Shown here: positions 1-64,000 of the stretch, in pieces
Layout: every line of letters starts with the position of its first letter
Position numbering within the stretch: position 1 is the first letter of the stretch
Origin: Candidatus Eiseniibacteriota bacterium
GTDB lineage: Bacteria; Eisenbacteria; RBG-16-71-46; CAVPCR01
Reading direction: 5' to 3'
NCBI GenBank assembly: GCA_963823555.1
Contig: CAWGMA010000004.1
Location: 576,001 to 640,000, forward strand
DNA: 64,000 nucleotides
The notes under the pieces: generated by a model
The model's database searches: none
What the model saw: the letters and a program-made list of their open reading frames with translations, nothing else
Told to the model about the DNA's origin: nothing
Translations under genes and position numbers: made by a program

Positions 1-1
1 T

Positions 2-277
2 GTCGGCTTCGGGCCGCGCTTCCTCCACTCGACCGGCCAGGCCTACAAGGGCGGCCCGCCGAGCGGCGTCTTCCTCCAGATCACGGCCGACGATGCCGCG
101 GACCTCCCGGTCCCGGGTCGCAAGACATCCTTCGGCACGGTCAAGGCGGCGCAGGCGCGCGGGGATTTCGCCGTGCTCGCCGATCGCCGCCGCCGGGCGC
201 TGCGCGTGCATCTCGCGAGCGACGTCGCGACCGGGCTCGAGACCGTGCGGATCGCTCTGGCCCGCGCTCTCGCCTAG
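2..277 (+). CDS. C-terminal fragment of bifunctional transaldolase/glucose-6-phosphate isomerase (5' truncated)
   Basis: Frame 2 reads VGFGPRFLHSTGQAYKGGPPSGVFLQIT...QARGDFAVL to TAG 275-277. GPRFLHSTGQ is the PGI-type motif; gnd and pgl are nearby. Confidence 0.85.
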   Translation, partial: VGFGPRFLHSTGQAYKGGPPSGVFLQITADDAADLPVPGRKTSFGTVKAAQARGDFAVLADRRRRALRVHLASDVATGLETVRIALARALA

Positions 278-1314
278 GCCGTCCCCGTCGCGCGCAACTC
301 GTCGACCAGAGCGCTGAGCCGCGGGCAGTCGCCGTGCATCCCGAGCACCTGATCGAGATGGGCGAGCGCCTGCGGGATGTACTCGAGGAATCCGGGCCGC
401 CCCAATCGCCCGCCGAGCTTCCCGTAGGCGCCGAGAGCCTGCATGAGGCGATCGGCTGCATTGGCGAGGAAGCACCGGCGCCATTTCCGATCGTCGTGCC
501 CCGCGATGTTTTCGAGATAGCGGGCGATCATCTCCTCGCGGACGTTCTCCGGCATGGCAACGTACGGATCGTAGAGCACGGCCGCCAGATCGTACTCCGG
601 AGGTCCGAGGCGGGCGCCCTGGAAGTCGATGACCACGATCTCTTCCCCGTGGACCATCAAGTTCCGTGACTGGTAGTCGCGGTGCATGAAGTGGTGGTTG
701 CCGGGCGCTGCGAGCGCCTCCCGCGCCAGCTGTTCGCATTCCGCCGCGATGTCGTCGAAGTCGTGCCTCCGCCCGAGGTGGCTGGTGACCAGCTCGCGGT
801 GGAAGTAGGCAGCCTCCCATTCGCCGATGAACGCCGAGTCATAGACCGGATTGGGGGTCGCCTCCGGATCGAAGCGCGGGTCGCCGCTCGCGTGCATGAG
901 AGCGAGGGCGTCGATCGCCTGGCGGTAGAGATCGCGGAGCCGGTGCGTGGCGGCTTGCTCTCGCCATGTTCCGGGCCTGGCCAGGTCGTAGAGCCGCGTG
1001 TCCCCGAGATCCTCGAGGAGGACGAGGCCCGCATCCGGATCCGCGCCGAGGAGCGCGGGCACACGGACGCCGCGCCGCGCGAGGAAGTCCTGCACGGCGA
1101 GGAATCCCTCGTTCTCGTCGGGATGGGAGCGATCGGTGGGGAGGGGATTGGCGGCGAGGATGGCGCTGTGTCCGCCGCTCTGGACCCGGTAGATCCGGCG
1201 ATTCGAGCCGTCGCCGGCGAGCGGTGTGATCTCGATCTTCCCGGCCGCGCGCATGGGTGCGGGGAGGGTGCGGACCGCGAAATCGAGGAGCCTCTCCGGC
1301 GATGGCTCATGCAT
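274..1314 (-). CDS. amgK: Anomeric MurNAc/GlcNAc kinase (AmgK-like, APH phosphotransferase family)
   Basis: LAGDGSNRRIYR, LLEDLGD, HRDYQSRNLM, IDFQGARLGP motifs; adjacent to MurU-like and NamZ-like genes. Confidence 0.8.
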   Translation of the reverse strand: MHEPSPERLLDFAVRTLPAPMRAAGKIEITPLAGDGSNRRIYRVQSGGHSAILAANPLPTDRSHPDENEGFLAVQDFLARRGVRVPALLGADPDAGLVLLEDLGDTRLYDLARPGTWREQAATHRLRDLYRQAIDALALMHASGDPRFDPEATPNPVYDSAFIGEWEAAYFHRELVTSHLGRRHDFDDIAAECEQLAREALAAPGNHHFMHRDYQSRNLMVHGEEIVVIDFQGARLGPPEYDLAAVLYDPYVAMPENVREEMIARYLENIAGHDDRKWRRCFLANAADRLMQALGAYGKLGGRLGRPGFLEYIPQALAHLDQVLGMHGDCPRLSALVDELRATGTA

Positions 1315-2272
1315 CGGGAGACCCGCCTGGACCGATCCGGCCGGGGATGGGAGCGGAGCCCGCCCTCGTCAGGAGCACGTGGTGGAGATCGGCCGTGACC
1401 GTCATCTCCGGTCCAACGATCGAGTCCAGGACCGTGACTCCGGGCCCGATCCTCGTGCCCGCCATGACGATGCTCCGCCGGATGCGAGCGCCGGCGCCGA
1501 TCGTGCACGACGGATCGCACCAGCCGAACTCCTCCACTTCGTGCCCGCCGGTGGCCGGGGGGCGGCGGTCGCGGAGGATGCGATGGGCTTCGAGGTAGGC
1601 GGCGGGCGTTCCGATGTCGAGAAAGGGGAGGTCTCCTCGCGGCGACCACACCCAAGCCCCGAGCGCGCCCTCGCGAATGAGCTCCTTGTAGGTATCCGTG
1701 ATGCCGTGAAATCGGCCCCGGGGCAGGCGCGTGACGAGCGCCGGAGACACCGCGTGCAAACCGGTAAAGGTGAGGGCCCGGCCCGGCTCCGGCTGCGCCA
1801 GGATCGCGCTCACGCGGTTCCCCTCGACGGCCACATTGGGATTCACCGCGGACTCGGTCAGCACGAGCGTGGCGAGGAAGCCTCCATGCCGGTGGGTGCC
1901 GACGACCTCCGCGATCGGCAGCGCCATGAGCGCATCCGAGTTGACGATGACGACGGGATCACTCTCGAGATGGAGAGCCGCCTTGGCGATGGCGCCACCA
2001 GTGCCCAGGATCTCGGGCTCGTGTGAGATGACGATGCGCTCTCGCTCCGGGTGGCGATCGATGTGCGCTGCGATCTGCTCCGCCAGGTGATGCGTATTGA
2101 TGACGACGCGGCGCACCTGGGCCGCCCCGTCCCCAGCGAACAGATTCCGGAGATGGAGATCGAGGATCGGGGTGCCGTAGATCGGCAAGAGAGCCTTTGG
2201 AATCTCCGCGGTGAGCGGTCGCATCCGGGTGCCGAGGCCGGCCGCCAGGAGGAGGACGTCGATCTCAATCAT
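1307..2272 (-). CDS. murU: Nucleotidyltransferase, MurU-like (MurNAc-1-phosphate uridylyltransferase), with short C-terminal hexapeptide region
   Basis: LLAAGLGTRMRPLT...PKALLP, GTGG, DIGTP motifs; ATG 2272 overlaps the end of the namZ-like gene. Confidence 0.7.
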   Translation of the reverse strand: MIEIDVLLLAAGLGTRMRPLTAEIPKALLPIYGTPILDLHLRNLFAGDGAAQVRRVVINTHHLAEQIAAHIDRHPERERIVISHEPEILGTGGAIAKAALHLESDPVVIVNSDALMALPIAEVVGTHRHGGFLATLVLTESAVNPNVAVEGNRVSAILAQPEPGRALTFTGLHAVSPALVTRLPRGRFHGITDTYKELIREGALGAWVWSPRGDLPFLDIGTPAAYLEAHRILRDRRPPATGGHEVEEFGWCDPSCTIGAGARIRRSIVMAGTRIGPGVTVLDSIVGPEMTVTADLHHVLLTRAGSAPIPGRIGPGGSPDA

Positions 2273-3533
2273 CGTAGATGAGGAGCGGAGCGACCCGCTC
2301 GCCGAAGGCATCCACGTCCGCCGCCCACGAGGCCGCGATGTCGGCGGTCCGGGCGCCGCTTTCGATGGCGCGGCGGATCCGGTCCGTGCCGTAGAGGAGG
2401 TCGATCGCCAGCCGCTCGTGCTCGTACTCGTAGGGCTCGCGGCGCCAGTCGAAATCGGCGCTCAGGCGCGCCGCGGCGATCAGCGCCGTCGTCAGTCGAA
2501 CCGGCTCGAACCGGACTCGCTCGAGAACATGGATCTGGAAGCCCCGGCAGAGTCTGCCCGCGTGCTTCTGGAAGGTCGGTTCGAAGGCGACCTCGCGGAG
2601 CACCACCCCGGCCAGATCCTCATCGGTCAGAACTGCCTTCAAGGCGCGGAGATCGAGGTAAGGCGCGCCGAAGATCTCGAACGGGCGCGTGGTGCCGCGA
2701 CCCTCGGATAGATTCGTGCCCTCGAGGAGGACCTGCCCCGGATAGACGACGGCGGTCGTGACGTCGGGCATGTTGGGCGAGGGCATGGTCCAGGGCAGCG
2801 CGGCCTCGTCGAAGTAGCTCGTGCGCCGCCACCCGGACATCGGCACCACGGTCAGCGGCTCGGCGATCGAGATGGCGCCGGCCGCGTGGGGCATGGCGCG
2901 GGCCGTCGACGTCACGCGCCGCGCCGCGGCTTCGTCGATCGCCCCCAGACGCCATGCGCCATAGAGGCAGTACTCGGCGGCCGTGAGCCCGTGGCGCAGC
3001 GGGACATCGACGATGCCGACGAACGAGGCGTAGGCCGGCTCGAGGATCGGTCCTTCCATCGCGCCGCCGATCGGATTGGGGCGATCCAGGATGACGACCG
3101 GAATGCCGCGCCCGAGCGCTGCGCCGAGGGCCATGAGGGCGGTGACCAGAAAGGTATAGACGCGGGTTCCCACATCCTGGAGGTCGATGGCCAGGATATC
3201 GATGCCGTCGAGCATCTCGGGCGTCGGCTCCCGCCGCTCGGCGTAGAGGCTCCAGATCGGGATCCCGAGGACCGAGTGGGATCCGTGACCCGACTCGACC
3301 ATGTTGTCCTGCTTCTCCGCGGCGAACCCGTGCTGGGGGGAGAGAAGACGATCGAGATGAACACCGGGGACTCGCGCCACGGCCTCGGCGCTGGGCACCC
3401 ACCCGGCACTGACCGTGGTGCCATTGGCGAGCAAGGCGATGCGCGCCTTCCCGGGGAGTTCGACTCCGCTCTCGATCAAGCGATCGAGTCCGGTCCGGAC
3501 TCGATCCCGCGGATGACGGGCGCGTTGATTCAC
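2265..3533 (-). CDS. namZ: Exo-beta-N-acetylmuramidase NamZ (DUF1343 family)
   Basis: PQHG, DLQDVGTRVYT, LDRPNP, PSPNMP, EGTNLSEGRGTTRPFE motifs; GTG start at 3533 inferred. Confidence 0.85.
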   Translation of the reverse strand: MNQRARHPRDRVRTGLDRLIESGVELPGKARIALLANGTTVSAGWVPSAEAVARVPGVHLDRLLSPQHGFAAEKQDNMVESGHGSHSVLGIPIWSLYAERREPTPEMLDGIDILAIDLQDVGTRVYTFLVTALMALGAALGRGIPVVILDRPNPIGGAMEGPILEPAYASFVGIVDVPLRHGLTAAEYCLYGAWRLGAIDEAAARRVTSTARAMPHAAGAISIAEPLTVVPMSGWRRTSYFDEAALPWTMPSPNMPDVTTAVVYPGQVLLEGTNLSEGRGTTRPFEIFGAPYLDLRALKAVLTDEDLAGVVLREVAFEPTFQKHAGRLCRGFQIHVLERVRFEPVRLTTALIAAARLSADFDWRREPYEYEHERLAIDLLYGTDRIRRAIESGARTADIAASWAADVDAFGERVAPLLIYDD

Positions 3534-3649
3534 GGTTGCCCTCGTTTCGTCAGCCTCCTGCCTGGATGGCGCGGCGGCGAGCGCAGTGTGCCGACAGGAG
3601 GAGGCGTCGGTCAAGGGCTGGCGCGGGCGCTCGCGGCGACCGGCGGAGC

Positions 3650-3677
3650 TTGACAAGCACCGTCCGGGCCGTAGGCT
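3650..3677 (+). promoter_or_regulatory. Sigma70-like promoter for gnd-pgl
   Basis: TTGACA (3650-3655)-N16-TAGGCT (3672-3677), 46 nt upstream of the gnd ATG. Confidence 0.55.
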
Positions 3678-3723
3678 TGCCGGAAATCACCCGCCAGGCG
3701 ATGCCGGCAAAGGAGACACAGTC

Positions 3724-4740
3724 ATGCAGGTTGGAATGATCGGGCTCGGGCGCATGGGGGCGAACATGGTGCGCCGCTTGATGCGGGACGGCCACCGGTG
3801 CGTCGTCTATGCCCGTTCCGCCGACACGGTCGCGGGAATGGTCAAGGAGGGAGCGCGGGGCTCGAAGTCGGTCGCCGATCTGGTCGCGAAGCTCGAACAC
3901 CCCCGTGTCGTTTGGATGATGATCCCCGCTGCCGCCGTGGACTCGATGATCACCGAGATCGTCCCCCATCTCGAGCGCGGGGACATCCTCATCGATGGCG
4001 GAAACTCCCACTATCGCGATGACATCAGCCGGGCGAAGGAACTCGCTGGCGCTGGCGTCCACTATGTCGATGTTGGCACCTCGGGGGGCGTCTGGGGCCT
4101 CGAGCGCGGCTACTGCCTGATGATCGGGGGTGAGGCGGTGGCGGTGCGCCATCTCGACCCGATCTGCAAGGCTCTGGCTCCGCCCGTCGAATCGGCTCCG
4201 CGGACTCCGGGCCGCGAGCGGTTGGGAGGTTCTGCCGAGCACGGCTATCTCCACTGCGGCGGGCATGGCGCCGGTCATTTCGTCAAGATGGTGCACAACG
4301 GGATCGAGTATGGCGTGATGGCGGCATATGCCGAAGGACTGAACATCCTGCATCATGCCAACATCGGCAAGGGGGAGCACGCGGTGGATGCCGAGACCGC
4401 GCCGCTCCGCGATCCGGAAGCCTACCGCTATGATTTCAACATCGCCGACATTGCCGAGCTCTGGCGGCGGGGGAGCGTGATCGCCTCGTGGCTCCTGGAT
4501 CTCACTGCCAAGGCATTCCTCGATAGTCCCGATCTCGGAGACTTCTCCGGGCGTGTCTCCGATTCCGGGGAGGGGCGGTGGACGATCGCCGCCGCCGTCG
4601 ACGAGGGCGTGCCGGCCCCTGTCCTGACCGCCGCCCTCTTCGAGCGCTTCAGCTCCCGGGACCGGGCGGAGTTCGCCAACAGGGTGCTCTCGGCCATGCG
4701 TTTCCAGTTCGGCGGTCACATGGAGAAGAAGGCGGATTGA
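3724..4740 (+). CDS. gnd: 6-phosphogluconate dehydrogenase (decarboxylating, short YqeC type)
   Basis: GMIGLGRMGAN, DGGNS, GAGHFVKMVHNGIEY, DSGEGRW, MRFQFGGH; AGGAGA RBS before ATG 3724. Confidence 0.95.
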   Translation: MQVGMIGLGRMGANMVRRLMRDGHRCVVYARSADTVAGMVKEGARGSKSVADLVAKLEHPRVVWMMIPAAAVDSMITEIVPHLERGDILIDGGNSHYRDDISRAKELAGAGVHYVDVGTSGGVWGLERGYCLMIGGEAVAVRHLDPICKALAPPVESAPRTPGRERLGGSAEHGYLHCGGHGAGHFVKMVHNGIEYGVMAAYAEGLNILHHANIGKGEHAVDAETAPLRDPEAYRYDFNIADIAELWRRGSVIASWLLDLTAKAFLDSPDLGDFSGRVSDSGEGRWTIAAAVDEGVPAPVLTAALFERFSSRDRAEFANRVLSAMRFQFGGHMEKKAD

Positions 4741-5522
4741 GATCGGAAGGGCGGAGTTTCCCCGGCGGTTCGGGGCGGCTCGAGATCGGTGCGGATCCGG
4801 CCGCCGTGAGCGCGCGAGCAGCCGATCTTCTGGCCGGGCTCGCCCGCGACCGGGCGGCTGCGAGCGGGCGCTTCACCGTGGTCCTCGCCGGCGGCTCGAC
4901 GCCCAGGGGGCTCTACCAGCTGCTCGCGATGTCCCCGTACCGCGATCGAGTACCCTGGGCTCGATGTCAGCTCTTCTTCAGCGATGAGCGCTGTGTTCCG
5001 CCCGATCATCCGGATTCGAACTACCGTATGGTGAGGGAAGCTCTCCTCGATCGAGTGTCGATCCCGCCGGATAACGTCCACCGGATGGCGGGGGAGGAGG
5101 CCGATCCGGAGCGGGCAGCAGCGTCCTATGAAGGGGCGCTGCGTCGGGTCCTTGGGCTTGCGCCTGACGAGTGGCCGCGATTCGACCTCGTGCTGCTCGG
5201 CCTGGGCGCCGATGGTCACACGGCCTCGCTCTTCCCCGGAGCGGCGGCGCTCGCCGAGCGCCGTCGGCTGGCGATCGCCACGTTCAGCGAGTCGTTTGGG
5301 GAGCACCGGCTCACGCTTACCGTGCCCGTGCTGAATGCGGCCGCTCAAGCGGTCTTTCTCGTGACCGGCGCGGCCAAGGCGGCGGCGCTCGCGGCCGTCC
5401 TCGCCGGGGCTCGTGACCCCGGTCGCTGGCCGGCGCAGCTCATCGACCCGGAGCCGGGCGATCTGCTCTTTCTCGCGGATCGAGCGGCGGCAGGCTCCCT
5501 CCGGCCCGAGCAAAGACCTTGA
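4737..5522 (+). CDS. pgl: 6-phosphogluconolactonase
   Basis: LAGGSTP, DERCVPPDHPDSNY, LLGLGADGHTASLFP; TTG start overlapping the gnd stop (TTGA). Confidence 0.9.
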   Translation: MRSEGRSFPGGSGRLEIGADPAAVSARAADLLAGLARDRAAASGRFTVVLAGGSTPRGLYQLLAMSPYRDRVPWARCQLFFSDERCVPPDHPDSNYRMVREALLDRVSIPPDNVHRMAGEEADPERAAASYEGALRRVLGLAPDEWPRFDLVLLGLGADGHTASLFPGAAALAERRRLAIATFSESFGEHRLTLTVPVLNAAAQAVFLVTGAAKAAALAAVLAGARDPGRWPAQLIDPEPGDLLFLADRAAAGSLRPEQRP

Positions 5523-5606
5523 TGCCCCGGCCCGGCGTGCTAAGCTCCCGGCCGCTTGCTCGTTTGCGCTCCGGCGCTTTGTAGCACAGGGTTTCATGGA
5601 GGAGTC

Positions 5607-6254
5607 ATGCGCCAGTTCGTGCTCGTCACCACATTCGCCTTGATCTCCGCCTCTGCCGCCTTCGCACAGACCGGCTTCGAGATCTCGGCCGGTATCGGTT
5701 ACACCCTGAGCGAAGGCGTCGATGTGAACGATATCGAGGGTCCGGATGGCCTGATCTACAACAAGGTCGATCCGGAGAGCGGTTTTTCCTACAACGTCGG
5801 GTTCGGGATCCAGCCCAATCACATGCTCGAGATCGGGTTTCTGATGGCTTCCGAGCTCAGCAATCTGAAGGTCTCCGGACCTCGCGGTTCCAAGGAGTCG
5901 GTGGATCTGACCCTCAACAACTACCACGGCTATTTCGCGTACAACTTCGGTTATCCCGGGGCTCAGATTCGCCCCTTCTTCCTCTTCGGTCTGGGTGCCA
6001 CCCACTACATCACCGGCGAATACGATGGCACCGCAGTCGACAACTCGACGCGGTTCTCCACCACCTGGGCGGGCGGCGTGAAGTGGTACTCGAAGGGCCC
6101 GCTGGGCGCTCGCTTCATGGGACGCTGGACCCCGACCTACATCAAGACCGATGAATACGGCTGGTGGTGCGACTACTGGGGTTGCTATGTCGTCGGCAAT
6201 GCCGAGTATTCGCACCAGTTCGAGATGAGCGCGGCGGCGCTCTATCGCTTCTAG
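5607..6254 (+). CDS. Outer membrane beta-barrel protein (small, OmpA/OmpW-like), paralog 1
   Basis: Signal peptide (AFA-Q), alternating amphipathic strands, C-terminal YRF; GGAGGAG RBS. Confidence 0.8.
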   Translation: MRQFVLVTTFALISASAAFAQTGFEISAGIGYTLSEGVDVNDIEGPDGLIYNKVDPESGFSYNVGFGIQPNHMLEIGFLMASELSNLKVSGPRGSKESVDLTLNNYHGYFAYNFGYPGAQIRPFFLFGLGATHYITGEYDGTAVDNSTRFSTTWAGGVKWYSKGPLGARFMGRWTPTYIKTDEYGWWCDYWGCYVVGNAEYSHQFEMSAAALYRF

Positions 6255-6871
6255 GCTTCTCCCGGCGGCGAACCGCCGCCAGGGAGCGGGACAGGCCATC
6301 CTGGGTGTCAGTCTTTGATGGAGGAGTCATGCGTTCATTGGTTCTTGCCTCAGCACTTCTTGCTCTCTCAGCCACGGCCGCCCTGGCTCAGCCCGCCGTC
6401 GAGATCTCAGCTGGCATCGGATACACCTTGAGCGAGGGGGTCGAGTTCGACACGATCGTGATCAATGACATCGCCTACGATGAGATCGATCCAGAGAGCG
6501 GTTTTTCTTACAACGTCGGCGTCGGGGTGATGCCCAATCCCTTGTTCGAGTTCGGATTCTTGATGTCCTCCCAATTCAGCAAGGTGATCGTCTCCGGACC
6601 CCGCACCGAGATGGACGGGGTCGATCTGACCCTCAACAACTACCACGGCTACTTCGCGTACAACTTCGGTTATCCCGGGGCTCAGATTCGCCCCTTCTTC
6701 CTCTTCGGGCTGGGGGCGACCCACTACATCACGGGTGACTTTGATGGGGTGGAAGTCGACAACTCGACGCGGTTCTCCACCACCTGGGCGGGCGGCGTGA
6801 AGTGGTACTCGAAGGGCCCGCTGGGCGCTCGCTTCATGGGACGCTGGACCCCGACCTACATCAAGACCGAT
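6035..6871 (+). repeat. 118-bp exact direct repeat shared by the two OMP paralogs (6035-6152 = 6754-6871)
   Basis: Direct comparison by eye: AGTCGACAACTCG...CATCAAGACCGAT is identical in both copies. Confidence 0.85.
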
Positions 6872-6976
6872 TCTGACGGCTGGTGGTGCGATCCTTACTG
6901 GGGATGCTATGTCGTCGGCAACGCCGAGTACTCCCACCAGTTCGAGATGAGCGCGGCGGCTCTCTATCGTTTCTAG
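6329..6976 (+). CDS. Outer membrane beta-barrel protein, paralog 2 (tandem duplicate)
   Basis: Same length as paralog 1, same ATGGAGGAGTCATGC start context, near-identical C-terminal half, ends YRF. Confidence 0.8.
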   Translation: MRSLVLASALLALSATAALAQPAVEISAGIGYTLSEGVEFDTIVINDIAYDEIDPESGFSYNVGVGVMPNPLFEFGFLMSSQFSKVIVSGPRTEMDGVDLTLNNYHGYFAYNFGYPGAQIRPFFLFGLGATHYITGDFDGVEVDNSTRFSTTWAGGVKWYSKGPLGARFMGRWTPTYIKTDSDGWWCDPYWGCYVVGNAEYSHQFEMSAAALYRF

Positions 6977-7053
6977 ACCGATCCGGACGACCGATCACGG
7001 CCGGCGAGGCAAATCATCCTGAACCCGGCACAAGGGCGAGCGGAGCGTTTCCC

Positions 7054-7735
7054 GTGGCGAGAGGCTCACCATGGGGTAACGCTCCTTCTCTTTGCTCTCT
7101 CCCTGGGGTCACTCCCCGCGGCATCGGCCGCGGAGTCGAGTTCACCGTCCTGGCTCGGGTCCGCGGGTGGCGCCGAGGTCACGCTCTCCTCCGGCTACCA
7201 GTTCGGCGGCGGGTTCGATGCCGATGTCGGAAAGCTCGAGATCGAACCGGCGGCCAACTTCGGGATCACGATCGGCTACGCGAATCCCGCCCGGCCCACG
7301 CTCCATGGCGAGTTCGCCTACTCCCGCCAGCGGGCGCCGACGAATCTCCGCGAGTCCCCCGTCGGGTCGCCGGAGTACCTCTTCGACCTCGACATGCACT
7401 ACTTCCTGCTCGGCGCGATCTACGGATTCCCGCTCTCGGCGCGCGCGGTTCCCTTCGCCGGGATCTACCTGGGAGTGGCAACCGCGGACCCGGTCGGTGA
7501 CCGCTACGCGACGGAGACCTTCTTCGCCTTCTCCCTGGCCGGCGGCATGAAGGCCTATCTCAGCGAGCGCTACGGGATCCGCGGTCAGGCGCGGCTCCTG
7601 GCGCCGGTGGAGTTCACGAGCGGCAGCCTCTTTTGCACGGGCGGGGCCAGCGGGGGCAGGTGTGCGGTGAGCGTCTCCGGCGGCTCCGTCATCTGGCAGG
7701 GTGACGTGTCAGCGGGAGTGTTCGTTCACTTCTGA
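7054..7735 (+). CDS. Outer membrane beta-barrel protein, paralog 3 (apparent +1 frameshift in GGGG at 7073-7076)
   Basis: Frame 2 is open upstream of 7394 (VTLLLFALSLG...AEVTLSSGYQFGG) with no canonical start. Removing one G joins GTG 7054 (GGAG RBS) to give a signal peptide; ends in F. Confidence 0.65.
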
Positions 7736-9108
7736 CTCTTGGGCTCGCTGTCGCCGGTCCCGAGCGCGACCCCGACCATGAACGTCAGCCGCGAGTATCT
7801 GAAGTCGATGCCTTCGATCTCGACGAGCGGTGGTTGCCCAGGCACGACGGGGGGGAAGAAGTTCCTCTGCTCATCACTTCCCCAGGCGTAGGCGATCCCG
7901 CCCGAGAAGCGGTTGCCGAACGCCTTGGCCTCGCCCCCGAAGGTCAGATGGTAGAGATCCCAGCTCGACAGGGCCATGCGGGGATCCGTTTCTTCGGAGT
8001 AGGCGGAACGATCCACCGCAAACGCGCCATAGAGCGATGTGTTGGCGTTGAGCTCATGCTCGACCCCGAAGCCGAAATCGAAGACGCTCCTCAGATCCTG
8101 ATTCATATTGAGCACGATGTCTTCATAGTTGGCACCGGGATCGATCGGCGAGCTCTCGAGGATCTTCCCATCGACGCTGTTGAACCATTCACCGCTCGCA
8201 TGAAACCGAGTCTTGTTCAAGAACCACGATCCTCCGATCCCGATTCCCCAGGATGAGCGGTAGTCCGCGTCCAGGTCATCCTGGAAGCCGGTGACCAGGA
8301 AGTTGTCGGGGGACTGGTCACCGTTGAGATCGATCCCGGTCAGCGATCGGGTGAACCCGATGTTCCCGCTTCCGAACAGGCCGAGGCTCGGGGTGGTGAG
8401 GGTGAGTCCGAACTGGAACGGCCCCCGATCGGCGGCGATCCCGAGCTTGGCCAGGAGTCGGTAGTGCGAGAACTTGGTGTTGTTGACCGTCAGAGCCGTG
8501 GAGCCCGTTCCGGCCGAATCCGCCTGGACATTCCACTCGCTGCGATAGCGATGGCTGCGATAGGCGAAATAGCCGGTGAAGCCGTAGCCGATCCCCTGGG
8601 GAGTGCGGCGCGACCAGGTGCCTCCAAACCAGGTATCCGAGGACTTCTCGTTGACGGCCACCTCGCTGGCCAGGATCGAGGCATCACGATTGACGACCGT
8701 GCGCTCGTTGACCAGGAAGTCCGCGTTCTGGCGCGGCAGGTAGGACCAGGCCAGCCGCCGGTCCGGGCTGGACCCGGGTACGTTGCCGGCGACCAGCGAG
8801 GGCGCCGTGAACCAGCGGCCGGCCTGCAGATCGAGGGAGGCAGCCGGGACCCCGCGCGACTGGATCTTCAGATTCTCTTCCTGGAGCGCATTGACCGAGA
8901 GCAGAAAGGCGGGATCGTCGGTGAGGGCGAGGCCGCCTGGGTTGTAATAGGTGGCGGAGAGGTCGCGCGCGCCGGCGATCATGACGCCGCCGATGAGCTG
9001 GCCGATCGTTCCGTACTGGATCGACCAGTAGTTCGTGTCCTGGGCTACGACCGGGCGCGGGTGGACGATGAGGAGCAACACCAGGCCGATCACGCATCTG
9101 AGCTTCAT
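7726..9108 (-). CDS. Outer membrane beta-barrel protein, FadL/OmpP1-like
   Basis: Signal peptide, N-terminal SATYYNPGGL motif, many amphipathic strands. Confidence 0.65.
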   Translation of the reverse strand: MKLRCVIGLVLLLIVHPRPVVAQDTNYWSIQYGTIGQLIGGVMIAGARDLSATYYNPGGLALTDDPAFLLSVNALQEENLKIQSRGVPAASLDLQAGRWFTAPSLVAGNVPGSSPDRRLAWSYLPRQNADFLVNERTVVNRDASILASEVAVNEKSSDTWFGGTWSRRTPQGIGYGFTGYFAYRSHRYRSEWNVQADSAGTGSTALTVNNTKFSHYRLLAKLGIAADRGPFQFGLTLTTPSLGLFGSGNIGFTRSLTGIDLNGDQSPDNFLVTGFQDDLDADYRSSWGIGIGGSWFLNKTRFHASGEWFNSVDGKILESSPIDPGANYEDIVLNMNQDLRSVFDFGFGVEHELNANTSLYGAFAVDRSAYSEETDPRMALSSWDLYHLTFGGEAKAFGNRFSGGIAYAWGSDEQRNFFPPVVPGQPPLVEIEGIDFRYSRLTFMVGVALGTGDSEPKSQK

Positions 9109-9212
9109 GGGGCCTCCCCTGGACGAGAGAGAACAGCGGGGACATTAGCTCAGCGCTTTGCGAGCGGTCAAGGAAGCGGTCGGGGGAGTCGTTCGATGCA
9201 GCAGGAGAGGGA

Positions 9213-9881
9213 CTAGCCGGCGGCGGGCAGGCGGTTCTTGAACGATGCCAGGCGCTCGCGCTCAGCCTGGGCGCGGGCCATCTCGCTCTCCCGCATCTCG
9301 ATCTCGGCGCGCAGGATGCGGATCTCCTCGGCAACGTCGGCTTCCGCTCTGGTGCGGGTCGTCTCGAAGGCGGCGCGCTGCTGCTTGCGATCGCTGGCGA
9401 CGACGATCGCGGCCACGGCGGCGACGAGCGCGAGGCCGATGCCGGCGATGGCGGGATGGAGGTCGAAACGCACGATGGCGAGGATGGTGAGGACCACGAT
9501 GATGGCGGCCACCGCGCCCGCAATCCACGCCCGACGCGCGTCATAGGCGAAGCGGAGCCGCTGCAGGCGGAGCTCGAGCAGGGTGATCTCGCCGGTCGCG
9601 GCGTCGCGGAGCTTCTGTGCCGTTGCCTCCTTGCCGGCGATGCGCTCCGATTCGGCATCGAGGCGCATGAGGATCACCTCGCGCGCCACCAACGCCTCCT
9701 CGCCCGGAGCCTCGCGCCAGCCACGACGGATCTCGTCGATGGCGCGGTCCATGTCGTCGGCGCGGAGCGCGTCGAGAGCGCTCTTCACGTAGTAGGAGCT
9801 CGGGTACCAGCCGCGCTCCTTCGATACCTGGAGGCCGAGGCGAACCAGGGCGGCCGCGATCAGTGTAGTGAGGGTGGCCAT
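9213..9881 (-). CDS. Hypothetical membrane protein (coiled coil, two TM helices, coiled coil)
   Basis: AAGGAG RBS; two hydrophobic segments flanked by E/R-rich helical regions. Confidence 0.7.
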   Translation of the reverse strand: MATLTTLIAAALVRLGLQVSKERGWYPSSYYVKSALDALRADDMDRAIDEIRRGWREAPGEEALVAREVILMRLDAESERIAGKEATAQKLRDAATGEITLLELRLQRLRFAYDARRAWIAGAVAAIIVVLTILAIVRFDLHPAIAGIGLALVAAVAAIVVASDRKQQRAAFETTRTRAEADVAEEIRILRAEIEMRESEMARAQAERERLASFKNRLPAAG

Positions 9882-9899
9882 GGCGGCGCTACACTCCTT

Positions 9900-10205
9900 C
9901 TAGTTCACGGCGAGGGCCCGCTCGAGATAGCCGACCGCCTTCGGGTAGCGCGCGCGAACGGCTTCCCATTCCTCGTTCGTGAGCTGGCTCGGTTCCTTCC
10001 CCGTGACCAGCCGGGCGCCCTCGTAGGCCATCGCCACCAGATCCCGGTTGGCGTGGGCGGCGCCGAGACCGGCGCCTGCGATCTCGAGCACGCCGTTCAC
10101 GAAGTCGATGCCCGTCATGTGCTCGATGCCGCGCTCGGCGATGTAGCCGGCGATGCCACCCATCGCGGCATGCTTGGCCGTGCGCATGATGCGGTCGTTC
10201 ATCAC
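9900..10205 (-). CDS. Hypothetical protein, Gly/Ala-rich helices
   Basis: GAGGAG RBS; GTGA overlap with the upstream gene; host-like codon usage. Confidence 0.7.
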   Translation of the reverse strand: MMNDRIMRTAKHAAMGGIAGYIAERGIEHMTGIDFVNGVLEIAGAGLGAAHANRDLVAMAYEGARLVTGKEPSQLTNEEWEAVRARYPKAVGYLERALAVN

Positions 10206-10462
10206 TTGTTCTTACTCCTCGATTCGCCGTCCGGGACGGGCGCGGGAAGGGTGAACCCTTCCTCCTTGAGCGCATCCAGGGACTTGCGAATGTAGCGATC
10301 CTTCTGCTCGATGGCCTTGCGCAACCGATCGACCTCGCGCGCCAGCTCCCGGGCCCGCTTGCCTCCGAAGAAGAAGTGGTAGGACTGCCCGATGAGGAGC
10401 ATGAGCGCGAGCCCGATGATGAGCCCGAAGACGAAGCTCGGGATCTGGAATTCCATGGTCAT
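10202..10462 (-). CDS. Small single-TM protein with coiled-coil tail
   Basis: GAGGTG RBS, MTMEFQIPSFVFGLIIGLALMLLIG followed by a charged helix. Confidence 0.7.
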   Translation of the reverse strand: MTMEFQIPSFVFGLIIGLALMLLIGQSYHFFFGGKRARELAREVDRLRKAIEQKDRYIRKSLDALKEEGFTLPAPVPDGESRSKNK

Positions 10463-10598
10463 CGCTGGCACCTCGAAGTGCGCTTTGGGCTTGATGGTCC
10501 ACCTTGATCCTACCTCATCCGGGCCCGAAAAGGCTGCGCCGCTCACCCGCGGGTGAGCGGCGCCTGATCCACCATGAGCCGGGACGGCCCTCGGCCCT

Positions 10599-11003
10599 CT
10601 ACAGAATCTTGTAGGAGCCCAGGTTGAGGTGCATGAGGCCATCGTCGCCCTTGGCGACGGTGCCGGTCACCTCGCACGCCTTGGCGTTCTCCTCGCGCAG
10701 CTTCCACAGCTCGGAGTCGTGCTCGACGCCATCGATGACGTAGACATCACCGGCCGCGGTCTGGATGGCGGCGCTGCAGCTCGAGGTCTTGCCGAAGTTG
10801 CAGTGGCCGCAGCCGACGGTTCCGGTGAGGGTGACCGGGGCGGACGCTTCCGCGGCGGGCGTCTCGGTATCGGCCGCGGGAGCGGACTCCGTGGCCGCCG
10901 ATTGCGTGTCGCCGTGGGTTGCCGCCTGCTCGCCCTGCTGGCCGCCACAGCCGATGAGAGCCAGCCCGAAGAGGAGGGCGCAAACACCTGTGAGCAGTTT
11001 CAT
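10599..11003 (-). CDS. Lipoprotein with CxxC...C motif (possibly DUF6370-like)
   Basis: Lipobox LIGC, Ala/Pro/Thr linker, GCGHCNFGKTSSC; GGAGG RBS. Confidence 0.7.
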   Translation of the reverse strand: MKLLTGVCALLFGLALIGCGGQQGEQAATHGDTQSAATESAPAADTETPAAEASAPVTLTGTVGCGHCNFGKTSSCSAAIQTAAGDVYVIDGVEHDSELWKLREENAKACEVTGTVAKGDDGLMHLNLGSYKIL

Positions 11004-11099
11004 AACGGTCGAACCTCCAAATGTCCTTGAGGGGATGGCTGCGCGCAACCGAACGGCTGCGCGGGGGGATCGAAAAGACTATCACATGGTGGTCCAGCG

Positions 11100-11711
11100 T
11101 CAAGACGGGCCCGGGCCGCCCACGACCTCCTCGACGAAGAAGCGGTGGACGCGCGGGTCCGCCGTCAGCTCGGGGTGGAAGGTCGCCCCCAGGAGATGTC
11201 CCTGCCTGACGAGCACGGGTTCCAGGGGGAGGCCGTGCTCGCTGCCTCCGGCGAGACGTCCCAGCACCTCGACCCCCGCGCCGCAGTCGAGGATGCGCGG
11301 GGCGCGGATGAACACGCCCTCGATCGTCCCGCCCAGCGGCTCGGACGCGACCACGCCGATGAAGCTATCGACCTGCCGGCCGAAGGCGTTCCGCGCCACC
11401 TTCACATCGAGGATCCCGAGGCTCGCCTGCTCGGGGTTCGTCACCTCGCGGGCGAGCAGGATCACGCCGGCGCAGGTGCCGAAGGTGGGACGGGTGGCCA
11501 CGTAATCGACGAGCGCATCACGGAGACCGTTGCGTTCGAGGAGCCGGAGGATGGTTGTCGATTCGCCGCCTGGGATGACGAGTCCCGCAAGATCCTCGAG
11601 ATCCGCGGCGCCGCGCACGAGGCGCACGCCCGCGCCGAGCTGCTCGAGCATGGCGGCGTGCGCCGCGTAGTCGCCCTGGAGGGCGAGGATGCCGATCGTC
11701 GGTGAAGCCAT
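11100..11711 (-). CDS. pdxT: Pyridoxal 5'-phosphate synthase glutaminase subunit
   Basis: GILALQG, PGGESTT, FGTCAG, RNAFGRQVDSF, FIRAP, FHPELT. Confidence 0.95.
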   Translation of the reverse strand: MASPTIGILALQGDYAAHAAMLEQLGAGVRLVRGAADLEDLAGLVIPGGESTTILRLLERNGLRDALVDYVATRPTFGTCAGVILLAREVTNPEQASLGILDVKVARNAFGRQVDSFIGVVASEPLGGTIEGVFIRAPRILDCGAGVEVLGRLAGGSEHGLPLEPVLVRQGHLLGATFHPELTADPRVHRFFVEEVVGGPGPS

Positions 11712-11754
11712 CGGGGACGACCTTCCTTCCGTTCCTTCTTCTCTGGCCCTCGCC

Positions 11755-12639
<885 letters not shown>

Positions 12640-12654
12640 TGGAGCACCCTCCTG

Positions 12655-14241
12655 TTACAGGTGCGGCAGCGAGCGTGCAGCCGCGCGCCGGGCCTGGCCG
12701 TCGGGACCAGGCCCGGCGCGCAATTGCCGTTTGATGAGCCGCCCGAGAACCTCGATCCCACGCTCGATCTCGGGGCGATCGGTGCGGGCGATGGACAGCC
12801 GGAAGCAGTTCTCGCCTTCGGCGCGGTGGAAGAAGTAAGGGCCGGGAGTGAAGACGACCCCTTGCCGGCGCGATTCGGCGAGGAGATCGGTGACGCGCAT
12901 CGCCGGCGGCAGCGTCACCCAGAGCGCATAGCCGCCATCGGGGCGCGTCCACGTCGCATCGGCCGGGAAGTGGCGCTCGAGTGCCGCGAGGAGCGAGGTC
13001 CGGCGCTGGCGGTAGATGCGATGCAGCTTCTTGAGATGCTTCTCGTAGTGGCCGCCGCGGCAGAAGGCGGCGATCACCGCCTGCGCCAGCGAGCTCGTGT
13101 GGAGATCGGCATAGCGCTTGGCGAGGAGGAGCCGCTCGAGCACCGCCGGGGGCGCGGCGATCCAGCCCAGGCGGAGCCCCGGGAAGAGACCCTTGGAGAA
13201 GGTCCCGAGATGCATGATGAGCGCCTCGGGAGCGATCGCCTTCAGGCCCGGGAGCCCGTTGCCGAGAAGCCGCAGGTCCTTCTCGTAGTCGTCCTCGACG
13301 ACCGGGATCGAGTGCCGGCGCGCGATGTCGGCGAGCCCCTGGCGGGTCTCGAGGTTCATCGTGAGCCCGGTCGGGTTCTGGAAGTTGGGCATCGTGTAGA
13401 TGAGCTTCGGCCGGCGCTCGGCGACGACGGCGGAGAGAACGTCGAGGTCGAGTCCCTGCGGGGTCATCGGAACCTCGATCACGTCGGCGCGATAGAAGCC
13501 GAGCGCGGGCAGCAGACTCCAGTAGGTGGGCGATTCGACGACCACCGGATCGCCGGGATCCACGAACGCGCGCAGGAGGAGGTCGAGCCCCTGCTGGGCG
13601 CCGTTGACGATCACGATGTGATCGGCGGTGACCTGCATGCCGGCGCGGTTGAGCTCGCCAGCCAGGAACGTGCGGAGCTCGGGGTCGCCCTCGGGGGCCG
13701 AGTATTGAAGGAGCTCGCGCCCGCGGCGCGCGAGCACGTCCGCCATCAGGCGCCGGAAGGTGGCGACCGGGAAGAAGCTCTCGTCGGGGAAGAGGGCGGC
13801 GAAGTCGACCGCCTCCGGATGGTCGACGGTGAGGGGTTCCCGCGTCGGGAACCCCATGAGCTGCTCCATGCCGCGGGAGTAGGGCGCGGACCAGGGGACG
13901 CCGGAGATATCGGCGGCCGTGCCCTCGCGAGGGAGGGGGTCAGGCTGGGCTGGGTCGGCCACCGCGGTGGCGGGCGGGAGGCCCGAGCTCCGGCCGCGCG
14001 CGGCCTCGGCGCCGACGAAGGTTCCGCGGCCGACCCGTGCCTCCACGTACCCGAGCGTGCCGAGGGCGTCATAGGCGGCGGTGACCGTGGCGCGGTTCAC
14101 CTTGAGGTCGCGGGCTAGCGTGCGGGAAGGCGGCAAGCGCGTTCCTGCCGGAAGCGTCCCGGACTCGATCATGCTCCGGAGCTTCTGGGCGATCTGCCGG
14201 TAGACCGGCACCGAGTGGTCGCGTTCGAGCTCGATCCGCAT
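12655..14241 (-). CDS. MocR-subfamily GntR regulator (wHTH plus PLP-dependent aminotransferase-like domain), PdxR-like
   Basis: PVYRQI...LPPSRTLARDLKVNRATV, NGAQQGLDL, PNFQNPTG, EDD, GTFSKGLFPGLRLGW; directly upstream of pdxST. Confidence 0.9.
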   Translation of the reverse strand: MRIELERDHSVPVYRQIAQKLRSMIESGTLPAGTRLPPSRTLARDLKVNRATVTAAYDALGTLGYVEARVGRGTFVGAEAARGRSSGLPPATAVADPAQPDPLPREGTAADISGVPWSAPYSRGMEQLMGFPTREPLTVDHPEAVDFAALFPDESFFPVATFRRLMADVLARRGRELLQYSAPEGDPELRTFLAGELNRAGMQVTADHIVIVNGAQQGLDLLLRAFVDPGDPVVVESPTYWSLLPALGFYRADVIEVPMTPQGLDLDVLSAVVAERRPKLIYTMPNFQNPTGLTMNLETRQGLADIARRHSIPVVEDDYEKDLRLLGNGLPGLKAIAPEALIMHLGTFSKGLFPGLRLGWIAAPPAVLERLLLAKRYADLHTSSLAQAVIAAFCRGGHYEKHLKKLHRIYRQRRTSLLAALERHFPADATWTRPDGGYALWVTLPPAMRVTDLLAESRRQGVVFTPGPYFFHRAEGENCFRLSIARTDRPEIERGIEVLGRLIKRQLRAGPGPDGQARRAAARSLPHL

Positions 14242-14267
14242 CGTCTTGCCAGGCTGGGGGACGAGTC

Positions 14268-14420
14268 GATTGGATGGTCCAATATCCAATTGGCCCATCT
14301 CTCTTGACGCTCTGATTGTCGACCCGGGCTGAGGCCGGGTCAAGGGCTTTTTGGGCGCCGATTCTGGCCAAACAGCGGATCGGTCCTGAGTGATTGGATG
14401 GTCCAATCAGGCTGGATTGG
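14268..14420 (-). promoter_or_regulatory. Promoter of mocR-pdxST flanked by two palindromic operator candidates
   Basis: GATTGGATGGTCCAAT at 14268-14283 and 14392-14407; minus-strand TTGACC (14343-14338)-N17-GACAAT (14320-14315) lies between them. Confidence 0.7.
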
Positions 14421-14454
14421 CGGGTCTGCGAGGTGAGCGAAGGGCCGCTGGCTG

Positions 14455-15612
14455 CTACTGCGCCGCCATCGACTCCTTCATGAGGGTGCGCGCGATCACC
14501 AGGCGCTGGATCTCGGAGGTGCCCTCGCCGATCGTGCACAGCTTGGCGTCGCGGAAGAACTTCTCGGCCGGGAAGTCCTTGGTGTAGCCATAGCCGCCGA
14601 AGATCTGGAGCGCGTCGTTGGTGGCGCGCACGCCGACCTCCGAGGCGAAGAGCTTGGCCATGGCCGAATGCCGCGTCACGGCCATCCCGCGGTCCTTCAT
14701 CCACGCCGCGTGATAGGTGAGGAGACGGGCGGCATCGATCTCCTTGGCCATGTCGGCGAGCATGTTCTGCACCGCCTGGAACTGGGAGATCGGCTGGTCG
14801 AACTGCTCGCGCTCCTTCGAGTACTGGAGGGCGGCGCGGAAGGCGCCCTCGGCCATGCCGAGCGCGAGCGCGGCGATCGAGATGCGGCCGCCGTCGAGGA
14901 TCATCATCGCATCGTGGAAGCCCTCGCCCTCGGCGCCGAGACGATTGGCGGCGGGTACGGCGCAATCCTGCATCACGAGCTCGGCGGTGTCCGAGGCGCG
15001 GAGCCCGAGCTTGTCCTCCTTCTTGCCGGGAGTGAAGCCGGGGGTGCCCTTCTCGATGATGAAGGCGGTGATGCCCTTCTTCCCGAGCTTGGGATCGACC
15101 GTGGCGTAGACCACGGAGACATCGGCCTGCGTGCCCTGCGAGGCGAAGGTCTTCGAGCCGTTGAGGATGTACTGGTCGCCGTCCTTCTTGGCCACGGTCT
15201 TGGTGCCGCCGGCGTCGGAGCCGGCGGTGGGCTCGGTCAGGCTCCAGGCCCCGATCCACTCGCCGCTCGTGAGCTTCGGCAGGTAGCGCCGCTTCTGTTC
15301 CTCGCTGCCGGCGTCGAAGATCGCGTTCGTGCAGAGGGAGTTGTGGGCGGCGACGGTGATCCCCACCGAGCCGTCCACCCGGCTCAGTTCCTCGACCGCG
15401 AGGACGTAATCGATGTAACTCAGGCCTGCTCCGCCGTACTCCTCGGGGAAGATGATGCCCATGATGCCGAGGTCGCCGAGCTTCTTGTACACCTCGCGCG
15501 GGAAGTGCTGACCCTCGTCCCACTCGCGCACGTGGGGCTTGATCTCCTCCTCGGCGAACTGGCGGAGGGTCTTCTGGAACAGCTTCTGTTCGGCGGTGAA
15601 ATCGAAATCCAC
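14455..15612 (-). CDS. Acyl-CoA dehydrogenase
   Basis: [60 protein letters not shown] before GTG 15612. Confidence 0.93.
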
Positions 15613-15709
15613 GGTTCGCTCCTTGGAACGGCGCGAGATGAGGGTCTTGGATTGTAGGCGATCGGAGGGCGGGCAGGCAAGCCGCCGCCGTGGCTCGGGC
15701 GATGCCGCT

Positions 15710-18700
15710 CTAGGCGACGCCGAAGTGCCGGGCCAGTGCCGTGCCGGTGTGCGAGCGCCGCCGGGCGCGGGCGAGATCGAGGGGATGCCCGGTGGCGACG
15801 ACGCGCCCGCCTGCGACTCCACCCTCCGGACCGAGGTCGATCACGTGATCCGCCGCCGCGATGAACTCGAGGTTGTGCTCGATGACGATGACGGTGTCGT
15901 CGCGATCGACGAGGCGGTGGAGGCAGGCAATGAGCTTCTCGGTGTCGCCGAGGTGGAGCCCGGTCGTCGGTTCGTCGAGGAGATAGACCGTGCCGCCGCC
16001 CGTGCCCCGGCCGAGCTCGGCCGCGAGCTTGATCCGCTGCGCCTCGCCGCCGGAGAGCGTGTTCGACGGCTGGCCGAGCGTGAGGTAGCCGAGTCCGATC
16101 TCCTCGAGCACCTGGAGCCGGCGGTGGATCGAGGGGATGGCGGCGAACGCATCCTCGGCTTCCGAGATGGTGAGCGCGAGGATGTCGGCGATCGAGCGTC
16201 CATCCCACACGATCTCGAGCGTCTCTGCGTTGAATCGCCGGCCGCCGCAGGAGTCGCAGTCGACGTAGACATTGGGGAGGAAGTTCATCTCCACCTTGAC
16301 CCGCCCCTGCCCGGCGCAGGTCTCGCAGCGGCCGCCGGCCACGTTGAAGCTGAAGCGGTTCGGCGCGTAGCCGCGCGCCCGCGCCGCCGGCGTCTGGGCG
16401 AGGAGGCCGCGGATCTCCGCCAGCACGCCGACGTAGGTGGCGGGTACCGAGCGCGGCGTCTTGCCGATCGGGGACTGATCCACCTCGGCGACGCGCCGCA
16501 CCTCGCCCCGGAGCTCGAGGCCGCGATGACGTGCGGGCGCGCGCCCCTCCTTGAGGCCCAGCTCCTGCCTCAGCGCGTGGTACAGGATGTCGCGGACGAG
16601 CGTGGATTTTCCCGAACCCGAGACCCCGGTGACGCAGGTGAGGGTCCCCAGCGGGAACTCGACGTCGATCTCCTTGAGGTTGTGCTCGGCGGCGCCGAGG
16701 ACGCGGACGAAGCTGCCGCTCGGGATGCGGCGCGGGGCCGGCTCCGGGGCCTTCTGGCGGCGGAGGAAGGCCCCGGTCGGCGAGGAACGAACGCGTGCCA
16801 CCTGGGCCGGCGAGCCCTGGGCCACGACGCGCCCGCCCGCGGCCCCCGCCGCGGGACCGAGATCGATCACCTGATCGGCGGCCCGGATCGTATCCTCGTC
16901 GTGCTCGACCACGATCACCGAGTTGCCGCGATCGCGAAGCCCGGTGAGGGTCGCGAGCAGCTTCCCGTGGTCGCGCGGATGGAGGCCGATCGTGGGCTCG
17001 TCGAGGATGTAGAGAACGCCGCGAAGGTTCGAGCCGAGCTGGGCGGCAAGCCGGATCCGCTGCGCCTCGCCGCCGGAGAGCGTGTCGGCGCTGCGGTCGA
17101 GGCTCAGGTAGGGGAGACCGACCTCGGCGAGGAAGCGGAGCCGGGAGGCGATCTCCGCGGCGAGCGGGCCGGCGATCGGGGTCTCCCTCGCGCCGAGCTT
17201 GAGGGTCGAGAAGAAGCGGAGCGCGTCGGCGACCGTGAGCGCCGAGAGCTCGGCGATCGAGTGCTTGCGGAAGGTGACGGCGAGGGACTCGCGCCGGAGA
17301 CGCGCGCCGCTGCAGTCAGGACACGCCATGTCGCCGTTCCCGGATTCCTCCGTCGATTCCTCGTCCTCCTCTTCCGCTTCGGGATGCCCGAGTACGCCGA
17401 GTCCGTTGCAGCGGGGACAGGCGCCGAGCGGCGAGTTGAAGGAGAAGGCGCGCGGATCGAGCTCGTCGAGCCCGAGCCCGCAATCGGGACAGGCGAGCCG
17501 CTCGGAGAGCGTCACTTCCTCGCCGCGCGCGGGCACGATGCGCACCGCGCCGCGCCCGAGATCGAGGCTCTCCTCGATGGCGGCGAGCAGCGCCTCACCA
17601 TCAGAAACGGCAACCGACTTCACCACCGCCTCGATGCGGTGCTCGCGATAGCGATCGAGCTTGGGGAGGGGGGAGAGCGGCACGACCTGGCCGTCGATCC
17701 GCGCCGCCTCGTAGCCCTGCTTCCGGAGGCGGGCCAGCACGTCCTTGTGGAACCCCTTGCGATCGCGCACCACGGGCGCAAGCAGCGCGACCCGCTGCTT
17801 TGGAAAGCGCCGCTTCACCTCGTCGCGGATCTGCCGCCGCGTCTGGGGCACGATCTCGATCCGGCAGTCGGGGCAGTGCGGCGTTCCTGTGCGCGCGAAT
17901 AGAAGCCGCATGAAAGGATAGATCTCGGTCGCCGTCGCCACCGTCGACTTCCGCCCGCCGCGCGACACGCGCTGCTCGATGGCCACGGTCGGCGGCAGGC
18001 CGCGCGTGGCCTCGACATCGGCGCGTGGCATCTGGGTCACGAACTGGCGGGCGTAGGCCGAGAGGCTCTCCATGTAGCGGCGCTGGCCCTCGGCGAAGAG
18101 GATGTCGTAGGCGAGCGTCGACTTTCCCGAGCCGCTGGGCCCGGTGATCACCACCAGGCGATCGCGCGGGATGTCGACATCGATGTTCTTGAGATTGTTC
18201 TGGCGCGCTCCCCGGACCTCCACGAACTCGGGACCCCGGCGCCGCCGGCCGTTCCGCGGCGGTTCCACGCCGGCTTCCGGAGCGGCGCCCGCCACAGGAG
18301 GCGCAGACGGAACGTGCCGCTTGCCGAGCCGGTACACGCCCGGTTCCTCCTGGATCGCCGCCGCCCGCGCGAGGAGCGGCGCCAGATGCCTCCCGGTGTG
18401 CGAGCGCGTGGTCTCGGCGATCCGCTCGGGCGCGCCGGCGGCGACGATCTCGCCGCCCAGATCACCGCCCTCGGGGCCGAGATCGATCACCCAGTCGGCG
18501 GCCGCGATCACCTCGAGATGATGCTCGATCACGACCACCGAGTGCCCGAGGTCGACGAGCCGCTGCAGCGCGCCGAGGAGGATATCGACATCGGCGAGAT
18601 GAAGGCCGGTGGTCGGCTCATCGAACAGGAAGAGGCTTCCTTGCAGGAGCGCCGACTTCAAGTGCGCGGCGAGCTTCAAGCGCTGGGCCTCGCCTCCCGA

Positions 18701-21193
18701 GAGGGTCGAGAGCGGCTGGCCGAGACGCAGGTAGCCGAGCCCGACCTCGGCCAGCGGCCGGAGCGGACCCGCGATCGCCTCGTCATCGGCGAAGGCGACA
18801 AGGGCCTCATCGACCGTGAGGTCGAGAACGTCGAGGATGGTGCGATCGTCGAGACGGATCTCGAGCACCTCGGGCTGGAAGCGCTTGCCGCCGCAGGCCG
18901 GGCACGGCAGGAAGACATCCGAGAGAAACTGCATCTCGATCTTCTCGAATCCATCCCCGGCGCAGTGCTCGCAGCGTCCGCCCTCGACATTGAAGGAGAA
19001 GGTGGCCGCGTCATGGCCGCGCGCCCTGGCGGTGGGGGTGGCGGCGAAGCGACGGCGGATGCCGTCGTAGGCCTTCACATAGGTGGCGGCGTTGGCGCGC
19101 GGCGAGCGCCCGATCGGGGACTGGTCGACGAGGATGACCTCGGCCACCGCGGCCGCACCCCGGATCCCCCGCATCTCCCCCGGACGCTCGGCGCGATCCC
19201 CGCGCAGCCTGCGCAGCCCGCGATAGAGGCAGTCGACGACGAGCGTCGATTTCCCCGAGCCCGAGACGCCGGTGATGCAGACCAGGCGCTCGAGCGGGAT
19301 CGCCGCCGTCACATCCTTGAGATTGTGGGCGCGGGCGCCCTCGATCCTGAGGGTGCGCTCGGCGCGCAGATCGACCGGGCGCCGGCGGCGGCGCGGCGCG
19401 AGGTGCCGCTTTCCGGTGAGGAACTCGGCGGTCACCGACCCCCGCCGTGCGGCCTTGCCGATCGTGGCCGGGGGCCCCGAGTAAAGGAGGCTGCCGCCCC
19501 GCTCGCCGGCTCCCGGGCCGAGATCCACCAGGCGATCGGCGGCGCGGATGAGATCGGGATCGTGCTCGACGACGACGAGCGTGTTCCCCAGCTCGCGCAA
19601 TCCCTTCAGGATGCCGATGAGGCGCGCCGTGTCGCGGGGATGGAGCCCGATCGAGGGTTCATCGAGGACATAGAGCGTGTTGACGAGATGCGCGCCGAGC
19701 GCGGTCGTCAAGTTGACGCGCTGCACCTCGCCGCCGGAGAGCGTGCGCGACTGGCGGTCGAGCGTGAGATAGCCAAGCCCGACCTCGGCGAGATAGCCGA
19801 GGCGGCTCTCCATCTCGCGGCGGATGGCGAGCGCCGCCTCGTGCTCGAACGGGCCGAGCTCGAGCTCGACGATATGCCGGTGCGCGGCGGCGATCGGCTG
19901 GGCGTAGAAGTCGGCGATCGAGAGCCCGCCGACACGGAACTGGAGCGCCTCCGGCTTGAGCCGCGTGCCGCCGCAGCCCTGGCATGGCACGTAGTCGCGA
20001 TACCGGGACAGCATGACCCGGATGTGCATCTTGTAGGAGCGGCCCTTCAGCCAGTCGAAGAAACCGTCGACGCCGTAGAAGTCGCTCCCCGCGCCGTGGA
20101 GGATGAGCTCGCGCGCGGCTGGAGGGAGCTTGGCCCAGGGGACATCGGTGGGGATCTTCCGCGCCGCGCAGAACTCGAGCAGATCTCGCTGGCACTCGCG
20201 ATAGGAGGGCGAAGTCCAGGGCTTGATGGCGTCGTTCTTGAGGGTGCGGGCCGGATCGGGAACGACGAGGTCGTAGTCGATCTCGATCGTGCGGCCGAAG
20301 CCGTGACAGGTCTCGCAGGCGCCGACCGGCGAGTTGAACGAAAAGAGATTGGGGACTGGATCGCGATAGGCGATATCACATCGCGCGCAGTGGAGCCGCA
20401 CCGAGTAGGCGTGGGTTTCATCACGCACGAGGTCGTGCGCGACCATGACCCCCGCCCCGAAGCGGAGCGCGAGCTCGATCGAATCGACGAGGCGGGCCCG
20501 TCCGGTCTGACCGGCGAGCACGCGGTCGACCACGACCTCGGTGTGGCCGGAGGTGAAGAGCGTTTCCGGCGCCTCGTCGAGGTCCACCGTGTCGCCGGCG
20601 GCGAAGAGGCGGGTGAAGCCGTTCCGGCGGAGGATCTCGCGGAGCTCGGCCGCGCCCACCGTGCCGCGCGCATCGAGCGGGAACGCGATGACGAGACGCG
20701 TGCCGCCCGGAAGCTCGTCCAGATCGGCGGCGATGGCGGCCGGTTGATCGCGATGCACGGGCTCGCCGCACTTGCGGCAATGGAGGGCGCCGATCCGCGC
20801 CCACAGGAGCTTCGCGTAATCGGCGACCTCGGTCATGGTGGCGACGGTCGAGCGTGAGTTCTTGACCGGGTTCGACTGATCGATCGCGACCGCCGGCGGA
20901 ATGCCCTCGATGCGATCCACGGCCGGGCGGTCCATGCGGTCGAGGAACTGGCGGGCGTAGGTGGAGAAGCTCTCGACGTAGCGCCGTTGCCCTTCGGCAT
21001 AGAGCGTGTCGAAGGCGAGCGAGGACTTGCCCGAGCCGGAAACGCCGGTGACGACGACGAGCTCCCCCTCGGGGAGCGTGAGATCGAAGCCGCGGAGGTT
21101 GTGCTGGCGAGCGCCGAAGATGCGGATCGGACTCTGTCCGGTGCGCTTCCGGGAACGCGCTGGACGCGCGCGGGTTCTGGGTTCGCCACGCAT
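15710..21193 (-). CDS. uvrA: Excinuclease ABC subunit A, double-length (two fused UvrA modules)
   Basis: 1827 aa with four Walker A (GxSGSGKS) and four LSGGE signatures, multiple CxxC zinc sites, EGQRRY twice. Confidence 0.92.
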
Positions 21194-21208
21194 ATCTTGA
21201 GATGCCCT

Positions 21209-21652
21209 TTATGGCTGCTTCGGGTCTTCGGTGGTCACTTCGCGGGCGGCCGACGCCAGCTGCGCGATCGTGATGCGGTCGAAGTCCGCGTGGAGGCGAA
21301 CCCGGAGCGCCTTCCAGTTGTCGTGCATCGGGCAGGGGTGGTCATCGTGGCATTCGCGGAGGCCGAGGAAGCAGTCACCGAGGAAGTCGGGGCCGTCGAC
21401 GGCGGCGATGACCTGGGTCAGGCGGATCTTGTGCGGCGCCCGGGCGAGCCGGATCCCGCCCCCAGGCCCCTTGAACGCGTCGACGAGGTTCGCCCGCGCC
21501 AGCTTGCCGACGAGCTTGGCGAGGAAATGCGGCGGAATCCCTTCCGCCTCGGCGATGTCCTTGACCGGAGAGGCCTCGGCGGCGCTCTGTTGCGCCAGAT
21601 GCACGAGCGTGCGCACCGCGTACTGGGCGGCGCGTGAGATGCCGTAGTTCAC
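21209..21652 (-). CDS. Rrf2-family transcriptional regulator (probable Fe-S binding)
   Basis: YAVRTL, IAEAEGIP...GPGGG, CFLGLRECHDDHPCPMH. Confidence 0.9.
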   Translation of the reverse strand: MNYGISRAAQYAVRTLVHLAQQSAAEASPVKDIAEAEGIPPHFLAKLVGKLARANLVDAFKGPGGGIRLARAPHKIRLTQVIAAVDGPDFLGDCFLGLRECHDDHPCPMHDNWKALRVRLHADFDRITIAQLASAAREVTTEDPKQP

Positions 21653-21812
21653 GGCATCAAGTGAACGAGAAATGTGACTCCCAGGTCAAGAATTATTATC
21701 TGGCGCCTTGCGGCGACCGTCCTGCTCGAAAAGGGCCGGGTGAAGTGCTAGCGTTGCGGGACGCGAGCGCGCCGGCCGGGCGCGCACAGGAAGGCGGCGC
21801 GAGGACTATGCC

Positions 21813-23296
21813 ATGCGGGGGCGGGCGGTTGTGATCGTGACGGGGGCGATCGTGACGATGCTGATCGCGACGTCGCTTCTCGGTGGCTGTGGTCGGGGCG
21901 GCGAGGAAGCCACGCCCATCGAGTCCTCGACCGCGCTCTCCTCTCGATCGGACGCCTTCCTCGATACGCTCTCCGAGCGCACCTTCCGCTTCTTCTGGGA
22001 GCTCAGCGATCCACGCACCGGGCTGGCTCCCGATCGCGCGCCCACGGAGTCCTTCGCCAGCGTGGCGGCGACCGGCTTCGCGCTCACCGCCTATCCGATC
22101 GGCGTCGAGCGCGGCTACATCTCGCGCGCCGCGGCGGCCGACGCGCTCTCACGACGCTGCGCTTCTTCTGGGAGGCGCCCCAGGGAGACTCGCCTGCGGG
22201 CACGATCGGCTACCACGGCTTCTTCTACCACTTCCTCGATCCCGAGACCGGGCATCGCTTCGGCGACGGTCGAGCTCTCCACCATGGACACGGCCCTGCT
22301 CCTGGCCGGCGCGCTCTTCTGCCAGTCCTACTTCGACGGCGCCGACGCGCGACGGAGGACAGCGATCCGCGCGCTGGCCGACTCGCTCTACGCGCGCGTC
22401 GACTGGCAGTGGGCGTCGGTCCGGCCGCCCACCATCGGCCACGGCTGGACACCCGGAGAGCGGCCACCTGCCCTACGACTGGCGCGGCTACAACGAGGCG
22501 ATGATCCTCTACCTCCTGGCGCTCGGCTCGCCCACCCACCCGGTCGCCGCCGGAGGCCTGGTCGGCCTGGACCGCGGGCTACCGCTGGGGCGAGTTCCAC
22601 GGCCAGGAGCACCTCGGCTTCGCGCCGCTCTTCGGCCACCAGTACACGCACGTCTGGATCGACTTCCGCGGCATCCGCGACGACGTACATGCGCGAGCGC
22701 GGGCATCGACTACTTCGAGAACTCGCGCCGCGCCGTGCTCGCCCAGCACGCCTACGCCATCGCGAATCCCGGCGGCTGGCGCGGGCTACGGACCGCGACC
22801 TGTGGGGACTGACCGCCTGCGACGGCCCGGTGCACCGGCACGTTCGAGATCGACGGCCGCGAGCGCGCAGTTCCACACCTACTGGGCGCGCGGCGCGTCG
22901 TTCACCGGCGTCAACGACGACGGCACGATCTGCCCCGTCGGCGGCCGGCGGCGTCGATCGCCTTCGCGCCGGAGATCGTCATCCCGACCCTGCATCGCCA
23001 TGCGCGAGACCTACGGCGAGCACCTCTTCTCCACCTACGGCTTCCTCGATGCGCTGAACCCGACCTTCACGCTCGACGTGCCGCGTCCAGCACGGCCGCG
23101 TCGATCCCGGGCGTCGGCTGGTTCGACACCGACTACCTCGGCATCGACCAGGGTCCGATCCTGGCCATGATCGAGAACCACCGCAGCGGAGCTGGTCTGG
23201 CGGACCATGCGCGCGCAACCCGCACGTGGTGCGCGGGCTGCGCGCGGCCGGGTTCACCGGCGGCTGGCTCGACGCGCGCCGGGAGCCGAGCCGTGA
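21813..23296 (+). CDS. GH144-like (glucoamylase-like) endo-beta-1,2-glucanase, lipoprotein; multiple frameshifts
   Basis: LLGGC lipobox; motifs SVAATGFALTAYPIGVERG, GYNEAMILY, PLFGHQY, WGLTACDGP, GIDQGP spread over frames. Confidence 0.75.
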
Positions 23297-24644
23297 GCGC
23301 GCTGCGGCCAGTCGCCGCGATCGCTGCGCGCTCGTGGCGCGCTCGTGCTCCTGCCTCGCCGGCTGCGGCCGCGGGTGCGACGCGGCGATCGGGTCACCGT
23401 CTGCGCTTCTGGGCCATGGGCCGCGAGGGCGAGGTCGTCCAGGAGCTGGTGCGCGACTTCGAGCGCGAGAACCCCGGACATCCGCGTCGAGGTGCAGCAG
23501 ATCCCCTGGTCCGCCGCCCACGAGAAGCTGCTGACCGCCTATCGTCGGGCGGCTCCACGCCGGACCTCGCCCAGCTCGGGCAACACCTGGATCGCCGAGT
23601 TCGCCGCCCTCGGGCGCTCGCGCCGCTCGAGCCGCTGGGTCGCCGCCTCGGCCGCGGTCGATTCCGACGGCGCTACTTCCCCGGCATCTGGGACACCAAC
23701 GTCATCGACGGCGTGCTCTACGGCGTGCCCTGGTACGTCGACACGCGCGTGCTCTTCTACCGCAGCGACCTCCTGGCGCGCGGCCGGCTACGACTCGATG
23801 CCCGCGCACCTGGGACGGCTGGCGCGCGGCCATGGCGGCGGTCGAAGCGCGGCGGTCGGGGCCGGACCGCTACGCCATCTTCCTGCCCATCAACGAGTGG
23901 ACCCAGCCGGTGATCCTCGGCCTGCAGGCGGGCTCGCCGCTGCTGGCCGACGACGACACCCGCGGCGCCTTCTCGCGCGCCCGAGTTCCGCCGCGCCTTC
24001 GCCTTCTACCTGGATCTGTTCCGCGACGGCCTGGCGCCCGCCGGTGAGCAACAACGAGATCGCGAACCTCTACCAGGAGTTCGCGCGCGGCTACCTTCGC
24101 CATGTACATCACCGGCCCCTGGAACCTGGGCGAGTTCCGGCGCCGCCTGCCGCCCGAGCTGCAGGACGCCTGGGCCACCGCGCCGCTGCCCGGGCCCGAC
24201 GGCGCGACGTCCGGGCGTGTCGCTGGCCGGCGGCTCGAGCCTGGTCGTCTTCCGCGGCTCGCGCAGCACAAGGAGGCGGCCTGGCGGCTCGATCGAGTTC
24301 CTGTCGCGGCCCGAGCAGCAGGTCCGCTTCTTCCAGCTGACCGGCGATCTGCCGGCGCGCATCGCGAGGCCTGGGAGGACCCGGCGCTGGCCGCGCGATC
24401 CCCACGCTGCGCGCCTTCGGCGAGCAGCTCGCAGCGCGTGGTCGCCGACGCCCAAGATCCCCGAGTGGGAGCAGATCGCCACCCGCGTGCAGGAGCGCGC
24501 CGAGCAGGCGATCCGCGGCGCGCGTCCGCCCGACGCGGCGCTGGCGCAGCTCGACCGCGACGTGGACCGCATCCTCGAGAAGCGGCGCTGGCTGCTCGAG
24601 CGCGGCGGCCCGAGCCGCCGCGAGCCGGGAGGAGGACGCCATGA
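23293..24644 (+). CDS. Sugar ABC transporter substrate-binding protein; frameshifted
   Basis: LRFWAMGREGEVV, QQIPWSAAHEKLLTA, GVPWYVDTRVLFYR, PKIPEWEQIA across frames. Confidence 0.8.
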
Positions 24645-25552
24645 GCGCGCTGCTCGAGCGCCAGCAGGCACGCGCCGGCCTGGCTCTTCCTCGCCCCGGC
24701 GCTCGGCTCTGATCGCGCGTCTTCTTCTTCGCTGCCGGTGCTCGCCGGCCTGCTGCTCAGCCTGACCGACTTCGACATCTACGCCATCGGCGCACCCGGG
24801 CACCGCGCGCTTCGTCGGGCTGCGACAACTACGCCGCAGCTGCTGCACGAGCCCGACTGTTCTGGCAGGCGCTGCGGCAACACGCTCTACTTCGTGCTCG
24901 TCGGCGGCCCGCTGTCGGTGCTCGTCTCGCTGGGCGCGGCGCTGCTGCTCAACGCGCGCTGCGTGCGGCTGCGCGAGCCTCTTCCGCACCATCTACTTCG
25001 CCCCGGTGGTGACCACGCTGGTCGCGGTGGCCATCGTCTGGCGCTACCTCTACCACCCGCGCTACGGCCTGCTGAACTACGCTGCTCGGGCTGGTCGGGC
25101 ATCGGCCCGATCGACTGGCTGGGCGATCCCGCACTGGGCCATGCCGGCGATCATCCTGCTCGCGGTGTGGAAGAACTTCGGCTACAACATGCTCATCTTC
25201 GTCGCCGGCCTGCAGAGCATCCCCGAGGAGCTGTACGAGGCCGCCGCCATCGACGGCGCCGGCGCCTGGCGCCGCTTCCGCCACATCACCCTGCCGGGCC
25301 TCGCGCCCGACCTTCCTGTTCGTCGGCGTCACCACCATGATCGGCTACTTCCAGCTCTTCGCCGAGCCCTACGTGATGACCCAGGGCGGGCCGCTGCGGC
25401 GCGCACGCGCAGCGTCGTGCTGCTCATGTACGAGGAGGGCTTCCGCTGGTGGCGGATGGGCATGGCCTCGACCATCGCGTTCGTGCTGCTGCGTGATCAC
25501 GCTCGTCGGCACGCTGCGTCCAGCTGCGCCTGCAGCCGGGAGCGGCGCATGA
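24641..25552 (+). CDS. Sugar ABC transporter permease 1; frameshifted
   Basis: LSLTDFDIYA, VWKNFGYNMLIFVAGLQSIPEELYEAAAIDGA (EAA loop), MTQGGP; ATGA overlaps on both sides. Confidence 0.85.
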
Positions 25553-26390
25553 GGCGACGCGCTCGGGCACGGTCGCTGCTGCACGCTGGCGCTCGTCGCT
25601 CGGCGCGCGTGCGTCACGCTGACGCCGCTGGTCTGGATGGTGTCGGCCTCGTTCATGCCGCCGGGCGAGGCCAACTACGCTCCCGCCGCCGCTTCCTGCC
25701 CGGCACGTCCGACCCTCGAGCACTACGTCGCGCTCTTCACCCGGCTCGACCTGGCGCGCCACTTCCTCAACAGCGCGCTGATCACGGTGCTGGCGACGGT
25801 GCTCTCGGTGCTGGTCAACTCGCTGGCCGGCTACGCCTTCGCCAAGCTGCCGCTTCCGCGGTCGCGACCGGCTCTTCAGCGGACTCGCGCTGGCGCTCTG
25901 GTCGTCCCGGCGCAGGTGGGCATGCTGCCGCTCTTCCTGCTGCTGCGCGAGCTGGGCCTGGTCAACACCTACGTCGGGGTGCATGATCCCGTACCTGGCC
26001 AGCATCTTCGGCATCTTCCTGATCCGCCAGTACGCGCTCGAGCGTGCCCGACGAGCTGCTCGACGCCGCGCGCATCGACGGCGCCGGCGAGTTCCGCATC
26101 TTCCGGCATCGTGGTCCTGCCGGTCATCCGCCCGATCCTGGTCACGCTGGCGACCTTCACCTTCCTGAGCGCCTGGAACGACTTCATGTGGCCGCTGATC
26201 ATCCTCAGCGACAGCGCGCATGTACACGCTGCCGGTGGCCCTGGCCAACCTGGTCGGGCGAGCACGTGCAGGACACCGAGCTGATGATGGCCGGCTCGGT
26301 GCTGACCGATCCTGCCGGCCCTCGTCGGTGTTCCTCGTCTTCCAGCGGACCTACGTCCGCGGCATCATGGCCGGGAGCGTGAAGGGATGA
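25549..26390 (+). CDS. Sugar ABC transporter permease 2; frameshifted
   Basis: FLNS, AGYAFAKL, PDELLDAARIDGA, WNDFMWPL, MAGSVKG stop. Confidence 0.85.
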
Positions 26391-29300
26391 GGCGTCTCGC
26401 GTGGACCTGCTGGCGCTCGCGCTGGCGCCGTGCTGCGCTGGCGCGCGGCGCTCCGGCGCGCGGCGGCGACGAGCGCGCTCGTCGATCGACGACTTCGAGG
26501 ACGTCGCGGCGCTGGACGGCCCATCCCGGCCGACGGCGTCGAGCTCGCGATCTGCGTCCGACGACGGGCGTCACGGCCGCGCCCTGCGCCTCGACTTCGG
26601 CTTCACCGGCGGCGGCTACGCCATCGCCCGCACGCGAGGTCGACCTCGACTCTGCCGGACGAACTACGCCTTCTCGCTTCCGCATCCGGGGCGAGGCGCC
26701 GCCCAACCACCTCGAGTTCAAGCTGATCGACGCGAGCGGCGAGAACGTCTGGTGGTCGGTCCGCCGCGACGTCGAGTTCCCGCGCGAGTGGCGAGCCGTT
26801 CACGATCAAGAAGCGACAGATCGCGTTCGCCTGGGGGCCGCGCGGGCGGCGGCGAGATCCGCGCACGTCGCCGCGATCGAGTTCGCGATCACCGCGGGCA
26901 GCGGGGGCGCGGGCACGGTGTGGATCGACGACCTTGACGCTCGACGCCGCTGCCGCCGCCGGACGCGCCGCCGCCGGCGCCCGTGGCGCGCGCGTCCTCG
27001 GCGCGGCGCGGGCACGGGCGCGGCGCTGGCCCTCGACGGCGATCCGACGACCGCGTGGCGCCCGGCGGCCGGCGATCGCGCGCCCTGGCTCGCGCTCGAC
27101 CTCGGCGGGGCGCGCGAGTACGGCGGGCTCGTCCTCGACTGGGCGCCGGTGGCGGCGCCGCGGACTACGTGGTCGAGGTGTCGGACGACGGGCGCGACGT
27201 GGCGCGTCGCGCGCACGGTCACGGGCGGCAACGGCGGGCGCGACTACCTCTACCTCCCGGAGACCGAGTCGCGCCACCTGCGGGTGCGGCTGACGGGCGG
27301 GCCGGAGGCGACGCGCGGCGCGGCGCTCGCCGAGATCACGATCGAGCCGCTGGCCTGGTCGGCCACGCGCGAGGACTTCTTCCAGGCCATCGCCGCCGAC
27401 GCGCCGCGCGGGCTGCTACCCGCGCGGGATCTCGGGCGAGCAGGTCGTACTGGACGGTGGTCGGCGCCGACCACGACCCGCGAGGAGGTCCTCCTCAGCG
27501 AGGACGGGGCGATCGAGACGCGGGAGCGAGCGGCTTCTCGATCGAGCCGTTCCTCGTGGTGGGCGGAACGCTCCTGACCTGGGCCGACGTGGAGCCGAGC
27601 AGTCCCTGGTGCGACGGCGGCCTGCCGATCCCCACCGTGACGCTGGACGTCGCGCGGCGCTCGCGCCTCGACGATCACCGCGTTCGCGACGGGCGATCCG
27701 GGCGCGTCGTCGATCGTCGTCCCGCTACCGCGTCCTCAACCACGGCGCCGGCGCGGCGCCAGGCGACCCTGTACCTCGCCCTGCGCCCGTTCCAGGTGAA
27801 TCCGCCCGCGCAGTTCCTGAACATGCCCGGCGGCACAGCGCCGATCCGTGATCATCGCGCGCTCGACGGAGCGACCGTGTTCGTCGAACGGCCGGCCGGC
27901 GTTCTCCTGCCGCACCCCGCCCGTCGGACTTCGGGGCCGCGACGTTCGACCAGGGCGACGTCGGTGGCCGACTACCTGGCGCCAGGAGCGGCTGCCGGCG
28001 GACGACCGCGGTCGAGGATCCCTTCGGCGCCGCGTCCGGCGTCCTGGCCTTCCCCTGGCGATCGGTCCGTCGGTGCGACCGGCAGCGGGCAAGGCCGAGG
28101 TGGACATCGTCATTCCGCTCTACGCGGCTCGCCCGCCGCCGCCCGGCCGGCCGCGGATGCCGGCCGCCCCGGGCGAGCTCGGCGCCGACCGGGCGGACTC
28201 GGTGTCGCTCGCCGCGGGGCGCCTGGCGATCGACGCTGGAGCGGCCGCGATCGAGCTTCGCCGCGCCGCGAACCGGCCGAGTGGATCGATCGAACCCTCC
28301 GTGCGCCAGCTCGCGCTACATCCTCGTCAACCGCGCCGGCCCCGCGATCCAGCCCGGCGCGCGCTCCTACGCGCGCTCGTGGATCCGCGACGGCGCGCTC
28401 ACCTCGTCGGCGCTGCTGCGCCTCGGCCACGCGGATGCGGTGCGCGAGTTCATCGAGTGGTTCGCGCCGCACCAGTACGCGAACGGCAAGATCCCCTGCG
28501 TGGTCGACGGGCGCGGCGCCGATCCGGTGCCCGAGCACGACTCCAGCGGCGAGTTCATCTTCCTGGTCGCCGAGTACTACCGCTACACGCGGCGATCGCG
28601 GCGCTGGTCGAGCGAGATGTGGCCGCGGGTCGCGCGCGGCGGCGGCCTACCTCGACTCGCTGCCGCCACGAGCGCCGGACGCCGCGAGTACGCAGCGCCC
28701 GAGAAGCGCGCACTTCTACGGGCTCCTGCCGCCGTCGATCAGCCACGAGGGCTACTCGGCCAAGCCGATGCACTCCTACTGGGACGATTTCTTCGCCCTG
28801 CGCGGCTTCAAGGACGCGGCCTTCCTGGCCGGCGAGCTGGGCCGACGCGGACGACGCGGCGCGCGCTGGCCGCGATCGCGCGACGAGTTCGCCGCCGACC
28901 TCGCCGCCTCGGTCGCGGCGGCGCATGCCGCGTGCACGGCATCGACTACGTGCCCGGCTGCGCCGATCTCGGCGACTTCGACGCCACCTCGACCACCATC
29001 GCCCTCGCGCCGACCGGCGCCGGCCGCGATCCTGCCGCGCGGCGCGCTCGAGCGCACCTTCGAGCGCTACTGGGAGTTCTTCACGGCGCGCCGCGACGGC
29101 GCGCCGTGGGAGGCGTTCACGCCCTACGAGATGCGCAACATCGGCGCCTTCGTGCGCCTCGGCTGGCGCGAGCGCGCCCAGGAGCTGCTCGACTTCTTCC
29201 TGGCCCACCAGCAGCCGGCCGGCTGGCGCCAGTGGGCCGAGGTCGGTCTGGCGCGACGACCGCGCGCCCGCGCTTCCTCGGCGACATGCCCGCACACCTG

Positions 29301-29664
29301 GGTGGGCTCGGACTACGTCCGCTCGGTGCTCGACATGTTCGCCTACGAGCGGGAGGCCGACTCGACCCTGGTCGTCGGCGCCGGCGTGCCGATCGAGTGG
29401 CTCGTCTCGGACCCCCGGATCTCCGTGCTGAACCTGAGCACGCACTACGGGCCGCTCTCCTTCACCATGCGGCGCGCTGGCGACGGCGTCGAGGTCGCGA
29501 TCGAGGCCGGGACTCGCATCCCGCCGGGCGGAATCGCCGTCTCGACCCCGCTTGCGGCCATCCGGTCCGCCACCGTCAACGGCGCCCGCGTCGAGCCGGG
29601 CCCCACAGGCGAGATCCTGGTCCGCAAGCTCCCGGCGACCGTCCTCGCCACCCCCGAGCCATGA
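26387..29664 (+). CDS. Secreted multidomain protein: discoidin (F5/8 type C) domain plus six-hairpin glycosidase-like domain; frameshifted
   Basis: ALDGDPTTAW discoidin motif; IQPGARSYARSWIRDG, PEHDS, SISHEGY, HSYWDDF, HTWVGSDY. Confidence 0.75.
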
Positions 29665-29700
29665 ATCCGCTCCCGCCGTGGCCTCGATCTAACTCTTTTC

Positions 29701-29730
29701 TTGATAAGCAGATGAGAATATGTGTAGAAT
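29701..29730 (+). promoter_or_regulatory. Sigma70-like promoter for the Omp28-like gene
   Basis: TTGATA-N18-TAGAAT in an AT-rich patch 56 nt upstream of ATG 29787. Confidence 0.55.
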
Positions 29731-29786
29731 GGACCCGGTCAGGCAAGTCCCTGGCCGCTGTCCATATCCAGCCAGGAGGTCAGCCA

Positions 29787-31866
29787 ATGAGGACGCTTGC
29801 TCTCGCCGGTACGCTGCTCGCTCTGATCGGGCTTGCGAGCCTGGTCACCGCCGAACCCAGGATGGTGCTCATCGAAGAATTCACGAACACATCTTGACCG
29901 TCCTGCCCTGCAGCCAGCCGTGTGCTGGACCAGATCATGTCGCGTCATCCCGAGATGCTCGCCACCATCGCCATTCACGGCTGGTGGCCCGGGTCGGGCG
30001 ATCCCTTCTACGTCGCCAACATCGATGAGAACCGCGCCCGGATCACCTACTACGGCGTCAACTACACGCCGCACACTTACTTCGACGGCATCATCGACGG
30101 CACCTACGCCGGCCCCTGGGAGCAGATGATCCTCGACCGGGCGGCCATTCCGAGCCCGCTCCGCATCGAGCTCTCCGGCGATCCGGTCGCCCACACCATC
30201 ACCGCCGAGGTCACGAACACGAGCGGCGCCGCGGTGACGGGGACGCTCCACTTCGTCATCACCGAGAGCGATGTCAACCCGCCGGCCGGTTCGACCTATC
30301 GCTTGCCGCAGAAGCTCAATCATGGCATGCGTGACTTCTTCCCCGATGTCACGGGTGAAGTCATCACGTTCTCGCCTGGCGTGCCGGTCTCGCGCACGCA
30401 GACCTTCACCCTCGGCCCCTGGCTCGAACCGAATCTCGAGTGCGTGGTCTTCGTGCAGAACGACACCTCGAAGGAGGTCTACCAGGCGGCGAAGATCGCC
30501 TTCCTGCTCAATCAGCCCGAGCTGGTCGTGACCGGCATCCAGGTCGATGACACGGTGGGGGGCAACGGGGACGGTCGGCTCGACCCCGGCGAGAACGCGG
30601 ATGTCTCGCTCACGCTCATGAACCTGAACCCGATCGATGCGACGACGGTCCTCGGGGCGCTCTCGACGAGCGACAACTACGTCACGGTCACCGACGACAC
30701 GGGCAGCTGGCCCGATATCCCGGGCCTGGGTTCCGGCAACAACAGCGGGGATCCCTTCGCGGTGAGCATTGCCGCGGGAGCACCCTGGGGTTACGAGCTC
30801 CCGTTCAATCTCGATCTCCTGGCGAACGGGGGCTACGTGAAGCAGCTGACCCTGACCCTCGGCATCGGCTCGCCCGATGACCCGATCGGGGCAGACAGCT
30901 ACGGTTACTTCGCCTACGAGGATGCCGATGATCCAGGAGTCGTCCCGCGCCCGGTCTACAACTGGGTGGAGATCGATCCCAATCTCGGTGCGGCCGGGGA
31001 CCCTGGTCACGCTGGCCGACGATCAGACCGTGCAGCGGACGATGTCGTTCAACTTCAAGCTGTACGGCAACGTCGACAACCGGATCTCGATCTCCTCGAA
31101 CGGCTTCCTGGCGCTGGGCGTGACCTCGGAGAACGCGGTCTCGAACGGCGCGATCCCCGGACCCGAGGGACCGCCGAAGATGATCGCCGGCTTCTGGACC
31201 GACCTGAACCCGGTGGCTGCCGGTGGCGGCAAGGTCTATGCGTGGGACGATGCCGCGGGTGGTCGCTACATCGTCGAGTTCAGCGGTGTCGAGCACTACC
31301 ACGACACCGGGCAAGGATTGCCGGAGACCTTCCAGTTCATTCTCTACAATCCGGACATGCATCCGACCCAGTCGGGCGATGGGCAGATCGACATCCAGTA
31401 CATGCTGGTGAGCGATGCCTCGGGGTGCACGGTCGGGATCGAGAACGAGACCGAGACGGTCGGCATCCAGTACCTGGCCAACGGCGACGTGAACGCGGCG
31501 GCCTTCGGCCTCGAAGCCGGGCGCGCGATCAGGTTCACCACCACGGGCCCGAATGGCACGGCGAGTGTCGAGGATCCGCTGGCGGCTCCGGGCCTGACGC
31601 GGGTCTCCGTGCGGCCGAACCCGTTCCGCGGCGCCACGGCGATCAACTACACCATTCCCCACGAGAGCGCGGTGACGCTCCGGCTCTACGGTGCGGATGG
31701 GCGGCTCCTGCGGACGTTGATCGATGGCCCTCTGGCCGCCGGTCCGGGAACCGTGAGCTGGGATGGACGGGATGGACGGGGGAACGATGTTCCCGCTGGC
31801 ATCTACTTCTATCGCCTCTCCGGTGAGGAGTTCGAGGTCGCGGGCAAGCTGACGCGGCTGCGGTAA
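29787..31866 (+). CDS. Secreted Omp28/thioredoxin-fold protein with UxxC motif (candidate selenoprotein), Ig-like middle domains and FlgD/T9SS-like C-terminal domain; one frameshift near 30990
   Basis: AGGAGGT RBS, signal peptide, MVLIEEFTNTS-UGA-PSC continuing in frame into IHGWWPGSGDPFY...YYGVNYTPHTYFDG; C-terminus RPNPF...WDGRD...AGIYFYRL. Confidence 0.8.
29895..29933 (+). promoter_or_regulatory. In-frame UGA plus candidate bacterial SECIS stem-loop
   Basis: CTG-cag-CCAGC-cgtgt-GCTGG-ac-CAG; the loop starts 21 nt after UGA and has G at its second position followed by U. Confidence 0.6.
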
Positions 31867-31869
31867 CAC

Positions 31870-31941
31870 CGCTCAGGGCGGCACCTGAGCGACCTGCCAA
31901 GAGCGAGGCCCTCTCCGTTGCGGACCGGGGAGGGCCTCGCT
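31870..31941 (+). terminator. Two hairpins downstream of the Omp28-like gene (terminator-like, no U-tract)
   Basis: CGCTCAGG-N6-CCTGAGCG (31870-31891) and AGCGAGGCCCTCTCCG-N8-CGGGGAGGGCCTCGCT (31902-31941). Confidence 0.55.
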
Positions 31942-32062
31942 GCGTCCGGGGAGCATCGTGCGAAACGCCCGGCCGGCTCGCACGAAGCATGAGCCGATGG
32001 CCCCGGCGCCGCGTATCGACGCCGCTCGCGAGCCGGCATGAGATCTGCAAGCTGCATGTCCC

Positions 32063-32548
32063 ATGCGCCTCCGTCTTCTCCCCCTTACCCTCGCCCTGGG
32101 TCTGGTTCTCGTCGCCTGCAGCGACTCCGGGGACCCGACCGCGCCCTTCGCGCCGCCTGACACGCCGCCAGCGGTCAACCCGGCGGTCGCCGAGTTCGTG
32201 ACGCTCGTGAACGCGCACCGCACGGCGCTCGGCCTCGCCCTGCTCGAGTGGGATGCCGAGGTCGCCGGCGTCGCCCAGGCGCACAGCGAGGACATGGTTG
32301 CCCGCGGGTTCTTCAGCCACGTGAACCCCGACGGCGACTCCCCGTTCGATCGCCTGCGTGCCGCCGGCATCGCCTATGCGGCGGCGGGGGAGAACATCGC
32401 CTACGGCTACCCGACGCCGGCGACCGTGCTCGAGGCCTGGCTCGGGAGCGACGGGCACCGGGCCAACATCGAGAACGCGAACTACACGCACCACGGTGTC
32501 GGTCTCGCGGGGACGCACTGGACGCACGTGTTCGTGCGGAAACCGTAG
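32063..32548 (+). CDS. CAP (SCP/YkwD-like) domain lipoprotein
   Basis: LVAC lipobox; VNAHR, AQAHSEDM, FFSH, GENIA, WLGSDGHRANI. Confidence 0.92.
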   Translation: MRLRLLPLTLALGLVLVACSDSGDPTAPFAPPDTPPAVNPAVAEFVTLVNAHRTALGLALLEWDAEVAGVAQAHSEDMVARGFFSHVNPDGDSPFDRLRAAGIAYAAAGENIAYGYPTPATVLEAWLGSDGHRANIENANYTHHGVGLAGTHWTHVFVRKP

Positions 32549-32593
32549 GTTTCGTCATCAGCGGGAGGCCGTTTCCAGCATCTTGACCGCCCC

Positions 32594-32623
32594 TTGACGC
32601 GGCAGAACCCGTTGCCGTACCAT
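32594..32623 (+). promoter_or_regulatory. Sigma70-like promoter for the small-peptide/NoeA-like cassette
   Basis: TTGACG-N18-TACCAT upstream of ATG 32680. Confidence 0.45.
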
Positions 32624-32679
32624 CATTTTGTGCCCTTCATGTGTATCGCAATGTGCAGTCGACGGGGGTAAATGACCCA

Positions 32680-32919
32680 ATGAAGTCTCTAGCACGCCAT
32701 CGTGCGGTGCTGTTAGCTGTTCCGGTCCTGGTACTGCTCGTCGCGCGGAACGCGTACGCGTACATCGACCCCAACACGGGCAGCATGCTGCTACAGATCA
32801 TCATCGGTTCGGTGCTGGGCGCTGCGGCCGCTATCGGGGTGTTCAGAGCCCAGGCTGCCCGCTTCTTCAGGCGGCTCTTCGGGTTGGAAAAGAACAACAA
32901 CAGCACCGATGAAAGCTGA
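32680..32919 (+). CDS. Small membrane protein with 'AYIDPxTGS' motif
   Basis: Signal-like N-terminus ending AYA, then YIDPNTGSMLLQ, a TM helix and a basic tail; overlaps the next gene's start. Confidence 0.7.
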   Translation: MKSLARHRAVLLAVPVLVLLVARNAYAYIDPNTGSMLLQIIIGSVLGAAAAIGVFRAQAARFFRRLFGLEKNNNSTDES

Positions 32920-34285
32920 TGAGAAGAACGCGGGGTCGTTTCGCGATCCCAGCGGATTTCTCTTCACGCGCGACGGGGTCCTCCATCGCCAGGTCAATCA
33001 CAGGTATGCGCAGGAATATGACCGCCTGATGTCGGGCGGTCTCTATGCCGCTCTTGTCAGCGACAAGCTTCTCGTCGAGCATGAGGAGGCGGATCCCGGG
33101 TTCGCCCAGTCCGCCGAGGCCTACAAGATCATCCGTCCCGAGCGCATCGGGTTCATCTCGTATCCCTACGAGTGGTGCTTCAGCCAGCTCAAGGACGCCG
33201 CGCTCCTGACGCTTCGTATCCAGCGTCTGGCCCTCGAGCACGGGATGAGCCTCAAGGACGCGAGCGCCTACAACATCCAGTTCGCAGCCGGGCGGCCCAT
33301 CCTCATCGACACTCTCTCCTTCGAGACCTACGAGGAGGGGGCGCCCTGGGTGGCCTACCGCCAGTTCTGCCAGCATTTCCTGGCCCCGCTGGCGCTCACG
33401 AGCTTGACCGATGTCCGCCTGGGCCAGCTCATGCGCATCTACATCGATGGCATCAGCATGGATCTCGCCTCGGCGCTCTTGCCCATGCGCACGCGGTGGC
33501 GCGCCGGCCTCATGATGCACATCCATCTGCATGCGCGCAGTCAAGCTCGACACGCCGGCGACACGGCCGGTGTCAAGGGCCGCCGCCTGAGCCGCATGGC
33601 CCTGACCGGACTCCTGAATAGCCTCGAATCGACCGTCCGGAAGCTCGACTGGAAGCCCGTGGGTACCGAGTGGGGGGATTACTACTCCGCCACGAACTAC
33701 ACCGACGAAGCGCTCGAGCACAAGAAGGAGCTGGTGCGGTCGTTCATCGGCGAGGCTCGACCCGGCACGGTGTGGGACCTGGGGGCCAACCTGGGCCTCT
33801 TCAGCCGGCTCGCATCCGAGCAAGGCATCCCGACCGTGGCCTTCGACATCGATCCGGCCGCGGTCGAGAAGAGCTACCGCCGGGTGGTCGCCGATCGGGA
33901 GACCCACCTCCTGCCTCTCGTCCAGGATCTCACCAACCCGAGCGCCGGCATCGGCTGGGCCGGGGACGAGCGCGTCTCCCTGACCGCCCGCGGCCCGGCC
34001 GATCTCGTGATGGGCCTGGCCCTGATCCATCACCTGGCGATCTCCAACAATGTCCCCCTCGACATGGTGGCCGAGTACATGGCCCGGCTCGGGCGGAAGC
34101 TCGTGATCGAGTTCGTGCCCAAGGAGGACTCACAGGTGCGCCGGTTGCTGGCCACCCGCGAGGACGTGTTCCCGAATTACTCGCAAGCGGGGTTCGAGGA
34201 GGCCTTTGCCCGGTGGTGGACCCTCGATCGCAAGGAAGCGATTCCGCTCACCGAGCGCACCCTCTACCTGATGACGCGCAAGTAG
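32909..34285 (+). CDS. NoeA-like protein: N-terminal kinase-like region plus C-terminal class I SAM methyltransferase
   Basis: SFRDPSG, SYPYEW, LKDASAYNIQF, LIDTLSF; WDLGANLGLFS SAM motif; LALIHHLAI. Confidence 0.8.
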   Translation: MKADEKNAGSFRDPSGFLFTRDGVLHRQVNHRYAQEYDRLMSGGLYAALVSDKLLVEHEEADPGFAQSAEAYKIIRPERIGFISYPYEWCFSQLKDAALLTLRIQRLALEHGMSLKDASAYNIQFAAGRPILIDTLSFETYEEGAPWVAYRQFCQHFLAPLALTSLTDVRLGQLMRIYIDGISMDLASALLPMRTRWRAGLMMHIHLHARSQARHAGDTAGVKGRRLSRMALTGLLNSLESTVRKLDWKPVGTEWGDYYSATNYTDEALEHKKELVRSFIGEARPGTVWDLGANLGLFSRLASEQGIPTVAFDIDPAAVEKSYRRVVADRETHLLPLVQDLTNPSAGIGWAGDERVSLTARGPADLVMGLALIHHLAISNNVPLDMVAEYMARLGRKLVIEFVPKEDSQVRRLLATREDVFPNYSQAGFEEAFARWWTLDRKEAIPLTERTLYLMTRK

Positions 34286-34328
34286 CCGTGCCCCTGGAAT
34301 TGGCTCCGACTCCTTGAGGGGGACCCGC

Positions 34329-35960
34329 ATGGCATCCGAGTCGCGTTCGCGCCGCCGGAGCTGGGTGATCCACCCGCTCTCGTTCGCCCTGTTCCCCGTG
34401 CTCTCGCTCTACTCGAGCAACATCCACGAGACCCCGGCGGATCAGGTCGTCTTGCCGCTGGTGGTCGCGGCCGGGGTCACGCTCCTCGTCCAGGTCGCGG
34501 CCCGGCTTCTCCGAGGGAACAGCGACCGCACGGGGATCGTGCTCTCGGCCGCAGTCCTCATCTTCCTTCTCTACGGGCACATGCTACGTGTGGTCGAGGC
34601 CGTGCGACTTCCGGGGCCCGCGGTCGCGCTGGCGGTCACGACGACCTTGTTCTTCGTGGCGGTGGTGTGGCTGACGGCTCGTACCAGGAGAGACCTCGGC
34701 GCCGTGACCAAGCTCCTGAACGTGCTGAGCTTGAGTCTCCTGGTGGTGGCCCTGGTCCCGATCCTGCTCCATGCCGTGCAGACGATCGGCAAGCGCGACT
34801 ACTCGCGCTTGCCGGATCTCGATCCCGGGGTCCCCCTCGCGTCGATCGGGGCCGGGCCCAATCCGCCGGACGTCTACTATCTCGTCTTCGATCGCTTCGG
34901 GAGCGAGGGGAGCATCAAGGAGTTCTGCGGGCTCGATACGGCGCCCTTCTTCGCGGCGCTCCGCGAGCGCGGGTTCCATGTCATCGAGCATGCCCGCCCC
35001 AACTACCCGAAGACCTCCCACTCGTTGGCATCATCCATGAACATGGAGTACCTGACCTTCCTCGAAGAGGCCGGCATCACGCCGGCCACCGATTACGGCC
35101 CGCTCCACCAGATGATGCGGGGCGATTATCGCGTGGCGCGCTTCCTGCGCGGGCAGGGCTACCATTACTACCACGTCGGCTCGTGGTACTCGCCGACGGC
35201 GGGCAATCGATACGCCGAGAAGAACTTCCGCTTTCAGAAGCTCTCCGAGTTCGCCTCCATCCTCTACGAGAGCACGGTTCTGTACTCGCTCGTCGACCTC
35301 GTCACCCGCGTCGACGACCGCATGACGCAGTACCAGAGCATCGGCTATGTGTTCGAGCACCTCGCCGCCATGCCGGCGGAGCGCGGTCCCCGGTTCGTCT
35401 TCGCCCATGTCCTCCTGCCCCACACGCCCTACGTGATCGATGCCGACGGGTCCTTCCTGCCGCGCGCGGTCCGGGACGAGCGGTCCGACGAGGCCAACTA
35501 TGCGAACCAGGTCCGCTTCGCCAGCTCGGCCATTCTCGATCTGGTGGACACGCTCATCCGGGAGTCGGCGACGCCGCCGATCATCATCCTGCAGGCGGAC
35601 GAGGGGCCACACCCCATCCGCTACGTCGAGACCGAGGCGGGGAAACACGTCGAGCACCCGTTTTCCTGGCGCAACATCACCGATGCCGAGGTGAGGATCA
35701 AGTTCGGGATCCTCGGTGCGATCCACCTGCCGGGCGCCGATACCGGTGCCGACCTGCCCCCGGACCGGACCTCGGTCAACACCTTCCGGATCGTCTTCAA
35801 CCACGTCTTCGGAACTCGCTTTCCGATCCTGCCCGATGCCTGCTACACGCCGCTCGATTCCCGCCATCTCTACGAGTTCATCGACGTCACCGCGCGGACG
35901 GTGATGGACGGGCCCGGGATGGCGGGCGCACCCGACGCGACGGCGGCCGCCGCCGAGTGA
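34329..35960 (+). CDS. Membrane-anchored sulfatase/phosphotransferase-like protein (NoeB/LTA-synthase-like)
   Basis: About five N-terminal TM helices; [41 protein letters not shown] alkaline-phosphatase-superfamily motifs. Confidence 0.75.
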
Positions 35961-35966
35961 TCGGCG

Positions 35967-37328
35967 TCACGACCCGAGCGCTTCGCCCCGGGTGCGAATG
36001 ACCTCCTGGTAGAAGCGTGCGCTCGACTTGGGCGTGCGCTCGAGCGTCGTGAAATCGACGTGCACGATGCCGAAGCGCTTGGTCGTGCCGGCGGCCCACT
36101 CGACAGTTGTCGAGGAGCGACCACGCGAAGTAGCCGCGGAGATCGACGCCCTGGCCGATCGCGGCCCGAGCGGCCGCGAGGTGCTCGCGCAGGTAGGCGA
36201 CGCGAAGCGGATCGTCGATGCGGGCCCTGGCCGTCGGGCGGATCGGGAAAGGCGGCGCCGTTCTCGGTGATGTAGAGCGGGACCGCCCCGTAGCGCTCCC
36301 TGATCCAGAGGAGGACCCCGGTGAGGGCTTCGGGCCAGACCTCCCAGCCCATCTCGGTGTAGAGGCTCCCGGGCTGGCGTACCTGGCGGGCGCGGACCGG
36401 GAGCGCCATCTCATCGTGCGCCGTGACCCCGCGCGTGTAGTAGTTGACACCCAGGAAGTCGATGGGCTCCCGGATCAGCGCGAAGTCCTCCGCGGCGAAG
36501 CGCGGCCACGCCTCAGCCGAAGATCTCCGCCATCTCCTCGGGATAGGATCCGAGGAAGACCGGATCGAGATACTGCCGGTTCATGTAGGCATCGGCGCGC
36601 CGGGTGGCGGCGAGATCGGCCGGCGAGTCGCTGGCTGGAACCTTGGGCTCGAGGTTGACGACGAGCCCGATCTCGCCGTGCGCCTCGGCGCGAAACGCCT
36701 GGACCGCAGCGCCGTGGGCCCGCAGGACGTTGTGGGTTGCGATCGGAGCTTCGCCGAGACTCTTGTGTCCGGGAGCGTGGACGCCGTGGACGTACCCGGC
36801 ATCGACGACGACCCAGGGCTCGTTGATCGTGGCCCACAGCTTCACGCGGTCGCCGAGGCGTCTGGACCACAGCCCGCGCGTAGTCGGCGAACCAGGAGGC
36901 GATATCCCGGTGGAGCCAGCCGCCAGCGTCGTCGAGCGCGGCCGGCAGGTCCCAGTGGTAGAGGGTGGCGCAGGGGCTGGATGCCGCTCTCGAGCAGCAG
37001 ATCGACGAGCCGCGAATAGAAGTCGAGACCCGCCGGGTTCGCCGGCCCGCGCCCGGTCGGGCAGGATGCGGCTCCAGGCCAGGCTGAAGCGATAGGTCTC
37101 GAGGCCGAGGTCGCGCATGAGGGCGACATCCTCGCGATAGCGGCGGTAGTGATCGCACGCGACGTCGCCGGTCTCGCCCCCGGCCATGCGCCCCGGCGTG
37201 TGCGCGAAGCGGTGCCAGATGCTCGGGCCGGCGCCGTCGGCGAGCGGCGAGCCCTCGATCTGGTAGGCGGAGGTCGCCGCGCCCCAGAGGAATCCCCGGG
37301 GAAAGCGCGTGGTGGGGGATGCGATCAT
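35967..37328 (-). CDS. GH1 beta-glucosidase; frameshifted
   Basis: [55 protein letters not shown]. Confidence 0.9.
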
Positions 37329-40300
37329 CGCGCCGCACTCGCCTTCGCGCCGAGGGTGAGCTCGACGCGATGCACGCCGCCGTCACGAGCCAGCGGGATC
37401 CGTGCCGTGCCGTCCGTGATCGGCACCGCCGCGCCGTCAGAAGTCGCGGCGACGAGATCCGTGCCCTCGGCGCGCGGGATTCTGCGCCGTGATCTCGTAG
37501 TGGGTGTCCTCCTCCGGCAAGCGGTAGTGGATCGTGAAGCGATCCCAGCTGGCAGGAACGCGTGGTGAGAGGACGAGCGTGCGGCCTCCTTCGATGCGGA
37601 AACCGAGGAGCGATTCGAGCGCGACGCGGATCATCCAGCCGGCGGACCCGGTGTACCAGGTCCAGCCCCCGCGCCCCGATGTGCGGCGGCGCGCCGTAGA
37701 TGTCGGCGGCGATGACGTAGGGCTCGATCTGGTAGGTCGCGACGCGCTCCTGGCGTGCCTGGTGGATCGGGTTCAGGAGATCGAGGAGCTGGGCTGCGCG
37801 CTCGTTGCGGCCGAGCTCGGCCAGGGCGCGCACCACCCAGAGCGCCGCGTGCGTGTACTGGCCGCCGTTCTCGCGCACTCCCGGCACGTATCCCTTGATG
37901 TAGCCTGGATCGTGCGGGTCGTCGGCGAAGGGCGGCGTGAGGAGCCGGACGAGCTCGTCGCGCTCCGAGATCAGGTGTTGCTCCACCGCGTCCATTGCCT
38001 GCGCCGCGCGCTCCGGGGGCGCCGCCCCGGAGATCACCGCCCAGGCCTGCGCCAGGGCATCGATCCGGCATTCGTCGCTCTCGTGCGAGCCGAGCGGTGT
38101 CCCGTCGTCGTAGTAGCCGCGACGGTACCACTCGCCGTCCCAGCCCAGTCGTTGAGGGCAAGGACCAGCTCGTCGCGGTAGGCGCGGTAGCGGCGGGCAC
38201 GCTCCTCGTCGCCACGTTCGGCGCAGATGGGAATGAAGTCACCGAGGAGAGCGACCTGGAAGAAGCCGAGCCACACGCTCTCTCCCCTCCCCTCGCGGCC
38301 CACGCGGTTCATGCCGTCGTTCCAGTCGCCGGTGCCGAACAGCGGCAGCCCGTGAGCGCCGCGGGTGAGGCCGCGGTCGAGAGCGCGGCAGCAGTGCTTG
38401 TAGAGGTCGGCCGATTCGCCGGCCGGCGTCGGCACCAGGAAGGCCTCGTCCTCGCCGGGAGCGAGCTCGCGCGCGGTGAGGAAGCGCACGTTCTCGTCGA
38501 GGATCGCCGCGTCGCCCGTCGTGGCGACGTAGTACGCGGTCAGGTAGGGCAGCCAGAGCAGATCGTCCGAGAACCGCGTGCGGATGCCCTTCGACAGCGG
38601 CGGATGCCACCAGTGGAGGACATCCCCGTCGGCGAACTGGTGAGCGGCGTGGAGGAGGATCTGGGCACGCGTGAGCGCCGGGAAGAAGGGGATGAGGGCT
38701 GCTGCGTCCTGCAGCTGATCGCGAAAGCCGAAGGCACCTCCCGACTGATAGAGCGCCGAGCGGCCCCAGAGCCGGCAGCTCAGGGTCTGGTAGGGGAGCC
38801 AGCCGTTCACCATGAGATCGAGCGCGGGAGATGGTGTGGTGACCTGGATCGCGCCGAGGCGGCGTTTCCAGAAGCTCCTGACCGTGGCGAGCGCCGCGAG
38901 GGCGGCGTCAGGACCGGAGTAGCGCGCAACGAGCGCACGCGCACCGTCCGGACTCGGTGCCTCGCCGCAGAGGAAGCTCAGCGTGATCTCGGTGCCCGGC
39001 GGCAGCTCGAGCGTGACCTGCTCGGCGAAGCAAGGATCCAGGCCAGCGCCGGTGTGCCCGTCGAGCGGCGCCGGAGCGCGGAGCGCAGCTGGACTGGACA
39101 GATGACCGTGGCGCCCGAGGAAGGACACGCGATCGCCGCTGAACCAATGCGCCGACGCGGCCGGGGCCGCCACCGCAGCAAATGCCACGCCATCGCCGAA
39201 TTCCGCGGCGAGCGGATTGGTGGCGAGGAGAACCGGAGGCTTGGCGTCGGCGGTCACCGTGATGAAGCGGCCCGTCTCTTCCGGCGTCGTGCCGAGGACG
39301 AGCCGGTAGTAGGCGAAGAGAGAGAGCGATCTGAGCTCGTCGCTCATGTTCCGGAGCCGGAGCATGGTGATCTTCACCGGGTCGGCGAGCGGCACGAACT
39401 GGGTCGCCTCCTGTTGGAGCCCGGCAGCGAGGAGCCTGCACGTCGAGTAGCCGAAGCCGTGCCGCATCTCGTAGGGGGTGACCTGTCCGCTGGCTGCTCC
39501 ATGGGGCGAAGGTCCGGGGAGAGGCGACCAGAACTCGCCCGTCGCCTCGTCGCGCACGTAGAAGGCCTCCTCGTGCGGGTCGAGCAGCGGGTCGTTGCAC
39601 CACGGGGTGAGGCGGTGCTCGCGGCTGTTCCGGCTCCATGTGGTTCCGGCCCCGGTCTCGCTCGCGAGGAAGCCGAAGCTGTCGTTGGCGATGACGTTGA
39701 TCCAGGGCCGCGGTGGAAGCTGGAGGCGATCGCGATCGGGAGTGAGTCGGATCACGTACTCCGTGCCGTCGGCGTTGAAACCGCCATGGTCGTTCTCGAA
39801 GCGGAGCGATTCCGCGGGATCCGGGGCATCGCCGGGTGGAGCAGGCGTGTTGGAGACCGGGCCCGCTCCGGCGCGCGGGGGCTCCATGGCGGCGGACTCG
39901 GGGTGCGGGGCACCGGCCCCGGTATTCCGTTCCAGCGGTGGACCGAGATCCGGGAAGGCGCGGCGCAACACGAGTCGCGCCGCGGCCGCGATGAGGTCGA
40001 GCTCCGGGGGAGTCAGATCGGTCACGCGCAGCACATGGAGGCGATCGTCTGATGGTTTGGACCGGGGAATCGGCGGCGAATCGGGGCCGGTGAGAATCAC
40101 GAGATCGATCTCGAGACCCAGGGCGCGCCAGTAGCCGCGGGCAGCCAGCACGGCGGGGAGAAGCGCCATGCCGTCCGCTTCCTCCGCATGAAGGAGAGCG
40201 ATCGTGCCCGCGATCGGGAGACCGTGATGGGCCAGCGTCGAGAGGTCACCCCGCGCCCTGGCCTGGACCGCCGGATCCGCTCGCAGGCCAGGGTGCCCGT

Positions 40301-41254
40301 AGAGCATGGCTCCGGCCAGGGCCTGCAGGTAGCTCGCCTCGACCTCTGTGATGCCGAATCGGCTCTGCAGGTCGCGCTCGTGCCCCTCGGCGTCGACGAA
40401 TGCAGCATCGACGTCCGCGGCACGCAGATAGCGGTGGCCGAGGGCCAGCGTTGCCGTGCGTCCGCTCCCGGTGCCGAGCAGAAAGGTCAACTGGGTGCGC
40501 GCTCCGGGACGGAGATCGACCGTGGTGCGCAGGCTCACGATCGGATCGATCACGTCACCGGTGCTCCCAGCGAGCGGAGCGCGCGATCTCATGGCAGCCG
40601 GGGATTCCAGGCTCGACCCGCGACCGATGAAGCGCGAGCGGTCGGTCTCGAACTCCACGTGGCCGCTGCCGGCGAGGGCATGGATCAGCCACGGATGGCG
40701 TTCTCCAGCGGCCCGCGCCCGGCGCTGGACGAGCACGGCCTGCGCCTCGGGCACGAATTCGGTCTGCAGGAAGAGCTTCGAGAACGCCGGATGCGCCCTG
40801 TAGGCGGCGGCCGCATGGAGCACCACCTCGGCGAAGGATGTGATCTCGATCCGGCGCGGCCGACCCGAACGGTTGTGGAGGGTCAAGCGGCGGAGCTCGA
40901 TGGTGGATTGGGGGGGACGCCGATCTCGAGGCCGATCTCCATCCCGTGGTCGCGGCGTGCGATCTCGAATCGGCCGGGCCTGCGCCGGGCTTCGTAGTGG
41001 GTCACCGCTCCCGGTACCGGCATTCGCCCCACGGACCAGAACGCTCCCGAGTCCCGATCGCGCAGATAGATGAAGAAACCATCGCCATCCGCCGTACGGT
41101 CCCCGCGCCAGTGGGTGAGGGCGTTTGGACCCGCCGCCGAGAAGCCGGTTCCCGCGTCCGTGATGAGCACGCGATAGCTTCCGTCGCCATTGGCCAGCAC
41201 ATGGGCCGGCGGCGTCGAGGCGTCCGCTGAATGGTGGGGAGAGCTCATGGGCAT
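37325..41254 (-). CDS. GH94 glycoside phosphorylase (NdvB-C/1,2-beta-oligoglucan phosphorylase-like); frameshifted
   Basis: AHPAFSKLF, PWINVIAN, GAFGFRDQLQD, GDWNDGMN, GESVWLG, RENGGQYTHAA; frameshifts at the G-run near 40910 and at about 38140-37400. Confidence 0.85.
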
Positions 41255-41367
41255 TCCTGGTCTTTCCTCCGCGCGCCGCCGCAGTCTGCGCCAAGAGGGA
41301 GTGGCGTTCAACCGCGGCCCGAGCGGACGCCGCCACCGGTGGCCCCGGGCCGATTCGCCCTCCTCCC

Positions 41368-41403
41368 TTGACAAGGCGGCGGATCCATGTAATCCTTTAC
41401 ATG
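41368..41403 (+). promoter_or_regulatory. Promoter with overlapping LacI-type operator palindrome
   Basis: TTGACA (41368)-N16-TAATCC; CATGTAA-TCCT-TTACATG at 41386-41403, between the divergent GH94 and lacI genes. Confidence 0.7.
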
Positions 41404-41454
41404 TCCAAGGAAACTTCCGTCTCCTAACCCGCCCCGGCGCCAGGGGTTGGTCAT

Positions 41455-42621
41455 TTGGCCAACATACACGATGTAGCCAGGGAGGCTGGCGTCTCGATCG
41501 CCACCGTCTCGCGCGCACTCAACGGAAGTCCGCTTGTCAGCAGGGAGACTTCCCGCCGCGTGCGCGACGCAGCCCTGCGCCTCGATTACTGGCCCAACCT
41601 CGCTGCTCGCAGCCTCCGCCAGAGCCGCACTCATGTCCTCGGGGTTCTGCTCCCCGACCTCTACGGTGACTTCTTCTCCGAGGTCATTCGCGGCATCGAC
41701 GACCAGGCTCGCCTGGACCGATTTCAGGTCCTGATCTCGAGCTCGCACGCCGAAAGCCAGGCCATCGACGCCGCGGCCCGGTCGCTGCGCGGGCGGGTCG
41801 ACGGGTTGATCGTGATGGCCCCGAGCGGAGAATCGACTCATACTCTCGATCGCATCGCGCACAAGGTGCCAGTCGTTCTCCTCAATGCCTCTTGTCCCGC
41901 CGGCAACTGCAGCGTGGTCTCGATCGCCAACTACCAGGGGGCGCAGGCCGCCGTCGGTCATCTGCTCGAGCTCGGGCACCGGGTCGTGGCCATGATCAAG
42001 GGGCCGCCCCGGAACGCGGACGCCGAGGAGCGGCTACGGGGCTTCCGGCAGGCGCTCGCGGGCTGCGGAATCCAGCCGTTGCCGGCGCTCGAATTCGCCG
42101 GGGACTTCACCGAGTATTCGGGCTATCGCGCTGCAGAGCCGATTCTTGCGGCCAGGCCCAGACCCACGGCGGTGTTTGCCGCCAATGACTACATGGCCAT
42201 CGGGTTCTTGAGCGCCCTTGGCGGGCGGGGCATCCGCGTGCCAGAGGACATGGCCCTGGTCGGGTTCGATGACATCGCCATGGCGCAGTACATCAGTCCG
42301 GCGCTGACGACCGTACACATCGATGCGCACGAACTGGGAGCGCGGGCGGTTCGACTCCTGATCTCGTCCGTGGGGTCGGATCTGGGCAACCTGCGCCGGA
42401 ACGAGGTGCTGCCGGCAACGCTCGTGGTACGGCAGTCTTCGGGGAGTCGCCGCAATGCTTCGACCATCGGCCCCGATGCCCGCGCAAGCGCCATGCAGAC
42501 AGGAGAGTCCACGTCGACCGCCGCCTTGACGCTCGATCCGGAGACGATGCCGGAACAGAGCGCCGGGCGCGCTTCAAACCAGCGTCCCAGCGCGGCTGGG
42601 CGCAGGAGGCCACCATCATGA
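41455..42621 (+). CDS. LacI-family transcriptional regulator
   Basis: NIHDVAREAGVSIATVSRALN, YWPNLAARSL, FAANDYMA, VGFDD, LTTV. Confidence 0.95.
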   Translation: MANIHDVAREAGVSIATVSRALNGSPLVSRETSRRVRDAALRLDYWPNLAARSLRQSRTHVLGVLLPDLYGDFFSEVIRGIDDQARLDRFQVLISSSHAESQAIDAAARSLRGRVDGLIVMAPSGESTHTLDRIAHKVPVVLLNASCPAGNCSVVSIANYQGAQAAVGHLLELGHRVVAMIKGPPRNADAEERLRGFRQALAGCGIQPLPALEFAGDFTEYSGYRAAEPILAARPRPTAVFAANDYMAIGFLSALGGRGIRVPEDMALVGFDDIAMAQYISPALTTVHIDAHELGARAVRLLISSVGSDLGNLRRNEVLPATLVVRQSSGSRRNASTIGPDARASAMQTGESTSTAALTLDPETMPEQSAGRASNQRPSAAGRRRPPS

Positions 42622-44505
42622 AGGCGGGAGCGATACTCATCGGCATCACAGGGACGATGCTCGTCTTCGCGGCAAGCGCTTTCGCGCAGGCCGACCGCGA
42701 GGATGTCATGTGGGCCCGTGTGGCGCCTTCCATCACACTCGACGGCTTCTTGAACGAGCCGGCATGGGCTCAGGCCGAGTCCGTGGTCATCCGCTTCGGC
42801 GTCGATAACGGCGTCCCCGGCAGCGGCTGGAAATACGAGGGCGGCAACATCCCGAACGATCCCACGCTGGCCACGCTCAAGCTCTTGACCGTCGCCGACT
42901 CGCTCTACCTGGGCGCCGTGGTGCGCGATGCCTCGATCGGCGGATCCAGGGACTTCAACCGTTTCGACGGCTTCCTGATGGCGCTCAAGGACCACCTGGC
43001 CCCGGATTCCCCCAAGCCGCCGGCCGAGTACTTCTATGCCTGGTGGTATGCCGAGGGCACCGATCCGCAGCCGGCGGGTCAGTCGCCGGCCTTCATCGGC
43101 CGCTGGGCCGAATGGCCGCCGGGGACCCCGCGCACGCCCGAGCAGATCGCAGAACTGGAACGCCGTGACCCGGGTGCGCGGGCTCTCGAATTCCGATGCG
43201 GTCCGGGACACGAGCTACACGGTCGAGATGAAGTTCGACTTGTCGTCCATGGGTTACGACGTGACGCGGCCCGCCGGAGACATCATCGAGTGGAACATCT
43301 CGATCTATGACTGTGACTGGTTCTGGCCGATCAATGCCCAGACCTTCGCGTCGAACCGCGTCTGGTGGCAGTCACCATGGGGCAACACGGGCTGGTACAA
43401 CGAGGTCCGGGTCTACTCGCGGCCGGATGTCACGGTGAGCTCGGGGCCGGTGCCGGAGATCGGGCCGGAGCTCGTGCTCGAGGAGGTTGCCGGCACCGTG
43501 CCCACGATCGACGGCTCTCTGACCGAGCCGATCTGGAACGACCCGGATGTCTACAGCTTCCGTATCAAGTGGGGCGATGACGCCCTCAGACAGACCTATC
43601 CGGCTGTCGGACCCTATCGCTCCGGGCAGTTCCAGCCGGAGGTGAACGGCGGGCAGGCGTTCATCGCCGATCCGGGGGATGCCACGGTCAAGGTCTTCTT
43701 CCAGAACGACACCATGTACTTCGGCTTCGATGTCAACGACCGTGTGGTCCAGTACCATCCGCTCATCGACCGCTGGGATGGATTCATCGTCACCTTGAAC
43801 GAACGGTTCACGCGCGGGCCCGACCAGAATCTCCTCGGTCAGCGCCTCTCGTTCCAGGTGGGAGAGACCGGGGACGCGATCGCGCAGGACTACCTCGGAA
43901 CCCTGGTCGCGGCGGGCAGGGCGGCGGTGGCGATCGACCTCAAGCCAGGGACCACCGTCGACACGCTGGGGACGACACCGGATGTCGGATACTGGGCCGA
44001 GATGTCCGTCGATCTGACCGCCTTGAGCTACCCCGCCGGGCTCTATGACGCCACCGCCTGGCTGGGAGTCAACCTGCTCGACGGCGACTCCTTCATTCCG
44101 ATCACCGACAGCTACGGCACGCGCACCTGGTGGTTCCGCGAGTACGAAGGCCAGTGCTGTCCGGTTTGGGTGTTCCTGAATCCGATCATCACGGGTGTGG
44201 ACGATCCGGGAGCCTCGCCACCGGCGGAGACCATGCTCGTCCGGAGCTACCCCAACCCATCACCCGATCTCAGGATCGAGTACAACCTGGCTCGCGAGAG
44301 TCAGGTGACGCTCGAGGTCTTCGATGTCCAGGGCCGGCTGGTCGAGCGCCGGGAGCTCGGGCGGCAGGCGCCGGGGCGCGGGGAGACGACCTTCAACGGA
44401 TCCGGAAAGACGAGCGGGCTCTACCTCTATCGCCTCCTGGTCCGCGATGCGGACACGGGAGGGCTCACGAGCACGCTCCACGGGAGAATGGTGGTTCTCA
44501 ACTAG
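42618..44505 (+). CDS. Secreted protein with two CBM9/DOMON-like domains and T9SS/FlgD-like C-terminal domain; frameshift near 43150
   Basis: Signal peptide; repeated ITLDGFLNEPAW / PTIDGSLTEPIW starts; YPNP...VFDVQGRLV...SGLYLYRL C-terminus. Confidence 0.7.
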
Positions 44506-44596
44506 GCGCTGGGAGGACGGCTCGGCGAGCCGGGTCGGATCGGGGCCGGGGGGCCCGGGTCCGGTCCGGCTCGTTGGGGCCGGGGAGGATGGATCC

Positions 44597-47278
44597 GTGG
44601 TGCATGCCAACCACCGGCGGATGCGATGGCTGCGTGCCCTTCTCGCTCGAGGGGGTCCGATCGCGGCGCTGCTGGCTCTCGTCACGGCCCCGCTCCTCGC
44701 GGGCACGACCGGGAAGCTCACCGGCCGCGTCTATGACCAAGAGGACCGGCCCATCATCTCGGCCGGCGTGGCCATCGTCGGCACCACCATGGGTGCCCTC
44801 ACCAACAACGATGGCGTCTTCAACGTGATCAACATCGCGCCCGGCACCTATGAGGTCAAGGTCAGCGGCATCAACTACGAGGGGGTGCTCGAGAGCATCG
44901 TCTATCAGAACATCATCATCTCCGCGGACAACTCGACCCGCCTCGATGTCGAGCTTGCCGGGACCGCGATCCCGGTCGAGGAGATCATCGTCGAGGCCAA
45001 GGAGCTGCCGATCGACATCGACGTCACCGACAGCCGCGCGACGCTCCGCAGCGAGCAGATCGAGGCGCTGCCGGTGCAGGAGCTCGAGGACGTGGTGAAC
45101 CTGCAAGCCGGGGTCGTGGACGGGCACTTCCGCGGCGGCCGCATCGGCGAGGTGCAGTACCAGGTGGATGGAGTCAGCGTCAACAACCCCTATGACAACC
45201 GGTCGACGCTGCGGATCGATCGCTCTCTATTGCAGGAAGTGCAGGTCATCAGCGGCACGTTCGACGCCGAGTACGGCCAGGCGATGAGCGGGGTCGTCAA
45301 TGCGGTCTTGAAGGACGGAACGACGGACTGGCGCTGGAACACCGAGGTCTTCGGCGGCGGATACCTCTTCGACGAGGAGGGCCGGCTCACCACCATGCAT
45401 GCCGATGCCAACACGGTGAACCTGCAGGGTTCGGTGAGCGGACCGATCCCACTGCCGAAGACCGTGTTCCTGCTCAATCTCCGGCGCTATTCTTTCGACG
45501 ACTATGTCTACGGCGTGAGACTCTTCCGTCCGACCGACAAGAATGATCTCGAGAACAAGATCTTCTATCCCACCGGCGACCTCGAGGAGGTGCCGCTCCA
45601 GTACTCGCGCGAGTTCTCCGGGCTCGGCAAGATATCGACCACGTTCCGCGACAACATGAAGCTGAGCTACCAGGCCATCTTCAACGATATCGACGGCCGG
45701 CGCGACAACTACGCCTACGTGCTGAACCCGGACGGCCTCACCGAACAGCATACCTTCTCCATCACCCATGGGTTCGACTGGCGGCGCACGCTCGGCGTGG
45801 CCTCGGCGGTCGATGTCAGCCTGCGACAGAACTACTTCAAGTACACGGATCGGGCCTACGAGGACGTCTACGATCCGCGCTATGACGCGGCCGGCCCTCC
45901 GGTGAGCGAGGACATCTTCTTCGACGCCATCGTCCAGGGGGTCGATTCCAACCGCTTCCTGCAGCGGACGAACACCTGGCTCGCCAAGGGCAACTACGCG
46001 AGCCAGGTGCATCCCGAGCACCTGATCAAGCTGGGGGGGGAGCTGCAGATGCCGCGCATCTCCTTCGGCACCGACGGCTACCTGACCTACACCCTGGTGA
46101 ATGGCGAGTACACGCTCGTCCGCCACATCGACGAGCCGCCCGACTATCCCGGAATCAACGAGTACCGCCCCGTGATCGCCTCGGGCTTCCTCCAGGACCA
46201 GATCGAATGGCCCGATCTCACCTTGCGTGCGGGCCTGCGTCTCGATGTCTTCGATGCCCGGACCTACGTGCCGGGAGATCTCGCCAATCCCGCCAACGCC
46301 ATCCAGGGCGCGCCCGCGCCGCCGCCCGTGCCGACCACGACCAAGACCTCGGCCGCCCCGCGGCTCGGGGTGGCCTATCCGATCCACGAGCGCGCCGCCG
46401 TGCATTTCTCCTACGGGCACTTCTACCAGTACCCGCCACTGAGCGACATCTTCAACAATGCCGACTACTCGGTGCTCCGGAGCCTGCAGGCCGGAGGCAT
46501 CGACTATGGAACCCTGGGCAATCCGGATATCAGGCCGGAGAAGACGGTCCAGTACGAGATCGGTTACAAGCAGGCGGTCACCGACGACTTCGGCGTCGAC
46601 ATCACCACCTTCTACAAGGACATCCGCGACCTGCTCGGAGTCGAGTTCGTGACCACCTACAACAACGCCGAGTACGCTCGGCTCACGAACATCGATTTCG
46701 GCAGCGTGGTGGGTATCACGGTCGCCCTCGACCACCGGCGGCTCGGACCCGTCCGCATGACCTTCGATTACACGTGGCAGCAGGCGACCGGGAACTCGAG
46801 CGATCCCCGGGAGACTTCGACCCGGGCCGAGGCGGGGGAGGATCCGCGGCCGCGGCTCGTGCCCTTCAACTGGGATCAGCGACACACCCTCAACCTGACG
46901 GGTTGGTGGGGGAGGCCGCGTGATTACGCGGTGAGCGGAGTGCTCCGCATCGGGAGCGGCCAGCCGTACACGCCGGTCATCGAGAGCGGGTTTGGCGGCG
47001 GGCTCGAGACCAACTCCGGGCGCAAGCCCGCCGGCGTGGTCGTCGACCTGCGCGGGGAGAAGTACCTGCCGGGGGTCATGTCCAACTTCAGTCTCTTCGG
47101 TCGCGTCTTCAACCTGTTCGACACGCGGTACTTCAACGGCGACGTCTTCAGCTCGACCGGGAGCCCTTACTACTCACGGTTCCCGGAGGCGGACCAGAAC
47201 ACCCTCTTCAACCCGACGCGGTACTACGAGCCGCGCCGGATCGAGTTCGGCATTCGCCTCGGATCGGAGGGGATGTAG
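44597..47278 (+). CDS. TonB-dependent receptor with N-terminal carboxypeptidase-regulatory-like domain
   Basis: GTTGKLTGRV, HFRGGR, GTFDAEYGQAMSGVVN, PRLGVAYPI, GNPDIRPEKTVQYE, PRRIEFG; start GTG 44597 or ATG 44621. Confidence 0.88.
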   Translation: MVHANHRRMRWLRALLARGGPIAALLALVTAPLLAGTTGKLTGRVYDQEDRPIISAGVAIVGTTMGALTNNDGVFNVINIAPGTYEVKVSGINYEGVLESIVYQNIIISADNSTRLDVELAGTAIPVEEIIVEAKELPIDIDVTDSRATLRSEQIEALPVQELEDVVNLQAGVVDGHFRGGRIGEVQYQVDGVSVNNPYDNRSTLRIDRSLLQEVQVISGTFDAEYGQAMSGVVNAVLKDGTTDWRWNTEVFGGGYLFDEEGRLTTMHADANTVNLQGSVSGPIPLPKTVFLLNLRRYSFDDYVYGVRLFRPTDKNDLENKIFYPTGDLEEVPLQYSREFSGLGKISTTFRDNMKLSYQAIFNDIDGRRDNYAYVLNPDGLTEQHTFSITHGFDWRRTLGVASAVDVSLRQNYFKYTDRAYEDVYDPRYDAAGPPVSEDIFFDAIVQGVDSNRFLQRTNTWLAKGNYASQVHPEHLIKLGGELQMPRISFGTDGYLTYTLVNGEYTLVRHIDEPPDYPGINEYRPVIASGFLQDQIEWPDLTLRAGLRLDVFDARTYVPGDLANPANAIQGAPAPPPVPTTTKTSAAPRLGVAYPIHERAAVHFSYGHFYQYPPLSDIFNNADYSVLRSLQAGGIDYGTLGNPDIRPEKTVQYEIGYKQAVTDDFGVDITTFYKDIRDLLGVEFVTTYNNAEYARLTNIDFGSVVGITVALDHRRLGPVRMTFDYTWQQATGNSSDPRETSTRAEAGEDPRPRLVPFNWDQRHTLNLTGWWGRPRDYAVSGVLRIGSGQPYTPVIESGFGGGLETNSGRKPAGVVVDLRGEKYLPGVMSNFSLFGRVFNLFDTRYFNGDVFSSTGSPYYSRFPEADQNTLFNPTRYYEPRRIEFGIRLGSEGM

Positions 47279-47280
47279 TG

Positions 47281-50200
47281 ATGAACGTGGCGCAGCGTCC
47301 TGGCGATCGGGGAGACAGGCGATCCGGCGCGCGAGGGAAGGGGTGGTTCGGGATCTTGGCCGCCGCCGCCGGTGCCGTGCTCCTCGCCTATGGAGCCGCC
47401 GGGGATATTCCAACGCCGGTGCCACCGGATCAGCGGGGGCGCAGCGATGCCGAGCGCTCTGGCTTCCACGATGCCAACAACCTGCGCACCGTGTTCTGGA
47501 ACTACGGCATGGTGGGCGATTACCCGGCAGATCCAGGCAATGTCGATCTCTCGCGTCTTCCACTCGGTCGAGGTGCCCAAGGGTAGCGGCATGAACTACT
47601 CGGACGGCATCACGCCGTTCGTGCTCGCGAAGATCATGCAGCGCAACGGCATCGAGTCCTACATCATGGAGACCGGATTCCGGGAGCGGCAGGCGGAGAG
47701 CCCCTTTCCGCCGCTCCGCGTGATGCGCTTCGAGCCGCGCCCGGGATACTTCGAGCCCGATCCGGGCCTCAACCCCGGTCGCTCGCCGGCGCTCTCCAAC
47801 GATCCGCGCACCTGGCCCGACCGCTGGCCGGATCGTCTCGATGACCCTGATGATCCGGGCTGGGCCGGGAGCTGGAACGGCTACTTCGGCAAGAACGTCG
47901 TCGCCGATCAGGAGTCCTACACGGTCATGGACGACGATTTCTACGACGCGTGGGACTTCTGGCCGGACAACCGGGACTCGACCCGCCACGGGCTCGGTCT
48001 CCGGATCGAGGTCCGTGGCTTCCAGTGGGCGAACCCCCAGGCGCGCAACGTCATCTTCTGGCACTACGACATCACCAACGAGGGCACAACCGACTACAAC
48101 GACAACATCATCTTCGGGCTCTACATGGACTCGGGCGTCGGTGGATCGGCGCTGTCCTGCGACAACATCTTCGAATCGGACGACGACAACGCCTTCTTCG
48201 ATCGCAGCTTCAACGAGCAGATCCTGAACCTGGTCTACACCTGGGACAAGTTCGGCCATGGACGCGATCTCTCGGGGCCCTGCGGGCGCACCGGCTACCT
48301 CGGCTACGCCTACCTGGAGACGCCCGGCAATCCGCTCGACGGCATCGACAACGACGAGGACGGGATCACCGACGAGAGGCGCGACGCCGGCCCCGGCCAG
48401 CGCCTGGCGAGCCCGGGCGAGATCGAGGCCTACGTCGCCGCCAACTACAACCAGGCGCGCTTCGAGGTGGCCTACGGGCCGCTCGCCGATCGGCCCGCCT
48501 ATCGCTCCGGCGTGTGGTGGACCGGCGACGAGGACATGGACTGGACCCCCGAGCTGCACGACGTCGGCGCCGACGGGCTGGCGGAGACCGGGGACACCGG
48601 CGAGGGGGACGGCATGCCGACCGCCGGGGAGCCCAACTTCGACCGCACCGACCTGAACGAGTCGGATCAGATCGGCCTCACCGGCTTCAAGCATGAATCG
48701 CATCCGCGCCGGCCAGGGCAATCCCAATCCCGAGGTCGACAACATTCTCTTCTACACCGACCAGAACAACTGGCCCCAGCGGCTCTACGAGAAGTTCACG
48801 AGCCCCGACTCGGCCGCGCGCTTCGATCCCGCCCTCGCCGCGAACTACAACATCGGGTTCCTGTTCGCCTCGGGGCCGTTCACGCTTGCAGGCGGGGAAG
48901 ACCGAGCGCTTCAGCCTGGCCCTGGCCTACGGCGCCGATCTCACCGAGCTCCGGCGCACGGTGCGAGACCGTGCAGCAGATCTACAACGCCAACTACCGC
49001 TTCGCCGTGCCGCCGCAGCTCCCGACCGCGTCCGCCGAGGCCGGCGACGGCTAGGTGCGCCTGTCCTGGGACGATGTGGCCGAGCGCGGCGCCGATCCGG
49101 TGACCGGCGAGTACGACTTCGAGGGCTATCGCATCTATCGCTCGACCGATCCCGAGTTCCGCGATCCGCAGGTGATCACGACCGGCACCGGCTCGGGGCC
49201 GCTCGGCAACGGTCGGCCCGATCGCCCAGTTCGATCTCGTCGACGGCAAGAGCGGGTTCTCGGATCAGACCGTCGAGGGGGTCGCCTACTATCTCGGCGA
49301 CGAGACCGGGATCACCCACACCTGGACCGACACCACGGTCACCAACGGCCAGCTCTACTACTACGCGGTCTCCGCCTACGACTTCGGATCGGAGCTCGAG
49401 CGCTTCGACTTCTACCCGTCGGAGAACGCGATCACGCGTCTCGCGCACGCCGCGCGGCGGGCTCGTCCTGCCGCGGAACGTGGTCGAGGTGCGGCCCGAT
49501 CCGCGGGTCCTGGGATTCGTCCCGGCCGATGCCGATACCGCAGCGCATGTGGCCGGCCGCGGCCGGGGCCAGGTCGGCGATCGAGGTCGTGAACTCGGGG
49601 CTCGTCCCCGACGGTCACCTCTTCGCAGCTCACCTTCGCGACGCCCGCGCCCGACAGCATCCGTGCGACGAGCTATGCGCTTCGCGACTCGACAGCCGGG
49701 GAGACCGCTCTTCACAGAGCGGACGCGATCTCGAGGGCGCAGGGTATCGGGGCCGGTCGGCTCGGGGCTCCTGCCCATCATCGAGCACGCAGAGCACGGT
49801 CCTGGTCGATTCGGCCGCGAACCGGGTTCAGCGGCGGGCAGCCCGACCAACGCCGAGATGCGCATCTTCTACCAGAACGTGCTCTCCGATCAATCGGCGG
49901 CGGCTCGGCTTCCCCGAGACATCACCGTATCGAGTTCCACGACGCGGTGGTGGACACGTCGACTCGCCATCTTCCCGCTCCCCGCCGACGCCGGCCAAGT
50001 TCAAGGTCTTCGCCGCACGGCGGACGGCGGTGATCGCCAGCTCGACTTCCGTTTCCGCGACCGCGACGGCGACGGGACCGCTGAGCCGTGCCGACGAGTT
50101 GATCGACGTCGTGACCTATCTGCCGGGCGATCCGGGCGCCGCAGATCACCTGGCGCGCCGAGCTCGACACCACCGGCACCGGCGGGCGAGGTCCTCACGC

Positions 50201-50636
50201 CGCCGGCCGAGGGCGATGTGTTCGAGATGCAGCTCGACCTGGCCCTACGGCGCGCGAGGACGTGCTCCTGTTCACCACCAGCGGCGAGCGCGTCGATCCG
50301 GATCGGGCGCGGAGCCGAGTTCGCCACGGAGCCCTACGTGGTCCCCAATCCGTACGTGGGCTCCGCGAGCTTCGAGCCGGAGCGCTTCGCCGTCTCGGGG
50401 CGCGGCGAGCGGCGGATCGAGTTCCGGGGCCTGCCGGCGCGGTGCGACGATCCGCATCTACACCGTGCGCGGCGAGCTGGTGCAGACCCTTCGGCACGAC
50501 GGTTCGAACGACGGCTTCGTGGCCTGGGATCTGCGCACCAAGGACAACCTGGACGTGGCGCCCGGACTCTACATCTTCCACGTCGACGGCGGCGACGCTC
50601 GGCACCTACATCGGCAAGTTCGCGATCATCAAGTGA
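47281..50636 (+). CDS. Large (about 1100 aa) secreted/surface protein with DxDxDG Ca-binding motifs, Fn3-like region and CTD-like C-terminus; frameshifted, with one in-frame TAG
   Basis: HDANNLRTVFWNYG, DGIDNDEDGITDE, VRLSWDD...FEGYRIYRS, VVPNPY, IYTVRGELV...WDLRTKDNLDVAPGLY...KFAIIK. Confidence 0.7.
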
Positions 50637-50653
50637 GCGTGGGAGGTGGCGCG

Positions 50654-51692
50654 ATGAAACGAGCTCTTCTGACAGCGGCAGCTGTGAGCTGGCGATCCTG
50701 CTGCGTGCTGGCGGCCGCCCCGGCCGGCGCCCAGACCAAGACGGGAACCACGCTCGGCCAGTTCCTGGGCATCGAGCCCAGCGCGCGCACGCGCGGCCAT
50801 GGGCAACGCCGGCGGTGGCGCTCGACGATGGGATCGAGTCCGTCTACTACAACCCGGCGGCTCTCGGCAGCCTGACCGACTGGGCCTTCGCAGTTCACCC
50901 ACAGCGCCTGGTTCGCCGATATCAACTACGACTACGTCGCCGGATCGCTGCCCTGTCGCGGCTGGGGCACCCTGTTCGCGCAGCGTGACCGCGCTCAACT
51001 CGGGCGAGATCGACGTGCGCACGGTGGCGCAGCCGCTCGGCACCGGCGAGCGCTACACCGTCTCCGAACGTCGCGCTCGGACTCGGTTATGGCCGCCAGA
51101 TCACCGACCGCTTCACCGCGGGCGGTCAGATCAACTACATCAACGAGACGATCTGGCACAGCTCGGCGGACATGTTCACCTTCAACCTCGGTACGGTCTA
51201 CACGCTGGCCCGGTCGCGGTGTCCGGATCGGAGCCAGCATGTCGAACATCGGCACCAGCGCGCGCTACGACGGCCGGGACCTCGCCATCCAGTACGACAA
51301 CGACGCCGGATCGTCTACGGCGACAACAGCGCGCTTCCCGGCCGAGCAGTTCACCGACGAGTTTCCCGGTGCCGATTCTCTTCCGGGTCGGTGTGAGCCT
51401 ACCCGCACCGGGTCAACGAGCGAGAACGAGGTCATGTTCCTGGCCGATGCGCTCCATCCCAACGACAACACCGAGAGCATGAGCCTGGGTGGGAGTGGAC
51501 CTGGCGCCAGACGCCTGGCCTTCCGGGCCGGATACCAGAATCTGTTCCAGGAGGATTCGGAGATCGGGCTGACCCTCGGCGCCGGCGTGCACGGCGGCGT
51601 CGGCGATAACCGCTTTCAGTTCGACTATGCCTGGGCCGACTCACGAGACGACTGGAAGAGACGCATCGGGTGACTTTCGGTATCAATTCTAG
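50654..51692 (+). CDS. PorV/PorQ-like outer membrane barrel; frameshifted
   Basis: KTGTTLGQFLGIEPSAR, MGNA, SVYYNPA, HSAWFADI, HPNDNTE, RAGY; GGAGG RBS. Confidence 0.75.
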
Positions 51693-51721
51693 GTGTCGGG
51701 GCCTGTCGCAGCCTGAGGGGA

Positions 51722-53369
51722 ATGATGAGAAGTACACCAGCGAACAGGACGGCGTCAGGCGGGACGGCCCCTGCGGGGAGGATGGCGTGGTGGGGATCGC
51801 CGCGGCCCTGCTCGCTGGCCACCTCCAGCGCCGTGGTTGCCGAGGGGATCACGCGAGGACGCTGCTCGACACCCTCCAGCACACCGCATTCGACTTCTTC
51901 TGGAACGAGGCCAACCCGGCGAACGGCCTCATCAAGGACCGGAGCACCTCCTGGTCGCCGTGCCAGCATCGCCTCGGTCGGATTCGGTCTCTCCGCCATC
52001 TGCATCGGGATCGATCACGGCTGGGTGACGCGGGAGGACGGGCGGGACCGGGTCCTGACCACGCTCGAGACCCTCTGGAACGGCCCGCAGGGGAGCGGAG
52101 CCACCGGGTTCATCGGCTACAAGGGTCTCTACTACCACTTCCTGGACATGAACATCGGCGACCCGGACCTGGGACTGCGAGCTCTCGACCATCGACACCG
52201 CGCTCCTGTTCGCCGGGATCCTCGATGCCAAGCAGTACTTCTCGAGCCGGATCCGCTCGACGTACAGGTGCGCGCGCTCGCCGATTCGATCTACTACCGT
52301 GCCGACTGGGAGTTCATGCGCAATGGCGGCCCGGCGATCCGCATGGGCTGGAAGCCCGGAACCGGATTCTCCGGATTCGGCAACTGGATCGGCTACAACG
52401 AGGCGATGATCCTCTACATCCTCGCCCTCGGATCGCCCACGTTCCCCGGTGCCGGCGACCACCTGGAACACCTGGACCAGCGGCTACAACTGGTCGACGC
52501 AGTACGGACAGACTACGTGATCTTCCCGCCGCTCTTCGGTCACCAGTACTCGCACTGCTGGATCGACTTCCGGAACATCCAGGACGCCTACATGCGCGGG
52601 CCGGGGCATCACTTACTTCGAGAACTCGCGGCGGGCGACCCTGGCCGCAGCAGGCCTACTGCATCGCCAATCCGTTCGGCTGGACCGGCTACGGCGCGAA
52701 CGTCTGGGGGATCACCGCCTCGCGACGGCCCGCGCGGCTACCCGGCTCGCGGCGCGCCGCCGCCGCAGAACGACGACGGCACGATCACCCCGACGGCGGC
52801 CGGCGGGCTCATCGCCCTTCGCGCCGGAGATCGTGATCCCGACCCTGCAGCACTTCTACGACACCTACCGGCCGCAGCTCTGGTCGACCTACGGGTTCAA
52901 GGATGCGTTCAATCTGACCCAGGTGTACTGGTGGGCACCGACTACATCGGGATCGACGAGGGCCCCATCATCGTCATGATCGAGAACTACCGGACCGGGT
53001 CCGTGTGGAACCGCTTCATGGCAGAACCCAGACGTGCAGCGTGGGCTCGAGCTGGCCGGGTTCACTGCGGTCGCCGGCATCGAGGACCCGAGCCCCGTGC
53101 CGCCCGTGACGCTCGCCCTCGAGCAGAACAGCCCGAACCCGTTCGGAGGTATGACGACCATCCCCTACACCCTGGCCGCTCCGGGCCGCGTATCCCTTGT
53201 TCTCTACGATGTGCAGGGCCGGCCGGTGCGCACCCTGGTCGAGGGCGTGCAGCCGGCCGGGAGCCATGAGGTTCACCTGGGCGCCGACGGGCTTCCCAAT
53301 GGCGTCTACTACTACCGGCTGGAAGCGAACGGTTTTGAATCGGGAAGGAGGTGCGTGGTTATCAGGTAG
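51722..53369 (+). CDS. Second GH144-like (glucoamylase-like) glucanase with T9SS/FlgD-like C-terminal domain; frameshifted
   Basis: FDFFWNEANPANGLIKDR, SIASVGFGL, GYNEAMILY, PLFGHQYSH, YGFKDAFN, GIDEGP; LEQNSPNPF...GVYYYRL. Confidence 0.8.
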
Positions 53370-53441
53370 GTTCACACAACTTGCTCGAGCAGCTCTTTCC
53401 TGAGTTATCTCGCACGCAGGCCGCAAAGGAGGATAGCAGCA

Positions 53442-54236
53442 ATGAACACGCGTTACTGGATGGTGGTCCTGGCCTTGGTGGCATCGGTTGCGATCGTGGC
53501 CGAGGCCTCGGCTACGCCGCCGATCAACAGCGCGGTGATCCGGGAGCGGATCTTCAACGATTGTCCGAGCTCGATACTCACCACCGTCAACAACTACCCG
53601 ACGTCGATCGTGATCGACGACGCCAATCTGGGCTGTGCCGCTGGCTTCGCCAACCTGCACAACTGGCGGTTCTCGACGGATGGCATCGATCCGGCCGTCT
53701 TCAACAATGTCGACGCATTCGAGTTCGGGGCCGACCTCGAGCTGACCGGCACCGGAAAGGGCGAATCCGGTATCCAGATCGCCCCCTGGTGGTCGCAGGA
53801 TGTGGACGGGCGGCTGAATATCAAGACCGAGGAGCTCGCGGGTGAGATCGCCTGCTTCGGCGGCCGCCTGCCGTTCTACTCGTTCACGGCGGCCCACGGC
53901 ATCACCTATACCAAGGGCACGGTGATCCACCTCGAGATGAAGTACCTGCCCAACGACCTCACCATGGCCAATCCGGGCACCATCGAGTACACGGTGGGGT
54001 ACGGCGGCATGACCTACTCGAGCGGGGTCCTGCCCTTCGATGAGGGCAACCCGGCTGAGCCCTACGGGACCTGGGGGATCCTGGACGATGCGCGCGTCGG
54101 CGCCCATGTCCAGCCCTTCATGACCCCGAACGAGCAGACCAACCTCCGCGCGGAGTGGTCCAACATCTTCTTCCGCGATCTGGCGGTTCCGGTCGAGCCC
54201 GCGACCTGGGGCGGCATCAAGTCCATCTATCGCTAA
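53442..54236 (+). CDS. Secreted hypothetical protein ending in a VEPATWGGIKSIYR tail
   Basis: GGAGG RBS, signal peptide, beta-rich body, distinctive C-terminal motif. Confidence 0.8.
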   Translation: MNTRYWMVVLALVASVAIVAEASATPPINSAVIRERIFNDCPSSILTTVNNYPTSIVIDDANLGCAAGFANLHNWRFSTDGIDPAVFNNVDAFEFGADLELTGTGKGESGIQIAPWWSQDVDGRLNIKTEELAGEIACFGGRLPFYSFTAAHGITYTKGTVIHLEMKYLPNDLTMANPGTIEYTVGYGGMTYSSGVLPFDEGNPAEPYGTWGILDDARVGAHVQPFMTPNEQTNLRAEWSNIFFRDLAVPVEPATWGGIKSIYR

Positions 54237-54281
54237 CGAACAGCAGGCCGGCGGAGCCGGCCGGGGCCATGAGAAGCGAGT

Positions 54282-54313
54282 GAGCGGCAGCCTCGCCGGC
54301 GGGGCTGCCGCTC
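54282..54313. terminator. Strong hairpin between convergent genes
   Basis: GAGCGGCAGCCTCG-CCGG-CGGGGCTGCCGCTC. Confidence 0.6.
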
Positions 54314-54343
54314 CTGATTGAGCTGGGCAAGCGGGATCGCGCG

Positions 54344-54751
54344 CTATGCGTGACGCGAGCGGTGCGCGGACGGTGATCGACGGGGCCGGATCCCGCAATT
54401 CTGGTAGTAGAACTTGACCGGCGGGTAGCGGAGGAGCTCCCCGAGCGGCGGCTCCTGGGCCATGGCGGCGCCGAGCAGGCGCAGCCAGAAATCGACCCCG
54501 CGAGCCGGTGAGTCGGCGTCCCTGGCGATCAGGATGCTCTCTACCCCGGTGAGATCGCAGTCGATATCAGGCGATGCGGTACCGTCCGCGATCCTCTCCT
54601 CTGCTTCCCTCAGCATCTGTGCAGCGGTCGTGACATCCACGTTCCGCTTGTTCAGTTCCTCCTGCCAGGCGGCCAGGATGGCCCAGCGGAGACTTGCCTT
54701 TTCGACCCCGGTGATCTCCACGCGAGTGGCGTGGTCTCCCAGTGTGGTCAT
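54344..54751 (-). CDS. Hypothetical protein (135 aa)
   Basis: G-rich RBS before ATG 54751; plausible protein-like composition; fills the gap between genes. Confidence 0.55.
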   Translation of the reverse strand: MTTLGDHATRVEITGVEKASLRWAILAAWQEELNKRNVDVTTAAQMLREAEERIADGTASPDIDCDLTGVESILIARDADSPARGVDFWLRLLGAAMAQEPPLGELLRYPPVKFYYQNCGIRPRRSPSAHRSRHA

Positions 54752-54895
54752 GGCTATCACCCCCCTGATGAAGTCTACCAGCTCCGATGTCGATTGCCAG
54801 CAGCGGACCCGCAATGCGCAGGGCCCGCGCTTGACGTCCGCGGCCAAAGGGAGGATCGTTATGGGACCGATCCCCCTTCCGGCGAAGGAGTTGCC

Positions 54896-56686
54896 ATGCC
54901 CACCTCTGTCCTTCGCGTCGTCTTGCTGGGTTCCGTTCTGCTCTCGACCGCCACCGTGGCTCTGGCCCTCGATCCGTCTCCCGGGGCCAGGAGCACGCGG
55001 TGGCTCGATGCGCCCGATTCCGGAGACATCGTTTCGCCCGCGGACGCGCCGGCGGCGGCGGGCCCGAGCGATCCCCATCCCTGCGTCGGCTGGCCGGTCA
55101 ATCTCCACTCTCCCGGGGCCGGTTTTCCTTACACGCCAACCCTCTACGATGCGGACGGCGACGGCGCCCAGGAGATCTTCCTCACCGGTGGTCACACCTT
55201 CGGGCTCCGTGGCGACGGCACCTTCCTTCCCGGCTGGCCCACGACCGAGCAGCTCTACATGGGCTACGGCACCAACGACCAGAAGCCCGGCCCCTCGGTC
55301 GCCGACCTCGAGAATGACGGCGACACCGAGATCCTGTGGTCGGAGCGCGACTGGTATGCGGGGAGCGCGCGCATGTGGAGCTTCAACGGCAAGGAGTTCG
55401 ACGCCACGAACCTGCCGGGCTTCCCGCAGGAGGCGATCGGCGGGTCATCCAACGCGCTCGATGTGCCCTTCGTTCTCGGCGACACCGACGGCGACGGGTT
55501 GCTCGAGGCCTGGGGGCCCCACACGCTCGGTAACAACTTCGTTCACTACCGGATCTCCGCCTTCGATCATCTCGGGACTCGGCTCTTCACCACCGATCTC
55601 AATCCGGCGGAGAACATCCTCTCCCTCTACTTCGGTGACCTCGATGGGAACGGCGCCGAGGAGATGTTCGCGATCTCGTTCCTGAGCCCATCGCTCTTCC
55701 TGCACGCCTTCACCGCGACCGGGACCGAGCTCCCTGGGTATCCCATCACCTTGCACACCTTTGCCGGCGGCAATCTGCCGTTCGGGCCGCCGGTGCCGGC
55801 GGATCTCGACGGGGACGGGGATCTCGAGATCCTCATCGGGCACTGGGACGGCGCCGGCTCGCGAGTCCATGCCCATCATCACGATGGCGCTCCGGTCGCC
55901 GGGTTCCCCCTCGCGATCGCGACCTCGAGCCAGCTCTTCTACTTCTGTCTGGGCGATCTCACCGGCGACCGCCGGCCCGAGCTCATCGCCTTCGACAATC
56001 ACCTGGGAGGGGCCTACCGCGTCCACGCGATCAACCTGACCACGGGGCTTCCCCTTGCCGGCTGGCCCTACCCCGTGTCCGGCTGGCCCGAGGGTTTCCC
56101 GACCGTCGTCGATGTCGACAATGACGGATTCCAGGATGTCTGTCTGGCCACCGGTGCTGGCGACCTGCGGGCGATCGATCGCACGGGGCAGCTCATTGCC
56201 GGCTATCCGCAGATGATGATCTCGCCTTCGATCTCCGGCGTGGCGGCGGGCGACATCGACGGCGACGGCCTCTTCGAACTGGTCGCCGCGACCTGGGACG
56301 GCTGGGTCTATGCGTGGGACACGACCGGTGAAGCGCGCCCGGAGCGGGCCGACTGGCCGCTTCGCAACGTGAACGCGCGCAACACGGGCATCTATGGCGA
56401 CAGCGGAAGCACGGCCGGAGTCGCCACCACGCCGCCGGAAACCGATGGGCGGCTCTCGGTGGCGCCCAATCCCATCGTTGGTCGAGCCGAGTTCCGGATC
56501 ACCGGCACGCGCAGCCCGGCGGTGCTCGAGATCTTCGACTCGACGGGGCGGATCGTCGATCGGCTCGGCCCGATCGCCGGGCCGTCCGCGGTGTGGCAGC
56601 CGCCGCCATCGGCGGCCGCCGGGGTCTACTTCGCGCGCCTCGGCTCCGGATCCGCCCCGGGGATCAAGCTGCTCGTGCTCAGATAG
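54896..56686 (+). CDS. Secreted FG-GAP/VCBS-repeat beta-propeller protein with CTD-like C-terminus
   Basis: Repeated DxDGDGxxE motifs with GWP/GFP/GYP spacers; APNP...AGVYFARL...KLLVLR; AAGGAG RBS. Confidence 0.85.
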   Translation: MPTSVLRVVLLGSVLLSTATVALALDPSPGARSTRWLDAPDSGDIVSPADAPAAAGPSDPHPCVGWPVNLHSPGAGFPYTPTLYDADGDGAQEIFLTGGHTFGLRGDGTFLPGWPTTEQLYMGYGTNDQKPGPSVADLENDGDTEILWSERDWYAGSARMWSFNGKEFDATNLPGFPQEAIGGSSNALDVPFVLGDTDGDGLLEAWGPHTLGNNFVHYRISAFDHLGTRLFTTDLNPAENILSLYFGDLDGNGAEEMFAISFLSPSLFLHAFTATGTELPGYPITLHTFAGGNLPFGPPVPADLDGDGDLEILIGHWDGAGSRVHAHHHDGAPVAGFPLAIATSSQLFYFCLGDLTGDRRPELIAFDNHLGGAYRVHAINLTTGLPLAGWPYPVSGWPEGFPTVVDVDNDGFQDVCLATGAGDLRAIDRTGQLIAGYPQMMISPSISGVAAGDIDGDGLFELVAATWDGWVYAWDTTGEARPERADWPLRNVNARNTGIYGDSGSTAGVATTPPETDGRLSVAPNPIVGRAEFRITGTRSPAVLEIFDSTGRIVDRLGPIAGPSAVWQPPPSAAAGVYFARLGSGSAPGIKLLVLR

Positions 56687-56695
56687 GGTCTGGGC

Positions 56696-57169
56696 CTAGG
56701 CGCCCGACTTGCGGCCCCGGCCGAGCAACTGGCCCAAGGAGATGCGGCCGGCGCCGAGGAGCAGGATCGCCACCAGCGGGATGAGGTAGAGAAGCGCCAT
56801 TTCGGGGTTGCCCCAGGACTCGACGGTGGCGGCCGGGACATCCTTGAGTCCCAGGGCGACGAGCCAGTGATCGAGCGCGTGATGGCGCTTGAAGGCGGCG
56901 ACCGCCATCGTGAAGGCGGCGAATGCGGCCCACGGACGCACCCAGATGCCGAGGGCGAGTGCGAGTCCACCGGCAAACTCCGCCAGGGCGGCGGCCCAGG
57001 CGAAGAGGAGCGGAGCGGGGAAGCCGAGGGCTTCCACGCCGGCCAGGAAGCGACCCCCCTCGCCCGAGGCCAGGGCCAGCACCTTGCCCCAACCGTGACT
57101 CAGGGCGAGCGGTAGTCCCACCAGACGGAGGATGAACAGCGCCCAGTCCTCGCGCGAGATCCGACTCAT
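56696..57169 (-). CDS. DoxX-family membrane protein
   Basis: LRL..G....HGWGK, AEFAGG, GAGRISL. Confidence 0.88.
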   Translation of the reverse strand: MSRISREDWALFILRLVGLPLALSHGWGKVLALASGEGGRFLAGVEALGFPAPLLFAWAAALAEFAGGLALALGIWVRPWAAFAAFTMAVAAFKRHHALDHWLVALGLKDVPAATVESWGNPEMALLYLIPLVAILLLGAGRISLGQLLGRGRKSGA

Positions 57170-57367
57170 GCGGTTTTCCTTCCTGGGGAGCGAGGTCCCT
57201 GGGCCCGGTGAGGTCCGGGCCGGGATCGAGCGCGCGAGTCTACGCCATCGCCGGCCCTCCGGGAATGTCGACCTGCGCCCGGTACACGAGACGCCCCCCG
57301 GTGCGATCGAGCACCAGGGGGCGAGCCTTCGGCGACGCAGGCGCTTTCCCCTTCGGGGGCGCCCTTC

Positions 57368-58327
57368 CTATGGATGCACTTCCCTGCGGGCCTGAATCTC
57401 GATCCGGCCGTTCTCGACGCTGACCTCGGCCTCGATCCCGCGCTCGCGCAGCCGGTCCTCGACCGCAGCCTTGATCTCCGCATCCGGGAGCCCGGCGAGA
57501 TCGGAGCAGTCGAGGAGGGGCACATCGACCGCCGGCTCGTCGCCTCCGCCCTCGATCCGGCGCTCGATGCGCGCTTCGATCCGGCCGTCTTGACCGCCAG
57601 CGCGGATTCCGAGCTGGCTGCCTTCCCCCGTGCGATCGAACGTCACCTCGGGATTCGAGAAGCCCATCTGCTCGAGCTGAGCGGTGACATCGCGTTCGAT
57701 CTCGTCTTCGCTGCGCCCCTGGGTCTCCACGCGGATCTCGCGCCAGTGGTTGGCGACCTGGGCGTAGACGTTGCTCGTCACCTCTTCCACCCACGGCTCG
57801 ACGGTGAAGCTGGCCTGGATCCCCTTCTGCCCGAGCTCCTTCACCAGGGCGCGGCCCATGACGGTGGCCTCGGCGTGCGAGCAGCCCGGCACGCGAGCCG
57901 TGACCGCCGTCGTGGACCCGATCTCGAGACGGATCTGGGGGGATCCGGTCGCCGCGCGGACCGCATCCGCCACCGAGCGCGCTCTGGCGGGCCCGTCCCC
58001 GGATCCGGCGAGCGTGATCGACACTTCCTGGCCGACCGTGCGCTCGTAGGAGACCGGGATGAAGAGGAGTGCGATGGCGATCGCAACCGCCACCGCGGCG
58101 GTCGCCCACAGCGGCCGATGCGTGAACTTCTCGAGTGTGCTCATGACGAAACCCTCCCGGGAATGGGCACGGGCGCGAGCGCGCCGCACCGTGGTCTGGA
58201 TGTCCTCTAGGTCTCGAGCGGTGACGCAGCGCAGGGCATCGAGATCGCCCGCGAGCCGTTGCTCTTCGCGCGGGATGTCGTGCTGTTCCGAGCGCATCCG
58301 GTCCATGCGATCGTGAACCCGGTTCAT
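57368..58327 (-). CDS. Putative single-TM anti-sigma factor
   Basis: ATGA-coupled to the ECF sigma gene; cytoplasmic N-terminus, one TM helix, extracytoplasmic repeats. Confidence 0.6.
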   Translation of the reverse strand: MNRVHDRMDRMRSEQHDIPREEQRLAGDLDALRCVTARDLEDIQTTVRRARARAHSREGFVMSTLEKFTHRPLWATAAVAVAIAIALLFIPVSYERTVGQEVSITLAGSGDGPARARSVADAVRAATGSPQIRLEIGSTTAVTARVPGCSHAEATVMGRALVKELGQKGIQASFTVEPWVEEVTSNVYAQVANHWREIRVETQGRSEDEIERDVTAQLEQMGFSNPEVTFDRTGEGSQLGIRAGGQDGRIEARIERRIEGGGDEPAVDVPLLDCSDLAGLPDAEIKAAVEDRLRERGIEAEVSVENGRIEIQARREVHP

Positions 58328-58941
58328 GATGACTCCCTCCGCACCGTCGATGGGCTCGTCTCCCAGGACGGCTGAGCGGCGACCATGGCCGCCCTGCCGC
58401 TCCGCGTGTCGACTCCCAGCCGGCGGTAGTGCGCGCGGAGACGGGCGTGACCGCGCGCGACTCGCGACTTCACCGCGGATACCGTGACCTTCTGCATGGC
58501 CGCGATCTCCGACATCGAGAAGCCCTCGATGTCATGGAGGACGACCGCCTCGCGTTGCACGGCGGGCAGGGTGGCGAGCGCCCGGGACGCTCGCTCCGCC
58601 CGCTCTCGCTCCTCTTCGCCGTGACGGCCATCCGCGCCCCGTGGATCGACTCCGGAGGCGAGGAGGGCGGTGAGGGAGAGGAATCGCCGCCAGAACGGGC
58701 GGCGGCTTCTCCCCCGGTGCACGGAGATGAGGACGGCATAGAACCAGGATCGGAAGCTCGTCTCGTCGCGAAGCAGGGGAAGCTTGGCGTGGGCGCGCAG
58801 CACGGCTTCCTGAAACAGGTCGTCCCCATCCGCCGGCGAGCGGCAGAACCGCCGCGCCGTGGCCCGAGCCTGGTCGTGGAAGGGCGTGAGAAGTCGGATC
58901 AGGGCTTCCCAGCGCTCGCTGTCGGTCGCGCCTTGCATCAC
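58324..58941 (-). CDS. ECF-family RNA polymerase sigma factor
   Basis: DDLFQEA, SFRSWFY, LPAVQREAVVL...EIA...AVKSRVARG. Confidence 0.92.
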   Translation of the reverse strand: MMQGATDSERWEALIRLLTPFHDQARATARRFCRSPADGDDLFQEAVLRAHAKLPLLRDETSFRSWFYAVLISVHRGRSRRPFWRRFLSLTALLASGVDPRGADGRHGEEERERAERASRALATLPAVQREAVVLHDIEGFSMSEIAAMQKVTVSAVKSRVARGHARLRAHYRRLGVDTRSGRAAMVAAQPSWETSPSTVRRESS

Positions 58942-59065
58942 CTCTGCTCGTTGCGATGCGGAGCTCTCCGGTCTTGGCGTTCACTCAAGGAGACGCCTGG
59001 AGAGGGCTCCATGGTCGCAGAAAAGAACGCCTCCCGGGGAGAGAGGGGCCAGGAAGGGGTGGCGG

Positions 59066-60431
59066 CTAGCGGCTGCGGCGGGTGGGGGCGGACTTGCGCG
59101 CGCTGCGCCCGAAGGTCGGCTGCTCGGGGGCCTTCTTCTCGGGGCGCTCGGCGGGGGCGGCATCCGGGCGCGAAGCGGCTGGGCGGACCCGCCCCCGGCC
59201 GGTGGCGGCCGCCCGGCGGCGGTCGCTGCCTCGCCCGCGCTCCGACCGGTCCCCGGTCTCACGCTTGCCGCCCCCCCGGGCCGAGGACGGCCTGAGGTAG
59301 TCGAAGTTGGGAAGGATCACGCGGGGGATCGCCTTCCCGGTGAACCGCTCGATGGCCTCGACGTAGGGCTCCTCCTCCCGGCTCATGAAGGTGAAGGCAT
59401 CCCCCAGGGCGGCGGCGCGAGCCGTGCGTCCGGCGCGGTGCACGTAGTCCTCGGCGTGGGTCGGGACGTCATAGTTGATGACGTGCGAGATGCCCTCGAC
59501 GTCGAGTCCGCGGGAGGCGATGTCCGTGGCCACCATCACCTGGTAGAAGCCGGAGCGGAAGCCGGCCAGCGCTCTCTCGCGCTGCCCCTGGGTGCGATTG
59601 GAATGCAAGGTCGCCACTGGATGACCGCGCCGCTCCAGATCGCGGGCGAGGCGATCGGCACGTCCCTTGGTGCGGGTGAAGACGAGCACCGAGTCCATCT
59701 CCTCGCCTTCGAGGAGCTCGATCAAGATATCGGTCTTCAGATGCTGCGGGATCGGGTAGACCGCCTCGCGGATGCCGACCGCCGTCTTCACTCTCGCGGC
59801 AATATCGATGCGCACCGGTTCGGTGAGCGCCTTCTTGGCGATCGCGTTCAGTTCGGGAGGCATGGTCGCCGAGAACATCAGGGTCTGACGGCCCGCGGGC
59901 AGCTTGCGCAGGATGCGGTTGAGATCGGGAGCGAAGCCCATGTCCACCATGCGATCCGCCTCGTCGAGGACGAGGACATCGAGCTTGGTGAAGAAGACGT
60001 TACCGCGCTCCATGTGGTCGAGGAGGCGCCCCGGAGTGGCCACGAGAATATCGATTCCCGCGCGCAGCTGTCGCTCCTGGGGGCCGATCGCCACGCCGCC
60101 GTAGACGACGGCGCAGGCGAGATCGGTGAACCGCGCGTAGTCGCGCACCGCGGTTTCGACCTGGGCTGCCAGCTCGCGCGTGGGTGTCAGGATCAGCGTG
60201 CGCACCGGGCGCTGCGGGCCGGGCGGGGGGGGGGGCGGCGAGGAGGCGATGGAGAATGGGGAGGACAAAGGCGGCGGTCTTCCCGGTTCCGGTCTGGGCG
60301 CAACCGATCAGGTCCCTTCCTTCCAGAACCGGTGGGATCGCCTTGAGCTGGATGGGGGTGGGATCGGTGTAACCCGCGGCGCGTACGCCGCGCACGATTT
60401 TCGGCGCCAGGCCGAGTCGACTGAAAGGCAA
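59066..60431 (-). CDS. DEAD-box RNA helicase (RhlE-like); frameshift in the G11 run at 60225-60235
   Basis: Q motif and AQTGTGKT in one frame; [26 protein letters not shown] in the next frame. Confidence 0.9.
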
Positions 60432-60440
60432 CTTTTCTTC

Positions 60441-61469
60441 CTAGCTGTCCCCGGCCAGCGCGGCGCGCCAGCTGGGCGGCATGTTCTTCGCGATCTCGAT
60501 CCCCTGGAAAGGCTTGCTGCGCCGTGGCCCCGCCTCGCGGGCCCAGGCGGCCATGCGTGCGATCCCCTCCTCGAGCGAGGTGTGGGGACCGTCCCCGAAG
60601 GCCTGACGCAGCTTATCGTGGTTCGAGAAGGCGTGCTTGACTTCGTTTCGAGCCGGGAGGTAGTTCATCTCCGGCGCCTGCCCCATGGCCCCACCCACGA
60701 TCTCGGCCAGCCGGTTCACGGTGTAGGGATCGTCCGCCCCGACGTTGAAGACCTGGTTCAACGCGTCGGGAGTGAAGGGCGAGTCGGCCATCGCCGGGAT
60801 GATATCACCGATGTAGCTGAACGCGCGCGTCTGTTCCCCGTCGCCGAACACGGTGAGCGGTTGTCCTTGCATGATCTGATTCATGAAGATCCCGACGACA
60901 TTGCGATAGCGGTCGCCGATGTTCTGGCGCTCGCCGTAGACATTGTGCGGCCGGAAGATCACGTAGTCGAGTCCGAACATCTCGTGGCTGACCTTCAGCT
61001 CCTGCTCGACCGCGTACTTGGCGATGCCGTAGGGATCCTCGGGCATCGGCGTCATGTTCTCGGTCATCGGCACCTGATTGGCGCCGTAGACCGCGATCGA
61101 AGAAGTGAAGACGAAACAGCGCACCTCGTGATTCACGGAGGCATTGATCAGGTTGACGCTGCCGATGAGGTTGTTCTCGTAGTTGAATTTCTTGATGAAA
61201 TGGCTGAGCCCTTCGGCCGCATAGGCGGCGAGATGATAGACGAAATCGAAACGCTCGGCGGCGAAGATCCTCTTCACCAGATCCGCATCAGTGACGCTCC
61301 CCTGGATGAAGCGGACATCGGGGTTCACGTTCTCGATGAAGCCTCCGCTCAGGTCATCGAGGCCGGTCACCGTGTGGCCGCGCTCGAGAAGATAGTCGGC
61401 GAGGTGGGACCCCATGAATCCGGCGGCTCCGGTGACGAGCACGCGAGAGGGTCGGATTGATCGCTCCAT
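60441..61469 (-). CDS. NAD-dependent epimerase/dehydratase (nucleotide-sugar)
   Basis: VTGAAGFMGS, YGIAK (YxxxK), NVYG, GDGEQTRAF. Confidence 0.92.
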   Translation of the reverse strand: MERSIRPSRVLVTGAAGFMGSHLADYLLERGHTVTGLDDLSGGFIENVNPDVRFIQGSVTDADLVKRIFAAERFDFVYHLAAYAAEGLSHFIKKFNYENNLIGSVNLINASVNHEVRCFVFTSSIAVYGANQVPMTENMTPMPEDPYGIAKYAVEQELKVSHEMFGLDYVIFRPHNVYGERQNIGDRYRNVVGIFMNQIMQGQPLTVFGDGEQTRAFSYIGDIIPAMADSPFTPDALNQVFNVGADDPYTVNRLAEIVGGAMGQAPEMNYLPARNEVKHAFSNHDKLRQAFGDGPHTSLEEGIARMAAWAREAGPRRSKPFQGIEIAKNMPPSWRAALAGDS

Positions 61470-61502
61470 GCTGGTGCGCTCCACTTGACTGGACCGGTCC
61501 TG

Positions 61503-62750
61503 TCAGCCGCTGGTCGCGGCCGAGCGAGATGAGGGTGTGCCGTGGGGCCGCCCGCCGCTGTTGTCAATGGTCCGGGTGTAGATCGACTCGAGCTGCCGGC
61601 CCACGTTGAGCCAGGAGTACTCCTCGACCGCCTTCTGGCGCGAGCGTTGGCCCAGCTCGGCCGTGGTCGCCGGATCGGCGAGGGCGCGGATGAGTGCCGC
61701 GGAGTATGCCCCGGCATCGCCTGATGGTGAAGCATAGATTCCAAGCTCGCCGAGGATTTCGCGATTCACTTCATTGTCGAAGACCACGGAAGGCAGCCCC
61801 ATGGCCATGTAGGTGAATAACTTGAGGTTGGCTTCAGTGGTCGAGACCTTGGGCGATACCGCGAGATCGGCCAGGGAGAGGTACTCCGGCGCTTCGGCGT
61901 AGGGAATCCGCCCCGTGAAGCAGGTCGCGGCATCGACCCCCAGGGCCCTTGCCTTCTCGCGGTAACCCTCCTCCGGATAACCCATGATCAGGAACCGGAC
62001 ACGCGGGAATCGAGCCACCACGGCGGGGATGGCCTCGAGCAGGAGGTCGATGCCCTGGTATTCGGTGAGGACGCCGATGAAGGTGATGACCTGGTCGTCG
62101 GGCCGGATCCCGAGGCGGTCGCGCAACGCAGGGTCGCGCGGGCGCGGTGAGAAAACCTCCAGGTCGACGCCGTCGATGATGGTCGAGATCCGGTCCGCGG
62201 AGACGGCGAAGGTCTGCTCGGTGCTCCTGGCGGTGCGCGTCGAGCTCACGATCAGGTGTCTCGGCATGGCGTTGATCGATCCCTCGATGCGCTGCACCCC
62301 GCGAACGAACCATCCGCTCTGGGGGATGAATCGGTGGTCCAGGAGCTCGGCGGTCAGGCTCCCTTGGAGATCGGCCACCAGCGGGATGCGGAGGAGCATG
62401 CTCGCGATCTTTCCCAGCACGATGCCCTCGTGCAGATGGGCATGGATGATATCGGGCCGGAACCGGCGAGCAACAGCCAGGACCCTCTCGAGGAGCAGGA
62501 GATCGATGTAGAACTTGTGCACCGAGGGTCCTGCCGAGAGCTTCTTGTACCAGGGGATGGGAACCGTGCGCTCGGTGGGGATGCCCGGGATGTCGCGCCC
62601 AAGCGGATAGGTGCAGACCTTGATTTCGTGGCCAAGATCGATCAGCGCCTGTGCTTCGCCGAGAATCCGCACATGACAGCCGCGGTCGGCAAAGAACGGC
62701 GTGGGTGCAACCATGAGGATGCGCCGGCGCACGCCGACGTCATGCATCAT
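61503..62750 (-). CDS. Glycosyltransferase family 4
   Basis: APTPFFADRGCHVRI, IIHAH, QGIDLLL, KLFTYMAMGLP; GGAG RBS. Confidence 0.9.
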   Translation of the reverse strand: MMHDVGVRRRILMVAPTPFFADRGCHVRILGEAQALIDLGHEIKVCTYPLGRDIPGIPTERTVPIPWYKKLSAGPSVHKFYIDLLLLERVLAVARRFRPDIIHAHLHEGIVLGKIASMLLRIPLVADLQGSLTAELLDHRFIPQSGWFVRGVQRIEGSINAMPRHLIVSSTRTARSTEQTFAVSADRISTIIDGVDLEVFSPRPRDPALRDRLGIRPDDQVITFIGVLTEYQGIDLLLEAIPAVVARFPRVRFLIMGYPEEGYREKARALGVDAATCFTGRIPYAEAPEYLSLADLAVSPKVSTTEANLKLFTYMAMGLPSVVFDNEVNREILGELGIYASPSGDAGAYSAALIRALADPATTAELGQRSRQKAVEEYSWLNVGRQLESIYTRTIDNSGGRPHGTPSSRSAATSG

Positions 62751-63043
62751 TGAAACTCCGGATCTCGAGGTGACCACCGCCGGTCCCGAGGGGCCGGCGC
62801 GGGGGAGCGACCGCCGGTTCTGGCGGCCGGTCCGTTCCGCTGGGAGTATCGGCAGCCTCCCGGCGGCAGGTCAATCGGCCAGATCTGGAGGAGCCGGCTT
62901 CAGGGGCCCGGGTCGGTAGCCTATCTCTCAACGAGACAGGCAGTTGAGCGGAAGTTGCCGGAGGTGCCGGGATAGGTCTCCGGAGTCCCTGTGGTACCAT
63001 GGTGACGTCCCGTCCGCACCCCCCGGTATGCAAGGAGGCTAGC

Positions 63044-64000
63044 GTGCATCGGTCCCGGTTCCTCCCGCTGGTCACGGCCGCATGGTTCGCCCTCGGGATG
63101 GGGGCTTTCACCCCCGCCGCCAGCGCCCTCGATTGTACGGACTTTCCCGCCGGTGGCGTGCAGGTGAACTCCGTGGGGGATGGGGGCCAGACCGACCTGG
63201 CCCTGGTCCACGGTCCTGGCGACATCCTGCACGCGGCATGGGCCGATGCCCGGAGCGGACCGGCGGAGGTCTATTACGCCCAGTCCACCGATGGTGGTCT
63301 CACGTTCGGCGCCGGTCGCCGCGTCTCCCAGGCAACCCTGCCGATCACCGGTACGCCGGTGATCGATGTCGATGCCATGGGCACCATCGCCATCGGCTGG
63401 GCGGGCGAGGAGGCGGGGGACGTCGATGTCTATGTCGTGCGCTCGATCGATGGTGGGGCCACGTTCGCTCCCGAGGTGCGTGCGAACGACTGGGACCGGG
63501 GTGACGAGTCCTTCCCGGCGCTGCGCTTGACGCCGGGCGGCATCGCCTATGTCGGATGGATCGAACATCTGATCGAGGGTAGTCCGAGCGTGCGGCTGGC
63601 GCGGGCGCTGCCGGGACAGCCCTTCGAGGCCAGCACGCGCGTGAACACCGGCCCCGTCTACAGCTCCTGCGAGTGCTGCATCATCGACCTGGCGATCATC
63701 GGGGAGGAAGAGGTCTACGTCGCGTTCATGGCCAATCTCGACTATGTGCGCGACCTCTACGTCAGCCGGTCCAGCGACGGCGGGCAGACCTTCGCCGATC
63801 CGGTTCAGGTGAACGAGGGTCACTGGTTCGAGCCGGGATGCCCGACTTCCGGTCCCCGGCTCGACATCGGCCCGGCGGGAGATCTCCACATTGTATGGGT
63901 GGATCGCCACGACAATGCGCCGTTGCCCAGCGTCTACCACGCGCGCTCGACGGATGGCGGGCAGACATTCCTGCATCGCACCGCCCTGAACCAGCCCGGG
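63044..64000 (+). CDS. Secreted BNR/Asp-box (sialidase-like) beta-propeller protein, 3' truncated; absent from the ORF track
   Basis: AAGGAGG RBS, GTG 63044, signal peptide, four SxDGGxTF repeats, CECC and GCP motifs; frame open to the window end. Confidence 0.85.
   Translation, partial: MHRSRFLPLVTAAWFALGMGAFTPAASALDCTDFPAGGVQVNSVGDGGQTDLALVHGPGDILHAAWADARSGPAEVYYAQSTDGGLTFGAGRRVSQATLPITGTPVIDVDAMGTIAIGWAGEEAGDVDVYVVRSIDGGATFAPEVRANDWDRGDESFPALRLTPGGIAYVGWIEHLIEGSPSVRLARALPGQPFEASTRVNTGPVYSSCECCIIDLAIIGEEEVYVAFMANLDYVRDLYVSRSSDGGQTFADPVQVNEGHWFEPGCPTSGPRLDIGPAGDLHIVWVDRHDNAPLPSVYHARSTDGGQTFLHRTALNQPG

Follow-up and report, generated by a model that had tools for sequence, protein, structure and literature searches.

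We propose, with a probability of roughly 0.62, that the gene starting at position 29787 of the window (the whole 64,000-nucleotide stretch analysed here; all features of the gene given below lie on the + strand) encodes an exported thiol-disulfide oxidoreductase of about 690 residues with a UxxC active site, which would be routed to the cell surface by its C-terminal tail through a type IX-like system. The basis of the proposal is an in-frame TGA at 29895-29897, which is almost certainly decoded as selenocysteine.

Gene structure and context

The gene is preceded by a sigma70-like promoter, TTGATA-18-TAGAAT (29701-29730; 10 of 12 matches, one occurrence found against 0.2 expected in shuffled sequences), and by the ribosome-binding site AGGAGG (29774-29779), located 7 nt upstream of the ATG at 29787. 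The start codon opens a 22-residue hydrophobic leader ending in VTA|EPR, which, assessed by eye, is a predicted Sec/SPI signal peptide (M1-A22, 29787-29852) without a lipobox cysteine; the leaders of the orthologs are similar. The leader is followed by EPRMVLIEEFTNTS, then by the TGA, which corresponds to the predicted selenocysteine 37 at the nucleophilic site, and then by PSC. Hence, each element of the front end listed in the initial annotation (promoter, ribosome-binding site, signal peptide, VLIEEFTNTS, TGA and PSC) was found in the sequence. That annotation had also stated that the frame remains open for more than 350 codons. In fact, the frame is open for 642 codons beyond the TGA, only about 363 of which represent real protein, owing to a +1 frameshift, considered below, that the annotation had missed.

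The gene appears to be monocistronic. A GC-rich hairpin of 14 bp without a U-tract is situated past the stop codon (31903-31940) and could be a terminator, but the terminator scan did not call it. In three genomes compared, no neighbours were conserved beyond the genus, and synteny was observed within the genus only. Downstream, at 32063-35960, a CAP-domain lipoprotein-like gene facing the selenoprotein gene is followed by a methyltransferase gene and a membrane sulfatase-like gene; these genes are not conserved beside the selenoprotein gene in the relatives compared. Elsewhere in the window we noted, by eye, a double-length (1827 aa) UvrA-like excinuclease gene at 15710-21193, adjoined by an Rrf2-like regulator at 21209-21652.

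Predicted selenocysteine and cysteine forms of the domain

The genome, which is 92.5% complete, encodes selA, selB, selD and a tRNA-Sec with the anticodon UCA, so that the complete selA/selB/selC/selD set expected of a selenoprotein producer is present; selD of this genome itself contains an in-frame TGA. The comparison of the Sec form with the presence of selA across genomes is uninformative, since selA was found in 59 of 61 genomes and does not discriminate.

The domain was matched in 21 of the 61 genomes searched. We compiled 79 rows, comprising 30 loci, 40 further regions, locus L041 and the six copies from the own genome. TGA was observed in 38 rows and cysteine in 39, and two had no motif. 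One cysteine row, a spurious pick in a leader, was left out, yielding 38 TGA and 38 cysteine domains (n = 76), while the two rows lacking a motif both stem from the stretch downstream of a frameshift in one gene of G008, which has a TGA at its start. The initial annotation had placed the UGA at the nucleophilic cysteine of the Omp28-type CxxC and had suggested looking for TGA/Cys alternation and for the selenocysteine machinery; the homologs, with either TGA or cysteine at exactly this codon, and the sel genes listed above bear out this interpretation. The resolving cysteine is retained in all 76 domains, which is partly due to the construction of the motif search. Metagenomic loci (9 of 80) contributed 14 TGA and one cysteine form. 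Thus, as in known bacterial selenoproteins, we observe an in-frame UGA at a conserved catalytic cysteine together with Sec/Cys pairs of homologs.

In the tree of 89 rows, from which the two frameshifted rows were left out, the Sec/Cys label changes eight times, and at least six of these changes are forced by well-supported branches. The gene from the window belongs to a clade of 21 rows, all with TGA (support 100/99), whereas P0009, a database ortholog of the same architecture, carries CPYC. Six paralogous Omp28-like domains are present in the own genome, two with TGA and four with CxxC. The sequences suggest an expansion of the family, with several paralogs per genome, and at least six to eight switches between Sec and Cys.

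Several loci show further variants. Omp28-like genes, mostly with TGA, stand in tandem in groups of two to four at L065 (genome G058), L091, L094, L095 and L041; one copy at L065 has the Cys form and has lost the hairpin pairing, hence constituting a natural Sec-to-Cys pair within one locus. In one genome (G004, locus L034) a TGA-form homolog with a hairpin occurs with no selA match; this genome is 81% complete and consists of 560 contigs, and the missing selA is probably due to its incompleteness.

The own genome also has five other redox-type genes with UxxC-type sites, recognised by eye. The candidate selenoproteins with such sites and hairpins, likewise assigned by eye, are TlpA-like (C1:1632372), AhpF-N/Grx-like (C2:649882), AhpC/TSA-like (C2:668598), a lipoprotein redoxin (C3:333396), GrdB-like (C4:717067) and the second Omp28-like paralog (C2:139022). 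One more site, a UxxCH look-alike of a heme motif at C3:231866, was rejected as not being a plausible gene.

Conserved hairpin downstream of the TGA

A hairpin with a 5-bp stem and GU in its loop is located at 29914-29928, 17-31 nt past the TGA, and is likely a SECIS element, as the conservation of its stem suggests. We compared it in the 21-row clade and the G008 gene, that is, in 22 sequences, 19 of them distinct. None of the 19 distinct sequences has lost any of the five stem pairs, while the loop is variable and its variation alters the encoded residue (Arg, Ser or Leu). The codons of the hairpin are frozen (AGC in 19/19, CTG in 19/19, CGT in 14/14, GCC in 18/18), the estimated usage of the same codons in the genome being 0.29, 0.32, 0.09 and 0.51, respectively, and the Pro and Thr codons flanking the hairpin vary freely. 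As the stem is invariant, the clade offers no covariation.

In the other TGA subfamilies the hairpins are different but lie in a similar place. Hairpins of -4 kcal/mol or better were found behind 35 of the 38 TGA codons and 16 of the 38 Cys codons, although the p-value of this contrast is overstated, since the rows are related. The minimum free energy of the whole region did not differ between the TGA and Cys forms (p 0.22), and the 81-nt fold of the window gene was no more stable than shuffled sequences (z 0.48); hence single-sequence folding, not being significant, was dropped as evidence for a SECIS element. Thus, the presence of a hairpin directly 3' of the UGA is supported by the frozen stem and not by single-sequence stability.

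Domain architecture and fold

The mature part of the protein begins with a thioredoxin-fold domain (29853-30149) that contains U37-P-S-C40 and is supported by PDB thioredoxin matches. The only invariant columns across 68 aligned domains are the two cysteine positions and one proline (P73, 30069-30071, present in 68 of 68), which we take to occupy the position expected for the cis-Pro loop of thioredoxins. It is followed by an Ig-like domain of the Omp28/HBP35 type (30150-30509; PF11551, 42 bits at a cutoff of 34.9; match to 2r2c with Z 9.3). A model of the N-terminal 219 residues, covering the thioredoxin and Ig domains, has a mean pLDDT of 94. Its best structural match among 48,161 chains is HBP35 (PDB 5y1a; Z 25.7, rmsd 2.2 A over 213 residues, 13% identity), followed by Atu2684 (Z 20.1), and a profile search of the PDB agrees with the HBP35-type fold (E 4e-9). 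Polyubiquitin matches from a single-sequence search of the PDB were spurious.

Further downstream we observe a second all-beta, Ig-like stalk domain (30513-30980) with a DDxxGGNGDGRLDPGE loop, a domain also present in C25 protease genes of the same genome, and a NIDO-like beta domain (30997-31560). The latter is a lead, with a feature score of 0.97 to the NIDO cluster and a NIDO recognition value below the threshold. The folds assigned to the stalk are based on this cluster score, on weak NIDO matches in relatives and on a full-length model of an ortholog (pLDDT 84.5), in which the second all-beta domain is accompanied by a larger domain of beta structure and by a sandwich at the C-terminus. 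The C-terminus is formed by a predicted FlgD-Ig/T9SS-type sorting domain (PNPF...GIYFYRL...KLTRLR, 31609-31866 including the TAA), which matches PF13860 with 42 bits at a cutoff of 27 and TIGR04183 with 22.7 bits at a cutoff of 23; as assembled, this tail is out of frame. Hence, the fusion of a thioredoxin fold to Ig-like and FlgD/T9SS-like domains, anticipated in the initial annotation, is supported by the fold model and by both Pfam profiles.

The Ig and NIDO-like stalk is not restricted to this family, as in database proteins it also stands behind C25, M28 and M14 peptidase heads. In the own genome, three of four paralogous NIDO-like segments adjoin C25 domains; the genome has 20 C25 matches, four of them partial, and six large genes for gingipain-like C25 proteases with FlgD-Ig tails stand in tandem at C1:490795-516771.

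Predicted export

The protein is very probably exported, as predicted from its leader. SprA, PorU and PorV were all found above their cutoffs, hence both a type IX-like translocon and a sortase are present: porU is directly followed by porV (C1:701907-706321), and sprA is located elsewhere (C1:1891699-1895856). For GldN, the search gave no match in the genome, and no control genome matched either. At least 150 FlgD-Ig domains are encoded in the genome (150 scored of 257 candidates). As SprA, PorU and PorV are encoded together with this number of FlgD-Ig domains, T9SS-type surface display is likely, and we predict it for this protein with reasonable, if lesser, confidence than export. An exported protein with a sorting tail, as originally suggested, thus has its counterparts in the leader, the FlgD-Ig tail and the SprA/PorU/PorV apparatus.

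SprA was matched in 61 of 61 related genomes (59 above the cutoff; the count includes the unpublished genome G053), and a type IX-like export system therefore appears to be phylum-wide. By the same token, co-occurrence of SprA with the family is uninformative. We found no paper describing type IX secretion in this lineage.

Proposed mechanism and alternative functions

Four steps can be envisaged. SelB and Sec-tRNA would read the UGA under the guidance of the hairpin that lies 17-31 nt further on; the parts required for this are present in the genome, and the decoding itself is predicted from them. The leader would then carry the chain over the inner membrane via Sec, whereupon SprA and PorV would recognise the FlgD-Ig tail and a PorU-like sortase would probably cleave and anchor the protein. 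At the surface, the selenolate may attack disulfides or oxidised thiols of surface proteins, as suggested by HBP35 and by selenol chemistry, Cys40 would resolve the mixed selenenyl-sulfide, and the Ig and NIDO-like domains would serve as a stalk. By analogy, thiol-disulfide chemistry of the predicted protein is quite probable.

The weakest step is the choice of clients. The most likely ones would be co-exported thiol proteins, including the gingipain-like C25 cysteine proteases, which are proposed because the stalk is common to both; their role as clients is tentative and rather doubtful. C25-type cysteine proteases need a reduced thiol, and a surface selenoenzyme of this uncultured lineage, on the C25-type Ig and NIDO-like stalk, might conceivably be a redox activator of these proteases, which we regard as a speculative idea. 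If it were true, selenium supply would control extracellular proteolysis.

Two other functions should be considered. The selenoprotein could be an oxidase or isomerase that catalyses the folding of cargo proteins with such tails (about 150 or more), either in the periplasm or during transit, rather than a reductase of mature surface proteins. The T-P loop and the UPSC motif are compatible with either a reductase or an isomerase and hence do not tell the two apart; the cargo is abundant, given at least 150 FlgD-Ig domains, and six paralogs with different heads and stalks would suit a family of client-specific folding factors. However, the protein has the sorting tail and the stalk of the cargo itself, and HBP35, the nearest relative of known structure, is anchored at the surface, so that we consider a folding role unlikely.

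Alternatively, a surface selenoenzyme could reduce small molecules (peroxides, polysulfides, metal-thiol or heme ligands) or bind heme like HBP35, protein disulfides not being its main substrate. Selenols are strong peroxide nucleophiles. HBP35, according to the consulted part of PMC2907840, binds hemin and is required when hemin is limiting. On the other hand, identity to HBP35 is only 13%, the resolving cysteine occurs in 76 of 76 domains (a count to which the motif search contributed), and the limited synteny described above includes no conserved transport or peroxidase neighbourhood; this function, too, is unlikely, if anything a little more so. A thiol-disulfide oxidoreductase of surface proteins thus remains our preferred reading.

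Reading frame and sequence quality

At 30982-30994 the window carries one base more than five orthologs, which are single genes of about 690 aa. Due to this +1 frameshift, the C-terminal half of the protein, with the NIDO-like domain and the FlgD-Ig tail, lies in another frame (ORF 30877-31866, TAA at 31864-31866). If the UGA is decoded as Sec and the frameshift is real in this strain, the NIDO domain and the sorting tail are lost, which would make the gene a recent pseudogene or its product a truncated periplasmic form. The extra base is indeed present in the assembly, no near-identical contig bridging the site was found in 8 of 20 listed public runs, and elsewhere in the gene there is no net frameshift. 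Yet, downstream of the frameshift the sequence still aligns with the same-genus ortholog at 79% identity over 289 residues, uninterrupted by gaps or stops; a contig of a relative (run X2, record 13) shows the net one-base difference at the frameshift; and the adjacent 7.7 kb contains 218 non-triplet indels relative to the same-genus genome, hence one or both assemblies are unpolished here. Such an unpolished stretch makes an assembly error the likeliest cause; thus, the extra base is probably an artefact, and a frameshift that is real in this strain has only a small probability.

The adjacent region (21953-29655) comprises an operon with sugar ABC-transport and glycoside-hydrolase-like genes that is full of frame changes; these probably result from an unpolished long-read assembly, and findings in this operon need care.

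The initial annotation had called for confirmation of the TGA in reads, and a 151-base contig of the public RNA run X6 (record 23, 29860-30010) reads TGA with no differences from the window, so that the codon has been read independently of the assembly; the contig has a depth of 2 and is not proof of transcription. In spite of the assembly errors nearby, a true stop codon or a sequencing error at this site is scarcely credible, as the X6 contig reads TGA and TGA is kept in 52 homologous domains with the downstream frame intact in most of them, which rules out the sequencing error.

Mis-annotation and implications

The expectation that gene callers would lose the front end of the gene turned out to be correct far beyond the window: 32 of 33 database orthologs start past the site, without the leader and the active site (TGA was demonstrated in DNA for six of the 32, two are partial fragments, and for the rest it is inferred). 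Hence, the selenoproteomes of these sediment bacteria are undercounted. GOS_C, a little-studied selenoprotein group discussed below, gains a large, divergent and mis-annotated branch. If the tail works as predicted, a type IX-like system would here deliver a selenoprotein to the cell surface, a case that we did not find described in our searches. Natural Sec/Cys pairs in one genome allow a direct test of the reasons for selenium use outside the cytoplasm.

Comparison with known families

With T9SS cargo carrying a gingipain-type CTD the protein shares the signal peptide, a C-terminal beta-sandwich tail ending in K-x-x-x-L-R and a genome encoding SprA, PorU and PorV. It differs in that the tail is of the FlgD-Ig type and scores slightly below the TIGR04183 cutoff, GldN was not found in the genome, and the host, going by its lineage label, is outside Bacteroidota. 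The Omp28 family of outer membrane lipoproteins (NF033782; Pfam PF11551) has the same domain as the window protein, and PF11551 is matched above its cutoff; however, the window protein has no lipobox cysteine, and its score of 50-52 bits against a cutoff of 150 places it outside NF033782.

HBP35, the 35-kDa hemin-binding protein of Porphyromonas gingivalis (5y1a), has the same build, a thioredoxin and Ig module with a signal peptide and a C-terminal sorting domain, all of which were found here. Unlike the window protein, it has CxxC, 344 residues and no stalk, and it comes from a host of a different phylum; identity is as low as 13%. The consulted part of the HBP35 study reports cysteine-dependent thioredoxin activity and CTD-dependent surface anchoring; in the same part, hemin binding is located outside the thioredoxin site and a role in oxidative stress is unproven (PMC2907840).

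The initial annotation regarded a surface-targeted selenoprotein as unusual, and this novelty was overrated. Other non-cytoplasmic selenoproteins, namely an outer-membrane barrel, a TonB-dependent receptor and ABC substrate-binding proteins, appear in the consulted table of PMC13188914, hence export alone is not unprecedented. Our literature search found no paper joining Omp28 with a selenoprotein and none joining a bacterial selenoprotein with type IX secretion; the family is not named in the portions consulted of PMC12013277 and of the BSepDB supplement (PMC13326102).

The best NCBIfam match is NF045500, "Omp28-related selenoprotein" (E 1.5e-16), at 57-61 bits against a cutoff of 200 and over profile positions 39-267 of 377, that is, below the membership cutoff, which was passed in 0 of 41 genomes of the phylum. 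Its defining trait, an Omp28 Ig domain behind a UxxC-bearing thioredoxin fold, is found in the window protein. NF045500 corresponds to the hypothetical protein GOS_C with UxxC (PMC13188914, Table 1, as consulted), for which Zhang and Gladyshev, in the consulted part of their 2008 paper, listed 74 Sec and 312 Cys sequences with a thioredoxin-like fold and SECIS-like elements (PMC2398784). Two GOS_C sequences in the supplement have leader-like N-termini followed by ...EDFTGLNUPYCP..., while the term "signal peptide" occurs 0 times and export is unmentioned in the main text as consulted (PMC2398784). The window protein and GOS_C share the thioredoxin fold, UxxC with a single Sec at the first position, the Omp28-type Ig domain and a downstream SECIS-like hairpin, whereas the window protein adds the Ig and NIDO-like stalk and the FlgD-Ig sorting tail. 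Thus, UxxC Omp28-like selenoproteins have been in print since 2008, and the window protein is a divergent cousin of the selenoprotein family predicted then, with an HBP35-like build.
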